Made by a program: the position numbers and the translations under genes
In this document: positions 1-64,000 of the stretch, piece by piece
How the letters are laid out: every line of letters starts with the position of its first letter
Position numbering within the stretch: the stretch's first letter is position 1
Notes under the pieces: model-generated
Database searches by the model: none
What the model saw: only the letters and a program-made list of their open reading frames with translations
Told to the model about the DNA's origin: nothing
DNA from: Iphione sp. A-MEVVRFRX5
Lineage: Eukaryota
DNA: 64,000 nucleotides
Direction: 5' to 3'
NCBI GenBank assembly: GCA_976226885.1
Contig: OZ320316.1
Location: forward strand, 24,552,001 to 24,616,000

Positions 1-796
1 AGTGATGTCGGCTGAGTCTGAATGATGTTCTCAAACCAGCGCTTAAATATTCCGGCCGACCCGAATATCATTGTGTGGTATTATATACAGTTGCTATGCA
101 GATCATCTTCCATCGCTTATCTGCAAAAACAGTCGTTCACTGCAGGTCACATTAACGCAATCGATTAAACTCGACACCGTTATTTTTTTTTATCCCGATA
201 GCTTAGAAAGTCACCAGACCTTAAATATGTAACATGGGAGACTTTCAATATTCAACAGTGATGTTTCAATTCTAAGCCCACGATCCGGTGGAAGAGCACT
301 CAAATAATTCCATTATGTATGTCGCTGCTTTCGCTGATCTGTTAAGTATTAAAAACGCCGTAACGGTCGTACAGAGAAACCCACTTTAAAACATACATAC
401 TTCGTGCATTTCTGGAGCGTTACGGTCCTTTGAGACGTTAAAGATTTATTTTAAGAGTTTTTGATACAATTCAGAACTGTCCTTTCAATAGTCCTTTGTT
501 TGCCGGGCTGCCCATTTGAATAAATTTGTAAAAATATTTATTGGCGGTAATGCGATATATTCATCTTGCTGTTACAAAACAAATTTCTCCTTCACAACCT
601 ATTTCCCTGTACGTCTATGCATCTGTAATGCACCAAAGTGAAATGAAAGCTGGGCGGGTATGAGATGTGCCTAACGTACGAATGGCAATTAAAAGATTTT
701 GCAGAACACGTGACACAGTAGTTTTGTGTGAAGCTCCTCATTCATATTATGAGCACGTACACATACTAAACGCGGGCTCACGTACACACACACGCG

Positions 797-936
797 NNNN
801 NNNNNNNNNNNNNNNNNNNNNNNNNNNNNNNNNNNNNNNNNNNNNNNNNNNNNNNNNNNNNNNNNNNNNNNNNNNNNNNNNNNNNNNNNNNNNNNNNNNN
901 NNNNNNNNNNNNNNNNNNNNNNNNNNNNNNNNNNNN
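797..936. other. Assembly gap (140 N) next to a short CA repeat
   Basis: Run of N directly visible. Confidence 0.99.
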
Positions 937-2171
937 GATATATGTTACAGTAAAGCAAGCACTAGTGTCCCGTGCAAGCCGTGTTCCGTTCGGTCGAAAT
1001 CGCTTTAAACGAGCAGCGTGACCGGCACATCCACGGCCGCAACCCGAAAACAGGATGGACCCAAGTCTAGCGTAATTAACGTCCAAGCCAATGACTAAAA
1101 TTGACTTAGTAGATGGTGCAAGTTATTTTTCCCTCCACCGTCAGCCTCGGGGATGCGCAGGTGGCTCTACTGCAGTGTTGAATTACTTATCAGACATGGG
1201 TCCACGGCTCCCAAACAATGAGGGAATAAGGTATGAGTTAATAAGAAAGCTATGATTTAGGGGGGCGGCGGTGGGGATGGTGAACGAGTGGGAGATATTG
1301 GTAGTGGGCGATAATGAGGATTAATGAATAAGAGCCTTCCTCTGCGGAGTCGCTGGTACAATGATGATTGGCCCATAAAGGATGCAGTTCACGCTACTTA
1401 ACGGAGCAGTCCTCCTCAACTATATACTAGTATAGCCCCCTACTCGCCGCGTCAGACAAAATAAATAGGCTTGGTGACAGAAGAAGACGGTACCGCAAGG
1501 GTCTCCATTCATTTAGGCAGACATCCTACCTTCATGTATGGGATGCGTCGTATAGTATGGTGGGGTGTCGCGATGCTTTCTGGCAATGAGGTCCCTGGTG
1601 GTTCGTGTTGCCCCAGGTGGCTGTATACAACAGGTGGTGGTGGCCCTGGCTTGAAGCGCATCTGCGCTATAATATGCGTCCTTCGACGAGGAATAGAGAC
1701 TTTTTATCTTTTATCTTCCATCTAGCTGCTGTTTAGACCTTGTCTCTAAAGGCTCGCCCTTTTCCTCAAGCAGGTTTTGGTAGATAAGAGATTAACATAG
1801 ATACTGTCCTTGAAAGGTATTTCTATAGCTTTGTCAGACGCTCATACACCATGGGTAAACTAACGCTGAAAGCATATGCTCTAACGTACATAACATTGCT
1901 GGAGTTCTGTCCATCACAGGTTGCTGTCACAGTGAGACAATGTTAGAATGGTCGTTTCAACCAAAAGGATTTCGGCAAAAACTCTTAACACATCAGTATA
2001 TCATGTTGGCTCTGGAGTGAAGAGGATTGTGACGTGTGACATTGAGCGATGGAGACTGAGAGGTTATAAGTAGGGGACTAGGAAAATAACATGATTAAAT
2101 GATTGAAGCACCATCTCTGTAATCTGCTTACTGAGCTTACTGGGAAAGAAGAACGGAGTGACAAATCATCT

Positions 2172-2631
2172 GGATACCCTTATCCGTGTATTCTTTATGT
2201 CAATCGTGAAGACTCCCCAGTGTCAGTATGATTTGTATGTGCAGTCCTAGAAAGATTACGACTCATTCGGAAGAAGAAATGTGAATTTTTCATCCCCCAT
2301 AAAGGTGTTAATGTCTTGTGATGCAGAAAAGCAACCTGATCTAAGGTTTGTTAGACACAAAGGCAACCAATGTTCGAGCTGATACAACATCTCTTCCTAA
2401 GTCATTTTGTAGCAGGCTCTCGATACAGAGATGCAAAAAGCCAGCCCCCGGATACCCTTATCCGTGTATTCTTTATGTCAATCGTGAAGACTCCCCAGTG
2501 TCAGTATGATTTGTATGTGCAGTCCTAGAAAGATTACGACTCATTCGGAAGAAGAAATGTGAATTTTTCATCCCCCATAAAGGTGTTAATGTCTTGTGAT
2601 GCAGAAAAGCAACCTGATCTAAGGTTTGTTA
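2172..2631. repeat. 182-bp direct duplication (2172-2353 and 2450-2631) separated by 96 bp
   Basis: Both copies run GGATACCCTTATCCGTG...CTAAGGTTTGTTA with no difference seen by eye. Confidence 0.9.
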
Positions 2632-3263
2632 ACCTACTTAGCGCAGCAGCTACTACATCATTCTTAATCTAGAGCTCAGTCTGTCTAGTCTAGCCTTTCC
2701 GATTCTGAATAACTAATGCTTCACGTGCTAGAACAGAGGAAACTGAGTAGGCCGGAGCAGGATTAATGACGCACAAGACGACCCCTAGTGGAGGTAGGTA
2801 TAGACGAAAGGTACTGTGATCTTAAAGCCATGTTCTGTACATAAGACGATGTGAGGACATCACAAACACACACACATACATACACACACACTGTCTCTCT
2901 ATGGACGGATGGATTGATGGAAGAGTGGGGGACCTAGACCTTCTATTCCACTTGCGTGCTCACAACATCAGACAGGTAGCAGCATATATAGCCTGGAGGC
3001 ATTACTTGATGGCTCTGGTAGTGCGCAATCAGGAGATACGTATGTCGATGAGCAATCGGTAATAAAGCTTGTGGAAGGAAAAGAGCTAGCATGATCAAAG
3101 AACACGCGATATCTATCCAAATATACATGTACATAGAGGTATGGATGGTAAACTAAAGTTTGTCATAGAGCATGAGATGATTAGAAGACATTTTTATGAA
3201 TACATCGTGCCGTGGCTAGCATGAACGTTCTTATTCTTGACCGACACAAGTTTGTGTAATTCT

Positions 3264-3278
3264 GACATGGCGGAGTGA
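3264..3278 (+). promoter_or_regulatory. GACATGGCGGAGT motif (YY1-like) with uORF ATG GCG GAG TGA
   Basis: Identical 13-mer at 52397 upstream of ORF1 of element B; the ATGGCGG core matches the reverse YY1 consensus CCGCCAT. Confidence 0.5.
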
Positions 3279-3574
3279 GGAGGTGACTGCGCGCAGCCTG
3301 TGCGTTTATTGTCGGGTATCGACAGTAGACAAAAGATTTGAAACTAACAATTTGCTTAAATGTGTTAGTTATATTGTCTGATACTGACGAAGGAGTTAGG
3401 AGGCATATCATATTGATTCTGGACGTTTATTTGTGAATTTCTTTTGGACGGGTCGTGCTGGGCGACAATAGGTGAGAAGCGGCTACCGGTGGATCTACCG
3501 CTGAACCAGGTTATACGTGACAACTGTTACCAAGTTGATACCAAGTTCGGGCTGTGCTGTGGTTCAGCTCCACA

Positions 3575-5653
3575 ATGGCTACTAGTGGACACCGACCAGA
3601 CGGAGAACCGGTAAAACAGGACGGAACTCCAAATACAACTGGACCACAAGGAGAAAAACGGAAAGATGTGAGTCCCCTCGACCGAGACCCTAAACAGCAG
3701 GTAACTGAGAATTTGCTTACGGGGATTAATATCTCGTTGAAGGGAGGTGCAGAAGACAGTGGTATCAAACAGGCCTTGGATCGTATATTCCAGGAGCTTC
3801 AAATAAGGGATGAATCCATGAAAGCTAGGGATAAAGAACTACACAGTAAAATGGATTCCATTATACAAATCTGTGACAATAATATAAGTGAATTATCAGA
3901 TTTGATACGTCAAAATACAGATGATATCGAAGAGCTTAGAAAAGATGTCACTACCGCCAACAACCGTATACAGGACCTGGAAAATAAGAATTCCGCCATT
4001 CAGGGACAGATAGCGGGAATTACAGGCGGGGGAAGCAGTTTAACATCGTTGCAAAAGAGATGTGAGATCTTGGATAGGCAATTAAGACGGAAAAATGTCT
4101 ATATCGAAGGATTGGCTGAGAGGCACGGTGAAAATGTAATTCGCTCAGTGATTGACTTATGTAAGTCAATTAAAGTGGATTTGAAGAAAAGTGACATTGA
4201 CTTTGCTTATCGTACTGCTAGGCGTAACCAGGCTGGTATGAGGGGCATATTTGTCAAATTTATGTCTTCAGGTACGAAGGAGGTAGTCATGAATGCTAAA
4301 AGGAGACTACGTGGACAGAACGTTTGGGTGAATAATGACTGGACACCTGTGCAGAGAGAGCAGGCAAAACAGCGAAGACTAGACCGGTTGGCTAGGCCGA
4401 CCACTTGGGCCAATGCTGTCCGGGGGCAGGGAGCTGAGCAAAACCAACCCGGTAATAACAATGCGGACGGGATGATACCCTTGACAAGTGGTACAAACAG
4501 TGTAGCCTTACAACAATCAGATAGGCAGATGGCAAGATCTGATGCTACTGATGGTGATTCTATGGATGTTTCGTCCGATGATGATGATGGGGGGTCAAGT
4601 TCTGACACAGATTCGACTAAGAGTCAAGAATCAGTTGGCCAGAGGCCCTCACTTATGGCACCTATTCCAAAGTTACTGGTTCCAAAGCTACCGATGTCGG
4701 TGGGGGGTCGGAGGAGGGTGGGTCCTGCGCCGGGCAGGGGCAAACCAACTGCTAGAATGGCGGGCGGTAAGTCGCCGGTAGCAGGTACGCCCACCCCTCT
4801 CCCCACCCCTCCCATTACTGGACCTGGTAGCAGGGGTGTGGACCCCATGGTTCACGTGTCCAGACCAGGGCCTGATCCCCAAGTGAAGACCACGAAACCA
4901 GAGAAAACAGACGTGGATTCGAGTCAACCAGTCGTAGGTCCGGCAGCGGCTGTCCCTGGGCAGGGAGTGGCACACAAGCCAACACTGGCTACCTCTAAAG
5001 CATCGATAGTGGTCAACAAACATGGTATCGCTGTGGGTACTAGGAAGTTACCTGATAAAGAAACACCAGTGTCTGTCACTTCCGTAACCACTGGAGTCAC
5101 GGAGTTGTCAAATACAGAAGTTGCTGTGGCCGACACTTCTGCAACCTCGTGCTCACCTACATCGTCCACTGGGTCGCCGGCGGGTAAGCAAAAACTTTTC
5201 TTCCTGGACCCGAAAGGCTCTAGGTTGGCATATGACTATGAGGAGCGTCTGATGTGGCATGGGGCCTATTATATGTCGGCAGCGCATGCCTATTACTACG
5301 AAGCCGCCATGCAGTCGAAGCAGGAGCGATTGGGAGCCAATATAAAGAAAGCGACTAGTACTGCAAAAATAGACAAGTTGAGTGAAAAGCTACCAGTTAT
5401 GCATCACTGGGAGTCCACAAAGCTGTCTGTTTTACGTGTTATTCTGACAGAAAAATTTCAACAGGATAAGCGAGCTAAAAACGATCTATTAGCAACTGAT
5501 GATGACAGGATTGTGATCCTGTCTCAAGATACTTTTTGGGGCTCTGGGGTTTTGCCAGGGGCGTCAAAAAGGGAAAAATACGGGTTCAGTGGCCTGAACC
5601 ATTATGGGTGTTTGTTAAGCGCAATTCGAAATGAATTCCGAGGAAAAACCTGA
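3575..5653 (+). CDS. Element A ORF1p: coiled coil + L1/transposase_22-type RRM + long low-complexity linker + C-terminal NADAR-like domain
   Basis: First ATG at 3575 in good Kozak context (ACAATGG); the track start at 3554 is non-ATG. Heptad region, then LDRQLRRKNVYIEGLAE...RGIFVKF...VWVNNDW. C-terminus WESTKLSVL..EKFQQ..LLATD..DTFWGSG..GLNHYGCLLSAIR matches the YbiA/NADAR pattern. Confidence 0.85.
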   Translation: MATSGHRPDGEPVKQDGTPNTTGPQGEKRKDVSPLDRDPKQQVTENLLTGINISLKGGAEDSGIKQALDRIFQELQIRDESMKARDKELHSKMDSIIQICDNNISELSDLIRQNTDDIEELRKDVTTANNRIQDLENKNSAIQGQIAGITGGGSSLTSLQKRCEILDRQLRRKNVYIEGLAERHGENVIRSVIDLCKSIKVDLKKSDIDFAYRTARRNQAGMRGIFVKFMSSGTKEVVMNAKRRLRGQNVWVNNDWTPVQREQAKQRRLDRLARPTTWANAVRGQGAEQNQPGNNNADGMIPLTSGTNSVALQQSDRQMARSDATDGDSMDVSSDDDDGGSSSDTDSTKSQESVGQRPSLMAPIPKLLVPKLPMSVGGRRRVGPAPGRGKPTARMAGGKSPVAGTPTPLPTPPITGPGSRGVDPMVHVSRPGPDPQVKTTKPEKTDVDSSQPVVGPAAAVPGQGVAHKPTLATSKASIVVNKHGIAVGTRKLPDKETPVSVTSVTTGVTELSNTEVAVADTSATSCSPTSSTGSPAGKQKLFFLDPKGSRLAYDYEERLMWHGAYYMSAAHAYYYEAAMQSKQERLGANIKKATSTAKIDKLSEKLPVMHHWESTKLSVLRVILTEKFQQDKRAKNDLLATDDDRIVILSQDTFWGSGVLPGASKREKYGFSGLNHYGCLLSAIRNEFRGKT

Positions 5654-5772
5654 GAATGTAGTTGTATATGTATTTGAGCGTTTGTTGACTTGTATCAAAA
5701 TGTTGTTTTTTCTTCAACCATAGACTTTTTTCAACTCTCCGTCCTGGAATTCACATTGGTATTATCACGACA

Positions 5773-6492
5773 ATGAACCGGAGGCCTCCATCTTTAAACA
5801 TCCCGCGTGGCTGTCGAGGGTTTCCTGATATTGTGGTGGTGACAGATAGCCATGGCAAGCACCTTGTTGATGATTTTGCAGAGATGATGTTCTATCGCGC
5901 AGCTGTGATGGTAATTCCGGGAGCCGGTCTGGGTTCAGCACTCCAGGTAGGAGTAGAACTATGCAAATATTATAATTTCAGGTACTTGTTTGTCCTCGCT
6001 GGAATAGCGGACATTACAAAACTTTACAAGTTTGCATCAGCTCGAGCTGGGAAACCGTCAGGTATGGTTTGTACCCGGCATCTGACTACTGAGGAAGGTA
6101 AAAATGCCTTACTTGAACTGTTTAAGACAGATGTACCCAGGGCTAGAAGTGAGCTGAATCTGATCGGCACAAAGTTGGTGATATCTTCCATCTTTGGAAT
6201 GTCTTACAGTGATTACAACAAATATAGGTTTGGCTTTCAGGTGCGGCGGAGTAGCAGTATCGTGTTCCAACGAATAATCAATGACTGTGTATTATATCTA
6301 AATTGGTTAATTCGTTGTGTCAATAGCTCCCATGGCCAGTATACAGTACCTATTTATGCAATTGTACATAAGAGAGATAAGGGCCGCTATAGGCATAAAT
6401 ACTGTAGGCTAGAGGATGGTGTGCACTTAAAAAGGAACTATAGCCAAGTGTTATCATGCCAGATATGTCGATACCTGGCTCAACTATACTAG
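5773..6492 (+). CDS. Element A ORF2: stand-alone SGNH/GDSL-type esterase (239 aa)
   Basis: SGNH blocks in the right order: I VVTDSHG, II IPGA, III LAGIAD, V EDGVH. Confidence 0.8.
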   Translation: MNRRPPSLNIPRGCRGFPDIVVVTDSHGKHLVDDFAEMMFYRAAVMVIPGAGLGSALQVGVELCKYYNFRYLFVLAGIADITKLYKFASARAGKPSGMVCTRHLTTEEGKNALLELFKTDVPRARSELNLIGTKLVISSIFGMSYSDYNKYRFGFQVRRSSSIVFQRIINDCVLYLNWLIRCVNSSHGQYTVPIYAIVHKRDKGRYRHKYCRLEDGVHLKRNYSQVLSCQICRYLAQLY

Positions 6493-6672
6493 TATGGCAA
6501 ATTTTTGATGTTACTAGAGGGAGCACAGGCTACCATGTCAGATTGAAATTTTTCTTTTATTTAATTATAATATGTTTTCTATACAGCTATTTAGCAACAT
6601 TGTTTATGTGTTCACCGCATATTTTGACGTTATGTTCATATAAGGCATGTGGGATATAACTAAACTGGATCG

Positions 6673-9469
6673 ATGTTGTTGATTACTTATATCAATGTGC
6701 GTAGCTTATTGAGAAATTGGGATGATTTTGTTTTGTTTATAGAAATGCATAATATTGATGTTTGTTTTGTGGCAGAAACTTGGTTAGATACTTCAGTTAC
6801 AAATGCAGCTTTAACTCTAAAAGGGTATAATTTTACTAGGGTAGATCGTGAAGTAGGAGTAAGATTGAAAGGGGGAGGGATGATGGTATATTACAAAACA
6901 GAAATATCTCATATAATAGACTATAATGATGAGAATTTGATAGCTGATCATGATTTTGAAATATTGCCAATAGTGATTAAGACTAACAATGTACAGATAC
7001 ATTGTATTGGATGTTACAGGCCGCCAAGAGGTAACTTGGATATTGCAATCAATAAGTTACATAAAGCTACGTCAAAGAATAAAATGGTATACTCACATTT
7101 CGTGGTATTGGGTGATTTCAATGTTAATTATAATAGGGTTGAGAGGGATTATGACAAATTGGAGAAGTTTACCCTGAAGAGCGGGGCGGTACAATTAATT
7201 CGGGATGAGACTAGGGTAACTTCTAGATCGAGAACATTGATAGATTTGATTTTTACAAACATTAGTCATAAACTAGAAGACGTCCGCTGTGTTGATGCCT
7301 CCTTTTCTGACCATAGAGCCATAATGTGTATGATTGTTAATAAACAAGGCGATCTAAGACATGATTACGTCCATATCCGAAAGCGGGATATTGCCCACAT
7401 TGAAGATTTTTACAGTAGAGCGAAGGAGGGGATCAATGCCTTGAATAATAAGCCTAGGGATCTCCAGAGTAAATGGACAGCGATTAAATCATGTCTGCTG
7501 ATTTTATATGACATTTACAATCCAAAGAAAAGACTACGATTTAGAGGAGGAAGAAAATGTTGGATGTCGGAAGAACTCTTAGAAATAATTAGGGAGAGGA
7601 ATAGACTGTACAGAATAGCTAGATGCAGAGGGGGTCTGGAATAGTGATTGGCTTATAAGGTCAAAAGGAAGTCCGTGAATAAGCAGATTAGATTAGCCAA
7701 GAAAAAGTATATTAGCAAACTATTAAAGGAAAAGGAAGGGGACCCTGCTAAGTATTGGTATACTTTAAAAACCAACCTTGGACTAGGAAATGAGAGTAAA
7801 GTAGATATTACATTATCTATTGATGGGGAATTGATAAGGGGGGACAAGGTTCCGGATAAATTAAATGGATTTTTTCTAAATGTGGGTTCCAGTGTTCTGC
7901 AAACTCTAGGCGTGCACCCAGTAGAGAACATAGGTATGGATAGGGTGAGAGTCGTTATGCAAGAAAATTTTGCGGCTAACAAGGAGCAGGTGATTAGACT
8001 AATCAAATTACTGCAGGAAACGAAACCTTCAGGGATGGGGGACTTGCGAGTTAACCATGTAAAAAATATCATGCTTAATTCTATAGATGTGTTTGTTGAC
8101 ATGTTTAATCAAAGCTTTAGGCAAAGTGAAATACCCTGGGAGTGGAAGTTAGCTAGGGTGTGTCCCTTATGGAAAGGAGGTAATAGAAAAGACACGGGTA
8201 ACTATAGACCCATAAGTGTCCTGAGCATTGTCTCTAAAGTTGTAGAAAAAATAGTTCATAAGCATATCTTCCACTATTTAAATGAGCACAGGTTATTAAC
8301 CCCAAGCCAGTTTGGCTTTAGGCCGGGGTGCTCCACAGAGTCGGCAATTATAGCTTTAACAGACAAAATTCATGAAGGTTTGAATAATAATATGAGGGTG
8401 TTGGGACTATTTATCGATTTTAAAAAAGCTTTCGACTCTGTGGATCACTCCGTGCTGTTGTACAAGCTGGAGATGACTGGCATTGTTAGACGAAATTTAG
8501 AATGGATTAAGGAATACTTGCGACATAGAAGGCAATACGTGTCATGTAATGGGAGTAGGTCAGAAATGGGTGATATAACATGTGGTGTCCCCCAGGGGTC
8601 GATACTTGGTCCCCTCCTTTTTCTTATTTTTATGAATGATCTCCCAAAGGTCATGGTGGGATATGATTGTTATATGTACGCGGATGATGTGGCTCTAATA
8701 ATTATGGGAAGGGATGATAATGATTTGAGAGAACATGTCCAAAATGTGGGTAAAAAGTTTATGCTATGGGCTAAATCGTCTAGGATTATGGTAAATATGA
8801 AAAAAAACTAAGGGGGTATATTTTTCATATCGTAGGAGGACGGCAAGACCCCTGGGGGATCAAGTAAAGTTTGGAGATGGACTAATTGATATGGTTGACA
8901 ACTTTGAATACCTTGGCGTAGTATTGGATAGTACTTTGACAATGACAGCTGCTTGTAAGAAGATATCTCATAAAGTCATGGGTAGATTAACGTACTATAG
9001 GAAAATTAGGTATTTACTTGACATGGAAACTGCTATCAGGGTGGCACGTACTATGATCCTCCCAATTGTTGACTATGCTAGTGTTATCCATACAAATGTA
9101 AAATCTAAACCATTCATGAAGTTAATGAGTATACGTAAGACAGTGATTAACTTAGCATTTGGGTTTAAGAGATATACCAAAGCAGAAATAACGGCAGACT
9201 TTTTGATGAGAAGGGATCAGAAACTGCTTCGTGTTTGTTACAATGAAGTGGAACCGATACACAGAGTAAGAGTCACTAGAGATGGCCTGAGGAGGAAGCT
9301 TCGAGTATCAAAACCAAACAAGGAGATGTTCAAAAGGTCTATAAGATATGCAATGAAGCAATTGTGGGAAAAATTACCTCTGAATATTACCATGTTAGCA
9401 TTGAAGGATTATATAAACAGGGTTAGAACCCTGGGGCAAGTGTATGCCCTTTCTTATAAGGTACAGTAG
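6673..9469 (+). pseudogene. Element A ORF3: APE endonuclease + reverse transcriptase, disrupted (TAG TGA at 7642-7647; +1 frameshift in A8 run 8800-8807)
   Basis: APE motifs NVRSL, ETWL, YRPP, LGDFN, IDLIF, SDH. RT motifs YRPISVL, QFGFRPG, FIDFKKAFDSVDH, GVPQGSILGP, YADD, FEYLG. Removing one A restores NMKKTKG and gives about 931 codons. Confidence 0.93.
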
Positions 9470-9608
9470 AGTAAGAGTATAGTGTGTATCCCCTGTAGGA
9501 TGGATTTGTGATATCTCTGCTGTTATCTTATTCTGTTCTATCAGCAAATCTTCTACAGTGAAAAATGAAAGTAAAGAAGTATCTGTTTGTTCACAAAATA
9601 TTATGACT

Positions 9609-9720
9609 TGATCTGGGGTAAAGCCGCGATCAAAAAAATTTCCATGATCTGGGGTAAAGCCACGATCAAAACTACCATTGAATCTTCCAAAATGGCCGTA
9701 TGGGGCTAAGCCGCTACGCC
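9609..9720 (+). other. Three related RNA stem-loops in the 3' UTR of element A
   Basis: TGATC-TGG-GGT-AAA-GCC-GC-GATCA (from 9609), TGATC-TGG-GGT-AAA-GCC-AC-GATCA (from 9645), CGTA-TGG-GGC-TAA-GCC-GC-TACG (from 9697). Confidence 0.7.
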
Positions 9721-12051
9721 GAAAAGTAAGACTTGTAACGTATACGTATTGTGAGGCATGCCATGTCATCAACATTAAAATCTTAAATATATTTTTGCAT
9801 ACCATCCCATCTCATCCAAAAAATCTATTGTTTGAAATATTGGTTTCTGGATGTACATACAGTTATGTATAAATTTCCAGCGAAAATAAAGATTTAAAAA
9901 AAAAAAAAGTTCCAGGGCTGATGATATTAGGTCTGTGGTCTAAACATATACACAACAGTTGTTGTTATTTACGTGTGAGATATAACAGCGTTGATACGTG
10001 TCTTTATAACGTATAAAGTTGGGATGCGGTCATCAGCTTTCTGCCCTACCCTGCAGTAATCCCTTGTTAATTGGCAACCCTCCAAGAATCTACATTTAAG
10101 ATGCACTCTGTGTTTTTCCATGGGGTAACAGTTTCTCTGCAATTTGATCTATCCACACGCAGGCCATCCAAGGCCTATCGTACAGAAGCTGCCCTATGCC
10201 AGGAGCCACTTAAGAGGATTTTATTCAAATAATTTATTGACAGAATATCATCTTAGTGGAATCGAAGGCCCCTTCTTTCAGGCCAGGCAGCAAGTCGGGC
10301 GGCACTGACAATCAGGGAACTGAAGCATAATTTTCTATCAATGTATTAATGCATAGCCATTCGATATTCCCTGGGGAGCCATATGTACTTTCATGGCAAA
10401 GCCACAATCTATATGACAACCAGGTCTGAATTCCTAACACAATAAGTGAACTTGAATTCATTCTTCCCTGAGGGCATACTTGTCTTTCAATGCGATTAGT
10501 TCCTTGGCTTTTTGTCCAGGATAAAGTTTGTACAGAGACGGCAGGACGTCTAGTAAATACAAAAAAAACACCAACATACACAGGAAAATGAAGACAGATT
10601 GAAGACGTGCAGTGGGTGTGAAAAGACAGAGTCACACCCGAGTGTGTTGGGGGCTTGGCTCACGTTCCCGCGGTCTGCGCTGTGGATGGCCGAGGGGGGA
10701 CACTCCCTCGAATAGTTGAAATTTAAACCGATAGGCGGCGTGGCCTGGAGAAACCGTTGGGAAATTGTGAATTTCCAGCCTCGAGCGACAAACAATCTCC
10801 CCGTCCACTGTTTTCTCTCTTTCAACTTTTATTCATGTTCTCTGGTTGTGTTGCTTTTTTCCTAGACAGTTACACCCTGAAGTAGAACAAGAGTTACTAT
10901 CATGTAGAGGTATACACGTGACTGTGTCCCATATGTACAGACCTTCCTGTCCTTCTTGTCTGTTTTTTACTCTGCCATCCTAAATATATTTTTCATGAGG
11001 TGGATAAATTCAGTTTTATTTTGGCCTAAAGCTGGTGTTATGTGCGACTCTATTTCTGTACTGCCTATCTATTTATCTATCTACCTATCTGTCTGTTTAT
11101 CTATCTGTCTGTCTATCAGTTAGATGGCAAACTTATTCAAAAAGAAATAATATTCTCCAATCAAATGGAAGTCATATGACCTTTCTCAACCAATCAGTGT
11201 AGAGCAGGTGGCCACATCAGTAACATTTGTCGCCATTTGATTTGCATGAAGAAACATTCTCAGTTATTGGTGATTGTACATTTAATTGACTTTATTTTCC
11301 ATTAGAAACCATCAAATCTTTTACCGATGAAGGCTGCCACTGGCGTATTTAATATCTCTGTGTGGAAAGGTAGAAATAGACATCAGCCTGTCAGATGAAT
11401 ATCGCCTGGAAGCAGCCATAACTTGTTCTCAGGATCAAGCAGGTGTTTATCCTTGTTAATCTGCTATTTGTGAGGTTTCCTCACAAGGACACCAATTTAG
11501 TGGTTTACAAAGTACCAAGTGTAAGTTATAACATGGTTTTAGTGCTGAACATCCAAAATCTTTCAAGATAAAATTTCCTTTCGCTTTATGAAAAGCTTCC
11601 GTTTCGTAAATACAAATATTTCAAAGTTAAACATTTCTCTGCCGGTGACCACTTTTGCATATAGGATGCATGATAATTATTAAAATGTCATTATACTTGG
11701 AATAACTGGTACTGATAGGCGCTACATTCATATAACTACTAATTATTCCATTAAGGAATAGACACGATAATGTTATATATTTGTGTTCCACTGCAGCATC
11801 CTGCATGTACTTTTTACTTGATGTGTCCCAGTTGGATGGCAAGATGGGAGAGTACTGCAAGAATCGCCATGTCAGTCATGCTGTCAGGAAAATAAGATTG
11901 CTGGTCACTGCTAAATAATTCCACTGCAGTAGGTCAAATATTGTCTAACATCCTTCATTGAGTGGTCTGGTACAACGACGCTGGAGACGGACGAGTCGGA
12001 GGATGGCTATAAGATATACAACAGGGGACCATTCACGTTGACCGAATGATC

Positions 12052-12340
12052 TCAAGGATCTGGCATAGTGGTGGATGGAAATGAGGATAAGGGAAGGGCT
12101 CTAGATACGTGATACCAAAAAGAACACATCATCTGTGGAGTCTCTATTGACTTCTTTGATAAAAAATTGTAATAGGTGCTGGTTTGACCCTGACGGAAAC
12201 AGTTATGGGGAAAGAATCCAAAGTTTATATTGATCATTTTTCTTGTGTTTCCACCAAAGCTGCTATTCAGGTGCATAGGTTGCAAGTTTCAGATCTTCCA
12301 AGATGAGAAGATGGGTGAGAAAGAGATCGATCTTCTCTTA
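12052..12340 (-). mobile_element. Heavily degraded LINE RT remnant
   Basis: Minus-strand NLQPMHLNS..NINFGFFPH..KKSIE..SFWYHVSRA resembles NYRPISLLS..QFGFRP..EKSLE..FIDYSKA. Confidence 0.45.
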
Positions 12341-14019
12341 TATGGAGATCCAAATACTCTTGATCACGCCAGTGGTGGTAACAGTAGTAGTGCTTTGTCT
12401 CAGTATAGCCCACCTCAGAAGTCAACGAGGAGAGCGAAAGCTGTTCTAAGCACAATGGTGGAGAGAATTACGTATAGGACAGAAACAGATATAAGTCAGA
12501 ATGTCAGTTTCTTCTGACTTTTAGGTTTACGTCACAAATATCTTGATTATCTGTTGAACGGGCATCATCATATAAACAAAGTAAGAAGTCTGTGTAAATA
12601 CTATAATTCAGCATGGGGACTGGGATTACTGGCTTTTCACATCAATGAACAGAAGACAGCTGTAAACATCAGGTAGAATAATGAAAATTATGTACACGGA
12701 GTAATGCTCCAGAGGCGTCAATTCACCAATTACTCGATATGGTTACGGTGGTCTGTTTCACTCAGAGATGTTAGCTGGTATCCATATAAGGTAAAAGGTG
12801 AGCTGGTCATGAGCACGTAGAGTTGCTCCGGAAAACATCGCTTGTATACATTATGGTAACTGTCACACTGAGGTGATGTGTGTCAAATCAGACTCAACAC
12901 GACTCTGTTACGTAACCGGCATAAGAGACGATTTTCCCGCTGTTTTTGTTGCACGCTATGCCCTTAACAAATTAATGCTTGCAGGTTTGAAGGGGGGGGG
13001 GTGTGATTTCTACTCGGGGTGGGGCTATAACAGAATAATGTCTCCAGAGGGCGAGGTGATACATTATGATATGCATATAAACCATCATTCTTACCCCAAA
13101 ACGTCACAGTATAACATTACCAATTGTCTATGAAACATACAATGAAATAATTATATTTTCTTCTTGCACATTTAATTTAAGAGTTAATTAAATTATTATT
13201 TTAGCTAATACCTTAAAGCATTATCGCCCTACCCTGAGAGTGCCTGGAGGCGTTATCCGCCCTTATAGGATTAAAGATGGAATGTGACCTGATTGCAGAC
13301 TAAAGGCAGGTCTATTCTCTTCACTGGTCTTGGCTAGCTGACTGAGACAGCCCACATTTGTATTATTTTTTGTCATCCATCAAATGCAGGGGATCGTTGG
13401 TGACAGCAGTATATAAGCGAACATGCAAGACTGTCAGCGAGAATCTCTCATTGAATTTGAAGGATTGTGATTCTGCTGGTCAATTCGATATGCTTTCTGA
13501 CTATATGTCTCAGTCTCTCTTGTAACAGAGAAGGGGACAAACGTACGGTTCAGTTCATGAGACAGGCCGTGCAGCCGTCTGAATAAGAAAGGCATTTCTT
13601 GGCTGAAATCATTGTGAATGACTTGATAAATACCTGGTACATCCTATAGGTGAAGAAACTATAGTTCTGTGGTATGAGGTGGCTTTGCTACGCGATGTTT
13701 ACCAGAGTACATGGGGACTTGGTTAAGTTTTATTTTTATAAACAAAGAACATAGCCCAGTTTGAATTCAAGGATTTGCAAAACGAGACAGTTCTCTCACA
13801 TGCGATGCAGATTATTTAATGTTACAAGAAGTAGCGTACGTACAGTTTTTTTTTTCATTTGCATTCAGAGAGAATTTTAATATCCGAAGATTTGGAATGA
13901 TGAAAATTACATAAAGGCTGGTAATTACCTGTGCGTTTTCCACATAAAATGCCTATCAAAATGTGTATGTTAATCCTGTACAGCGAGAAATTGAAACATA
14001 ATCAACCGGTAATTTTCAT

Positions 14020-14540
14020 TTCATTGTGGTCGGAAATCTTTGAAGATGGTTTCGAGTTGCAGTGATATTAAAGCGTAAGCAATGCCACAGGTTTCCTCCA
14101 CTCATTTTTACATAGTAAAATCATTCTGTCTTTTATCTAGGCAGGGATTTCAATTTCCTCCTCACCAATCAACTTCAGTTCTACAACTGGTCTTCGCCCA
14201 CATTAATTCGGGTTCTCCAAATGTTTATACTGTGTCCCTATTTGTCCCATTTCTATCTGCATCACGTTAGGAATCATAAATCAATTCTACTCATTAACTT
14301 TGTTAATGTCGAGAGTCGTTCTGAATGTCTGGTCGGTATAGCATACCTACCTTTCCTTTTTCATCAGAGTCGCATCCTTCCGATTGATTCGGAGTTAATT
14401 AATGGCCTTTCTTTTCGGATCCTTTGCAATTAGCAGCCGCATGCCTTTCAATTTCCTCAAAGACGATCGTGTCATTTTCAATCTCTGTGTTATACCCTCT
14501 AATGAACGCCCCCGAACTTAATTTCCCCTATTTCTTAATG
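14020..14540 (-). mobile_element. Degraded APE endonuclease remnant, probably the same old LINE as 12052-12340
   Basis: Stop-riddled minus frame with KDRMILLCKNEW...KISDHNEMKI (SDH motif at 14026-14034). Confidence 0.38.
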
Positions 14541-15491
14541 TATGTCATAAGTTTCCCCCCTTCAGGGGCCGCCATCTTTGAAATGGCCGAACACGTGATG
14601 GATTATGCCTGTGGTCTTGACAATTTTTACTTGAAGCCTCATTCGCCTCTGTGGTCACGTGGTCATTAAGCCTTGTCACACGTACAGGGAAAGCCTTTGG
14701 TTCGGGTTGGCCCGACATCAAACAATGCAGATCCTCCTGATATCTACGTCTAAGTGACACCATGGCAGATAACAATGATTGATCATGAGGCTACTGATAA
14801 CAGGGCATTGGGGTGATTTCTATATCGCACCCCTGTTGGACAAACTGCCCCTCTGACCACAGAACGTTTTGTAACGGAAAAAAAGAATCTAACCCTGACT
14901 GTATGTTATATAAATACACAGGTGCTTCTTTTCTTTAGGTCATTCTTATTCCACAGCAATCTCTAAGAAAACGAACTTGCTTTGAGTAGTTTTATTGGTC
15001 AAGCGTTTTTTTCCAACAATGCATTAGCTGTGGAAGGCATCAGAATATCACTCATTCTCATCTTGATCAAGTTTGCCTAATATAGGATTAGACCAAAAGT
15101 AGCAGCTTAACATAGGATTGGAAGGAAAACATTGAATGAATTAACCATATACAAAAATGGATCCACTTTCCAACTGGACCTGCATACGGTGAAAATTATA
15201 GAAAGATGTTAAGCTGTGGTTGCATTAGTTCCATCGGCAAACACGATACGTTCTCTAGGCGATATGGTAGAATGCTAAATGATCCATCATATCGATTCTA
15301 CTTGGTGTGACCAATCCAGAGGGTTCAATAAAGTACATCGATCACCTTGGTGCCTTTGTAGGATCCGGAGCTGTTCCATTCCATCAGTCTTTTCTGATCG
15401 AGCACAAACATTTTATTGATCCTTGAACCTGGTGTTGTTAAAATATCCAAAGTATATTTAGGGATGTCTTGTTATCTGGTGCCCATGCCCA

Positions 15492-15680
15492 CATTATTCC
15501 TAACACATCTTTCCCTCTTACCTCCCATTATTCCCAACACCTCAATATGCACTCTTAACTCGCATTATTCCTAACATTTTATTCACTCTTACCTACCATT
15601 ATTCCTAACATGTTATTCACTCTTACCTACCATTATTCCTAACATGTTATTCACTCTTGCCTCCCATTATTGCTAATATC
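15492..15680. repeat. Minisatellite, about 34-bp unit, about 5.5 copies
   Basis: Unit CATTATTCCTAACATGTTATTCACTCTTACCTAC repeated with variation. Confidence 0.85.
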
Positions 15681-16524
15681 TCATTACCTTCATATTTTAG
15701 TCTTATATATTAAATATGGAAAACGCGACCTCGATCATATTAGAATTGTGTAGTAATTTAAGTAAAGAGGGACTGTAGCAACATTTATGATTCTGGTGCT
15801 ATTTGATCTAGTAAAGTTTCACAAATATGCCTCAATAAATTTTTGTTCAAGCGATTTAGCTTCAGACTTTATCTTCCGTAATCTCACAGCCATTTGGTTA
15901 GTAAACATTTATTTATTTAGTACATCATACTGCAATGTCTGAGCTACATGCAAAATGTCACAGCGTTGTCCTCAAAACATTTTCTGCCAGAAAGTTGTTT
16001 TCATAATGTGCATATGCTGCTATATTTCTTGTCTGCAATATTGTTTTCTTTATCGTCTATGTTACACAGGATATTGTGCCTGCTGTCAGCGTGGGGACTT
16101 GATAAGCATCCGTGCATTTGCTTTCCTAAAGTTAGGTAATACAATGTCTCTCCTCTTAAAATGGCTGTTAATATTACTCAACTCACATTGTTCTTGTAAG
16201 AAAAATAAAGGTAAAGTGGCATCTTAAAAAATAAACATGAAGGTGGCATTCTTCTCTTCACAAATTCTTTTTAGAGCTTTCCCTGTCAAGTTGTCGGAAC
16301 AGCAAGATGAATAACAACTTATCGAGCTAAAAGCCAAACGTAGAATAATCAATTAACTGGCATTAAAAGCGGAACTCTTTAGAAAAGGTCGTTTTCCGGA
16401 CAAATAATACGTCAACTGCTAAGGTCCCTGCCACTGCGGGCGACCTTCGTGCGGTCAGACGCCACGAGGGGGCACTGCCGCTTTGTGCTAGGTGCTTCTG
16501 TGATGTATGAGCCGTCAGGTGGGC

Positions 16525-16527
<3 letters not shown>

Positions 16528-16586
<59 letters not shown>

Positions 16587-16602
16587 ACACACACACACAC
16601 AC
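16528..16602. repeat. Compound microsatellite (GA)n(CA)n
   Basis: Directly visible. Confidence 0.97.
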
Positions 16603-18871
16603 AATGAGAGCGTCAGTCTGTGTGTGGGGAGAGGGGACACACACACTGAGTACGCTAGTTTGTGTGTGTATTCCTTTGTGGGAGGGGGGGGGATAGGCAG
16701 GCGTGTAACTATACTGTCGTGTTCCTGGGCAGACGGGAACATTTCTCAACAAGGTTTTTGTTTTCATTTCTTCTTTTGTCTTGTTTTGTTCTCTTCCTTT
16801 CACTGTTTTACCTTGCTTTCAACAATGTTGTCATTCTTTTTTCTTTTTCCACCGTTTTGGTCCTCTTCGTTCTTCCTTTCTTTCGCTTTGTCTCCGAAGC
16901 TATCGGGACACCGCTAGCATGTACCCATCTGCCATCCGTGGGCGCTGCGGGACCTACCGCGGACGTTCGACCGGCAGTTTTAGAGCGTCCCCCCAGGGGG
17001 AGCATGCGTCGCCTGCTTCCAGGATAAATGTGTACAGGTCCCATTATCGCCGCCCACACCAGCTCGACAACACTCGTCGCCGCCAGCAGTCTCGTTCTGT
17101 TTTATTTTAGACTTGCAGGGTCCCCCTCCTCCTACCAGCGTCTCTTTTTAAAACAAAGTAGGGTAGACTCTCGTTGCCACCCGACTTGTTTCAACCAACA
17201 TTTTAAAAGCATATATTTAAGTTATACTTCGCTCAAGCCAACCTTTAACATCACGTGTTAGCCAGTGTTATTACCTATCACCTCCATCATCTGTCTCCTA
17301 ATGTCTTATTATTCTAGACAAAAACCTTAGTACCAAACGCTAGGAGCCCAAGCAGTTTGGTTAAAGAATACTCAGGTACCAGTTTTCTCCCAATTATATT
17401 TCTTAGCACTGAGAAAGGCTGGAAAACTTATGTCCTTCTATACAAATTACATAGAGATCCTCATGCCTATCGGTGTACAATTACATCATTCATAAATTCT
17501 GAAACTATATAGGGTTAACTGTTATTTGTATACAAAAGGAAAGCACGATAAACCTACTCTAGATCGACTGGGCATAAAACGGGGTATAAAACGTTTTCCC
17601 AAATATATTTTGGAAAGTGCACGTATTTCGTTGACTCAGAAAAAGGTAAGAAGCACAATGCAGGATAATTTTTCACATGCTAGTCTTGGTCGGAAAGTCT
17701 ATCACAGATGACCAATGCCGTTTTGATTCAGATGAGGTCGTGGCAACCTCACCAAAAGAGGCACATGATCACTCACAGCGTGGAAGAACACATGTTTCCT
17801 GAATGAGGATGGTGTTGTGTAGCGAAAAGGAAAATGTGAGGAGAAAAAGTGTCAGTTAGCTGAAAGATTAACATGAACTTAGAAACAGATTACTCCTAAA
17901 AGATAAATAGTTCTCAAACGTTTTCCCTTGGCAGATAACCTTTACCATCGACCTCGGGCTGTTGGTTTTACTACAATTAGAGGAGATCCTCTGTCGCCGC
18001 TTTCAAATCCGTCTTGAAAAGAGACGGGGAATAGCTATGGGTGCAGTTTAAAGGTTTGCGTGATAGGGCGAGAGGGTTCGGGTTGGAGGTAGATGCCAGG
18101 GAAGCAGTAGTTTGGGGTAGAGACTCCCTAGGTCTGACATTCAGCCCTGGACGTGCCGCCTCCCCACAAAAACCTACGCTTAGCACAACCCCCCATCCAC
18201 CCACCTACCCACCCACGATCGACCCCCTACCTACGGTCATGCTGCCATATTGGCTTCGTTTATGGTCGACGTCCATTGAAGGTGCAGTGAGCTTAAAGCA
18301 TTATAGGGTATAGGAAGAGTTAGGAAGAGGAGAAAGGTAGCAGTATAGGGAGCAGAAATGAGAGAGGAGCATGAAGAAAGACATGGTTGAAGAGAGAAGG
18401 GAGGAAGAGGATCAGGTAATAATTAGAGCAAAGAAGGGAAGGACGAGGTGGATTCCGAAGAGCAGTAGGAAAAGAATGGGCGAAACGATGTGGTAGTGAG
18501 AGGGAGGGTCTGTAAGACGTTATGAGAATGTGTCGTAAGGGGTCGTGTCAGTCTAGCCGGACCTGTGCGTGGCTCAACCCTATGATTCTTTAGATAAAAC
18601 CGCAGTCCAGAAAGCCAGAGATGGATGACCTGGACTCCTTCCGAACATTATTAATGTGTGATTTGGAAATTTGTTGCTGGTAGCATCGGACTAGACATAC
18701 GTTTTCTTACAGACATTTTCTGTGCCAGTGACTTAAGTCTCTAACGATAATGGAGTAACGCTTGTCTGGGCTCACTTAATACTGCTGACACACCAGACTG
18801 GGATAACTGGGAAAGTGCAAGACGTATACGGCTGCAATATGTGCATTATGTAAAAATATCTACATCAGCTT

Positions 18872-19057
18872 CAGTAGAGTGCAGAGGAAAGTCTCTAATT
18901 AGGACACCCTTGGTCCTTGCCCTAACTGTCCCTAATTGAGACACATCCCTATTAGAGACTTTGTTTAATATGTACCAACTAGAATGTTCTTCTCCAAAGT
19001 GTCCCTAATAGAGACCTGTCCTTATTGGAAACATGTCCCTAAGGTGGCTTTCTACTG
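18872..19057. mobile_element. Degenerate Tc1/pogo(Tigger)-like MITE
   Basis: Right end GGTGGCTTTCTACTG followed by TA; degenerate left end CAGTAGA..AAAGTCTCT; internal GTCCCTAAT(T/A)GAGAC repeats in both orientations. Confidence 0.5.
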
Positions 19058-20350
19058 TACTTGACTTATCATCTTAACAATAAGCATCATCATTGGTAGT
19101 TCATGTGATTAAAACTGTGCATGTAACTTGCCCCTCGTCGATTCTTGGTCTTTAACTGGGGCAGCGTAGCCAGGGCTCAGACCAATCGGCATGCACTAAT
19201 CACGTAACGTGAAGGTAACCTAAGGAGCCTGCTCTTAGGCATTTATGGCATAACATAATGGCCCTGTACTATGATTTTACGGTATTACTATGAAATCCGT
19301 TAATGGCAGCATAAGACTGTTGAGTTAAAAACAGGCTATATTTTCTTAATTATTCAATCTACAGTTTGCCATAAGGTAGCCTCGAATGTGATATGTATAA
19401 TTATATAAAATACACATATAAAATGGGTGGGACAGGAATGGGACATATATATAAGTATATAAAGTATCCTAATATAAATGATACTTGTAAGTGGAATAAA
19501 GGCAGCTTTGAACAGTGAAAGTTCATACTAGGGTTCCCTGGCTACAGCAGACGACCCACTCTATGGACACTTTTACTTTAGTCCCAAACAAAAACCGTAT
19601 AAATCATGTTTAATGGAGCCCGTGCACTACAGACACTCAGCAACAGCGTACATCCACCTATGGACGGCCTTTTTAGAGTCCCCAACACTGATTTTCCCGT
19701 GTCCACAGCGGACAGACCCTAGAGAAAGTGTGACATTCCATCTCTTTGAAGTGTAGGGTGATCTGGCAGAGGTGTGAGCTTGGTCGTCACCTGGACCATC
19801 ACATCATACCTCTACCAGTCCTCCTCCCCCGCAAGTATGCATAAAACCCCTCAAGCAGCCCACTGAAGTCAGTCATTCTCTTGCCATGGTGTCCCATTGT
19901 CTACCTGCTGCCTACCATAGTCTACCTGACGTCTAACCTCTGTCTTCTTCCATGCAATTTTTAATTCATTCACTTCATAGAGTGTGTGGTAGAAGGTGAG
20001 TTCGGCCAATATGGATATGGACACCACTGTCAACGGACGTTTTAAGTCAGTCGCATGGATGTTTGCTTTAATCAGTTTCCACTGTACCATAAAGGCACCT
20101 TAATTTGTTGGTTGTAATAAACATACAATACAAAACATATTTTCCATGGTACCAAACCACTATTTATGGTGAGTGTCTCAGGGTATAAATGGTATGCAGA
20201 TTCAAAAATCAAAGTACTGACGACATAAAAAAAAGTCTGACTATGCAAAACATGCCTCTTGTCCCCAAATCAGGCACCAATTGTTTGTTACACATTCAAT
20301 TTTGACCTCTACCATTCTTTACCCTTTTCAATCTTTTCCACTGAAAAGTA

Positions 20351-20527
20351 CAGTGGAACCCCTCTGCTAAGGACATCCTCTATAAAGGACACGAACACTA
20401 TGGACAAACTGGAAACAGAACCAAATTGATATAATCATGTTTAAATACTCCTGCTATAAAGGACGCCCCTCTTTAAGGACAGGTTTTGGTCAGTCCCTTC
20501 ACTGTTCGTAGTAGAGAGGTTCCACTG
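20351..20527. mobile_element. Tc1/mariner-pogo-type MITE, 177 bp, TA target-site duplication
   Basis: Left TIR CAGTGGAACCCCTCTGCTA vs right TIR (reverse complement) CAGTGGAACCTCTCTACTA (17/19); TA on both sides; internal AAGGAC subrepeats. Confidence 0.88.
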
Positions 20528-22215
20528 TATTGAGTGTCACCCAAACACTGTTGATAATGATGTCGAACGGTGTGGATATAAGGTCATAAAGATATTTGTA
20601 GAAACCTTCAAAAAGTCGGCCAATAAATACTTTGGTCGATGTATCAATTTTGGACAAGAGGTCAACTAACACAAAATCTAAAGAAAAGATGTAATAAGGC
20701 ACCTATTTGGGGAGAAGATTGAATTGAATCGTAGAAATGTTTATTCATCTTTGTCAGTAGTACAAAGTCATTCATAAGTGACGGTAACACGGTACAGTGA
20801 ATAATAATTAGTATGGCGGCCAGCTAACGATCGGCACAATACTGGCCTGCTATTCATAAACGGAAAGTTGATATGCGGAAATGGTTAGTACTTGTTTTAT
20901 TTCTTATGTAGCAAGACTGCTGGTTTTGAAAAACGCACGGTTTGTTTTCAAAGTTTTCAATAATATTCTGTGAGACACGATCCTAATTGGCATGCCACAT
21001 TTGTGAACTTCAGAAAATTGAAAACGAAAGAATACAGAAACGATATATTTAGTGGTATGGAAAGGACAGAGAGCCGAAGGGGATGACTAAGGTTTTCATT
21101 TTATATCAAAATTAGATGCAAAGTTGTTGAATGAGAATGATACAACAATGTGTATGCCTGTGAATAAGACGAATAAAAGACGGCCATAAAGGGAGAAATA
21201 GAGGTCGGATTCACTAAAAGTCAGGAAGATGTCGAAAGGGGGTGACCAAAGATGGATGCAAACAGAGAGACAGATGGGTAGCAAGACTGAAACGAAAAAC
21301 ACATCGAGGAGAAGGATTATTCCGCGAAGATCAGACGGACGAGAACGAGAGAAGATAGAGAGACAGACGAACAGACAAGGTGCTCAAGGTAGAGAAACAA
21401 AGCGAGAGGGGGATTACGGCATTACCCATGAATTAATAACATGTAGTGTTAAATTCCAATATAATATTGAGCATATGGAAGCAAAAATGCCATATCTATG
21501 TTCCACAAAGGGCATCGAGTTTGATTTGCAAAACAGTTCTCTCAGGTTTACGTAGCAGTGTATAAAGAAAAAACCTGCATAGTGTAAGAGAACTAAGAAT
21601 GTGGTACACTATCAGGTATAGTACCTTTACTAAATAATTAAGATGTGTATATTTATTAAATAAACAACTGAAATATTGAACAGAATTATTTCATTGAAAT
21701 AACATCAGGTTTTATCTGCAGCCAACAATAAATTCTCCCGTGTGGTGAGTAGCGGCTTGTAACCAAATGCCCCCCGTGTGTAGTGTAAGAGAGACTATAT
21801 ATGGCGAGAGAAACGAGGTGGCTTGGTTCGGGTCGGCTCCCAAGACTCCCGCTCTTTTTTGTGATCGCCTAAGTGGGGATGGAAAGTAACGGCCTGGATA
21901 TGGACCATATGTTCCTATATGACCTGCAATCTGCGCGCTCGACCAACTGCCTAAACCTCTCTTACGTGCTACCTCAGTTGAGATACTGGGCAAGCGGAGG
22001 ATGGGGGGGGGGGCTGGGGGGCTCGGGGGCTGGGGCAACCTTTATGAGGTGCTCATGGTAGAAGGATGAGTAGCTCTCTAAAAGGCGGTTTTGGTATCTC
22101 AGTGCAGCAGACTGTCCCTTCCCCCCCACCACCTCCTCACACTCCTCTGCATCCTGCGCCCTCCCCTTCATTGCATCTGCCACTCAAGCTTCCCGTTCAT
22201 CGCCCAACTACTTAC

Positions 22216-22628
22216 GTATCTACCGGACTCAAGGGCTACACCTGTCGGGCAGGGTGTCAATCATCCCTCCCTATCAAAGACCGTCGGTTACCCAGTTGAC
22301 TGGAGCTGCAACCCCGCTTCGACAATTTCAGTAAAAAGAATTTCAAACAAAAACCTTTCTTGGTCAAACGGGAGACAAGCATGATCAAACAGATCCATTC
22401 CGTTCAGAGAATATGGATCTTTTCGTGAATAGTAAGCATATCCCGACATGATTGTTTTGACAGTCAGATTCATTTCATCTGAAAGAAGAACGTTCCCACA
22501 GAAACAACAGTGCGGTCAAACAAAACGGGACCTCTAGGTGACATTTCCCTATACTACTTACGCTCACAGAAGTATGTTTTCTTGCGAACCCCGCTTATGA
22601 CTTGTGTTTTATTCACTCCTTTATTCAT
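22216..22628 (-). pseudogene. Intron-containing gene remnant, possibly a Crypton/DUF3504-like tyrosine-recombinase fragment
   Basis: Exons 22628-22562 and 22478-22216 joined by a phase-compatible 83-nt GTAAGT...TTCTTCTTTCAG intron, with a second GTAAGT donor at 22215. Peptide VRKK..TVKTIMSG..Y.RKDPY..N..D..F.Q..F..E..G; internal stops present. Confidence 0.3.
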
Positions 22629-35161: not shown

Positions 35162-38100
35162 AGAGATTCATAGAAGGAAGGAAGGAAGATAGAAGTTTAA
35201 ACTGGGAGCCTATAAAACAAAAAGTATCGTGAGGTCTGCACCATGAAAGGGAGCAGTATTTCTGTCAGAATAGCACTCATATAAGAGAGATTGGGATGAT
35301 AGACACGGGAACGAAACCACCGCCTGAGGTGAGCATAATCCAAGATCAAAGCAGTAATGAAAGCAAGTAGAGGCTACTGGTACCAACTGTGTTAGGAGAG
35401 AAGGTCATGAGGTGAGACAATCTGACAGACATGCAGACAGGCAGACGGGGAAACACGGCTCAGGAAGACATGCACAAGATTTAGAGATAGATGGCTAGAC
35501 AGACAGACAGACAAACTGACAGCCAGACTGGTTTCAATTCAACATTGCTGGACGCACCCCATCCACATGGCTGTCCCTTTCCCAATCACTAACAAAATGG
35601 CGTTACCCCCCAAAGGAGGAATGCCGGTCAGAGATAAATTTCCAACCCGTTACATCCGACGCGTCCATGCACGTTAATGCCCAGTAGGGGACTCCACCAG
35701 TCACTCTCCGTGGTGAACGTGGCGAACGAGAAAAACTACGCGATACCAGTCGTGACAAACTGCTCTGGGACGCTGGCGCCATACTGAACGTCCGTCCGTG
35801 ACGCCATTTCCCACTGACAGAAGTAGAACATAGAGGGCGCCCCCAACCAGCCTCCTCGTCCGCTGATTGGTGGATTAATTTCCATGTCACTCGGCACGGT
35901 TTCCGTCTTTGTATACTGGTCGCATGTTTTACTGGTGATCAGTCGATATGTTTGTAGCGCTGCCAGTGGCATCTGTGTGAGGGGAAATGGCTGTCACCGA
36001 AACTGAGTAGTAGTATATACACACACTAGGGACTCGCTGTTCAGTTTCTATCTAATAATACGGCGACCACCGCCAAACACCAGGGGGATCTTCCATATCT
36101 TTCGGAGGCAGCTATCTCCATTTTAATGAATGGATGGTTCCATTAGTGGCAGGTAGAAAACAGCATTAAAAAAAAACGTAAACTATATGTTCGTGGCATA
36201 TTCACCAGGAGCGGAAGCAATTATTGGTTCATTCTTTTATTGTGATACAAGTAGGGGTCGTAGCTTTTAACTGGGGGAAGCCATTTTATGTCCATGACAG
36301 CAATTACGTTTCTTCCCTTCATTCCTCCACTTAGGTATCTATGTCTCTGTAGTATCAAATATATATCCACATAGACATAACTGATATTCATACAAGTCCA
36401 TGCATTTTGTTAGCTCGTTTATTTTACATCAACTATGTAAAGGAATGGCCAGAGGTATAAAAAAAACTCTGTGAAGCTTTTTTTACTTCCGAAAGTTCGT
36501 TATTTCTAGACTCCTTTTTAATTTCTCCTTCTACATTCACGTCGTCTTCATGCAAATCACATTGCATCGTGCTCTCTTCCTGGAATACTTTTTAATATTT
36601 TCTGTTCATACAGTTATCATTCGCATACCATCATCTACTTCGTTAAATACAAAAAAAACTCGCTTTTATAGTCCGCACCCGGTTCAAGGAGCTGCCAGCA
36701 GCTGTCAGCACCCGTTCCTCATTTTTGTCTCGATCAAATAGACCCCCCCCCAATCCTTTGGCGTACATACATCTTTCATAGGCGTTCACTGAGGAAAAGG
36801 CGGTGGGGGTGGGGAGGGTGGTGAGTAGTTGGTGGTCGGCGATGGACAAACTTGCAGTGGTGGCCCAAGTCGGTGTTTAGCTCAGGGAGGGCCAGCGCTA
36901 CAAAGGGGGTCCCCGAGGGAGAGCTAAGGCCAACAAAGGCAGAGCCTACGGTAACAACTTACGCCTGGAGCAAGAGCAGTCCTATAGGTGTACTGCCGAA
37001 GGTTGTCCCCCGTCTTACTGTGTCCTAAAATATACTTTGGTGACTGGAGCCTAAGACCATCAAACACTGGGGCTCAAGGCGACTACACGTCCACTTCTAC
37101 AGGAAGGACGTTCTGAGGAAGTATGACCAAAGAAGGTCCTGACCTTATTGTGTCGCCCATGTCTACAATTAACATTTGGCCAACACCAACAAAGAGTTGG
37201 CCTATAGCAAAAAGCAAAAGTCCCTGGAGCAGAATAAGTCCTAGTGTGTGTACAGATGAAGATGGTTCCATCTTCAATGTGCCTGCCATGTATACTACTA
37301 ACATTTAGCTAAGGCGAAGAAAGGCCTGGCTGCAGGACAAACCCAGCCTTGGGACCGACGCAGTTGCTCTGTATGAGGAGTAAAAAGGATCCTAGCCTTA
37401 AAGTGTCTATATATCAACGAGATTTCTTCCAAGATGTTGGGGCTGAAAAGACTTTTTTTGGGGTAGGGACAAGCGTCTAACTTTGGTGTAAAAGACCCTT
37501 GGTGGGCGAAGATTGAAATCCACGTTATCTGTAGGAACATTGTTGCTGTTTACCAGATTTATATTTCGAGGTTTAAATCAATGCATAACGGTATAAATTC
37601 GAGTGTCCTGAAGGGTTTGCCCTACGTTCATCTGCACTGTGGTAATTGGTCTCTCACTTATCACTTACCATCAGAGGTGGTCCGTTATCTTAATCTATCA
37701 CGAATTTTAATTAGACTCAGACTCAGTGATGTACACATTCCCTTGGTATGCATATATGTGGTGCAGTCCTACTGAAGCGTACCTAGCATATCACTGCATC
37801 ACAATGACCATCCAAACAGCACTGCATCAGCACACTAACAGCCTTCTAGGATAGCACTACAACACACAATACATCAAAACCTAGCTTGGTACAACACATC
37901 ACCAGCTGTTGAAAATATCTTCACTGGATAAATATTTTAACAAGACAGTAAAACTACTGTATGGAAAAAAATATTACTCAACCTAAGGAATTCATACTCC
38001 ATGAAATAGAGAAATAATCAGTATCCGGATTTTTCTTCGTTTGAAAGGATTTCTCACAATGTATGCAGTACTCAGCTGTTGGCATAACGTCAGAAAGAAC

Positions 38101-40048
38101 TAGGAAGCCTATTATAAGTGCATGAACTGCTGCGCAGCCTCCATTGCTTCTGATGCTTATTTCGAATATAACACTACCCAGTAGGGACGGGCGACACAGT
38201 TGAACACCACCCTGTTATGTGACACAAACGCATACATACACACAGACTTAAATCACCCCTCAGCCATCCATCATTCCGCCTGCAGTAATTGTGGCACCTC
38301 TATTGGGAGCGTCACTCCGTGGGAGACGGAGAGATCGTATTGCCAAGAAGATGATATTACATAGGGAGTAAAGGGGGGCGGGGAAGAAGTGGTGGACGGA
38401 TCGCTCGCAAGATTTGAAAAATGTACAGCGTAAAGAAGTAGAGAGCTGTATAGGAAGCAGAAAAAGAATACACAGAGAGAGAAAACGAAAAATAAAAGGA
38501 CAGTCTGTAAAAGAGAGCAACAGAAAGAGAGATATATAGAATTAAGGTCATCTCAGGAGAATAAGTGTATCAACATAACTGGTGCAGCGCCTTTATGTGT
38601 TTATATATACATGTATATGTATACATAAATATAGAAACATATGCGACTCTATAATCAGGCATGGGCATGAGTGTGTACATGAGTGTGTGCCTGTAGGGGT
38701 GCATTCTGACACCCACCGCACCACCATATGCTTCGCCGCTTGGCGTCGCCACTGAAGTATGAGGGTTTGGTTAGGTCGGTTGCTGATCTGATTTGCATAT
38801 CTCGTTCTCGCGCAGACGCCACGTGACAAATGACGGCTTTGATCCCCACGTAACGCATTGCGTCCCACAAGATGTCGCGACGAGGGTTGATAATTAGCTC
38901 TCCGACCACGTTCTCACAGTATCTAGGCGGCGTGAGGCAGAGAAGGGTGGTTTGTAGTGGAATGAGGCGCAGTTTCGAATGTGTGCTCTGAGACGAGGAG
39001 TGATCACGATGGGCCAGCCTTCAGCCAGCAAAAGGATCGGGCTGGTAGCAGGTGTGGGGATGTGAGGAGCAGTACCGAGCAATAACGAGCAGGTCAGGAG
39101 GTAGAAGCTGGGCTGGAGGGTGGGGATGGGAGTAGTACGTAGCAGCTAGGGAGCCTGGGGAAGTTGGGGAGGACGCCACATGGGGGGGGGAGATTAAGAC
39201 ATATTAGACTGATGGTGGCAGATGATTGAAAAAGGTGAATATGATTTACATACAAAGAACGAATACTGACAGAAATTTTACGAGTATGGTTGCTGAGTAC
39301 ATAGAAGACAAAGACATCTAAATTGCTGCGTCAAAACGAGATTTTCCGTTATCTATCATTGTGACACATACTGCTATGTGCAGTATTCATGAAAAGATTT
39401 AGGTCAGTTTCAGGAGGACGAAAAAGAAGAACAAGAACAAGAAGAACAAGCAGAAGACGGATTAAAAACAGAATGAAGAGAAGCGGACAGAAAAGGATAG
39501 AGAATGAGTCAAAGTCCACGACAGATAAAGAGGAATAAAGCAGCAAACAAAGTTAGCAAACGGACAGAGATGAGAGATCAAAAAGGAAGCAAAACCGTGA
39601 AACTGGAGACGAGGTACTTTTCGTCAAGTTTTTCGTGATAACAAGTATGCCTTTCGTTCACTTCGTCTTGAATGACGGGCAAGAAAAGTGGATTCAAACC
39701 AATCTGCCCGATTGGCTGATGAAAGGGTTTTCAACCCAACACAAAATTACAAAATTAGGAATAATTCAAATTGACACTTAAGCGGACGCTCCCCCCTCCC
39801 CCCGAATTCATAATGCCTCTATTAACATAAAGACCACTCGGCGACCAATTTAGTCACTGCGAATATGAGAAAAACGTGTTACGATGATCAATCGTCAGAT
39901 GGAGACACAGTGGGTCTTTCAACGACCACAATAACAAGTGGTGGGCGTCTTGAAGTCTGACGGATACATGTTACTACGTCAGGTTCATGTTGCGGGGATC
40001 ACGACCAGGTGATTCAGAAATCCATACAGCACTTTGTGGCGTTCTTAT

Positions 40049-40049
<1 letters not shown>

Positions 40050-40086
<37 letters not shown>
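40050..40086. repeat. (GT)n microsatellite
   Basis: Directly visible. Confidence 0.97.
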
Positions 40087-40088
<2 letters not shown>

Positions 40089-41675
40089 GGGGGGGCACCA
40101 TGCGGGTCATCTTAGGCCGGCTCATTGTCCTATCGATGGGAGGCTTGGGTGTCGTGTTTTAAGTTCAGTGGTGTTTTAACTGCTCGAGTCAATGAAGCAG
40201 TTCCTAGTTACACACCTTTGCTTAATGGTAAAAAGTCATCTGTAATGGATGCTTCACTGACAGGTCAAAGCGGTTTCTGTTGGCCAGTTTGAGCGCATTT
40301 GAGCAAACGGAAGTTAATTGAAAGTTGCCAGTAGCTAGTCTTCTACAGATGTTGTCTATTCACTGCGACTTGTGGGAGAACAAGATGCATTCATTGACCA
40401 AAATGCGAAACCAAGTGATACAAAGAAACAAAACAAATATGACCACTCTCCTCGCAGAGCTTGTCCCCCAGTTTCTTGCTGTATCTATCATTTACTAGGA
40501 TCTACCGTACATTTATCGACAACCGTAAGTGAAATTCTACCAAGAACCACAGTTTGAGCAGTAGCGAGTCGTTCAGAGCAATTCCAAGCAATCTTGACGA
40601 ATGGTGAGAACGAGTACGCCTGAGCGACTGCGCTCACCGGCCAAGCTTCCCAGGGCCATTCAGACAAATTTCAGTGGGTTTCGGGATTGCGTGGGGGGGG
40701 GGGAGTTGGGCGGGAGTAGCAGATTTTCGACCTGAGTCGCTGCGAGCACATTGGTGCGGCTCCGATGGTGAGAGGTAGGGCGGGAAAGACGGCGCAGCGG
40801 GGCGGCAGATGGACCCGGGCGGACGCGGGAACTGGGAATTAATCGGGTGTGAAGCGAATCTAGCCACGCGACTAGGGCTACTGATGCAGTTAGAAAATTG
40901 ACCGGCTGATCCGCTCTAAGATCATGCGAACACAGGGACGCAACAATGCTGAAGGGCCTGACTTACGTTGAATCGTAACCGTAGGACGGTAGAATCGACT
41001 TGGAGGTTAGACGGTACGTATCTCTTTAGTAAAAATGTTTTCGGACAGTGATTAACAGACTGGATTTGTAACAATTTATCGCTGTGTTCCCTCGCTAGGG
41101 TTTTTAAAAAAATAATTATGAGAGACATTCCTCCCACACATTTTATACGTTTGGTGCTTGGTTGTATAGACCAGGTACAGGTTTAAGCTATTAGATACAA
41201 TACAGTGGATAGAGCATGGTGACCGCTCCAGATGATCCTGAAGGACCGTCCCCCAAAGGTTATATGAATATCAGGATAAATAAAATTACGAAAAAAAATA
41301 TACATTCATCGATATACTATCACTTTAATAAGATCCTTCCTGAAGGTTGGATGGGGGTGACGATGTATGGTCAGTGAGGATGAAGAGTTTGCGCATCCTC
41401 CTCAAAATACCTGATATGTACTGGGCACTTGATAGCGTATGGCGCTCGATACCATATGGTGCCAAAGATCTCCCCCTTCACTGAACATGGCAGTGATCCT
41501 TGGCAGCATTGGGGAGCAAAACCTAATACAGACCAGAAGCCGTGGAGGTCGATTCTGCCAGCTGGGCCTTAGGTAATCAGTTTAGAGGACCGTGGACCCG
41601 ATTCCGGCAACCACTTGATCCAATTCGACCAAGGGTTTGGGTGGGATACCCTTGGTGAAACTTAGTGTGTTGCCA

Positions 41676-41727
41676 AGGAGGAGGAGGAGGAGGAGGAGGA
41701 GGAGGAGGAGGAGGAGGAGGAGGAGGA
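41676..41727. repeat. (AGG)n microsatellite
   Basis: Directly visible. Confidence 0.97.
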
Positions 41728-42923
41728 GAGGCTGTTTGATCATTTCTCAAGGTTATTCTTCTGTAAATTACATTCCATGATACATACCGGTCCACATTTT
41801 AAGGTATGTGATTTCGTTATTAATTTATGGATTGGATCTTTTTAGGATAAACTGTGTTAGTTTCTTTCTTAGTTTCCGTTTTTCATCAACCAGAATAAGG
41901 GTTTATATATTCGCTTATGTGTTTCGGGACTACGCAGTGGGGCCATCCGTTGAGACAACAATGATAAATGATAGAGATAGTGTAGTAGGAACCTATCTAT
42001 GTTTGCATTTATTTGCGGGAGGGGGGAGGAGTGAAGAGAAGGAGGCTGATCATCGTGATAAGAGAAGGGGGACCTAATATCTATCTTTAAACCTTTCAGA
42101 GTCGAGGTGAACAATGTTATCTCTCGTCCACGCTCTTACGTTCCCCGTAAATACAAAAATCCTTTCTCAGTCATTCTAAAAGTATGCACACTGTTACACG
42201 TTATACACATCCAGCCGTACAGGCAGAGAGCATTGTGTGTGTTTCAATAGTGAATCTCATAAGATAGGCTATACATGTATTTCTTAACTTGTGATATATA
42301 CAGGTACTCAGTTTCTCTGAATACCCTACACATTGCCCTATTTACACACATCGTGGTAAAACGGATAAGACTATACGTTTTACCGCAGGCAACCTTACCT
42401 ATAAGCTCCATAAAACAACTATTTTCATAGTGATCATACCCTCTAGGTTTGCAGCATGCCACCAAAGGTCAACGTTCATTCATCAGACAGAAAAGCAACT
42501 ACAATGCCTCTCTGGCTACAAAAACCTTTTTTCTTCTTTTAGGCGCTGGTGAAGTGCAGCTTCAAATAAGATGCAGGTTCATAACGATGGTAGGGTTATC
42601 ATAGTAGTCAATTATAACTATCATGGGGTCATGACCCCTGTGAGCAGGCCATCGTTTTGTCTAATGTTGCGCAGGTGTTAGGCGACTGCAGCTGCATTAT
42701 CAGTCTGATAGTAGCCAGGTGGCTACTGACAGTTAAGGGACAAAGCTAGCATCAGTCTATTAGCAGCTGCAGATGTTTACTGATGTTACACTGATGGGAT
42801 ACCGATATCATGTTTTCTTTTCAGACTAGAGATTAACTGAAAGATATAATTCTTTTCAGAAGGAGATACAGATTGTTATAAAAGCAAACGATGAATAGGG
42901 GTGATTGACCCTTAGGTGTCGTT

Positions 42924-43212
42924 CAGATGTATCCATAGAAAATAAAGGTCTACGGGTCCGGAGACGTAAAATCCCCCCTGCTGATCCATTTTTTATTGCC
43001 CCCATATGCATACTAGATGTTCTCCAACATTGTTTCCTATAGGAAACGGATGGGTGTCCATAAAAAAAAGTCACAGACGGTTCTGAAAATGTCTACGGAT
43101 CCGTATCCATTTTGAAACGGATGCATGTGAACATTTTAGTTATAATGCTACGAGCTGGATAAAAAAAACATCTACGGACCCGTAGCCGTTTGAAAAAATA
43201 TGGATACATGTG
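42924..43212. mobile_element. Palindromic MITE-like element with imperfect ~45-bp terminal inverted repeats
   Basis: Left CAGATGTATCCATA..GGTCTACGGGTCCGGAGACGT vs right (reverse complement) CACATGTATCCATA..GGCTACGGGTCCGTAGATGT; internal ACGGATCCGT/AACGGATG subrepeats. Confidence 0.55.
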
Positions 43213-45144
43213 TACACCGCCTTACTTATTCCCCTGATTATTCAATATTTTCCAACAAGGTGTGTTACAATACTACGATTTCTCAAATCGGACACAACAG
43301 AAGAATGGTACAGGGAGCGCGCCTGGCGACAATTCAACCATGTGTCTCCGTCCCAAAACGCACAACGGAACCACCATTAAATATTCACCTGGGGACCAAT
43401 GCGGCCCTTACAGACTGTATGGTACTCAGAGGGAGGGAGGGCGTTTGTGCTGGATGGTATGCCTGGCGAAGAAACAAAAGAAGGCCTACCGGGAAACACC
43501 GGGAATTAGATTCTGGTCAGAACGACGGCCATGTTTTTACGGTCACGTGCTTACTGTGTCAATCACCTCTGGTTGCAGCTCTCTCGGTCTGTCTAAATAC
43601 TTGACATTTCCTCCGTCTATAGTTTGTTCCTTGTATATTTTAGACTCGGTTAGTATTTATAGGTGTGTGTTTATGCGTGGTAATTTGTCTAGGTGTGAGC
43701 ATGAATGTACGAATGTATGTATGTATTTATGTATGTGCAGATGTATCCGTGTATCTATCGCTCTTCTACGTCTTCCATGAAGCTGCTTACGTGTATCTCC
43801 AGTTCAGGGAACAATATTGTATTTCCATCCGTATTTCACTCTCAACATCGATATATTGCTTTTTTCCCTGTCTCAGTTACTTACTTCTGCTATTTGTGTT
43901 CGTGTGTGTCTTTCCGTTTGTTTTCTGGCCACTAGGATTCAAGACCGGCTCCCTCTAGAATTACATTTATGCCAGTGCCTTTTTGCCCCCATCAAGCTGG
44001 CTGCATATCTGCCTGTCTCATTTCCTGTTTGTTTGTTTGTTTTTCTTTACCATGAAAGGTGTTCTTCGGTAAAACCAAAATGCCATATTTATTGCCTTCG
44101 TCTTGTAAAACACATGATTACGAACTTAGTTCCTGAGATCATAATTTGAAAAGAAAATATTACAGTTTGACGGCGTGTCGGATGACAGAAGTCTCCTGGT
44201 CAAATCCAAACGACGCAAAAACTTCCAGCATCCCTACTAATGGCAACAAAATAAAAGCATAAAATGTCACAGACCACCTGCCTCCTAGGCCAAGCAGCTC
44301 TAGAAAAACACAGACTCTCTACTGTCAGGACCGGGTCCTTCAGGTTGATCACATAACCTGGAGTGAGACAGGTGTTCTCCTGAAAGCAAATACATGTCTG
44401 CAGGTTTGTGCGTAGACAGGGTCAAAACCAAAGAAAAATTGGTACGAAATATCAACTCGTTTCATTCTCGATTGTAGTTGGCATAATATGGAGTGAAGAG
44501 AATTATGGAAAAATGAACGCAACTTTTTTCATAGATTATTTTTTATCAATTCTAATGTAATATCGTGTAACCCCAATATGTTCTAAAAACACATATATGT
44601 GGAACCTATCCACCTTTAACACAAGGGGGGGACTTGGTGGTTGTGCCCGAAGTAGGGGGTGTTTGCATTAGACATTAAACATTAAATAGGGCGTTTTTGT
44701 GCCTTTATGTCCATACAGATGGGCTGTCCGCTGTGTCTGGTTGCCCATTAGCAAGAGTTCCTCTATACATGTATATATAATGGACGTGGACTCGGGCAAT
44801 CAAATTTTCCTCTCTTTGATGATATGCATCGAGACATACAGCTTTGATTCGGTTCCATTCTTAATTTAATAAACACAGACGCACACTATTTCTTGTTTAT
44901 AGAAGATCCCCTGTTCCACGGCCAGACATATTCTGCTAAATCCCTGGTGTGATTGAATTTAGTGAAGCGTTGTTCAAAAGTCAGTTCTGCCAAACTCAAG
45001 GTCTACCCTGTGTCTGTTTTCTCAAGGTATTCATTGTGACACTCGTTTTCCAACCTGTCCGATCCTGGAAGCTTCACGGCTTTATAAACAATTTATCTTT
45101 ACATAATTAAGTACACACATATTATGGCTGAAATGACTCTAACA

Positions 45145-45146
<2 letters not shown>

Positions 45147-45207
<61 letters not shown>
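45147..45207. repeat. (GA)n microsatellite
   Basis: Directly visible. Confidence 0.97.
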
Positions 45208-45208
<1 letters not shown>

Positions 45209-48200
45209 ACGTTATTGAGAGCAACTCCAGATCGAGCAATATCTGGATAGAGCGAGCTGCTCCCTGTATGCCATCCCCGCATACTGAATGGGACCATCCA
45301 GCATCGCTCGCTGGAGCCATTGTGCAATACAATTAAGAGCCCATTGTTTGTCATATCCTCTTCCAGCGTGGCTGGGGAATGAGGACCGACCCGGGGGGGA
45401 GGGGGGGGGGGGTTCTATCGGACGTGCGGTCGTGGGTTTGGGGTGTTTGAGTGTGTGTGTGTGTGAGTGTGTGTGGAGGGGGGAGGCGATCTATATCCGC
45501 TAACTGTGTTAGAGCTGCTATATGAGGGAGCGTCCTCGATTACCGCAGTGTAAAAGCGCTATCGGAGAGGCAAACTCACATGAGCGGACGATAAGGAGAT
45601 CAATACCTCCCCCCACTGATGCCAGTGTGTCTGCATAAAACAATTAAATATGCTGATAGCCACCCAGCTGATGACAAAAATAGGCAAGGGGGGAAGGAAA
45701 TACCTCCGCCTGTAGGAGGAGGGGAGGGGGGGCTGCAAGATGGGCTTTTATATGCATACAATGTTGCCAGCCGTCCGGGGGAAGGCGCCAAACAAAAGGG
45801 GACTTAAAAAACGGCAATGGGGGGATTTCTGTCAAAATAAATCTGAATCAGTCGCCACTAATGACTGAGCTGGTCCCTAGTCTGCTCACAAAGGGCATTA
45901 TAACCAGCTCGTCGCCAACCAGCTCAGTCCCTCTGCTGTTGTCCGGCGCGGGCCTGTGGTGTTTCAGGTCTGAGACGTCTGGGTACTAAGCGTCGCCATC
46001 CTACCCTGAAGGGATAACGGGGCCTCGTGGTGGGTATCCTGAACAACCGGTCTGAGGTCGAGAGTGGCTGGGATATAAAGACAGGTGATAAGCGACGCTG
46101 TGCAGCGAAGGTCGCCCAGCCATCAGCATCTCCATACTCTCTACCAAGAGGGTTCTGTGGAGACAGTGTTTGCCAGGGAGTCCGTATTTGCCTGCCGTTA
46201 TGCTCGAAGTACTGACAGACCTTGTTTGTATAATCTCCCTTCGTCTGTACGTCATCCTCTCTCCCTCACACTGTGGGTAACATCCTAGCACGTCCCAATG
46301 TCACACATGCTTTTTATCAAACCTTCCTTCTAATATACTGGTGACCTGGACACTCATATGCTTCTCTGGCATAGTCAGCGTGCCTAGTATGCGTATAGGT
46401 ACTTCATACGTTCTCCTCCTCCCTTGCGTGTCCCTCTCTCTCACCTGCTCTAATATGGAACCCTCGACGGCCCTTTCGCACTCTCTTTATATTACAACCT
46501 TCTTTGGGGTTCCCTTGTTTCTTCTCACCCTCCTTGACTCAACCTCCGGTCTTTCCATTCCGTTGGCTTGTTTCCTTGTTGCATTAGTTTGTGCCCAGCT
46601 GATTGTGTGTCTGGCTCTGGTCCCTCCCCTCTGCTAGATTTATCGACCCTCGTGTCTCAAACATGCTCCCTCCCTATCCTCTCGTCCTCCTATTTCTCCC
46701 CCTTTCGGAATGCTTTGTCCGATTATTAACTTATTATTCCCTGCTTCCCTTCACACTCTCCCTTTGTACCTTTCCTCCACGGTTACTCCCATTCGTACCC
46801 CTTTTCCCAGTTTCCCCTTCTGTTTCCTTCTATCTCCTCTCCTTTCTCTCCCTTCACCCTCTCTCTTTGCCTCTTTCCCTCCTTCTGTCCCTCCTTCTTT
46901 CCTCTTTCGTCTTCCCCACCCGCCCGATGATTCCAACCTCCCGGTCTGTGCTCAGCCTGATGGAGCATTTTTATGGGCAAAGGACGTGGAATCGATAAGG
47001 GTAAGTGTAATGCAGCCAGTTCAAGGCGCAATGGTCAGTAGCTAGGCTGGAGGACTGATGTAGGGCTTACTACTGTCGCATCGCTGGCTCCGACCAACCG
47101 GCCAAGGCATTTCTTCTCTCCTTCTTTAATCCTATATCGATTTCATCTTCTTTATTCCCGGTTTTCTTGGTTTTATTACTGCTGTCCGTGTATCCTGTTT
47201 TTTATGGACCTCTTACCTCCCGGCCTCGTCATGTATGGGGAGGGTTCTGCGAACTTATGTATTTTTAAAAATCCCCTTCATTTTTCTCTCCTTTACCCCA
47301 AGGCTTTCTTACTTTTGCCTCAATATTACTACTGCTCGCTCTGTATCAGTTTATACTACTCGCGCTCACTTTCTCAAACTCTCTCATTTTCTCAAACTCT
47401 GTAATTTTCCCTCTCTATTTACGATCGCCGGCACATTTTATAATACATGTATGAATCTCCGTCCTCCGTGACCTCCTACAAAGAGTCGAGCTGATGTCCT
47501 CATTTCCCCTCACCGCTTCTCTCGGACAGTCACGCGAGACGAGCGTTGTTCTGAGTGTGAAAAGCTCGGTGGATCCAGAAAGTGCCACACCCTGGCCCTG
47601 TGCATGTCTCGCCCGGCCGAGAGCCAGCTCCCTACGTCTGTCAGACACTCCTTTAGCGTTTCACCCTTGGCCTTCGGTAATCAGTAAAACGTCAGCGACC
47701 GAGAGCTGGCCAGAGCATACTAATCAGCTTTGTGGCGCTTGGGGATGAGCCAGGGTGAGAAGGAGAAGGCCGACAAGGACGCCTTGTGGTCTGGGGCAAG
47801 CACAGTAGGAGTGGGGGGGGGGCAGACTAAAGGCCAAAATAGAGAGCGTGGGGTCTGGGGGTTTGCCCAGAGACTATAGCGACGGGCCAAACGTTGGCAT
47901 AGGGAATATCGTTAATGGTAATGGGTAGTCAGTACCATTGACGAGTAGAGGGTTGTGTAATGGGAATTGGAGGTTATTAAAGATGTGTTCGGTGGTGAAT
48001 GGTAGTGGTATGTTTTGGAGATGGTGATACTGGTGGTATGATACCTTCTACCATACCACAGTGGTGAATAGCGGGTAGTGGGTTGTGGTGGGGGGGTTTT
48101 CGATGGGTGACATTAAGGTAATATTGGCGCGAATGAGGGTAACAAATGGCATGACTATGGAGGCTGTAACATTATGTGCTACGATGAGTGTCCTGGCCCT

Positions 48201-49865
48201 TGAGATGGATAGGCAAGGGTCAGACAACGGTGGCTGGGGACAAAAGGCAGGAAAGACAAACCAAATAGATAGGAAAGGTCCCAAGACTGAGCAGACCTTA
48301 ATGTGATGAAACCAGCTAAAGGTCAAAGGTTAGCTGAGGAGAGGGTGGGAGGTTACCGAGACGGTGGGAGATTTAGATAGAGGATGGGAGGTTACGTAGG
48401 GATGAAGGCAAGGGAAAGACTTGGAGGTTAAGAAAAGTGAATGGAGGTTAGGGAATGAAAGAGAACGTAAAGAAGAAGGTGAGAGACTGAGTATAGGGAA
48501 TGCTAGTGAACAGTTGAGAGGCTAGGAAGACGAGAGAGACAAACGGTTATATAGAACACACGAGGTTAAGCCGAGAAAAAAAGCACAAGATGAGTGGTTG
48601 GAGGTTTTAGGGGAAGTGATAGGTCAAAACGAGTATTTCTATGTTGAAAAACTGAAAGGTAAGTAGGTCGGTAGTTTCTTTTTTCATCGAACACAAAAGT
48701 CACCGTGAAAAGGTTTGACAGTAATTTCCGAGTACTATCGTTCCACTGCTTAGATGTTAATAAATGTAATATATGAAAATTAAGACCATCGATCAGGTGT
48801 AAAAATGATGCATTGGGTAATCTCTATTCTAAATCATTCTGAAGATATTCACAAAACAAGATAGATACCATTAAGGCAAAAATTAGGGTCGGTTGAAAAC
48901 ACAAATGTTTTTAGTACACCTTAGGGAGACAATAAGCATGATGGGACAGGGAGGGTGTAATACTAAGCATAGGATGGAAAGTTGGCGGGACAGTTCAGAG
49001 GAAATGCTAGCACAGCAGTCCATACTGCGTCGTCGACTGAGGACTGGGGAGGAACGCCGAATATGCAGTTATGTTGAGATGGGCACAGTAAAAAAAGAAG
49101 AATGGGATAGACTCGAGCGAAGAAAGGACGGGAGATAAGTTTAAGATATGCGGATAAAAAAAACAAAGGATTACGGGAGAACTGAGCCAACGGGCATGAG
49201 GAGAATGGAGTGGCGAGGTAGAACAGGCTGTACATAAGACTGGGTAGTAGGCGGTATCGAGGATAGGAAGTGAAGGGGATTAGTGGGTGAGAGAGGCTTA
49301 GTATACTTATCCACCAGCAATGACGGAACAACCACGATCAGTTAATACTTTATATATCTAACTCAGCAACTGCCTACTGGCTGCGCAGAACTTGTATACC
49401 ATAGGTGATATATGCCATAGACAGGGGACGACCCCAGATAATTAGTGAACTGTCAAGCTGTCAGACGTCCTGATATAATCTGAAACGTTGCCTGAAGTGT
49501 AACATAACTGACGCTCCAACAAGCTAATATTTTCCCTGATTTGGTTGTGGAATTGTGGAAAACTACCACAGAATAGAAACCAATGCTGCAGTTGTACGGG
49601 GTAAATTAGTAAAAGACTATGATAACTATAAAGGAACCCGTAAGCCGCAATGCAGGAGAGAGCAAAGATATGAACATATAGTCAGGACGAGGAGTTCTTG
49701 GTTATGAACAAAGGCAGAACCTCTGAAGGAGACGGACATGCTCTGAACAGTCTCATAACAGCAGTGTTAAGTGTGGCAGGAGAGTTTATTTGTTAGAGAG
49801 GCCAGACAGAGAGGGTCAAAGGTGGGAGGCGGTGGCACGAGAGCCACGCCCCAAGAGCAGGAGGC

Positions 49866-49867
<2 letters not shown>

Positions 49868-49900
<33 letters not shown>
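49868..49900. repeat. (GA)n microsatellite
   Basis: Directly visible. Confidence 0.97.
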
Positions 49901-49902
<2 letters not shown>

Positions 49903-51630
49903 CAAGTTGGGGGTCAGTCAGATGGGGTCAGGCCAAAAGGCCCCCGGGAGGAGGGCACCTGAGAAAGACCTCACAGTAATGATATCTACAGTCGTACCTC
50001 AGGGGACACTCCAATGGAGTTTCTCTGGAGGACGGGAGGGGGGCGCGGACAGTCGAGCCTCCCCCAGGGGTCGCAGTCAGCGCCAGTTTAGAGCTGATAT
50101 TACTGCGGCTCCACCTGTAGACAGTATGAGCCAATCATCCCAATGGTTCCGGGTTAAGGGTCAACAGTAGCTCGCTCGATCGGCCAAAGATTGTTGAAAC
50201 AGAGGAAAGAGGAGAGCATCTTCTATTTTGTTTTTCTTTTGCGAGTAGGTGTGTTTGGATGGGCGAGTAGACCTGTACTTGCGTGACCACAAGAGAGGAC
50301 GGGGACGAAACAAATAACGAAGTGAGGGATGAATAAGACCAGAGACAGGATACCAGGGGTGGGCCAACGGGGAGGAATACTGTTAAATTAGCAGAAGGTT
50401 TGATTTACAACGGGGGGGGTCGGGAATGGATCTTGGTATATTAAAAGAACTAAGGTTGAATGAGGGAGGGACGAGAGGAAAAGGAAGAGCAACAGACCCG
50501 CATAAAGCAATACAATTTCATGAAAGGGAGGAGGTAGGGAACGCGACGATTTCAATGGATGCTATCGAAGCAGAGATTGCATTACATTAGTCCAAAGGAA
50601 ACGGCATATGTGAGGGTGCATTAGTGCAGGATAATAGCAAAGAAAAGCAGACAAAGACAGAAATTGTTCAAAGGAATAGGATTCGATACTGTAAGACTGT
50701 ATACATTCATTATATGTCTGTTTCAAGGTGCTTGACCCATTAGTGACTTGAAGATGCCTAGATACATTGCTCAGTGGGGACCCTATGAGAGCTTAATGCT
50801 TAATACTATTATAATATTTTATTATTATTTATATGTTACGATCGAGCTTCTTAAACACACAAATCAGTGATTTTATATATTCATTATGACCAATTAAGAG
50901 AATTTGTGTACTGGTGTAGGAACAAGGGCATAATTTTTCTCTCACCTTGACACCAGCGCCTGAATGGTTTGTTGACCCCGACTTAGTGTGTTCAGTGTTA
51001 CGCAGTTTTTGTGAGCAAAAATATTACTTTAAATCAATGCAATTTTTTTTTCATATTGATCAGTCGGACGGCATGGACGACAGCAGTACATCGTGAAGTC
51101 TTCACAGGTCTTAGTGTATCAAAAGGTGTAGTCCTGGCATGGTTAATCGACACATGGCTGTATTTATCACTGAATCCTTGCCTGGGTGTTGGCTCAAATA
51201 TGCCTCTGTGTGTGAATGTGTGTATGTGTGTATGTGTGTCGGGAACCGTGGATTCTGTCCGTGTCTGCGTGTATTAACCTCACCATTTCAGCCCGACCCA
51301 GTCCCAAACCTAATATCCGGACCGAGGCGACGGTGCGGCCAGGCCTCTGTTGAAACATTTCTCACAGTATATAAAACGCCCAGGCGTAAATCTCTTTCCC
51401 CACAAACGAAGCTAAGCCTTCCCGTCCAAATCAGGAACTCTCCATACGTAGCACTGTGGAACCCCGCATGAATGCAATAAGTGTACACATGTGAACTGCT
51501 GCATTTTTGATTGACGGTGAATAGAGAAAATCACTGCTATAACTCATGGCGGCAATTGCATGTCTTGCAATCTGGGGCAACGATATTCTGACAGGCAACA
51601 GGCAATGGACGAGAAGGAACTCGAAGCAGA

Positions 51631-51662
51631 AGGAGGAGGAGGAGGAGGAGGAGGAGGAGGAG
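51631..51662. repeat. (AGG)n microsatellite
   Basis: Directly visible. Confidence 0.97.
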
Positions 51663-52396
51663 TTGACGCGGGGAGCCATTGCTTGTGCTCACGTCAAAGG
51701 GTCAAGTGTAGCGGCGATGCTAATGGCTTTTGGCATGGGTCGCGCCAAGTCATGACCGTAGGGACATGACAACCAGCGCCACCTAGGTCGTGCTCCCCCA
51801 GCTGCCGGTAGGGGGCGGGGCGCGACTCGGAGCCTCCCAGTGGTGTCTTCGGTGAAATGTTGAAAGGAGTTGTTGATGCTCTGGTGGTTCGGGTGGGGGA
51901 GGGTGGTTGTGAGAGGGACGCTGATGGTGAGGATGATGGTGAACGAGAGCGTAGGGGATGCAGACAATCAGTGAAAAAATCTACCTCGAAAGGGAATGAA
52001 TGATAGCTATGGTTTGTCATAACAGAGCTACAAAAGCGTTTTCTGAGTGGAGGCCGATGGGATTCGTGGACCAAGTTGCTGAAGTGATATAAGTGCGTAT
52101 AATCAAATATTGGTCTTTCAAACATGAAATAAATTAGTAGAGGTTCTTCTAGAGTGCATGTAGTACAAAACATAAAAATATACTACTTAATCCTCGGACT
52201 TTAATTTAAGGTGATAGAGGTCTTACAGAAAATGTTTAATTTTTTTAACAGATGCAAATACTCATATTGAAGGCGATCGACCAAATACGCCACTTACATG
52301 AATAATACAGGATGGGATTTGCTTCAGTAGAAACATATATGTATATAGATATATATACATATGAAAAATATTCATGTACAGATCAGCCAGGAACAC

Positions 52397-52411
52397 GACA
52401 TGGCGGAGTAG
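52397..52411 (+). promoter_or_regulatory. GACATGGCGGAGT motif (YY1-like) with uORF ATG GCG GAG TAG
   Basis: Identical 13-mer at 3264 in element A. Confidence 0.5.
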
Positions 52412-52502
52412 AGACGTGTTTTGAGTGGGCTCCGACTTGACCAGTCCAGAATAAGCAAAGATACCAGGGGAAGTATACAGAAGGCCCCAAGTAAGTCAGG
52501 GA

Positions 52503-54176
52503 ATGCTCACGAGATCCAGAAGCACAACAGAGACAGAGGTCTACTGCAATATGCCGACATCAAATCCAGGGAAGAAAGGTGGAAAGCCATGACCGGCTAC
52601 CCCGAGCGATGATAGAGGAACGAACGGTCATAACGGTCAGCAGGTGGGCGATCTGGCTGTCACGGTCTCGAAGGGCAGTGACAGCAGGGTGGACCCGCCA
52701 ACACACGAGGTGACCGCCGGAGCAGGTCTGTCCATGTTCGATGTGGACAATGACGAAGGGGAAGGAGGCATCTACCCCCTACCACAAAAGGCTGAACCTG
52801 TAAACGGAGCAGATGAAGGTGATCTGTTTCTGGACACACCAGGACATGGTGAGGACTATAGCCTAATAGACTTAGGTGTAACAGGGAACGATCCTATCAA
52901 TTTGACACCTGTTGGAGGTGGAGGGAGTCCCACTAGCTCTGCCGCATTGTTCTTAGTATTAAACGATCTAAGGCAGGAGATAGATGACATTCGACCGAGG
53001 TTAACAAAAATCAGTAAGCTAGAGTCAATGGTTACTGAATTAAAATCAGAAGTAGCAACTATCACAGAGAAGTATGAGAAATCTTGTGAAAAAATCAATC
53101 AGCTAGAATCAACAATGGCAGCGAAGGTGAAAGCAGACAAAGAAAAAATATTGGGGGACGTGGACATAGCGTTCAGGCAGTATAACATCAGACTTGAATT
53201 GATGGAGGGAGAAAAATGTAAACTGAAGGATCGCATACTGCAGCTTGAGGTAGACCTTAGAAAAGCAAACTTTATTATCGAAGGAGTCCCAGAGGGTTGG
53301 GCAGAGGATACATGGGCGATTGTAAATGATCTACTCTCTAGGATCGATCAGGATTGTTACTATTCTGATGCGCTACTATCAGCCGTCAGAATCGGTGGTA
53401 TGAGAGGCCGTCCCAGACCGATTTTAGTAAAAATGGTGGGAGACGACATCAGGAATAGTGTGTTTTCAAAAAAACCAAATCTAAATTGGATACAAGGGGG
53501 TGGTTATATCTCGTTTCGGGAGGATCTACCTGAGGAGGCAAGGACTCCTAACAAGTCGCTAAAAGCAATCAGTAACTTGGCTGTAAGCAAGGGCATGAAA
53601 TCTACAGTGAATGGCACAGTTATCAGGATAGAGGGCACAGAGTACAACTTCAATGAGTTACATAAGCTGCCTGAGGGCTTGTCAATCGAAGAAACAGCTA
53701 GAAGACGGGTAGGGAATTCCTTTATTTTTAGCGGACCGAACTGCATACTGTCCAATGAGGCACCAGTTAATATAGAGCTAGGCGGAGACAGGTACAAAAC
53801 GGTCAACCATTGGGTAGCAGCGGAATGCGCGCGACTACATGGTCGTGACGAAATCCGTCGACAGATTCTAACAGAATCAGATGGGAACAGGGTACTACCC
53901 CTAACATATCAAATCAAGAAATCGAGCGATTGGTTACACATGCAGGAGGAGATATTGAAGGAGGGTCTCTATGCAAAGCTGAAAGTAAGTGACAAGTTCA
54001 AAAGAGAGTTAATATCAACAGGGGCACAGCAATTAGTCGAAGCAGGCCGTGACTATATTTATGGCTCAGGCTGCCACTTATGGGACGCAAAAATCAAGAA
54101 TGGACTGTGGGCAGGTCGTAATCTTGCTGGCATTACTTTGCAAAAAATTCGTGCCAGTCTCTCCGATTCTAACTAA
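52503..54176 (+). CDS. Element B ORF1p: acidic/disordered N-terminus + coiled coil + L1-type RRM/CTD + C-terminal NADAR-like domain; one in-frame TGA at 52590-52592
   Basis: The frame of the 52644 track ORF extends upstream to ATG 52503 (MLTRSRS...) across a single TGA; next ATG is 52734. Motifs LRKANFIIEGVPE, RPRPILVKM, FREDL. C-terminus FSG..ILSN..YKTVNHW..ELISTG..LVEAGRDYIYGSG..WAGRNLAG..LQKIR. Confidence 0.82.
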
Positions 54177-54619
54177 CGATCTATTCTTGTTGCAGGAATT
54201 GAATTGGTATAAAATATTGATTCGTTGATCATTATTCGTTTCTCCGGCGTTCACAGGGAAAAAGGTAGTGTGCTGGACATATCACTTGGTTGCTGTCACG
54301 GGACAATATCAATATGCTCATAATTATCTAAGTAATATAAATTTCTTCGTCACATATTGTATCAGACTATAGATCAATTTATTAGCCCTTGCATAATGAT
54401 AACTGAACCGCTTGTACTCATAACATCCCTGCGTCGCTACAATCAGCCCAGGGACATGAATAACGTGAGATCGATTTCAATTACACTAATGGAACATTGC
54501 TTTGCTTGCCTAATAATGCTTTCCAACTGGAATTTAACGTGTACATTCCTGCATATTGCCAGACTCTTATTATCCAACTTGTCTGAATACATGATTTCAG
54601 GAGATATTGAGGACTCGAA

Positions 54620-55252
54620 ATGCGACAAGTTCTACTGCTGAGTGACTCGAGAGGTCGATGCATAGCGTCCTCCATGGGTGACACGTGGGAGGCTGATAAT
54701 GAAGTCTCCCTTGTTGTGAAATCGTTCCCGGGTGCCAGGCTGGGTTTTCTCTTGAGCATCTTGCGTGAAACTGATCTAAGTGACTACAGAATGGTTTACA
54801 TATTCGCCGGCATAGCAGATTTAACTAAAAAAATTAAGGGGGCAAATATCTTGCTCCCTAGGTATGACAGCATGGTGGAATTTAGATTATGGTTAGATGC
54901 TCTATCATCGTTGCTCAGCCGTAGAGTATGTGAATATCATCCTTACATACCGATAGGATTGGTACCAATAAGTGGCATAAATCTGGCTCAATACAGTCCC
55001 ACAACCTACTCAAAAGATTTTCAGAAAATGCTAAACAATATGATCATGGAATTGAACATCTTTTACAGACAATTCAATTCGCACTACAACCTGTACACAC
55101 CAGCTACTGAATTCCCTGTGCACCGGAGGATCAAGGGTAAATATCGAACTCGTTTTACATACCTATACGACGGCTGCCATGCGGGCAACAAGGCAACTGC
55201 CAGTTGGGTCCGCAACATCAAAGCAGCTATACTCGTCATGCTGCGTGACTAA
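54620..55252 (+). CDS. Element B ORF2: stand-alone SGNH/GDSL-type esterase (210 aa)
   Basis: Blocks I LLSDSRG, II FPGA, III FAGIAD, V YDGCH. Confidence 0.82.
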   Translation: MRQVLLLSDSRGRCIASSMGDTWEADNEVSLVVKSFPGARLGFLLSILRETDLSDYRMVYIFAGIADLTKKIKGANILLPRYDSMVEFRLWLDALSSLLSRRVCEYHPYIPIGLVPISGINLAQYSPTTYSKDFQKMLNNMIMELNIFYRQFNSHYNLYTPATEFPVHRRIKGKYRTRFTYLYDGCHAGNKATASWVRNIKAAILVMLRD

Positions 55253-55405
55253 TAGAAAACGGTATGTTGTGCTTTTTTCTGGTCAGGTCAAGTCGGGACA
55301 CAATCTTGCTCATATTCTCTCTGCACATACTTATCCTGAGTGGATTACGAGTGACAAACTCATTGTACATAACCTTAACCCTCCTGGGGGGGCTGTCACC
55401 TTTCC

Positions 55406-58195
55406 ATGACAATACTTACTATATCAGCTTGGAATGTGCATAGCATACTAGGGAAATTAAGCCATGTGCAAAGTCTGTTATACAGTCACAACGTGGATAT
55501 ACTTGTGATAGTCGAGACATGGCTGAACGGTGGAATACCAAACTCAGTATTAGAAATAACAGGGTACAGACTAATCCGACAAGACCGCTGCCCAGTGGCA
55601 ACAGGATTACGTGTTGGCGGGGGCGTTCTGGTATATGCAAGAAACAATTTCGAAGTAGATGTACTAGAGGAACTGTCGTCTGTAGATCATATTGGCCACA
55701 TCTTATCATTAAAAATCAAACCTGGGAATAGAAAAAAGCAATACTTTACGGTAATATATAGAAGACCCAACAGTAGTTTAGACGCTTACCTTGAGAAATT
55801 GGGGGTGGTTCTGACCGAAATAGTTAAATACGACGATAGGGTCGTTACAGTCTTGGGGGATATGAATGTTAACTGGATAAAAAATTCCGTCGAGAAGAAC
55901 AAATGTCTGTCTTTCTCGAAGAGATTGAAGATTCCACAGCTAATTACCACCTCTACCTATCGTGCCGGGTCTTGCCTAGATCACATATATACGAATCATA
56001 AGTATATCATGGAAGGAGGAGTCTGGGGGGACGCTGCTAGCGACCACAATCCTGTATTTGTAAAAATTAAAAAGGGCAGGGGAAAGACACCATTGTCGAC
56101 ATCAAGAGTGAGAAATTATAGGAGGTATAACTATGGGCGATTCTCTCAGGAGTTATCCGAACAAAACTGGGAGCTGGCTGCTGATGCAAATGGAGAATCG
56201 GGATGGGAGAAGATAATTGAGAATGGTTTAAGAGTCTTAGATGACATAGCACCATATGAAGAGAGGAAAGTGTTTACCTCCAAGCCATTTTGGCTAAGCC
56301 CAAAAATAATGGACTTGAAACGGGAACGGGATTACTACTTTAAAAAGCACAAGCGGTTTCATGACGAGGACAGCCTACGGATATACCAGTACTATAGGAC
56401 AAGGGTGAATAAGGAATTATTTCATGCTAAGAAGAGAAGGGTGAATGAAGAAATATCTAGGGCTGCAGGGGACTCAAGGCAGCTATGGGGGACCATAACA
56501 AAACAGGTATTTGGGAGGGTTAATTGCAGACACGATATTATACTGAAGCAGGACGGGGCTTCTCGTGGAGTTGAGGATTCCGCAGAACTACTAAACAATT
56601 TTTTCATAGACTCTGTGGAGGAAGTAGCTGCACAAATGGACAACGTGACTATACCGAATCTCGAAGACGCTGACGACGGATTAAATGACTTTAGTGAAGT
56701 TGACAATCGTACAGTACTGAGACATGTGAAAAAGTTACAAGAAAATAAACCCACTGGGATGGACGGAATAAACATGAGGGTCCTCAAACACCTACTACAA
56801 ATTAAGGTTGATCTATTCACGTGGGTTATAAATGATTGTTTAAATAAAGGAATATTTCTGACAGCATGGAAAAATGCAACTGTAGTGCCCATACACAAGA
56901 AAGACAGTCGTTTAGAGTGTAAAAATTATCGACCAGTATCACTCCTACCTGTCCCGGGGAAGATTCTTGAGAGAATAGTATTAGATCAGGTAAACTCTTC
57001 AGCAGAAAGTAGGCACATTATGATGGACTCACAATATGGCTTCCGAGCGGGAAGGGGCTGCAGCCTAGCTTGTGCAGATCTATTGCAACATGTGTATGAG
57101 GACATTAATAATTCCAGATACCCTGGGGCTGTATATTTGGACCTAAGCAAGGCCTTTGATCTTGTCTCTCACGAACTAATTGTTAGGAAATTAGCAAATT
57201 ACGGGTATACGGGGAGAGTAAACCATTGGTTCAAAAGCTATCTAGCGGGCAGGAAGCAGAAGGTAGTTTGTAACGGAGTAGCATCGACGATAAGACAGGT
57301 AAACACGGGGGTTTCCCAAGGCTCAATATTGGGCCCATGGCTATTCACAATGCTAGTAAACGACCTAAACACTGTCAGCTTTCCCTCACGGTTAGTGGTC
57401 TACGCAGACGACATAATTTACGCATGGGGAGGGAGCGCCTGGGCATTGAATCTTAAACTTCAACACACACTAAGACAAATATCTGTCTGGTGTAATATAA
57501 ATGGGATGAAACTAAACCTTACGAAATCTAAGTACATGTGCTTTGGTAAAACGAGCCAATATGATTTGGATCTGGAAATAGCGGGAACTAGGTTGGGGAG
57601 GGTTAGGACCTTCAACTACCTAGGGTATTGGATTGACGAACAACTAACCTTTAGGCATCTGATAGAGGACAAGGTGAGGAAACTAAGAACAAAAAGTTAC
57701 ATTCTAGGAAGGGCAAAAAGGCTTTTTAATGCTGATACAATGCGTTTGGCGTATAATGGGTTCGTTACATCCACCTTAAATCATGGCCTGGAGTTTGTAT
57801 CTGGTGCCTCAAAGGTATCGTTGGAAAAACTACATGGGGCCTATTTAACATCAATAAAACAATGCTTCATGAGTGAATTTACTTCTAAGAGGAGACTAAT
57901 GGGCTGGATGGTAGATCATGGGATGATAGATCTAGAGGACCGTATAGAATACTTCTTAATGCTCCTCATGCATGACATGTCAAACTTGAAATTTTTCAGA
58001 CGACTGCCGATGAGAGGTACCAGGGCATCACAAAGAGAAGACCTACTAACGAATAAGCCAACCAGTGAGCTATATCGTAGAGGGTTTCTGTATAAAGGTA
58101 TGATTAAGTGGAACAAAATACCCTTGGCCCATAGAAGTTTAAATAAAGGCAAGTTCAAGGGAGTTCTAAAGAATAAGTCAGGTCGCAAAAACTAA
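55406..58195 (+). CDS. Element B ORF3: intact APE endonuclease + reverse transcriptase (929 aa)
   Basis: APE motifs WNVHS, ETWL, GGGV, YRRP, LGDMN, LDHIY, SDH. RT motifs NYRPVSLL, QYGFR, YLDLSKAFD, GVSQGSILGP, YADD, FNYLG. No stops or frameshifts. Confidence 0.96.
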   Translation: MTILTISAWNVHSILGKLSHVQSLLYSHNVDILVIVETWLNGGIPNSVLEITGYRLIRQDRCPVATGLRVGGGVLVYARNNFEVDVLEELSSVDHIGHILSLKIKPGNRKKQYFTVIYRRPNSSLDAYLEKLGVVLTEIVKYDDRVVTVLGDMNVNWIKNSVEKNKCLSFSKRLKIPQLITTSTYRAGSCLDHIYTNHKYIMEGGVWGDAASDHNPVFVKIKKGRGKTPLSTSRVRNYRRYNYGRFSQELSEQNWELAADANGESGWEKIIENGLRVLDDIAPYEERKVFTSKPFWLSPKIMDLKRERDYYFKKHKRFHDEDSLRIYQYYRTRVNKELFHAKKRRVNEEISRAAGDSRQLWGTITKQVFGRVNCRHDIILKQDGASRGVEDSAELLNNFFIDSVEEVAAQMDNVTIPNLEDADDGLNDFSEVDNRTVLRHVKKLQENKPTGMDGINMRVLKHLLQIKVDLFTWVINDCLNKGIFLTAWKNATVVPIHKKDSRLECKNYRPVSLLPVPGKILERIVLDQVNSSAESRHIMMDSQYGFRAGRGCSLACADLLQHVYEDINNSRYPGAVYLDLSKAFDLVSHELIVRKLANYGYTGRVNHWFKSYLAGRKQKVVCNGVASTIRQVNTGVSQGSILGPWLFTMLVNDLNTVSFPSRLVVYADDIIYAWGGSAWALNLKLQHTLRQISVWCNINGMKLNLTKSKYMCFGKTSQYDLDLEIAGTRLGRVRTFNYLGYWIDEQLTFRHLIEDKVRKLRTKSYILGRAKRLFNADTMRLAYNGFVTSTLNHGLEFVSGASKVSLEKLHGAYLTSIKQCFMSEFTSKRRLMGWMVDHGMIDLEDRIEYFLMLLMHDMSNLKFFRRLPMRGTRASQREDLLTNKPTSELYRRGFLYKGMIKWNKIPLAHRSLNKGKFKGVLKNKSGRKN

Positions 58196-58423
58196 AAATA
58201 AACTGTATGTTAGTAGACTAGGCCGAACTGTACATATTTCCTCAGCCACTGATCCCTAGTGATGATCTCAATAAAGCTAGCGACCCACGATGGAAGCGAT
58301 TGGCCTTGGATCCCTACCCTGAGGACAGCAACTGATACCAGTCACTGTACAAGAAGCAAGCGACAAACGTGTTGGAGACAGGATGGAAAACAATCTTTCC
58401 CTCACTGAGCTCTTATTGGAAAC

Positions 58424-58485
58424 CACTTAGCTTAAGTGACAATTTGCTCAATAAACAATTCTCAATTCTCAATTCTCAATTCTCA
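58424..58485 (+). terminator. 3' terminus of element B: hairpin CACTTA-GCT-TAAGTG (58424-58438), AATAAA (58450-58455), (CAATTCT)4 tail (58456-58485)
   Basis: Directly visible; a stem-loop plus a short tandem-repeat tail is the typical CR1/L2 3' end. Confidence 0.85.
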
Positions 58486-61400
58486 CTGGTACTCATACAA
58501 CCATACAGGTTTGCGTTGTTATTGACGAATAAATGGTTGACTATATAATGTGTGAAATAGGTGATTTGTGCATTGAAATATACCATTTGCGAGAACTTAC
58601 TTTTGGACAAAAAATACTCCCGCAGTATCCTGGGGTCAATTTCAAATTATGGACAGTGATTTTAGGTATACATGTATACCAGATTGATATTTCACCCGGG
58701 TTCTGTTTGGAATTTTTAATGTACACATGTGTTTTAAATGATTTTTTGCCTGCCCTATACTTGTCGGCGAGACATATTTGAGAAGGACGTAATTTCAAAT
58801 ATTTGCTCCCTGAGGTGTAGATTCCAACAGACGGTTATGTCTCTTTTACTACTGATATGTATTGGTTGGTATGTTTGAATGCAGGTGTATGTCATTTTGG
58901 AGTTGAGTAGTAAGGTCTGGGAATGATAAGCCTTCGCTCTGGCACCGAGAGAAAGTCCCAACATGCAGTATCGTGAGAGGAGGTGAAAGGTGTGCCTCCC
59001 GAAGTGGCTTCACGCGTGGCTTCCTAAAACACAAATGCTGGTGTCTGTAGCTGCATGAGATCCTGACCCACGGATGTCTCTCAAAAATACCCTCCACAAA
59101 GAGATCTAACATACACCAGGCTCTTATTTCACTGTCCCAGAGGGCCGCGAGTGGACCGGGGAGCGGCATTTGTGTCACTCATTTCAAAGGTAACAGGTGG
59201 CCTACTCCCTACAGAAATGGCTAGCGACGATGTTAGCACGAAGCCACTTCAACTGCAGTGAGGCCTATACGTTCTATGTAATGTAAAAGGGAACAGGTGG
59301 GCGGTGCTTTCCACGTTGTTGAGGTGTAAAGTTATCTTATAATATGCTAGTACATTTTGCGTGTAGGGGCATGCCATTAGAGTGAGTGATATTGCTAATG
59401 GAGCTGAGTAATGGCACATGGAGGGATACTCCGATATTTCAGGTTTTGTGTGTCTAGCGACAGTAGAGAGGAAACTGTACCAGACATATTATATATATAT
59501 ATGTGTGTGTGTGTCAGACTCGAGTCATAGGACTGTCAAAGATAACAGGGGGCGGGGGTACAGGTTTTGAGCATGATAAAGGTAGGTAGGTCGGTAGGTA
59601 GTGGGAAGGTAAGGAGTGGTGAAGCTCTAAGAGAAGACGGAGGGAACTCTCTTTGTGTAGAGGTGAAAGTGGCGATCAGTGCTTGTGCAATGATGTATCT
59701 GAATTGAAATTAGGAAAATTGGTAATATCATATGAAGATTAAAAGTAGGTCAATGGTGTACCACACGCATAGGGAAATAGAGGTACAGTAACAGGGGTTT
59801 AAATTGAAGTATACAAAATTCTGTAGCGAGATATCATTTTTGAATCACTATGATTTTTTTTGTACATTTTGTGTAAGACGTTTACATGCCTTCTATATTG
59901 GTCAACTAGAACTGGTACGGGCTTTAACTTGAATACTTACCTGGTTTGACCAAAGTTCATTATAATAAAAAGCACTAACACACACACATACCCATACCCA
60001 TACACACGCGTTAGCAGGTATAAACACACACAGAGGCACACCCATTGGGAGGAAAGGATTAATCGCCGTAAAGGAAAATATAGTTTGTGCTGTTGCGATC
60101 TAAGTAGGAATGTCGGGTAAATGGCCCTGATTCGTCACGTGGACATATGTGCGGGGAAGGATTTCCATTATAGATAACAGCACTGCATGCCAGCACTTGA
60201 GCAATGTCTTCGGCGATATTATTGAGGGCTATATATGGGCACGGAAAAGCAACTGCTGGCATGGGCGATAAAATATGGGCTGTACAAACTGGTCTAGGAA
60301 GCTATCGATGGGAAAGCTATCCAAAAAGGAAAACTTGATAAAGGTTTTCACGTCGATTGCCAGAGATAAAGTGAATGGCCTTATATCTATGGTCCGCGAA
60401 CAGTCTTCTCATATGTGATATGTGTTAATATGTACGAACTGCATATTAGCTGCCTATTTGACTCAATTTTGTTTCTTCAGTATTTCTGTTTAATGGTGCA
60501 TTGTCCTAAAATTGTTTGGCAATATAAAAAGAATAATTAAGCCCAAATCTATGTGTATTTATTCACATAGCCACAGTAGAAACCCCACATATAGACCGGT
60601 CTAGATGCATCGAGTATCTTGTCTTGAACTGAGACCTACGATCTACTCATTCTGTTAGCATATATGAAAGTCTTAAGTGGCTTTCCTGAAGTCGAATGCA
60701 CGTTAGGACATATCGCGAATTTCAAGTTTTTAAAGTGTTCCTCTTTGTTCTAGTAATTGTTTTTCCTTTACTTCGTGCCCCGAGAGGCTACTACGTTGGT
60801 ATATATGTATCAGCCAAGTTAGGTTAGTGTAATAACGAGTATCTAGCCCTGCAGATCCAGTCTCCATAAACGGCCCACATTACGAGAAACCTGCTAGCAT
60901 AAGTCCAGTAATGCGGTGTACCGCACGTATTTTAGCCCAAATATCGTGCTATTTCTGGCGAAACGAATGAGTCTGTAGTTTTTTGGCATCTCGACATGTT
61001 AAGCACGAAACACCATTGCTTCTTAAGTATATTGAACTCATATCAGCATAACCATTAAATAAAACATCCTCCTTATGTAACCGGTCAGCCGCTATGAATC
61101 AGAGATCTTTCCGTTCAGATAGGTGTGTCCGACCAACGGCCAATGTCAGACGATTACGTGTCGGTGGTTACTGTACTGGCCCACGGTCAGATTATTGAAT
61201 AAGGACAAATGTAGCCCGTATCTATTTTCACCGTAGACGCAGCTATATGTCTATTTCCATACGAAGCCCCCCCCCCCCCTTCGCTATAAGCGTAGGCTTC
61301 TGTTTTCCAGACGAAAGGAAATGTCACCTCTCGATTTACTTCTGACAGATTTCCTGCTTAGAATAGCCGTCCACAAATTCGTTGAGGATGGAAAACGGCT

Positions 61401-64000
61401 AGTATGTCCCAAACTACAAGAACTACAAACTGGTAAAGAGCGTATTCTAGAATCAGCGAAGGTATACCCAACACAAACACGATTTAATGCGATATACGTT
61501 CAAGAAGCCTATCAAATTGAAGACAGATTGGAACTCATATTACCCATTGAGCTAAGACGATTCATAACTGACAGGGCCAAATTCCTAATTATAGAGTACG
61601 TAGGTAGGGTGTGTTGGTTGGACAAATTGTGCAGGATGTGAAACATTAGCATTCTTATGTTCCTTTTCCAAAAGGAATTTTCGGAATAAAGAACATAGTA
61701 TATGGGCGTAACAGCTAAATACATCTGTTTTGTTAATGTGTTTTTACGTTCGTTTTTTTTTTCGTAATTTGAAATTCACACAATCAAACTTGACTATGGC
61801 GTTAGTCGCAATCCAGAATTATCAATTTGCACTTTTCGTATGCCGAAAATATTCTTCCTTTTCACCTGGATTCCTAAATTCATTATAAACTGCCTGAAAT
61901 CAGAGCCGCTTTATTGAAGTGTGCATGTAGAGGAAACCTGTACGGTTTGTCTCGGGTTTGAGATGATCGCCACTGATCAAAGGAAACCGTAGCAAGCCCT
62001 GAAAACCGCTTAGGTAAGGATCGCGTTTCCCACTGGTTACGTTAGTTCTAGAATTTGTCGTCGTGGGCAGGCGGGGGGAGTGAGGGCGCCTCGGTCGAAT
62101 CCCCAGATTAGACACTTCAGACTTAAGCAAATAGAGACTGGCGACGAGGCGTCCAGAGATGGGTTTCCTTGTGGTGAAGCCATATGCTCTGATACTAACA
62201 CCTTCCTGATACCACGATGGCAGCAGGTGGTGCCAACGTTTTTCGTCAGTCTGTCTAGCCATGCCTATCCGTCTGTTTTCTTTGAATATTCAGCTCCTGC
62301 CTTCTAACCCCGATATGCTTCGCGATTTTTGAGCATTGGATAGGTAGAATATATACATTGATAGTGCGCGATCCCGCCAAGGTCTGCACTGATTAAATAC
62401 ACACGCAGTGTCTCTTAGTGTGGCCAGCATCTATAAATCATTACCCATAGTAGCAATCTATGCAAACTTAAAGTCGGCTTTAAATACTTCCAACGTTGAG
62501 CTATAACCTGAGGTGGAACAGGAAACAGAAACACAAGGTCTCTATCGCATAGTAATGTAATTATAGCAGGGACACTCGTGGATCGCATATTGCCCAAGCT
62601 ATAGGCCTATTAATTAATTGAAACTTGGCTAAACTGTTGGGACAACATATTATCGCAGTTGCAGATGATCGTATACCTAATACCTGACTGGCTTGATAGA
62701 ATTGCCTCATCAATATAACATATTGTAGCGGTTTGGTCTCAACCCAAAATATTGCGCTTTCATTAGGTAAGGAAGGTTGGGTCTCGAGTTGGAATTATTC
62801 CAACTTGAGATGTAAGAAGGTGGAGCTCAGTGCAATCTGCAGGCATTCTAACTCAAGTCAGAACTATAGGTAATTGAGCAGTCTTAATTGTTGCTAAATT
62901 TAGAAGATGCTTGTATAACAAAGGCTAGTGTTAGAGCTAGACTTTATGTATAAAGGACTGGATTTCATGAATAAAGGGATAGTCTCTCATTGCACTTGAA
63001 GGGAGTAACACTGGACGCAGGACATGCTGGTGTGGACATTCTTTATTTCTCCAGCCAGCACTCATCCGAGACCAGGGACACGTTACAATACATACCCATC
63101 AAATGTAAGCGGTACACATATACTTAGGCCCCCTACTACAAAAATCTGTAAATGGATGATTCTTAACGACAGCTAGGAATGAGGTTGCCAGAGCGGAGGC
63201 TAGCTGCCAGAACACGTACAGGCAATGTGAACGGCGCCCCAGTTAAACGAGGCGGCTACCCTATCACGTTCCTGGGGGCCCTTCCACATACTCCCCTCCC
63301 CCCCAGCCCGTTAACAGTAGATCATTGTCCCCTCCAGTAACGATGTTTGCCGACCATGAAGGAGTCGCCGGGCGATAATGTAACCTTCGCAGGCAGCTGT
63401 AATGATTTGTCGTTGCCTGAACGGTAGATAAAGGGCTGCTGCGGTGTGTTATCAGCAATGACAACGTGTCGGATGTTCCTTATCAGTTGGCAGGCATCTC
63501 AGTCCTAGTGACACACATGGTTAGCAAGCCGATGAACCTGGGAGCGGGAGCTGGCGGAGGGAGGGAATGTGGAATAGGGAGGACATCCAACAGGAAGTCG
63601 GATTTAAGCGTTATAGGCCTATTTAGGTTTGTACGATAAAGGCGGCTGGATGTAACATAATATCAAAAAAACTACGAAATACATTTAAATTTAGAGGGGA
63701 GAAGCACTAATAGGCCCCTGCGTATCTGCGTGAGATTTATTAAGGATAATCGATTCCACAGTATTGGTTGTGTATTAATTAATAAAAAATGAGGCAATCA
63801 CTCATGTCCGTGCGCTTAAGAGCTCTGACCTTTTGCTAAACAGCAATGAAAGGTGGTGTCTAATATCATGGCTGGACGATAGTGTGACTATAGTAGAAAC
63901 AAAATTGTATCATGATTATGGCATACATGTAATTACCGAAGTTTCTGTAGGACACTGTAACGTAGATATACATATTTGGGTTTGCTTAAGATGTATTCAC

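Follow-up and report, generated by a model that had tools for sequence, protein, structure and literature searches.

A three-ORF LINE design with an L1-like ORF1 fused to NADAR, a stand-alone SGNH esterase and an APE-reverse transcriptase

A usual LINE has one or two genes. The window analysed here, a 64,000-nucleotide stretch of Iphione sp. contig OZ320316.1, contains two elements, A and B, that each have three on the same strand: an L1-type ORF1 with a C-terminal NADAR domain, a free-standing SGNH-type esterase (ORF2) and an APE endonuclease-reverse transcriptase (ORF3). This design is real, because the layout recurs in unrelated public assemblies, and it is apparently undescribed. As the best explanation overall we consider it probable that A and B, the n = 2 copies examined in the source genome, are deeply diverged members of one APE-type non-LTR retrotransposon lineage whose RNA carries three cistrons. 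Their extents and ends are as follows.

3264..9908, + strand: element A, full-length but inactivated copy with the shared 5′ 13-mer, three ORFs and a poly(A) end
52397..58485, + strand: element B, full-length copy with ORF1, ORF2 and ORF3 all intact
3264..3276, + strand: 5′-terminal motif GACATGGCGGAGT of element A, exact match to the element B motif
52397..52409, + strand: 5′-terminal motif GACATGGCGGAGT of element B, exact match to the element A motif
9470..9908, + strand: element A 3′UTR, two 27-nt repeats and poly(A) end
58456..58485, + strand: element B 3′ tail, (CAATTCT) x 4.3 (TRF, 100% matches)

The window has exactly two occurrences of the 13-mer GACATGGCGGAGT (0.01 expected), one at the 5′ end of each element, and its presence in A and B is more than chance. 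Beyond this motif the two 5′UTRs are not alignable. Position 3264 is the 5′ end of element A, and the start of ORF1 lies further 3′. The ORF coordinates agree with the earlier note, which had placed three same-strand ORFs in A with spacers of 119 nt (ORF1 to ORF2) and 180 nt (ORF2 to the APE ORF); the corresponding spacers in B are 443 and 153 nt. Element A terminates in AATAAA and an A-run at 9896-9908, and has no microsatellite end. Within the CR1 group, such a poly(A) end in place of a microsatellite has been reported only for Zenon (PMC13343379). A search around element A for a target-site duplication gave no exact repeat of at least 6 nt.

ORF1 joins an L1-like chaperone to a NADAR domain.

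3575..5653, + strand: A ORF1, coiled coil, RRM/CTD, long low-complexity linker and NADAR (open from 3554, first ATG at 3575, stop ends at 5653)
5246..5641, + strand: NADAR domain at the end of the 699-aa A ORF1, aa 565-696 (Pfam PF08719, E 7.7e-17, 62.5 bits)
52734..54176, + strand: B ORF1, 480 aa from the first ATG (open from 52644; AF2 model and Foldseek)
53745..54161, + strand: NADAR domain of B ORF1 (Pfam PF08719, E 1.2e-19, 71.6 bits)

Both NADAR matches exceed the PF08719 gathering cut-off of 35.1 bits. The AF2 model of B ORF1 runs from a disordered N-terminus through a helix of ~108 residues, an RRM and a CTD to NADAR, and Foldseek finds similarity both to NADAR structures (8bau, E 3e-8; YbiA 2b3w was also matched) and to the trimer of human L1 ORF1p (2ykp/2yko, E 3e-7), bearing out the proposal of an L1-type ORF1 that ends in NADAR. 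The resemblance to L1-type (Type II) ORF1p comprises a long predicted helix with an RRM and a CTD after it (~180 aligned columns, TM 0.63-0.65 depending on the target). Unlike human L1 ORF1p, the protein has no match to Pfam Transposase_22, carries NADAR at its C-terminus and is partnered by an RT that is not L1-like.

The fold and Pfam family are those of DarT1-NADAR (DarTG1) and the YbiA-family NADAR enzymes (PMC11543638, PMC11125620), whereas in these LINEs the domain forms the tail of a retrotransposon chaperone, with no ADP-ribosyltransferase partner in view. It also differs at the catalytic Glu/Lys pair, for which the chemistry has been described (PMC11543638): the aligned positions are Ala/Ala in A, and alignment of B to YbiA gives Asn for Glu and Cys for Lys. 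With this pair replaced, NADAR in A and B most likely only binds, or else uses other chemistry. The SxE...K motif, which holds the catalytic Glu and Lys, is kept in the relatives L004, L005, L007 and P0001.

The second ORF encodes a small hydrolase that stands alone.

5773..6492, + strand: A ORF2, stand-alone SGNH-type esterase, 239 aa (27% identity to B ORF2; esterase family member)
54620..55252, + strand: B ORF2, stand-alone SGNH-type esterase, 210 aa (AF2 fold, PDB matches, profile match)

Although neither ORF2 gave a match in a Pfam search, a free-standing SGNH esterase is supported by the AF2 model of B ORF2 (pLDDT 95.3), whose best 50 PDB matches are all SGNH/GDSL hydrolases (probability 1.00), and by an ORF2 profile that matches 3p94 at 4e-5. 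The esterase family comprises 311 clusters at 50% identity, with nearly every member a stand-alone protein of 180-280 aa, and has a nearly invariant triad (S10 80/80, D184 80/80, H187 79/80). A ORF2 keeps Ser, Asp and His and has Ala in block III; the oxyanion Asn of that block is replaced in both A and B. With the Glu/Lys pair missing from NADAR and this Asn from the esterase, both accessory domains may be non-catalytic in A and B.

SGNH-fold esterases with Ser, Asp and His kept are also encoded upstream of APE-RT in LINEs with esterase-type (Type IV) ORF1p, such as zebrafish ZfL2-1, CR1 and RTEX, and esterase-type proteins occur in some Penelope-like elements as well (Kapitonov and Jurka 2003; Schneider et al. 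2013, PMC3905857). There, however, the esterase is the C-terminal domain of an ORF1p, behind a coiled coil, with no RNA-binding ORF1 domain. In A and B it is a separate protein of 210-240 aa without a coiled coil, and an L1-type RRM ORF1 is present in addition. Block III of the stand-alone family is Cys, Asn or Ala, in contrast to the fixed Asn of Type IV. In sequence the family is no closer to the ZfL2-1 esterase than to GDSL enzymes of bacteria (ORF2 profile E 0.011 against 4c1b, 4e-5 against the bacterial enzymes).

A single ancestral ORF1p comprising coiled coil, RRM, NADAR and esterase could have been split by mutation in these copies, leaving ORF1 and ORF2 as its pieces. One locus, P0127, does encode NADAR and esterase in a single 414-aa product, and in L005 the two ORFs overlap by 4 nt. 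P0127 is probably a decayed copy, because its upstream coiled-coil ORF is broken and the locus has no APE-RT. Moreover, among the 150 best esterase relatives 127 stand alone, with a length of 180-280 aa and a Met just before block I, and A, B, L004, L007, L008 and the ERZ26222911 contig all keep the two ORFs apart at mutual identities of ~25%, which makes a split ORF1p very improbable.

The third ORF supplies the endonuclease and polymerase.

6673..7644, + strand: A ORF3 piece 1, APE endonuclease (Pfam Exo_endo_phos 9.3e-12, Exo_endo_phos_2 1.2e-10)
7648..8811, + strand: A ORF3 piece 2, reverse transcriptase, in the frame of piece 1 (Pfam RVT_1 8.4e-35)
8891..9469, + strand: A ORF3 piece 3, C-terminal part, continuing in a shifted frame with motif order as in B
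55406..58195, + strand: B ORF3, APE-RT, intact, 929 aa (Pfam RVT_1 1.3e-32, Exo_endo_phos 4.6e-07)

APE and RVT_1 matches in both elements establish the expected APE-RT content, and in A the idea of a single ORF fails: a TAG closes 6673-7644, a TGA follows directly at 7645-7647, and a frameshift lies at about 8800-8815. With its third ORF broken, element A is a dead copy. Element B looks competent.

The CR1/L2 group named in the earlier note is a candidate placement, and the sole clade result is a negative one: judged by its sequence, the window RT is not L1/Tx1-like; B ORF3 matches L1 ORF2p at 1e-12 only. In a tree, all RTs linked with NADAR or esterase fall into one clade, outside L1/Tx1 (support 98/96), whose inner branches the tree does not resolve and which contains RNase H-bearing RTs with weak support. 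Elsewhere, in L001, an ORF1-NADAR adjoins an L1-like ORF2 (E 5e-27 for APE and 2e-48 for RT against human L1 ORF2p). L001 and the Crassostrea gigas 'Tx1' families (PMC12477816) resemble A and B in having an ORF1p with a C-terminal YbiA-family NADAR (B and L001 ORF1 share 24% identity over 77% of length), but their ORF2 is of L1/Tx1 type, and L001 has no esterase ORF between the two. Because it also sits on this L1-like backbone, ORF1-NADAR is a mobile module.

The layout recurs in B, as the earlier note had claimed, with the same order of three ORFs at 21-28% identity to A. ORF3 is ~28% identical (E 1e-71), ORF2 27% (E 4e-12) and ORF1 21% in alignment, with no ORF1 match by tblastn. The same layout is found on at least six independent public contigs from other datasets. 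A contig of ERZ26222911 encodes a 447-aa NADAR protein and a 218-aa esterase, followed by APE and RT; a NADAR ORF lies directly upstream of the esterase in L004, L005, L006 and L007, with APE-RT downstream of the esterase in L007, and L008 has all three ORFs. Two members of the same RT clade show a NADAR ORF followed directly by APE-RT (P0175) and a GDSL ORF followed by APE-RT (P0168). Together with the stand-alone state of most esterase relatives, the independent contigs support the inference that a LINE lineage conserves this architecture. The rival reading, in which the ORFs lie together by chance or host genes for NADAR and esterase were captured beside a LINE on a single occasion, has nothing in its favour beyond there being only two copies in the window; it is refuted by this recurrence in order and strand, is at odds with the shared 5′-terminal motif, and retains a negligible probability.

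Spacer lengths range from -4 to 772 nt and therefore imply no single translation mechanism. Rather than one tricistronic message, the element could express its esterase or APE-RT ORF separately, through an internal promoter or a subgenomic RNA. The spacers are indeed long and differ in length (119-443 nt ahead of the esterase, 153-772 nt ahead of APE-RT), and that of L007 holds six copies of a 17-nt motif that could be regulatory. The 4-nt stop/start overlap of the NADAR and esterase ORFs in L005 and the 24-nt spacer in L004 instead fit coupled translation on one RNA, and LINEs must copy one full-length RNA. We regard separate messages as unlikely; the prediction is that one tricistronic transcript is made and that each of its three ORFs is translated.

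Whether the organisation is new, as the earlier note supposed, has a divided answer. No description combining an RRM-ORF1/NADAR, a separate esterase ORF and APE-RT was found in the searchable literature, a scope outside which Repbase and Dfam entries lie, whereas NADAR in a LINE ORF1 had already been mentioned, in passing, for several Repbase Tx1 families of C. gigas (PMC12477816, 2025). The design might thus be real and already catalogued, for example among Repbase RTE-X, CR1-Zenon or 'Tx1' families of oysters or other molluscs, with only a prose description missing. Esterase ORF1s are known in RTEX elements (PMC3905857), C. gigas is represented in Repbase by 27 RTE-X, 14 L1-Tx1 and 12 CR1-Zenon families (PMC10294476), and ACATGGCGG lies 12 nt from the 5′ end of one S. 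grandis RTE-X consensus, a weak lead. Since the window RT is not L1/Tx1-like, the published Tx1 remark concerns another backbone, and the searched part of a curated bivalve LINE library contains no exact 16-mer of A or B. Prior cataloguing is a genuine possibility, short of an even chance.

Modular capture of such enzymes has precedents in other retroelements: bdelloid Vesta/Juno LTR elements and Athena PLEs carry a GDSL or DEDDy ORF3 (PMC5408684), and an Ectocarpus Gypsy has NADAR in Pol (PMC12477816). As in A and B, a GDSL esterase or NADAR was acquired, and the extra enzyme occupies its own ORF. Those elements are, by contrast, LTR or PLE, place the enzyme in another position and have one accessory enzyme each; A and B combine two accessory folds in one LINE.

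In the proposed working of the three-ORF LINE, ORF1p, a chaperone of L1 type (coiled coil, RRM, CTD) that ends in NADAR, would coat the element RNA, and translation of the downstream ORFs would depend on reinitiation or on internal entry, as it does for L1 ORF2. ORF3p, with its APE endonuclease and reverse transcriptase, would carry out target-primed reverse transcription. By analogy with the esterase of ZfL2-1 ORF1p (PMC3905857), the small SGNH hydrolase ORF2p may serve membrane- or lipid-linked assembly or transport of the RNP. In relatives that retain the catalytic Glu and Lys, NADAR may strip ADP-ribose, or a related N-glycosidic adduct, from the nucleic acid of the RNP.

The two diverged LINE copies in the window, element A (3264-9908) and element B (52397-58485), carry the same three ORFs on the forward strand: ORF1, a coiled coil/RRM/CTD protein with a C-terminal NADAR domain; ORF2, a stand-alone SGNH esterase; and ORF3, an APE-RT.

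Open reading frames of elements A and B, in window coordinates
A ORF1: open from 3554, first ATG 3575, end 5653, + strand, coiled coil/RRM/CTD and NADAR
A ORF2: 5773-6492, + strand, SGNH esterase
A ORF3, APE part: start 6673, + strand, ending at TAG 7642-7644 with TGA immediately after
A ORF3, RT piece: 7648-8811, + strand, in the frame of the APE part
A ORF3, C-terminal piece: 8891-9469, + strand, in another frame (shift near 8800-8815)
B ORF1: open from 52644, first ATG 52734, end 54176, + strand, coiled coil/RRM/CTD and NADAR
B ORF2: 54620-55252, + strand, SGNH esterase
B ORF3: 55406-58195, + strand, intact APE-RT

The ORF map places the three ORFs of A where the earlier note had put them, and the ORF ends (5653 and 6492) and the starts that follow (5773 and 6673) return its spacers of 119 and 180 nt. 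The 5′ terminus of the element, rather than the beginning of ORF1, lies at position 3264. The third ORF of A does contain the APE and RT that had been read there, but it is not the single ORF described, being interrupted by two adjacent stops and one frameshift. All three ORFs of B are intact and are separated by 443 and 153 nt; across loci, the spacers range from a 4-nt overlap up to 772 nt. To judge from the reading frames, the broken ORF3 makes A a dead copy, and the intact ORFs make B a potentially competent one. A look-up of sequencing runs for expression or copy number returned none, either for the whole of B or for its ORF3.

Both elements have a defined 3′ end and no LTRs, as LINEs do: A ends in AATAAA and A13 (9896-9908), and B in (CAATTCT)4.3 (58456-58485). 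For either element, the two 40-nt flanks share no exact repeat of at least 6 nt that could be a target-site duplication, which is weak evidence because such duplications are commonly short or missing in several LINE clades. A and B start with an identical 13-mer, GACATGGCGGAGT, that occurs nowhere else in the window (0.01 expected), and their 5′UTRs show no alignment beyond it. This 5′ motif had no match in the fetched loci, where most contigs lack the 5′ end, and in published LINE supplements it returned internal chance matches and one RTE-X consensus in which ACATGGCGG lies close to the beginning. The 3′UTR of A holds two 27-nt copies of TGATCTGGGGTAAAGCC[G/A]CGATCAAAA, 36 nt apart (9609-9671) and each with a 5-bp TGATC/GATCA stem, as well as a third, GGGGCTAAGCCGC-like stretch near 9702. 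A 13-codon upstream ORF (ATG...TGA, 52552-52593) precedes ORF1 in the 5′UTR of B. The sole further ORF of at least 200 aa in the window (32122-32889, 255 aa) has no Pfam match, and 140 N at 797-936 represent an assembly gap or mask.

Pfam places NADAR (PF08719) at the C-terminus of both ORF1s, with E 7.7e-17 and a bit score of 62.5 in A and E 1.2e-19 and 71.6 in B, against a gathering cut-off of 35.1. B ORF1, modelled with AlphaFold2 from a 7-sequence alignment (pLDDT 78), has a disordered N-terminus and a helix of ~108 residues (69-176), followed by a beta-alpha-beta-beta-alpha-beta RRM-like unit (179-263), a small alpha/beta CTD (267-305) and NADAR. When this model was compared with the PDB using Foldseek, two groups were returned at E ≤1e-5: NADAR/YbiA structures (8bau, E 3e-8; 2b3w, E 3e-6) and the human LINE-1 ORF1p trimer (2ykp/2yko, E 3e-7 over ~180 columns). 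Together, the fold matches and the Pfam NADAR bear out the earlier description of an L1-type RRM ORF1 ending in NADAR. Neither ORF1 matched Pfam Transposase_22 at E ≤0.1.

Identification of ORF2 relies on fold and profile, as neither copy has any Pfam match, Lipase_GDSL and GDSL_2 included. A profile of the A and B ORF2 sequences recovered 311 relatives at E ≤1e-3, including 45 at ≤1e-10, among 1.84 billion representatives, and several of these have sub-threshold Lipase_GDSL_2 matches (E 1e-7 to 8e-3). The model of B ORF2, built on an 80-sequence alignment, reaches pLDDT 95.3, and its 50 best PDB matches are all SGNH/GDSL hydrolases (probability 1.00, TM 0.51-0.68), which upholds the SGNH assignment made from sequence; a language-model atlas agrees with this assignment. 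The two-sequence profile found no match among PDB sequences. With the 80-sequence profile, GDSL proteins were matched at 4e-5 (3p94) and 9e-4, and the esterase of the zebrafish ZfL2-1 ORF1p (4c1b) was matched weakly (E 0.011) in blocks I-III only, less well than the bacterial GDSL proteins; 4c1b also lies outside the 50 best fold matches of B ORF2.

The esterase alignment conserves the block I Ser (80/80), the block II Gly (78/80) and the block V Asp (80/80) and His (79/80), and the corresponding motifs in B/A read DS(R/H)G, PGA and DG(C/V)H. At the block III position of the oxyanion-hole Asn, Cys is found in 45 of the 80 sequences and Asn in 30, while Ala occurs solely in A and B, so that their esterase appears altered at the oxyanion residue only. 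The catalytic NADAR residues, E88 and K95 of the E. coli C7 NADAR (PMC11543638), fall in the motif SxEQxFQxxK. These Glu/Lys columns are occupied by Ala/Ala in A and Asn/Cys in B, and the pair is kept in the NADAR of L004, L005 and L007 (loci from other public assemblies) and of the database protein P0001; a later Asp (D..WG motif) is kept. The A and B NADAR is altered, probably beyond known NADAR chemistry, and is more likely a binding module. Both accessory domains are therefore changed in A and B. Besides the Glu/Lys loss, the two NADARs share a His at +1 and a Glu at +6 of the motif that the relatives do not have. Such common derived changes suggest a closer kinship of A and B than can be resolved in the RT tree, or else parallel change of both enzymes in this genome.

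The recurrence of the layout in a very divergent element B was well founded: A and B share 21% identity in ORF1, 27% in ORF2 and ~28% in ORF3, and the same layout is present on contigs outside the window. A NADAR ORF lies directly upstream in every esterase relative with sufficient contig flank.

Layout on contigs from other public assemblies
ERZ26222911 contig, 46 kb: NADAR (447 aa), esterase (218 aa), APE and RT
L004, L005, L006 and L007: NADAR ORF directly upstream of the esterase (Pfam E 1e-18 to 1e-21)
L007: also an APE-RT downstream of the esterase
L008, found via its RT: all three ORFs, the middle one matching the esterase profile at 99.8% probability

A rival reading takes the first two ORFs as one frame, or as the halves of a split ORF1-esterase protein, and the split was rejected. 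The esterase is a separate ORF that starts just before block I, and among its 150 best relatives 127 measure 180-280 aa; the rest are 13 shorter fragments and 10 longer proteins, the latter comprising tandem esterases and one NADAR-esterase product. This product, P0127 (L002:9561-11245), joins NADAR and esterase in 414 aa; its start is overlapped by a 159-aa coiled-coil-like ORF and no APE-RT follows it, and it is probably not a true fusion but a decayed copy. The stand-alone lengths of the relatives and the decayed look of the P0127 locus thus leave the one-frame idea unsupported. Among the longer relatives, P0006, P0010 and P0031 (472, 706 and 2135 aa) contain two to six tandem esterase-like stretches, and could be tandem esterase-ORF arrays or merged gene models.

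Chance juxtaposition of NADAR, esterase and LINE was also considered and rejected, in view of the recurrence of the layout. Five clusters in the atlas, each with 50 members or more, consist of NADAR proteins of 415-489 aa that resemble ORF1, and dozens of other clusters are esterase-like; they are of animal origin, and the few members whose taxon is known include annelids, molluscs and cnidarians. The three-ORF finding is real, well supported and widespread. The spacer between esterase and APE-RT in L007 (1424-1906) contains six copies of TTGTTGCATGGCGACAC, 77-109 nt apart, which might be a regulatory or internal-entry array; TTGTTGCATGGCGACAC loosely recalls the CATGGCG core of the 5′ motif in the window.

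Pfam finds Exo_endo_phos (APE) and RVT_1 in B ORF3 and in the A ORF3 pieces, in agreement with the reading of the third ORF as an APE-RT. We placed the RT region in a tree of 40 rows (MAFFT alignment, IQ-TREE, LG+G4), in which the database proteins carry no clade labels. All RTs with known NADAR/esterase linkage, namely those of A, B, L007, L008, P0175 and P0168, fall in one clade (support 98/96), which also includes, with weak support, three RNase H-bearing RTs. A second RT clade is separate, and its one sampled member, P0163, has no called ORF1. The inner order of the linked clade lacks firm support, and A and B as sisters are not rejected (p-AU 0.65). Within the clade, the APE-RT of the P0168 contig is directly preceded by a GDSL ORF, and the P0175 contig (ENA ERZ26695794) has a 498-aa NADAR ORF and, after 280 nt, the APE-RT, with no esterase between them. 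An unannotated 207-aa ORF lies 420 nt past the P0175 RT ORF, and as it is of esterase size, the esterase of this element may have moved.

A word-indexed homologue search gave no match for B ORF2, relatives of at most 28% identity for B ORF3, and a single protein for B ORF1, P0001 on L001. L001 (248-5828) is an L1-like element with a 747-aa ORF1 composed of coiled coil, RRM, CTD, NADAR and a long disordered tail, and the 1-kb gap between its ORF1 and ORF2 contains no ORF of at least 100 aa; the element has no esterase ORF. Its ORF2 matches human L1 ORF2p in both APE (5e-27) and RT (2e-48), whereas B ORF3 matches it in the RT only (E 1e-12) and not in the APE. L001 and P0222 branch apart from all other RTs with support 100/100, and the window RT is not close to L1/Tx1. 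Because L001 ORF2 is L1-like and the L1 match of B ORF3 reaches only 1e-12, the ORF1-NADAR module is present on two unrelated RT backbones, which fits the modular, reticulate evolution of ORF1 described by Metcalfe and Casane (PMC4120745).

As for the putative CR1/L2-group label proposed earlier, elements of the CR1 group (CR1, L2, Crack, Daphne, Kiri, Rex1 and Zenon) have a 3′ microsatellite tail, with poly(A) in Zenon only (PMC13343379); the (CAATTCT)n tail of B fits this group, and the poly(A) of A would fit only Zenon there. Another candidate clade for the lineage is RTE-X, whose elements carry an esterase and are frequent in bivalves (PMC3905857, PMC10294476). A published gastropod ORF1/ORF2 FASTA contained no NADAR or esterase motifs. 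Four A/B-specific RT peptides were absent from a published bivalve RT alignment, in which only two generic RT motifs were matched, and no exact 16-mer of A or B was present in the examined portion of a curated bivalve LINE library.

In the Type IV ORF1p of ZfL2-1-like elements, the esterase is a domain of ORF1p behind the coiled coil (PMC3905857), while that of A and B is separate; Type IV elements have no RNA-binding ORF1 domain, whereas A and B also have an RRM-type ORF1. Surveys of the Jockey superfamily and the vertebrate CR1 group report ORF1 and ORF2 at most. Stand-alone GDSL ORFs occur in bdelloid LTR elements and Athena PLEs (PMC5408684), and one paper mentions NADAR in retroelements, namely in a Gypsy lineage of Ectocarpus and, in a single sentence, in ORF1 of oyster Tx1 families from Repbase (PMC12477816). 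We found no description of a LINE with an RRM-type ORF1-NADAR and a separate esterase ORF in the searchable literature, a scope outside which Repbase and Dfam fall. Each part is of a known kind; as far as checked, neither their combination nor the three-cistron layout has been described.

What the analysis establishes directly is the set of parts and the order in which they stand. On established knowledge of LINEs, ORF3p would perform target-primed reverse transcription, and ORF1p would multimerise via its coiled coil and coat RNA like L1 ORF1p. The esterase may have a lipid- or membrane-linked role, as proposed for that of ZfL2-1 (PMC3905857), and a NADAR with the Glu/Lys pair, as in the relatives, would remove an ADP-ribosyl group, or a comparable N-glycosidic adduct, from nucleic acid by hydrolysis (PMC11543638, PMC11125620). 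A joint reading, which we regard as rather unlikely, is that ORF1p-NADAR is a counter-defence or self-repair de-ADP-ribosylase on an RNA chaperone, with the esterase directed at a second host barrier and the A/B NADAR a later, binding-only derivative. Host ADP-ribosyltransferases would then mark element RNA or cDNA, ORF1p-NADAR would strip the ADP-ribose, and the barrier met by the esterase would be membranes or acyl modification. If this reading is true, it would identify the ADP-ribosylation of nucleic acids as a defence of invertebrates against retrotransposons.

Descriptions of LINEs usually give them one or two ORFs, and their ORF1 types (RRM/CCHC, L1-like, PHD, esterase) are treated as mutual alternatives. 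In the layout of A and B, the esterase has a cistron of its own beside that of an L1-like ORF1, with NADAR as a third accessory fold fused to the chaperone. The esterase does not replace an RNA-binding ORF1p; it is able to function alongside such a protein, a point relevant to the question of LINE esterase function. ORF1-NADAR occurs with two unrelated RT backbones, a clear example of LINE clades exchanging a module. NADAR enzymes are now known to undo the ADP-ribosylation of bases in DNA and RNA, and no role in animals has been assigned to them (PMC11125620); a NADAR carried by a widespread animal retrotransposon lineage offers a concrete, testable setting for that role.

Follow-up and report, generated by a model that had tools for sequence, protein, structure and literature searches.

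Element B, at positions 52397-58485 on the forward strand of the window (the whole 64-kb stretch of DNA analysed), is a complete, three-cistron LINE with an ORF1 that ends in a NADAR domain, a separate esterase ORF and an APE-RT ORF; AATAAA and a tail of perfect (CAATTCT)4 repeats close the element. All parts of the three-ORF plan that the initial annotation had described for this interval were found in place, and the ORF sizes and spacers matched. We consider it quite likely that B is a full-length, probably young and autonomous CR1-like element, with modules that work as in the scheme proposed below. The usual view of LINE ORF1 proteins is that they are simple RNA chaperones, but in the clade described here two enzyme folds accompany an ORF1p of the L1 type.

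Organization and ends of element B

Counted from its first ATG, ORF1 (52734..54176, +) encodes 480 aa. Its open frame reaches back to 52644, and when it is counted from GTG (52644-54176) the product is 510 aa long, the first ATG being codon 31. In the AlphaFold model, residues 1-67 were disordered (pLDDT <50), and residues 70-176 of the 480-aa form (52941..53261, +) formed a single helix (~107 residues, pLDDT ~75-88), a predicted coiled coil that also gave weak coiled-coil Pfam matches. An RRM and an L1 ORF1p-type C-terminal domain (CTD) follow (53268..53696, +): Foldseek matched the model to the human LINE-1 ORF1p trimer 2YKO (E 1.1e-7, TM(target) 0.64), and also to the 2W7A central domain, 2YKP and 2LDY. 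Pfam Transposase_22 was not found in B ORF1 at E 0.1 or better. The RRM region was 33% identical to that of element A (E 4e-5). The C-terminal part of ORF1 is a YbiA-like NADAR domain (53700..54170, +; Pfam PF08719 and Foldseek), and the order coiled coil, RRM, CTD and NADAR that had been read from the sequence was confirmed by the agreement of the AlphaFold model with Foldseek (8BAU, 2YKO). B ORF1 contains the coiled coil, RRM and CTD that characterize an L1-type (type II) ORF1p.

After a spacer of 443 nt (54177..54619, +; GC 0.37), the 210 aa encoded by ORF2 (54620..55252, +) constitute an SGNH/GDSL hydrolase on their own. This assignment, also made earlier, was verified by a confident AlphaFold model (pLDDT 94.9), which contained the esterase fold only and no coiled coil, and by Foldseek: among the 50 matches listed, nearly all were enzymes of the GDSL/SGNH type (lowest E 1e-7, TM 0.50-0.68), the exceptions being engineered scaffolds plus one entry with the title alpha/beta hydrolase. 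The profile of the ORF2 family matched the structures 3P94, 4IYJ and, weakly (E 0.017), 4C1B, an "ORF1-encoded protein" which we take to be the ZfL2-1 esterase; Pfam Lipase_GDSL was matched by 24 of 55 family members. Ser10 (block I), Gly38 (block II) and Asp184 and His187 (block V, Asp-x-x-His) are present, so that the Ser-Asp-His triad is intact, and all four columns were conserved in 54-55 of the 55 members. The strictness with which the triad is kept points to selection on lipid or ester chemistry in these elements. The block III Asn of the oxyanion hole is replaced by Ala66 in B; across the family, this column holds Cys in 29, Asn in 21 and Ala in 2 members. In a type IV ORF1p, the esterase belongs to the first ORF and is linked there with a coiled coil or zinc finger; the esterase of B is not organized in this way.

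The initial annotation had claimed an uninterrupted APE-RT of 929 aa, and ORF3 (55406..58195, +) was indeed open throughout, with both domains recognized by Pfam: Exo_endo_phos at residues 9-214 (APE, ~55430-56047) and RVT_1 at residues 496-743 (RT, ~56891-57634). The APE motifs WNV9, VETW36, GDMN151, LDH191 and SDH212 and the RT motif YADD666 were present, and N10, E37, D152, N154, D192, D213, H214 and YADD666 were invariant in the alignment of relatives. ORF3 therefore combines, in one ORF, the APE catalytic residues and Y/FxDD RT of an APE-type non-LTR element. Compared with human ORF2p, the match was confined to the RT core, and the APE had no match to L1. ORF2 and ORF3 lie in the same frame, but simple readthrough between them is unlikely because the 153-nt spacer (55253..55405, +) contains six in-frame stops, counted by eye. 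Likewise, simple reinitiation on ORF2 after ORF1 seems unlikely, given the six ATGs in the 443-nt spacer.

The putative 5′ UTR and internal promoter region (52397..52733, +) has an approximate 5′ boundary, the end at 52397 being placed solely by the jump in GC from ~0.31 upstream to ~0.5 (0.44-0.63 within the region). The 3′ UTR (58196..58455, +) contains a 6-bp stem-loop (58424-58438) and AATAAA (58450-58455), and it is followed by a (CAATTCT)4.3 microsatellite (58456..58485, +; TRF period 7, 4.3 copies, 100% matches), as had been annotated; target-primed reverse transcription is presumed to prime on this tail. The hairpin that had been reported before the tail does exist, but it is weak (6-bp stem, dG -4.2 kcal/mol, z -1.2), and the structure of the whole 3′ UTR was not unusual (z +0.75). 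The 3′ ends of the two elements differ: A has a poly(A) tail, whereas B has the microsatellite. A search of the B flanks for a target-site duplication returned only one common 8-mer, with ~0.4 expected by chance. The earlier suggestion of a young insertion is plausible, considering that 4857 of 4857 coding nucleotides are open and that the tail is perfect; a rough, partly inferred neutral-decay bound would put the divergence at ~0.4-1.3% at most. No further copy of B was found within the 64-kb window.

Relatives of element B and its modular 5′ region

Elements A and B were homologous in ORF2 (27% identity, E 8e-15) and 27-29% identical in the APE-RT, in agreement with the view that B is a second, divergent family with the layout of A. 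In the RT trees, A, B and P0005 fell in one clade together with all esterase-bearing relatives, while elements with PHD ORF1s fell outside; thus, the two families were not placed in unrelated RT clades with non-homologous ORF2s. The gene order of NADAR-bearing ORF1, esterase ORF and APE-RT recurred in L006, and in L003 and L005 a NADAR ORF lies directly upstream of the two closest ORF2 relatives. The layout did not hold as a fixed trait at the level of the clade, where elements without ORF2 or NADAR, named in the initial annotation as evidence against its reading, do occur. A separate esterase ORF was absent from the related P0025 element and from L025, and NADAR was absent from the related elements L016, L040 and L010, from which it follows that the three-ORF layout is one state of a modular 5′ region. 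The other modules found in relatives included an AlkB-like oxygenase (L040), DnaJ, CCCH or CCHC zinc fingers and PHD. The PHD ORF1s occurred in the RT relatives L008, L009 and the P0012 element, and other RT relatives had esterase ORF1s. Judged indirectly, by these ORF1 types and by the non-L1 APE, B would belong to an esterase-bearing CR1-like clade within the CR1/L2 group of the Jockey superfamily. Most likely, the esterase dates far back in the clade, with the NADAR-bearing ORF1 moving as a module that was acquired or swapped on several occasions. Such module swaps among relatives form a natural series for the study of the accessory activities that a LINE needs.

The APE-RT of B is shared with CR1/L2 LINEs that have type IV ORF1s, such as ZfL2-1 of zebrafish (PMC3905857; PMC4120745; Kapitonov and Jurka 2003). 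Like B, LINEs of the ZfL2-1 type end in a microsatellite, with no poly(A), and encode an SGNH esterase with a conserved Ser-Asp-His triad upstream of the RT; CR1-like elements are also where both ORF1 types of B's RT relatives, esterase and PHD, were originally described. A stem-loop ahead of the microsatellite tail is a further mark of the CR1/L2 group; the stem of B is the weak 6-bp one described above, and A, in the same clade, ends in poly(A). In ZfL2-1, however, the esterase is a domain of a single ORF1p behind a dimeric coiled coil, whereas in B it is a separate 210-aa ORF without a coiled coil, 443 nt past a complete L1-type ORF1; moreover, B has Ala at the position of the block III Asn, where the ORF2 family has Cys or Asn. 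With human L1 ORF1p (2YKO), B ORF1 has in common the long helix and, after it, the folds of RRM and CTD, but it has the additional C-terminal NADAR and belongs to a non-L1 element. In the literature, NADAR in a LINE ORF1 was found only as a passing mention for a Tx1 ORF1 of the oyster Crassostrea gigas in Repbase (PMC12477816). A further counterpart of the B ORF1 is that of L001, an L1/Tx1-like metagenomic element, which also has an RRM, a CTD and a YbiA-type NADAR (P0001; 24% identity over 77% of the length, E 3.7e-12). Unlike B, L001 resembles L1 in its APE (match to human ORF2p residues 9-401, E 5e-27) and differs in RT group, and no esterase match was found anywhere on its locus. Modular capture of these accessory enzyme types is also known from unrelated retroelements: bdelloid Vesta LTR elements and Athena have a GDSL esterase as ORF3 (PMC5408684), an Ectocarpus Gypsy has NADAR in its Pol (PMC12477816), and an orchid Ty3/Gypsy has AlkB (PMC9289625). 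These cases differ from B in element class and module position, and B combines two accessory folds in one LINE.

The catalytic site of the NADAR domain

The identity of the domain is supported by both profile and fold, with a Pfam PF08719 match at residues 368-506 (E 1.2e-19; 71.6 bits against a cut-off of 35.1) and Foldseek matches to 8BAU (E 5.3e-9, TM(target) 0.70) and 2B3W (TM(target) 0.69). Its active site is altered. Across the NADAR superfamily, conservation is highest at a catalytic Glu and a catalytic Lys, numbered E43 and K50 in the P. nicotianae protein and E88 and K95 in E. coli C7 NADAR; mutation of these two in the E. coli C7 enzyme abolishes activity or toxin rescue (PMC11543638). 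A further Glu on the last strand (E125) defines the YbiA subfamily. In three independent alignments, the catalytic Glu and Lys positions of B were occupied by N388 (53805-53807, +) and C395 (53826-53828, +). The subfamily Glu was kept as E466 (54039-54041, +), where "LVEAG" aligned with "LYEAS" of 8BAU and "LVEH" of YbiA. Compared with known hydrolases (E. coli YbiA, 2B3W; P. nicotianae, 8BAU; and DarT1-associated NADARs), B thus keeps the fold and the last-strand Glu, but it is fused to a LINE ORF1 and has Asn and Cys for Glu43 and Lys50.

The three key residues, compared in alignments at ~20% identity, were N/C/E in B and A/A/I in A, whereas relatives outside A and B mostly retained them. 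Glu and Lys were kept in L003, L005, L006 and P0001 (the L001 ORF1), and L003 and L005 kept all three residues. The B codons, AAC and TGC, are 2-3 changes away from Glu and Lys codons, so one recent hit does not account for the loss. Since catalytic Glu and Lys were lost in the lineage, the NADAR of B is probably not a canonical ADP-ribose hydrolase acting on guanine.

Proposed mechanism and alternative explanations

In the scheme that we favor, B would be transcribed from its 5′ UTR, and ORF1p, with its coiled coil, RRM and CTD, would package the RNA as L1-type proteins do; its well-folded C-terminal NADAR would most likely serve as a binding or structural module or carry out a different chemistry. 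By analogy with the ORF1p esterase of ZfL2-1, for which esterase function and lipid binding are reported (PMC3905857), the ORF2p esterase probably links the RNP to lipids or membranes. In ORF3p, the APE would nick the target and the RT would copy the RNA starting at the (CAATTCT)n tail.

An in-frame ATG at 52551 is cut off from the ORF1 frame by a single TGA at 52590, after which 30 open codons precede the first ATG of the long ORF. With no ATG at the 5′ end of the long ORF1 and the upstream one cut off, this copy may carry one disabling change. If the TGA destroyed the ORF1 start, B would be non-autonomous and very recently dead, and the intact ORF2 and ORF3 would simply reflect its youth; the five ATGs in the 5′ UTR fit this account as well. 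We regard it as unlikely, however, considering that the 480-aa product from ATG 52734 keeps every folded domain, that the missing part would be disordered, and that short upstream ORFs are equally explicable as genuine uORFs. Far less probable still is a composite origin, in which a two-ORF LINE at this locus received, between its ORF1 and its APE-RT, an esterase gene or part of a different element. Two-ORF related elements do exist, and the AT-rich 443-nt spacer is unlike the ORFs in composition; but the same order recurs in element A, L006 and, for ORF1 then ORF2, in L003 and L005, elements from other samples, and the ORF2 family comprises 127 representative clusters, mostly of 200-230 aa and stand-alone.

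The role of NADAR admits another explanation, namely that the domain of B is an active ADP-ribosyl-base hydrolase by which the LINE counters host ADP-ribosylation of its RNA or cDNA. Its replaced Glu and Lys, at positions whose mutation inactivates the E. coli C7 enzyme (PMC11543638), and the lack of all three key residues in element A make this improbable, in spite of the strong Pfam and fold match, the retention of E466, the complete sites of L003 and L005, and the fact that guanine ADP-ribosylation is reversed by NADARs (PMC11543638; PMC11125620). A broader and equally doubtful idea is that lophotrochozoan LINEs carry erasers of base modifications (NADAR, and the AlkB-like module of L040) against host marking, and that the NADARs of A and B are a dead reader or shield. 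If this were true, erasers on the packaging protein would counter the host enzymes by which RNA or cDNA of retroelements is marked, and a dead NADAR of the A/B type would still recognize or shield ADP-ribosylated nucleic acid. B had been recommended as the best template for functional tests, but with N388 and C395 in place of the catalytic residues it is a poor one for testing NADAR catalysis. NADARs that keep Glu and Lys (L003, L005), set against those that have lost them (A, B), offer a testable contrast for a role of de-ADP-ribosylation in retrotransposition.

Organization and age of element B

Element B, a LINE at 52397-58485 on the forward strand, lies in eukaryotic DNA with a GC content of ~43% that is rich in microsatellites; the taxa of the nearest Atlas clusters suggest an annelid host. 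ORF calling, Pfam and a repeat search recovered the three ORFs, the spacers, the AATAAA and the CAATTCT tail that the initial annotation had described from the sequence. All three ORFs are on the + strand: ORF1 (52644-54176, 510 aa counted from GTG), ORF2 (54620-55252, 210 aa) and ORF3 (55406-58195, 929 aa), separated by 443 and 153 nt, respectively. ORF1 matched Pfam NADAR at residues 368-506 (E 1.2e-19), and ORF3 matched Exo_endo_phos (9-214) and RVT_1 (496-743). A 260-nt UTR follows ORF3, with AATAAA at 58450-58455 and then, on the same strand, (CAATTCT)x4.3 with 100% matches. The hairpin placed before AATAAA does exist as a small 6-bp stem (58424-58438, dG -4.2), but it is not significant (z -1.2), and the folding of the whole 3' UTR is no stronger than that of shuffled sequences (z +0.75).

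The two 5' boundaries, of ORF1 and of the element, are less sharply drawn. An ATG start is needed for a eukaryotic ORF1, and in the long frame ATG first occurs at codon 31 (52734), for a product of 480 aa. Another ATG, at 52551, shares the ORF1 frame and meets TGA at 52590 after 13 codons; this 13-codon ORF (52551-52592) is either a native uORF or the result of one nonsense mutation in an ORF1 N-terminus that was longer and disordered. All folded ORF1 domains are kept under either start, since residues 1-67 of the 480-aa protein had pLDDT below 50 in the AlphaFold model. A 2A-like peptide at the N-terminus was ruled out, as the sequence reads SNPGK and has no NPGP. The 5' end of the element is placed only by a compositional step, from GC ~0.31 to ~0.5 near 52380-52400. 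No target-site duplication was found; the flanks have one 8-mer in common, with ~0.4 expected by chance. No further copy or fragment of element B occurred within the 64-kb window, in which positions 797-936 are 140 consecutive N (gap or masked).

All 4857 coding nucleotides are open; of the substitutions possible in them, 4.8% would create a stop. Under neutral decay, the 95% bound on divergence is ~1.3% for substitutions alone and drops to ~0.4% with indels at one-eighth of the substitution rate, which is an assumed ratio. With the perfect tail, these bounds support the view of the initial annotation that the insertion is probably young.

ORF1 and its NADAR domain

The domain order of ORF1, read initially as coiled coil, RRM, CTD and NADAR, was confirmed by the AlphaFold model and its structural matches. 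The model, for which six sequences were aligned (mean pLDDT 75; 80-94 in the folded parts), comprises a single helix (70-176, 480-aa numbering), a beta-alpha-beta RRM (179-263), a small alpha/beta domain (267-321) and a helical domain (323-479). Against the PDB, Foldseek matched it to P. nicotianae NADAR 8BAU (E 5e-9, target TM 0.70), to E. coli YbiA 2B3W, and to the human LINE-1 ORF1p trimer (2YKO/2YKP/2YKQ, E 1e-7, TM 0.64), with generic RRMs next. In the word-indexed protein search, the whole ORF1 gave one match and the NADAR part alone gave none.

Guanine-ADP-ribose hydrolysis and toxin rescue by the C7 NADAR of E. coli depend on E88 and K95, which correspond to E43 and K50 of P. nicotianae NADAR and are the two best-conserved residues of the superfamily (Schuller et al., PMC11543638). 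The site is completed by another acidic residue, which is E125 in YbiA-family members. We located these positions by phmmer pairwise alignment of element B with YbiA, by MAFFT alignment of seven LINE NADARs, and by comparing the profile of those seven with 8BAU and 2B3W; all three gave the same register. Element B has Asn388, Cys395 and Glu466 at the E43, K50 and E125 positions, and element A, the other three-ORF LINE in the window, has Ala, Ala and Ile. Glu, Lys and Glu are found in the related loci L003 and L005; L001 (the P0001 element) has Glu, Lys and His, L006 (the P0005 element) has Glu and Lys with a frameshift at the third position, and L025 has Glu, Asn and Glu.

In element B, a Glu codon would take two changes from AAC (388) and a Lys codon three from TGC (395); since the ORF is otherwise open and the domain score is strong, the residue loss is a state of the lineage and no recent decay. 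Judged by these residues, the NADAR of element B is unlikely to be a canonical ADP-ribosyl-base hydrolase. The case for element B as the best template for functional tests is therefore weaker where NADAR function is concerned. Our literature search found no description of NADAR catalytic-residue loss.

Esterase, APE-RT and a possible replication cycle

Searched singly, ORF2 of element B had no Pfam match and phmmer returned nothing meaningful from the PDB; hence its fold was recognised only through a 55-sequence alignment. Exhaustive HMMER searching gave 127 representative clusters of homologues (E <=1e-3), mostly stand-alone proteins of 200-230 aa. With 55 homologues aligned, the AlphaFold model reached pLDDT 94.9 and pTM 0.91. 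Almost all of the 50 Foldseek matches listed were of GDSL/SGNH type (e.g., 4HF7, 4IYJ, 2HSJ and sialate O-acetylesterases), the remainder of those listed being engineered scaffolds and one entry titled alpha/beta hydrolase; E values went down to 1e-7 and TM-scores were 0.50-0.68. Pfam Lipase_GDSL was matched singly by 24 of the 55 family members. The family profile matched GDSL structures and, weakly (E 0.017), 4C1B ("ORF1-encoded protein"), which we take to be the ZfL2-1 esterase. Ser10, Gly38, Asp184 and His187 each occur in 54-55 of the 55 sequences, and the Asn position of block III is Cys in 29, Asn in 21 and Ala in 2, element B being among the last. Thus, from the fold, the Lipase_GDSL matches and the near-invariant triad, ORF2, initially annotated as an SGNH ORF, is an SGNH esterase whose catalytic triad is under selection and whose oxyanion position is unusual.

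ORF3 is uninterrupted across its 929 codons, as had been claimed, and every APE catalytic position and the RT YADD box are in place and invariant among relatives. Its match to human L1 ORF2p is confined to the RT core (E 1e-12), whereas the APE of L001, an L1/Tx1-like element that also carries a NADAR ORF1, matches L1 ORF2p residues 9-401 (E 5e-27). On this comparison, element B is not an L1/Tx1 element.

Transcription may start from the GC-richer 5' UTR, and ORF1p would trimerise through its long helix and coat the RNA like L1 ORF1p. The ZfL2-1 esterase is active and binds acidic phospholipids (PMC3905857), and by analogy that of element B may do the same; ORF3p would carry out target-primed reverse transcription from the microsatellite tail. 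The ORF1-ORF2 junction differs among relatives. In L003, the closest ORF2 relative, there is a 4-nt overlap between the stop of the NADAR ORF1 and the start of the esterase ORF (L003:1299-1302), which suggests coupled termination-reinitiation there, while element B has the 443-nt spacer, whose six ATGs argue against simple reinitiation. ORF2-ORF3 readthrough fusion is unlikely: the frame is shared, but six in-frame stops (counted by eye) lie in the 153-nt spacer.

Relatives and probable origin of the three-ORF layout

In element A (~3264-9908), ORF1 has 699 aa and includes NADAR (E 7.7e-17), and ORF2 has 239 aa; its APE-RT is broken by an adjacent in-frame stop pair (7642-7647) and by a frame change after 8811 (8811-8891), before the C-terminal part. 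The initial view of two divergent families with one plan held: the ORF2s are homologous (27% identity, E 8e-15), the APE-RTs are 27-29% identical and ORF1 aligns confidently in the RRM only. The distance between A and B is as large as that of either to any database relative, and the best matches of the element B RT are only 23-29% identical. The 3' end of element A (9880-9907) is AATAAA followed by 13 A, with no microsatellite, in contrast to the (CAATTCT)n of element B, so that two types of 3' end occur in one RT clade.

RT trees were built quickly from 67 rows, carefully from 40 rows, and quickly again with newly found loci added. A, B and P0005 formed one clade in the first (SH-aLRT 95) and the second (UFboot 92/SH-aLRT 97), and the third placed them in a 29-row clade (SH-aLRT 100). 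This clade takes in all esterase-bearing elements, and the PHD-type elements (PHD ORF1s in L008, L009 and the P0012 element) fall outside it. Inside it the branching order is poorly resolved and the branch leading to element B is long; the three elements with both NADAR and esterase group together in 70% of bootstrap trees of the 40-row tree.

The gene order of element B, NADAR-ORF1, esterase ORF and APE-RT, is also that of L006, and NADAR ORFs lie directly upstream of the two closest ORF2 relatives (L003 and L005). A composite insertion was ruled out as the origin of the layout, since identical gene order recurs in independent samples. Not every member of the clade keeps the plan, however: the P0025 element has a 498-aa NADAR ORF1, a 280-nt gap and the RT ORF, and L025 has a NADAR ORF1, both without an esterase ORF. 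Of the two observations that the initial annotation had named as refuting its view, relatives without ORF2 or NADAR do occur within the clade, but A and B do not fall in unrelated clades and their ORF2s are not unrelated. L018, L071 and the P0018 element have esterase ORFs immediately upstream of RT, on contigs too short 5' to exclude another ORF1, and the 499-aa ORF1 of L055 resembles the esterase weakly, matching the ORF2-family profile at E 9e-4 and no GDSL family in Pfam. In our reading, the esterase is old in the CR1-like clade of A and B, and the NADAR-bearing L1-type ORF1 is patchy, occurring in at least three places in this clade and in L001. Such patchiness agrees with the reticulate ORF1 evolution known for the Jockey superfamily (PMC4120745). 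Most simply, the three-ORF plan is that of an esterase-type element in which a NADAR-ORF1 was acquired, or kept, upstream.

Other relatives carry different ORF1 domains. The single 646-aa ORF1 of L016 (L016:413-2350, +, contig RCNA010001092.1) combines DnaJ (E 1.7e-15), a GDSL esterase and a CCHC zinc knuckle, the last a weak match under the Pfam cut-off (E 0.003), and that of L010 ends in a CCCH finger. ORF1 of L040 (45-1676, +, metagenome contig Ga0307993_1002659), whose RT groups near A and B, joins an AlkB-like 2OG-Fe(II) oxygenase (Pfam 2OG-FeII_Oxy_2, E 2e-18) to a GDSL esterase. By its domain match, this predicted oxygenase represents, besides NADAR, another type of eraser of nucleic-acid base modifications carried by a LINE ORF1; in the literature, we found AlkB capture solely for orchid Ty3/Gypsy elements.

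Esterase ORF1s of CR1, L2 and RTEX elements are well known (Kapitonov and Jurka 2003; PMC3905857; PMC4120745). For NADAR in a LINE ORF1, we found one mention, made in passing, of Repbase Tx1 families from C. gigas (PMC12477816). An L1-type ORF1-NADAR together with a separate esterase ORF was not found described in our literature search.

In two sister NADAR-type elements, on the P0025 contig (genes 7685-8308 and 8665-9570) and at L011:3561-5462, an ORF with faint C2H2 zinc-finger matches lies 3' of RT, which may be either an adjacent gene or a fourth ORF of the element. At L028:801-1646, a related LINE has a C-terminal Baculo_FP_2nd domain in ORF1 (E 8.6e-6), a Pfam family also present among the Atlas neighbours of element B ORF1.
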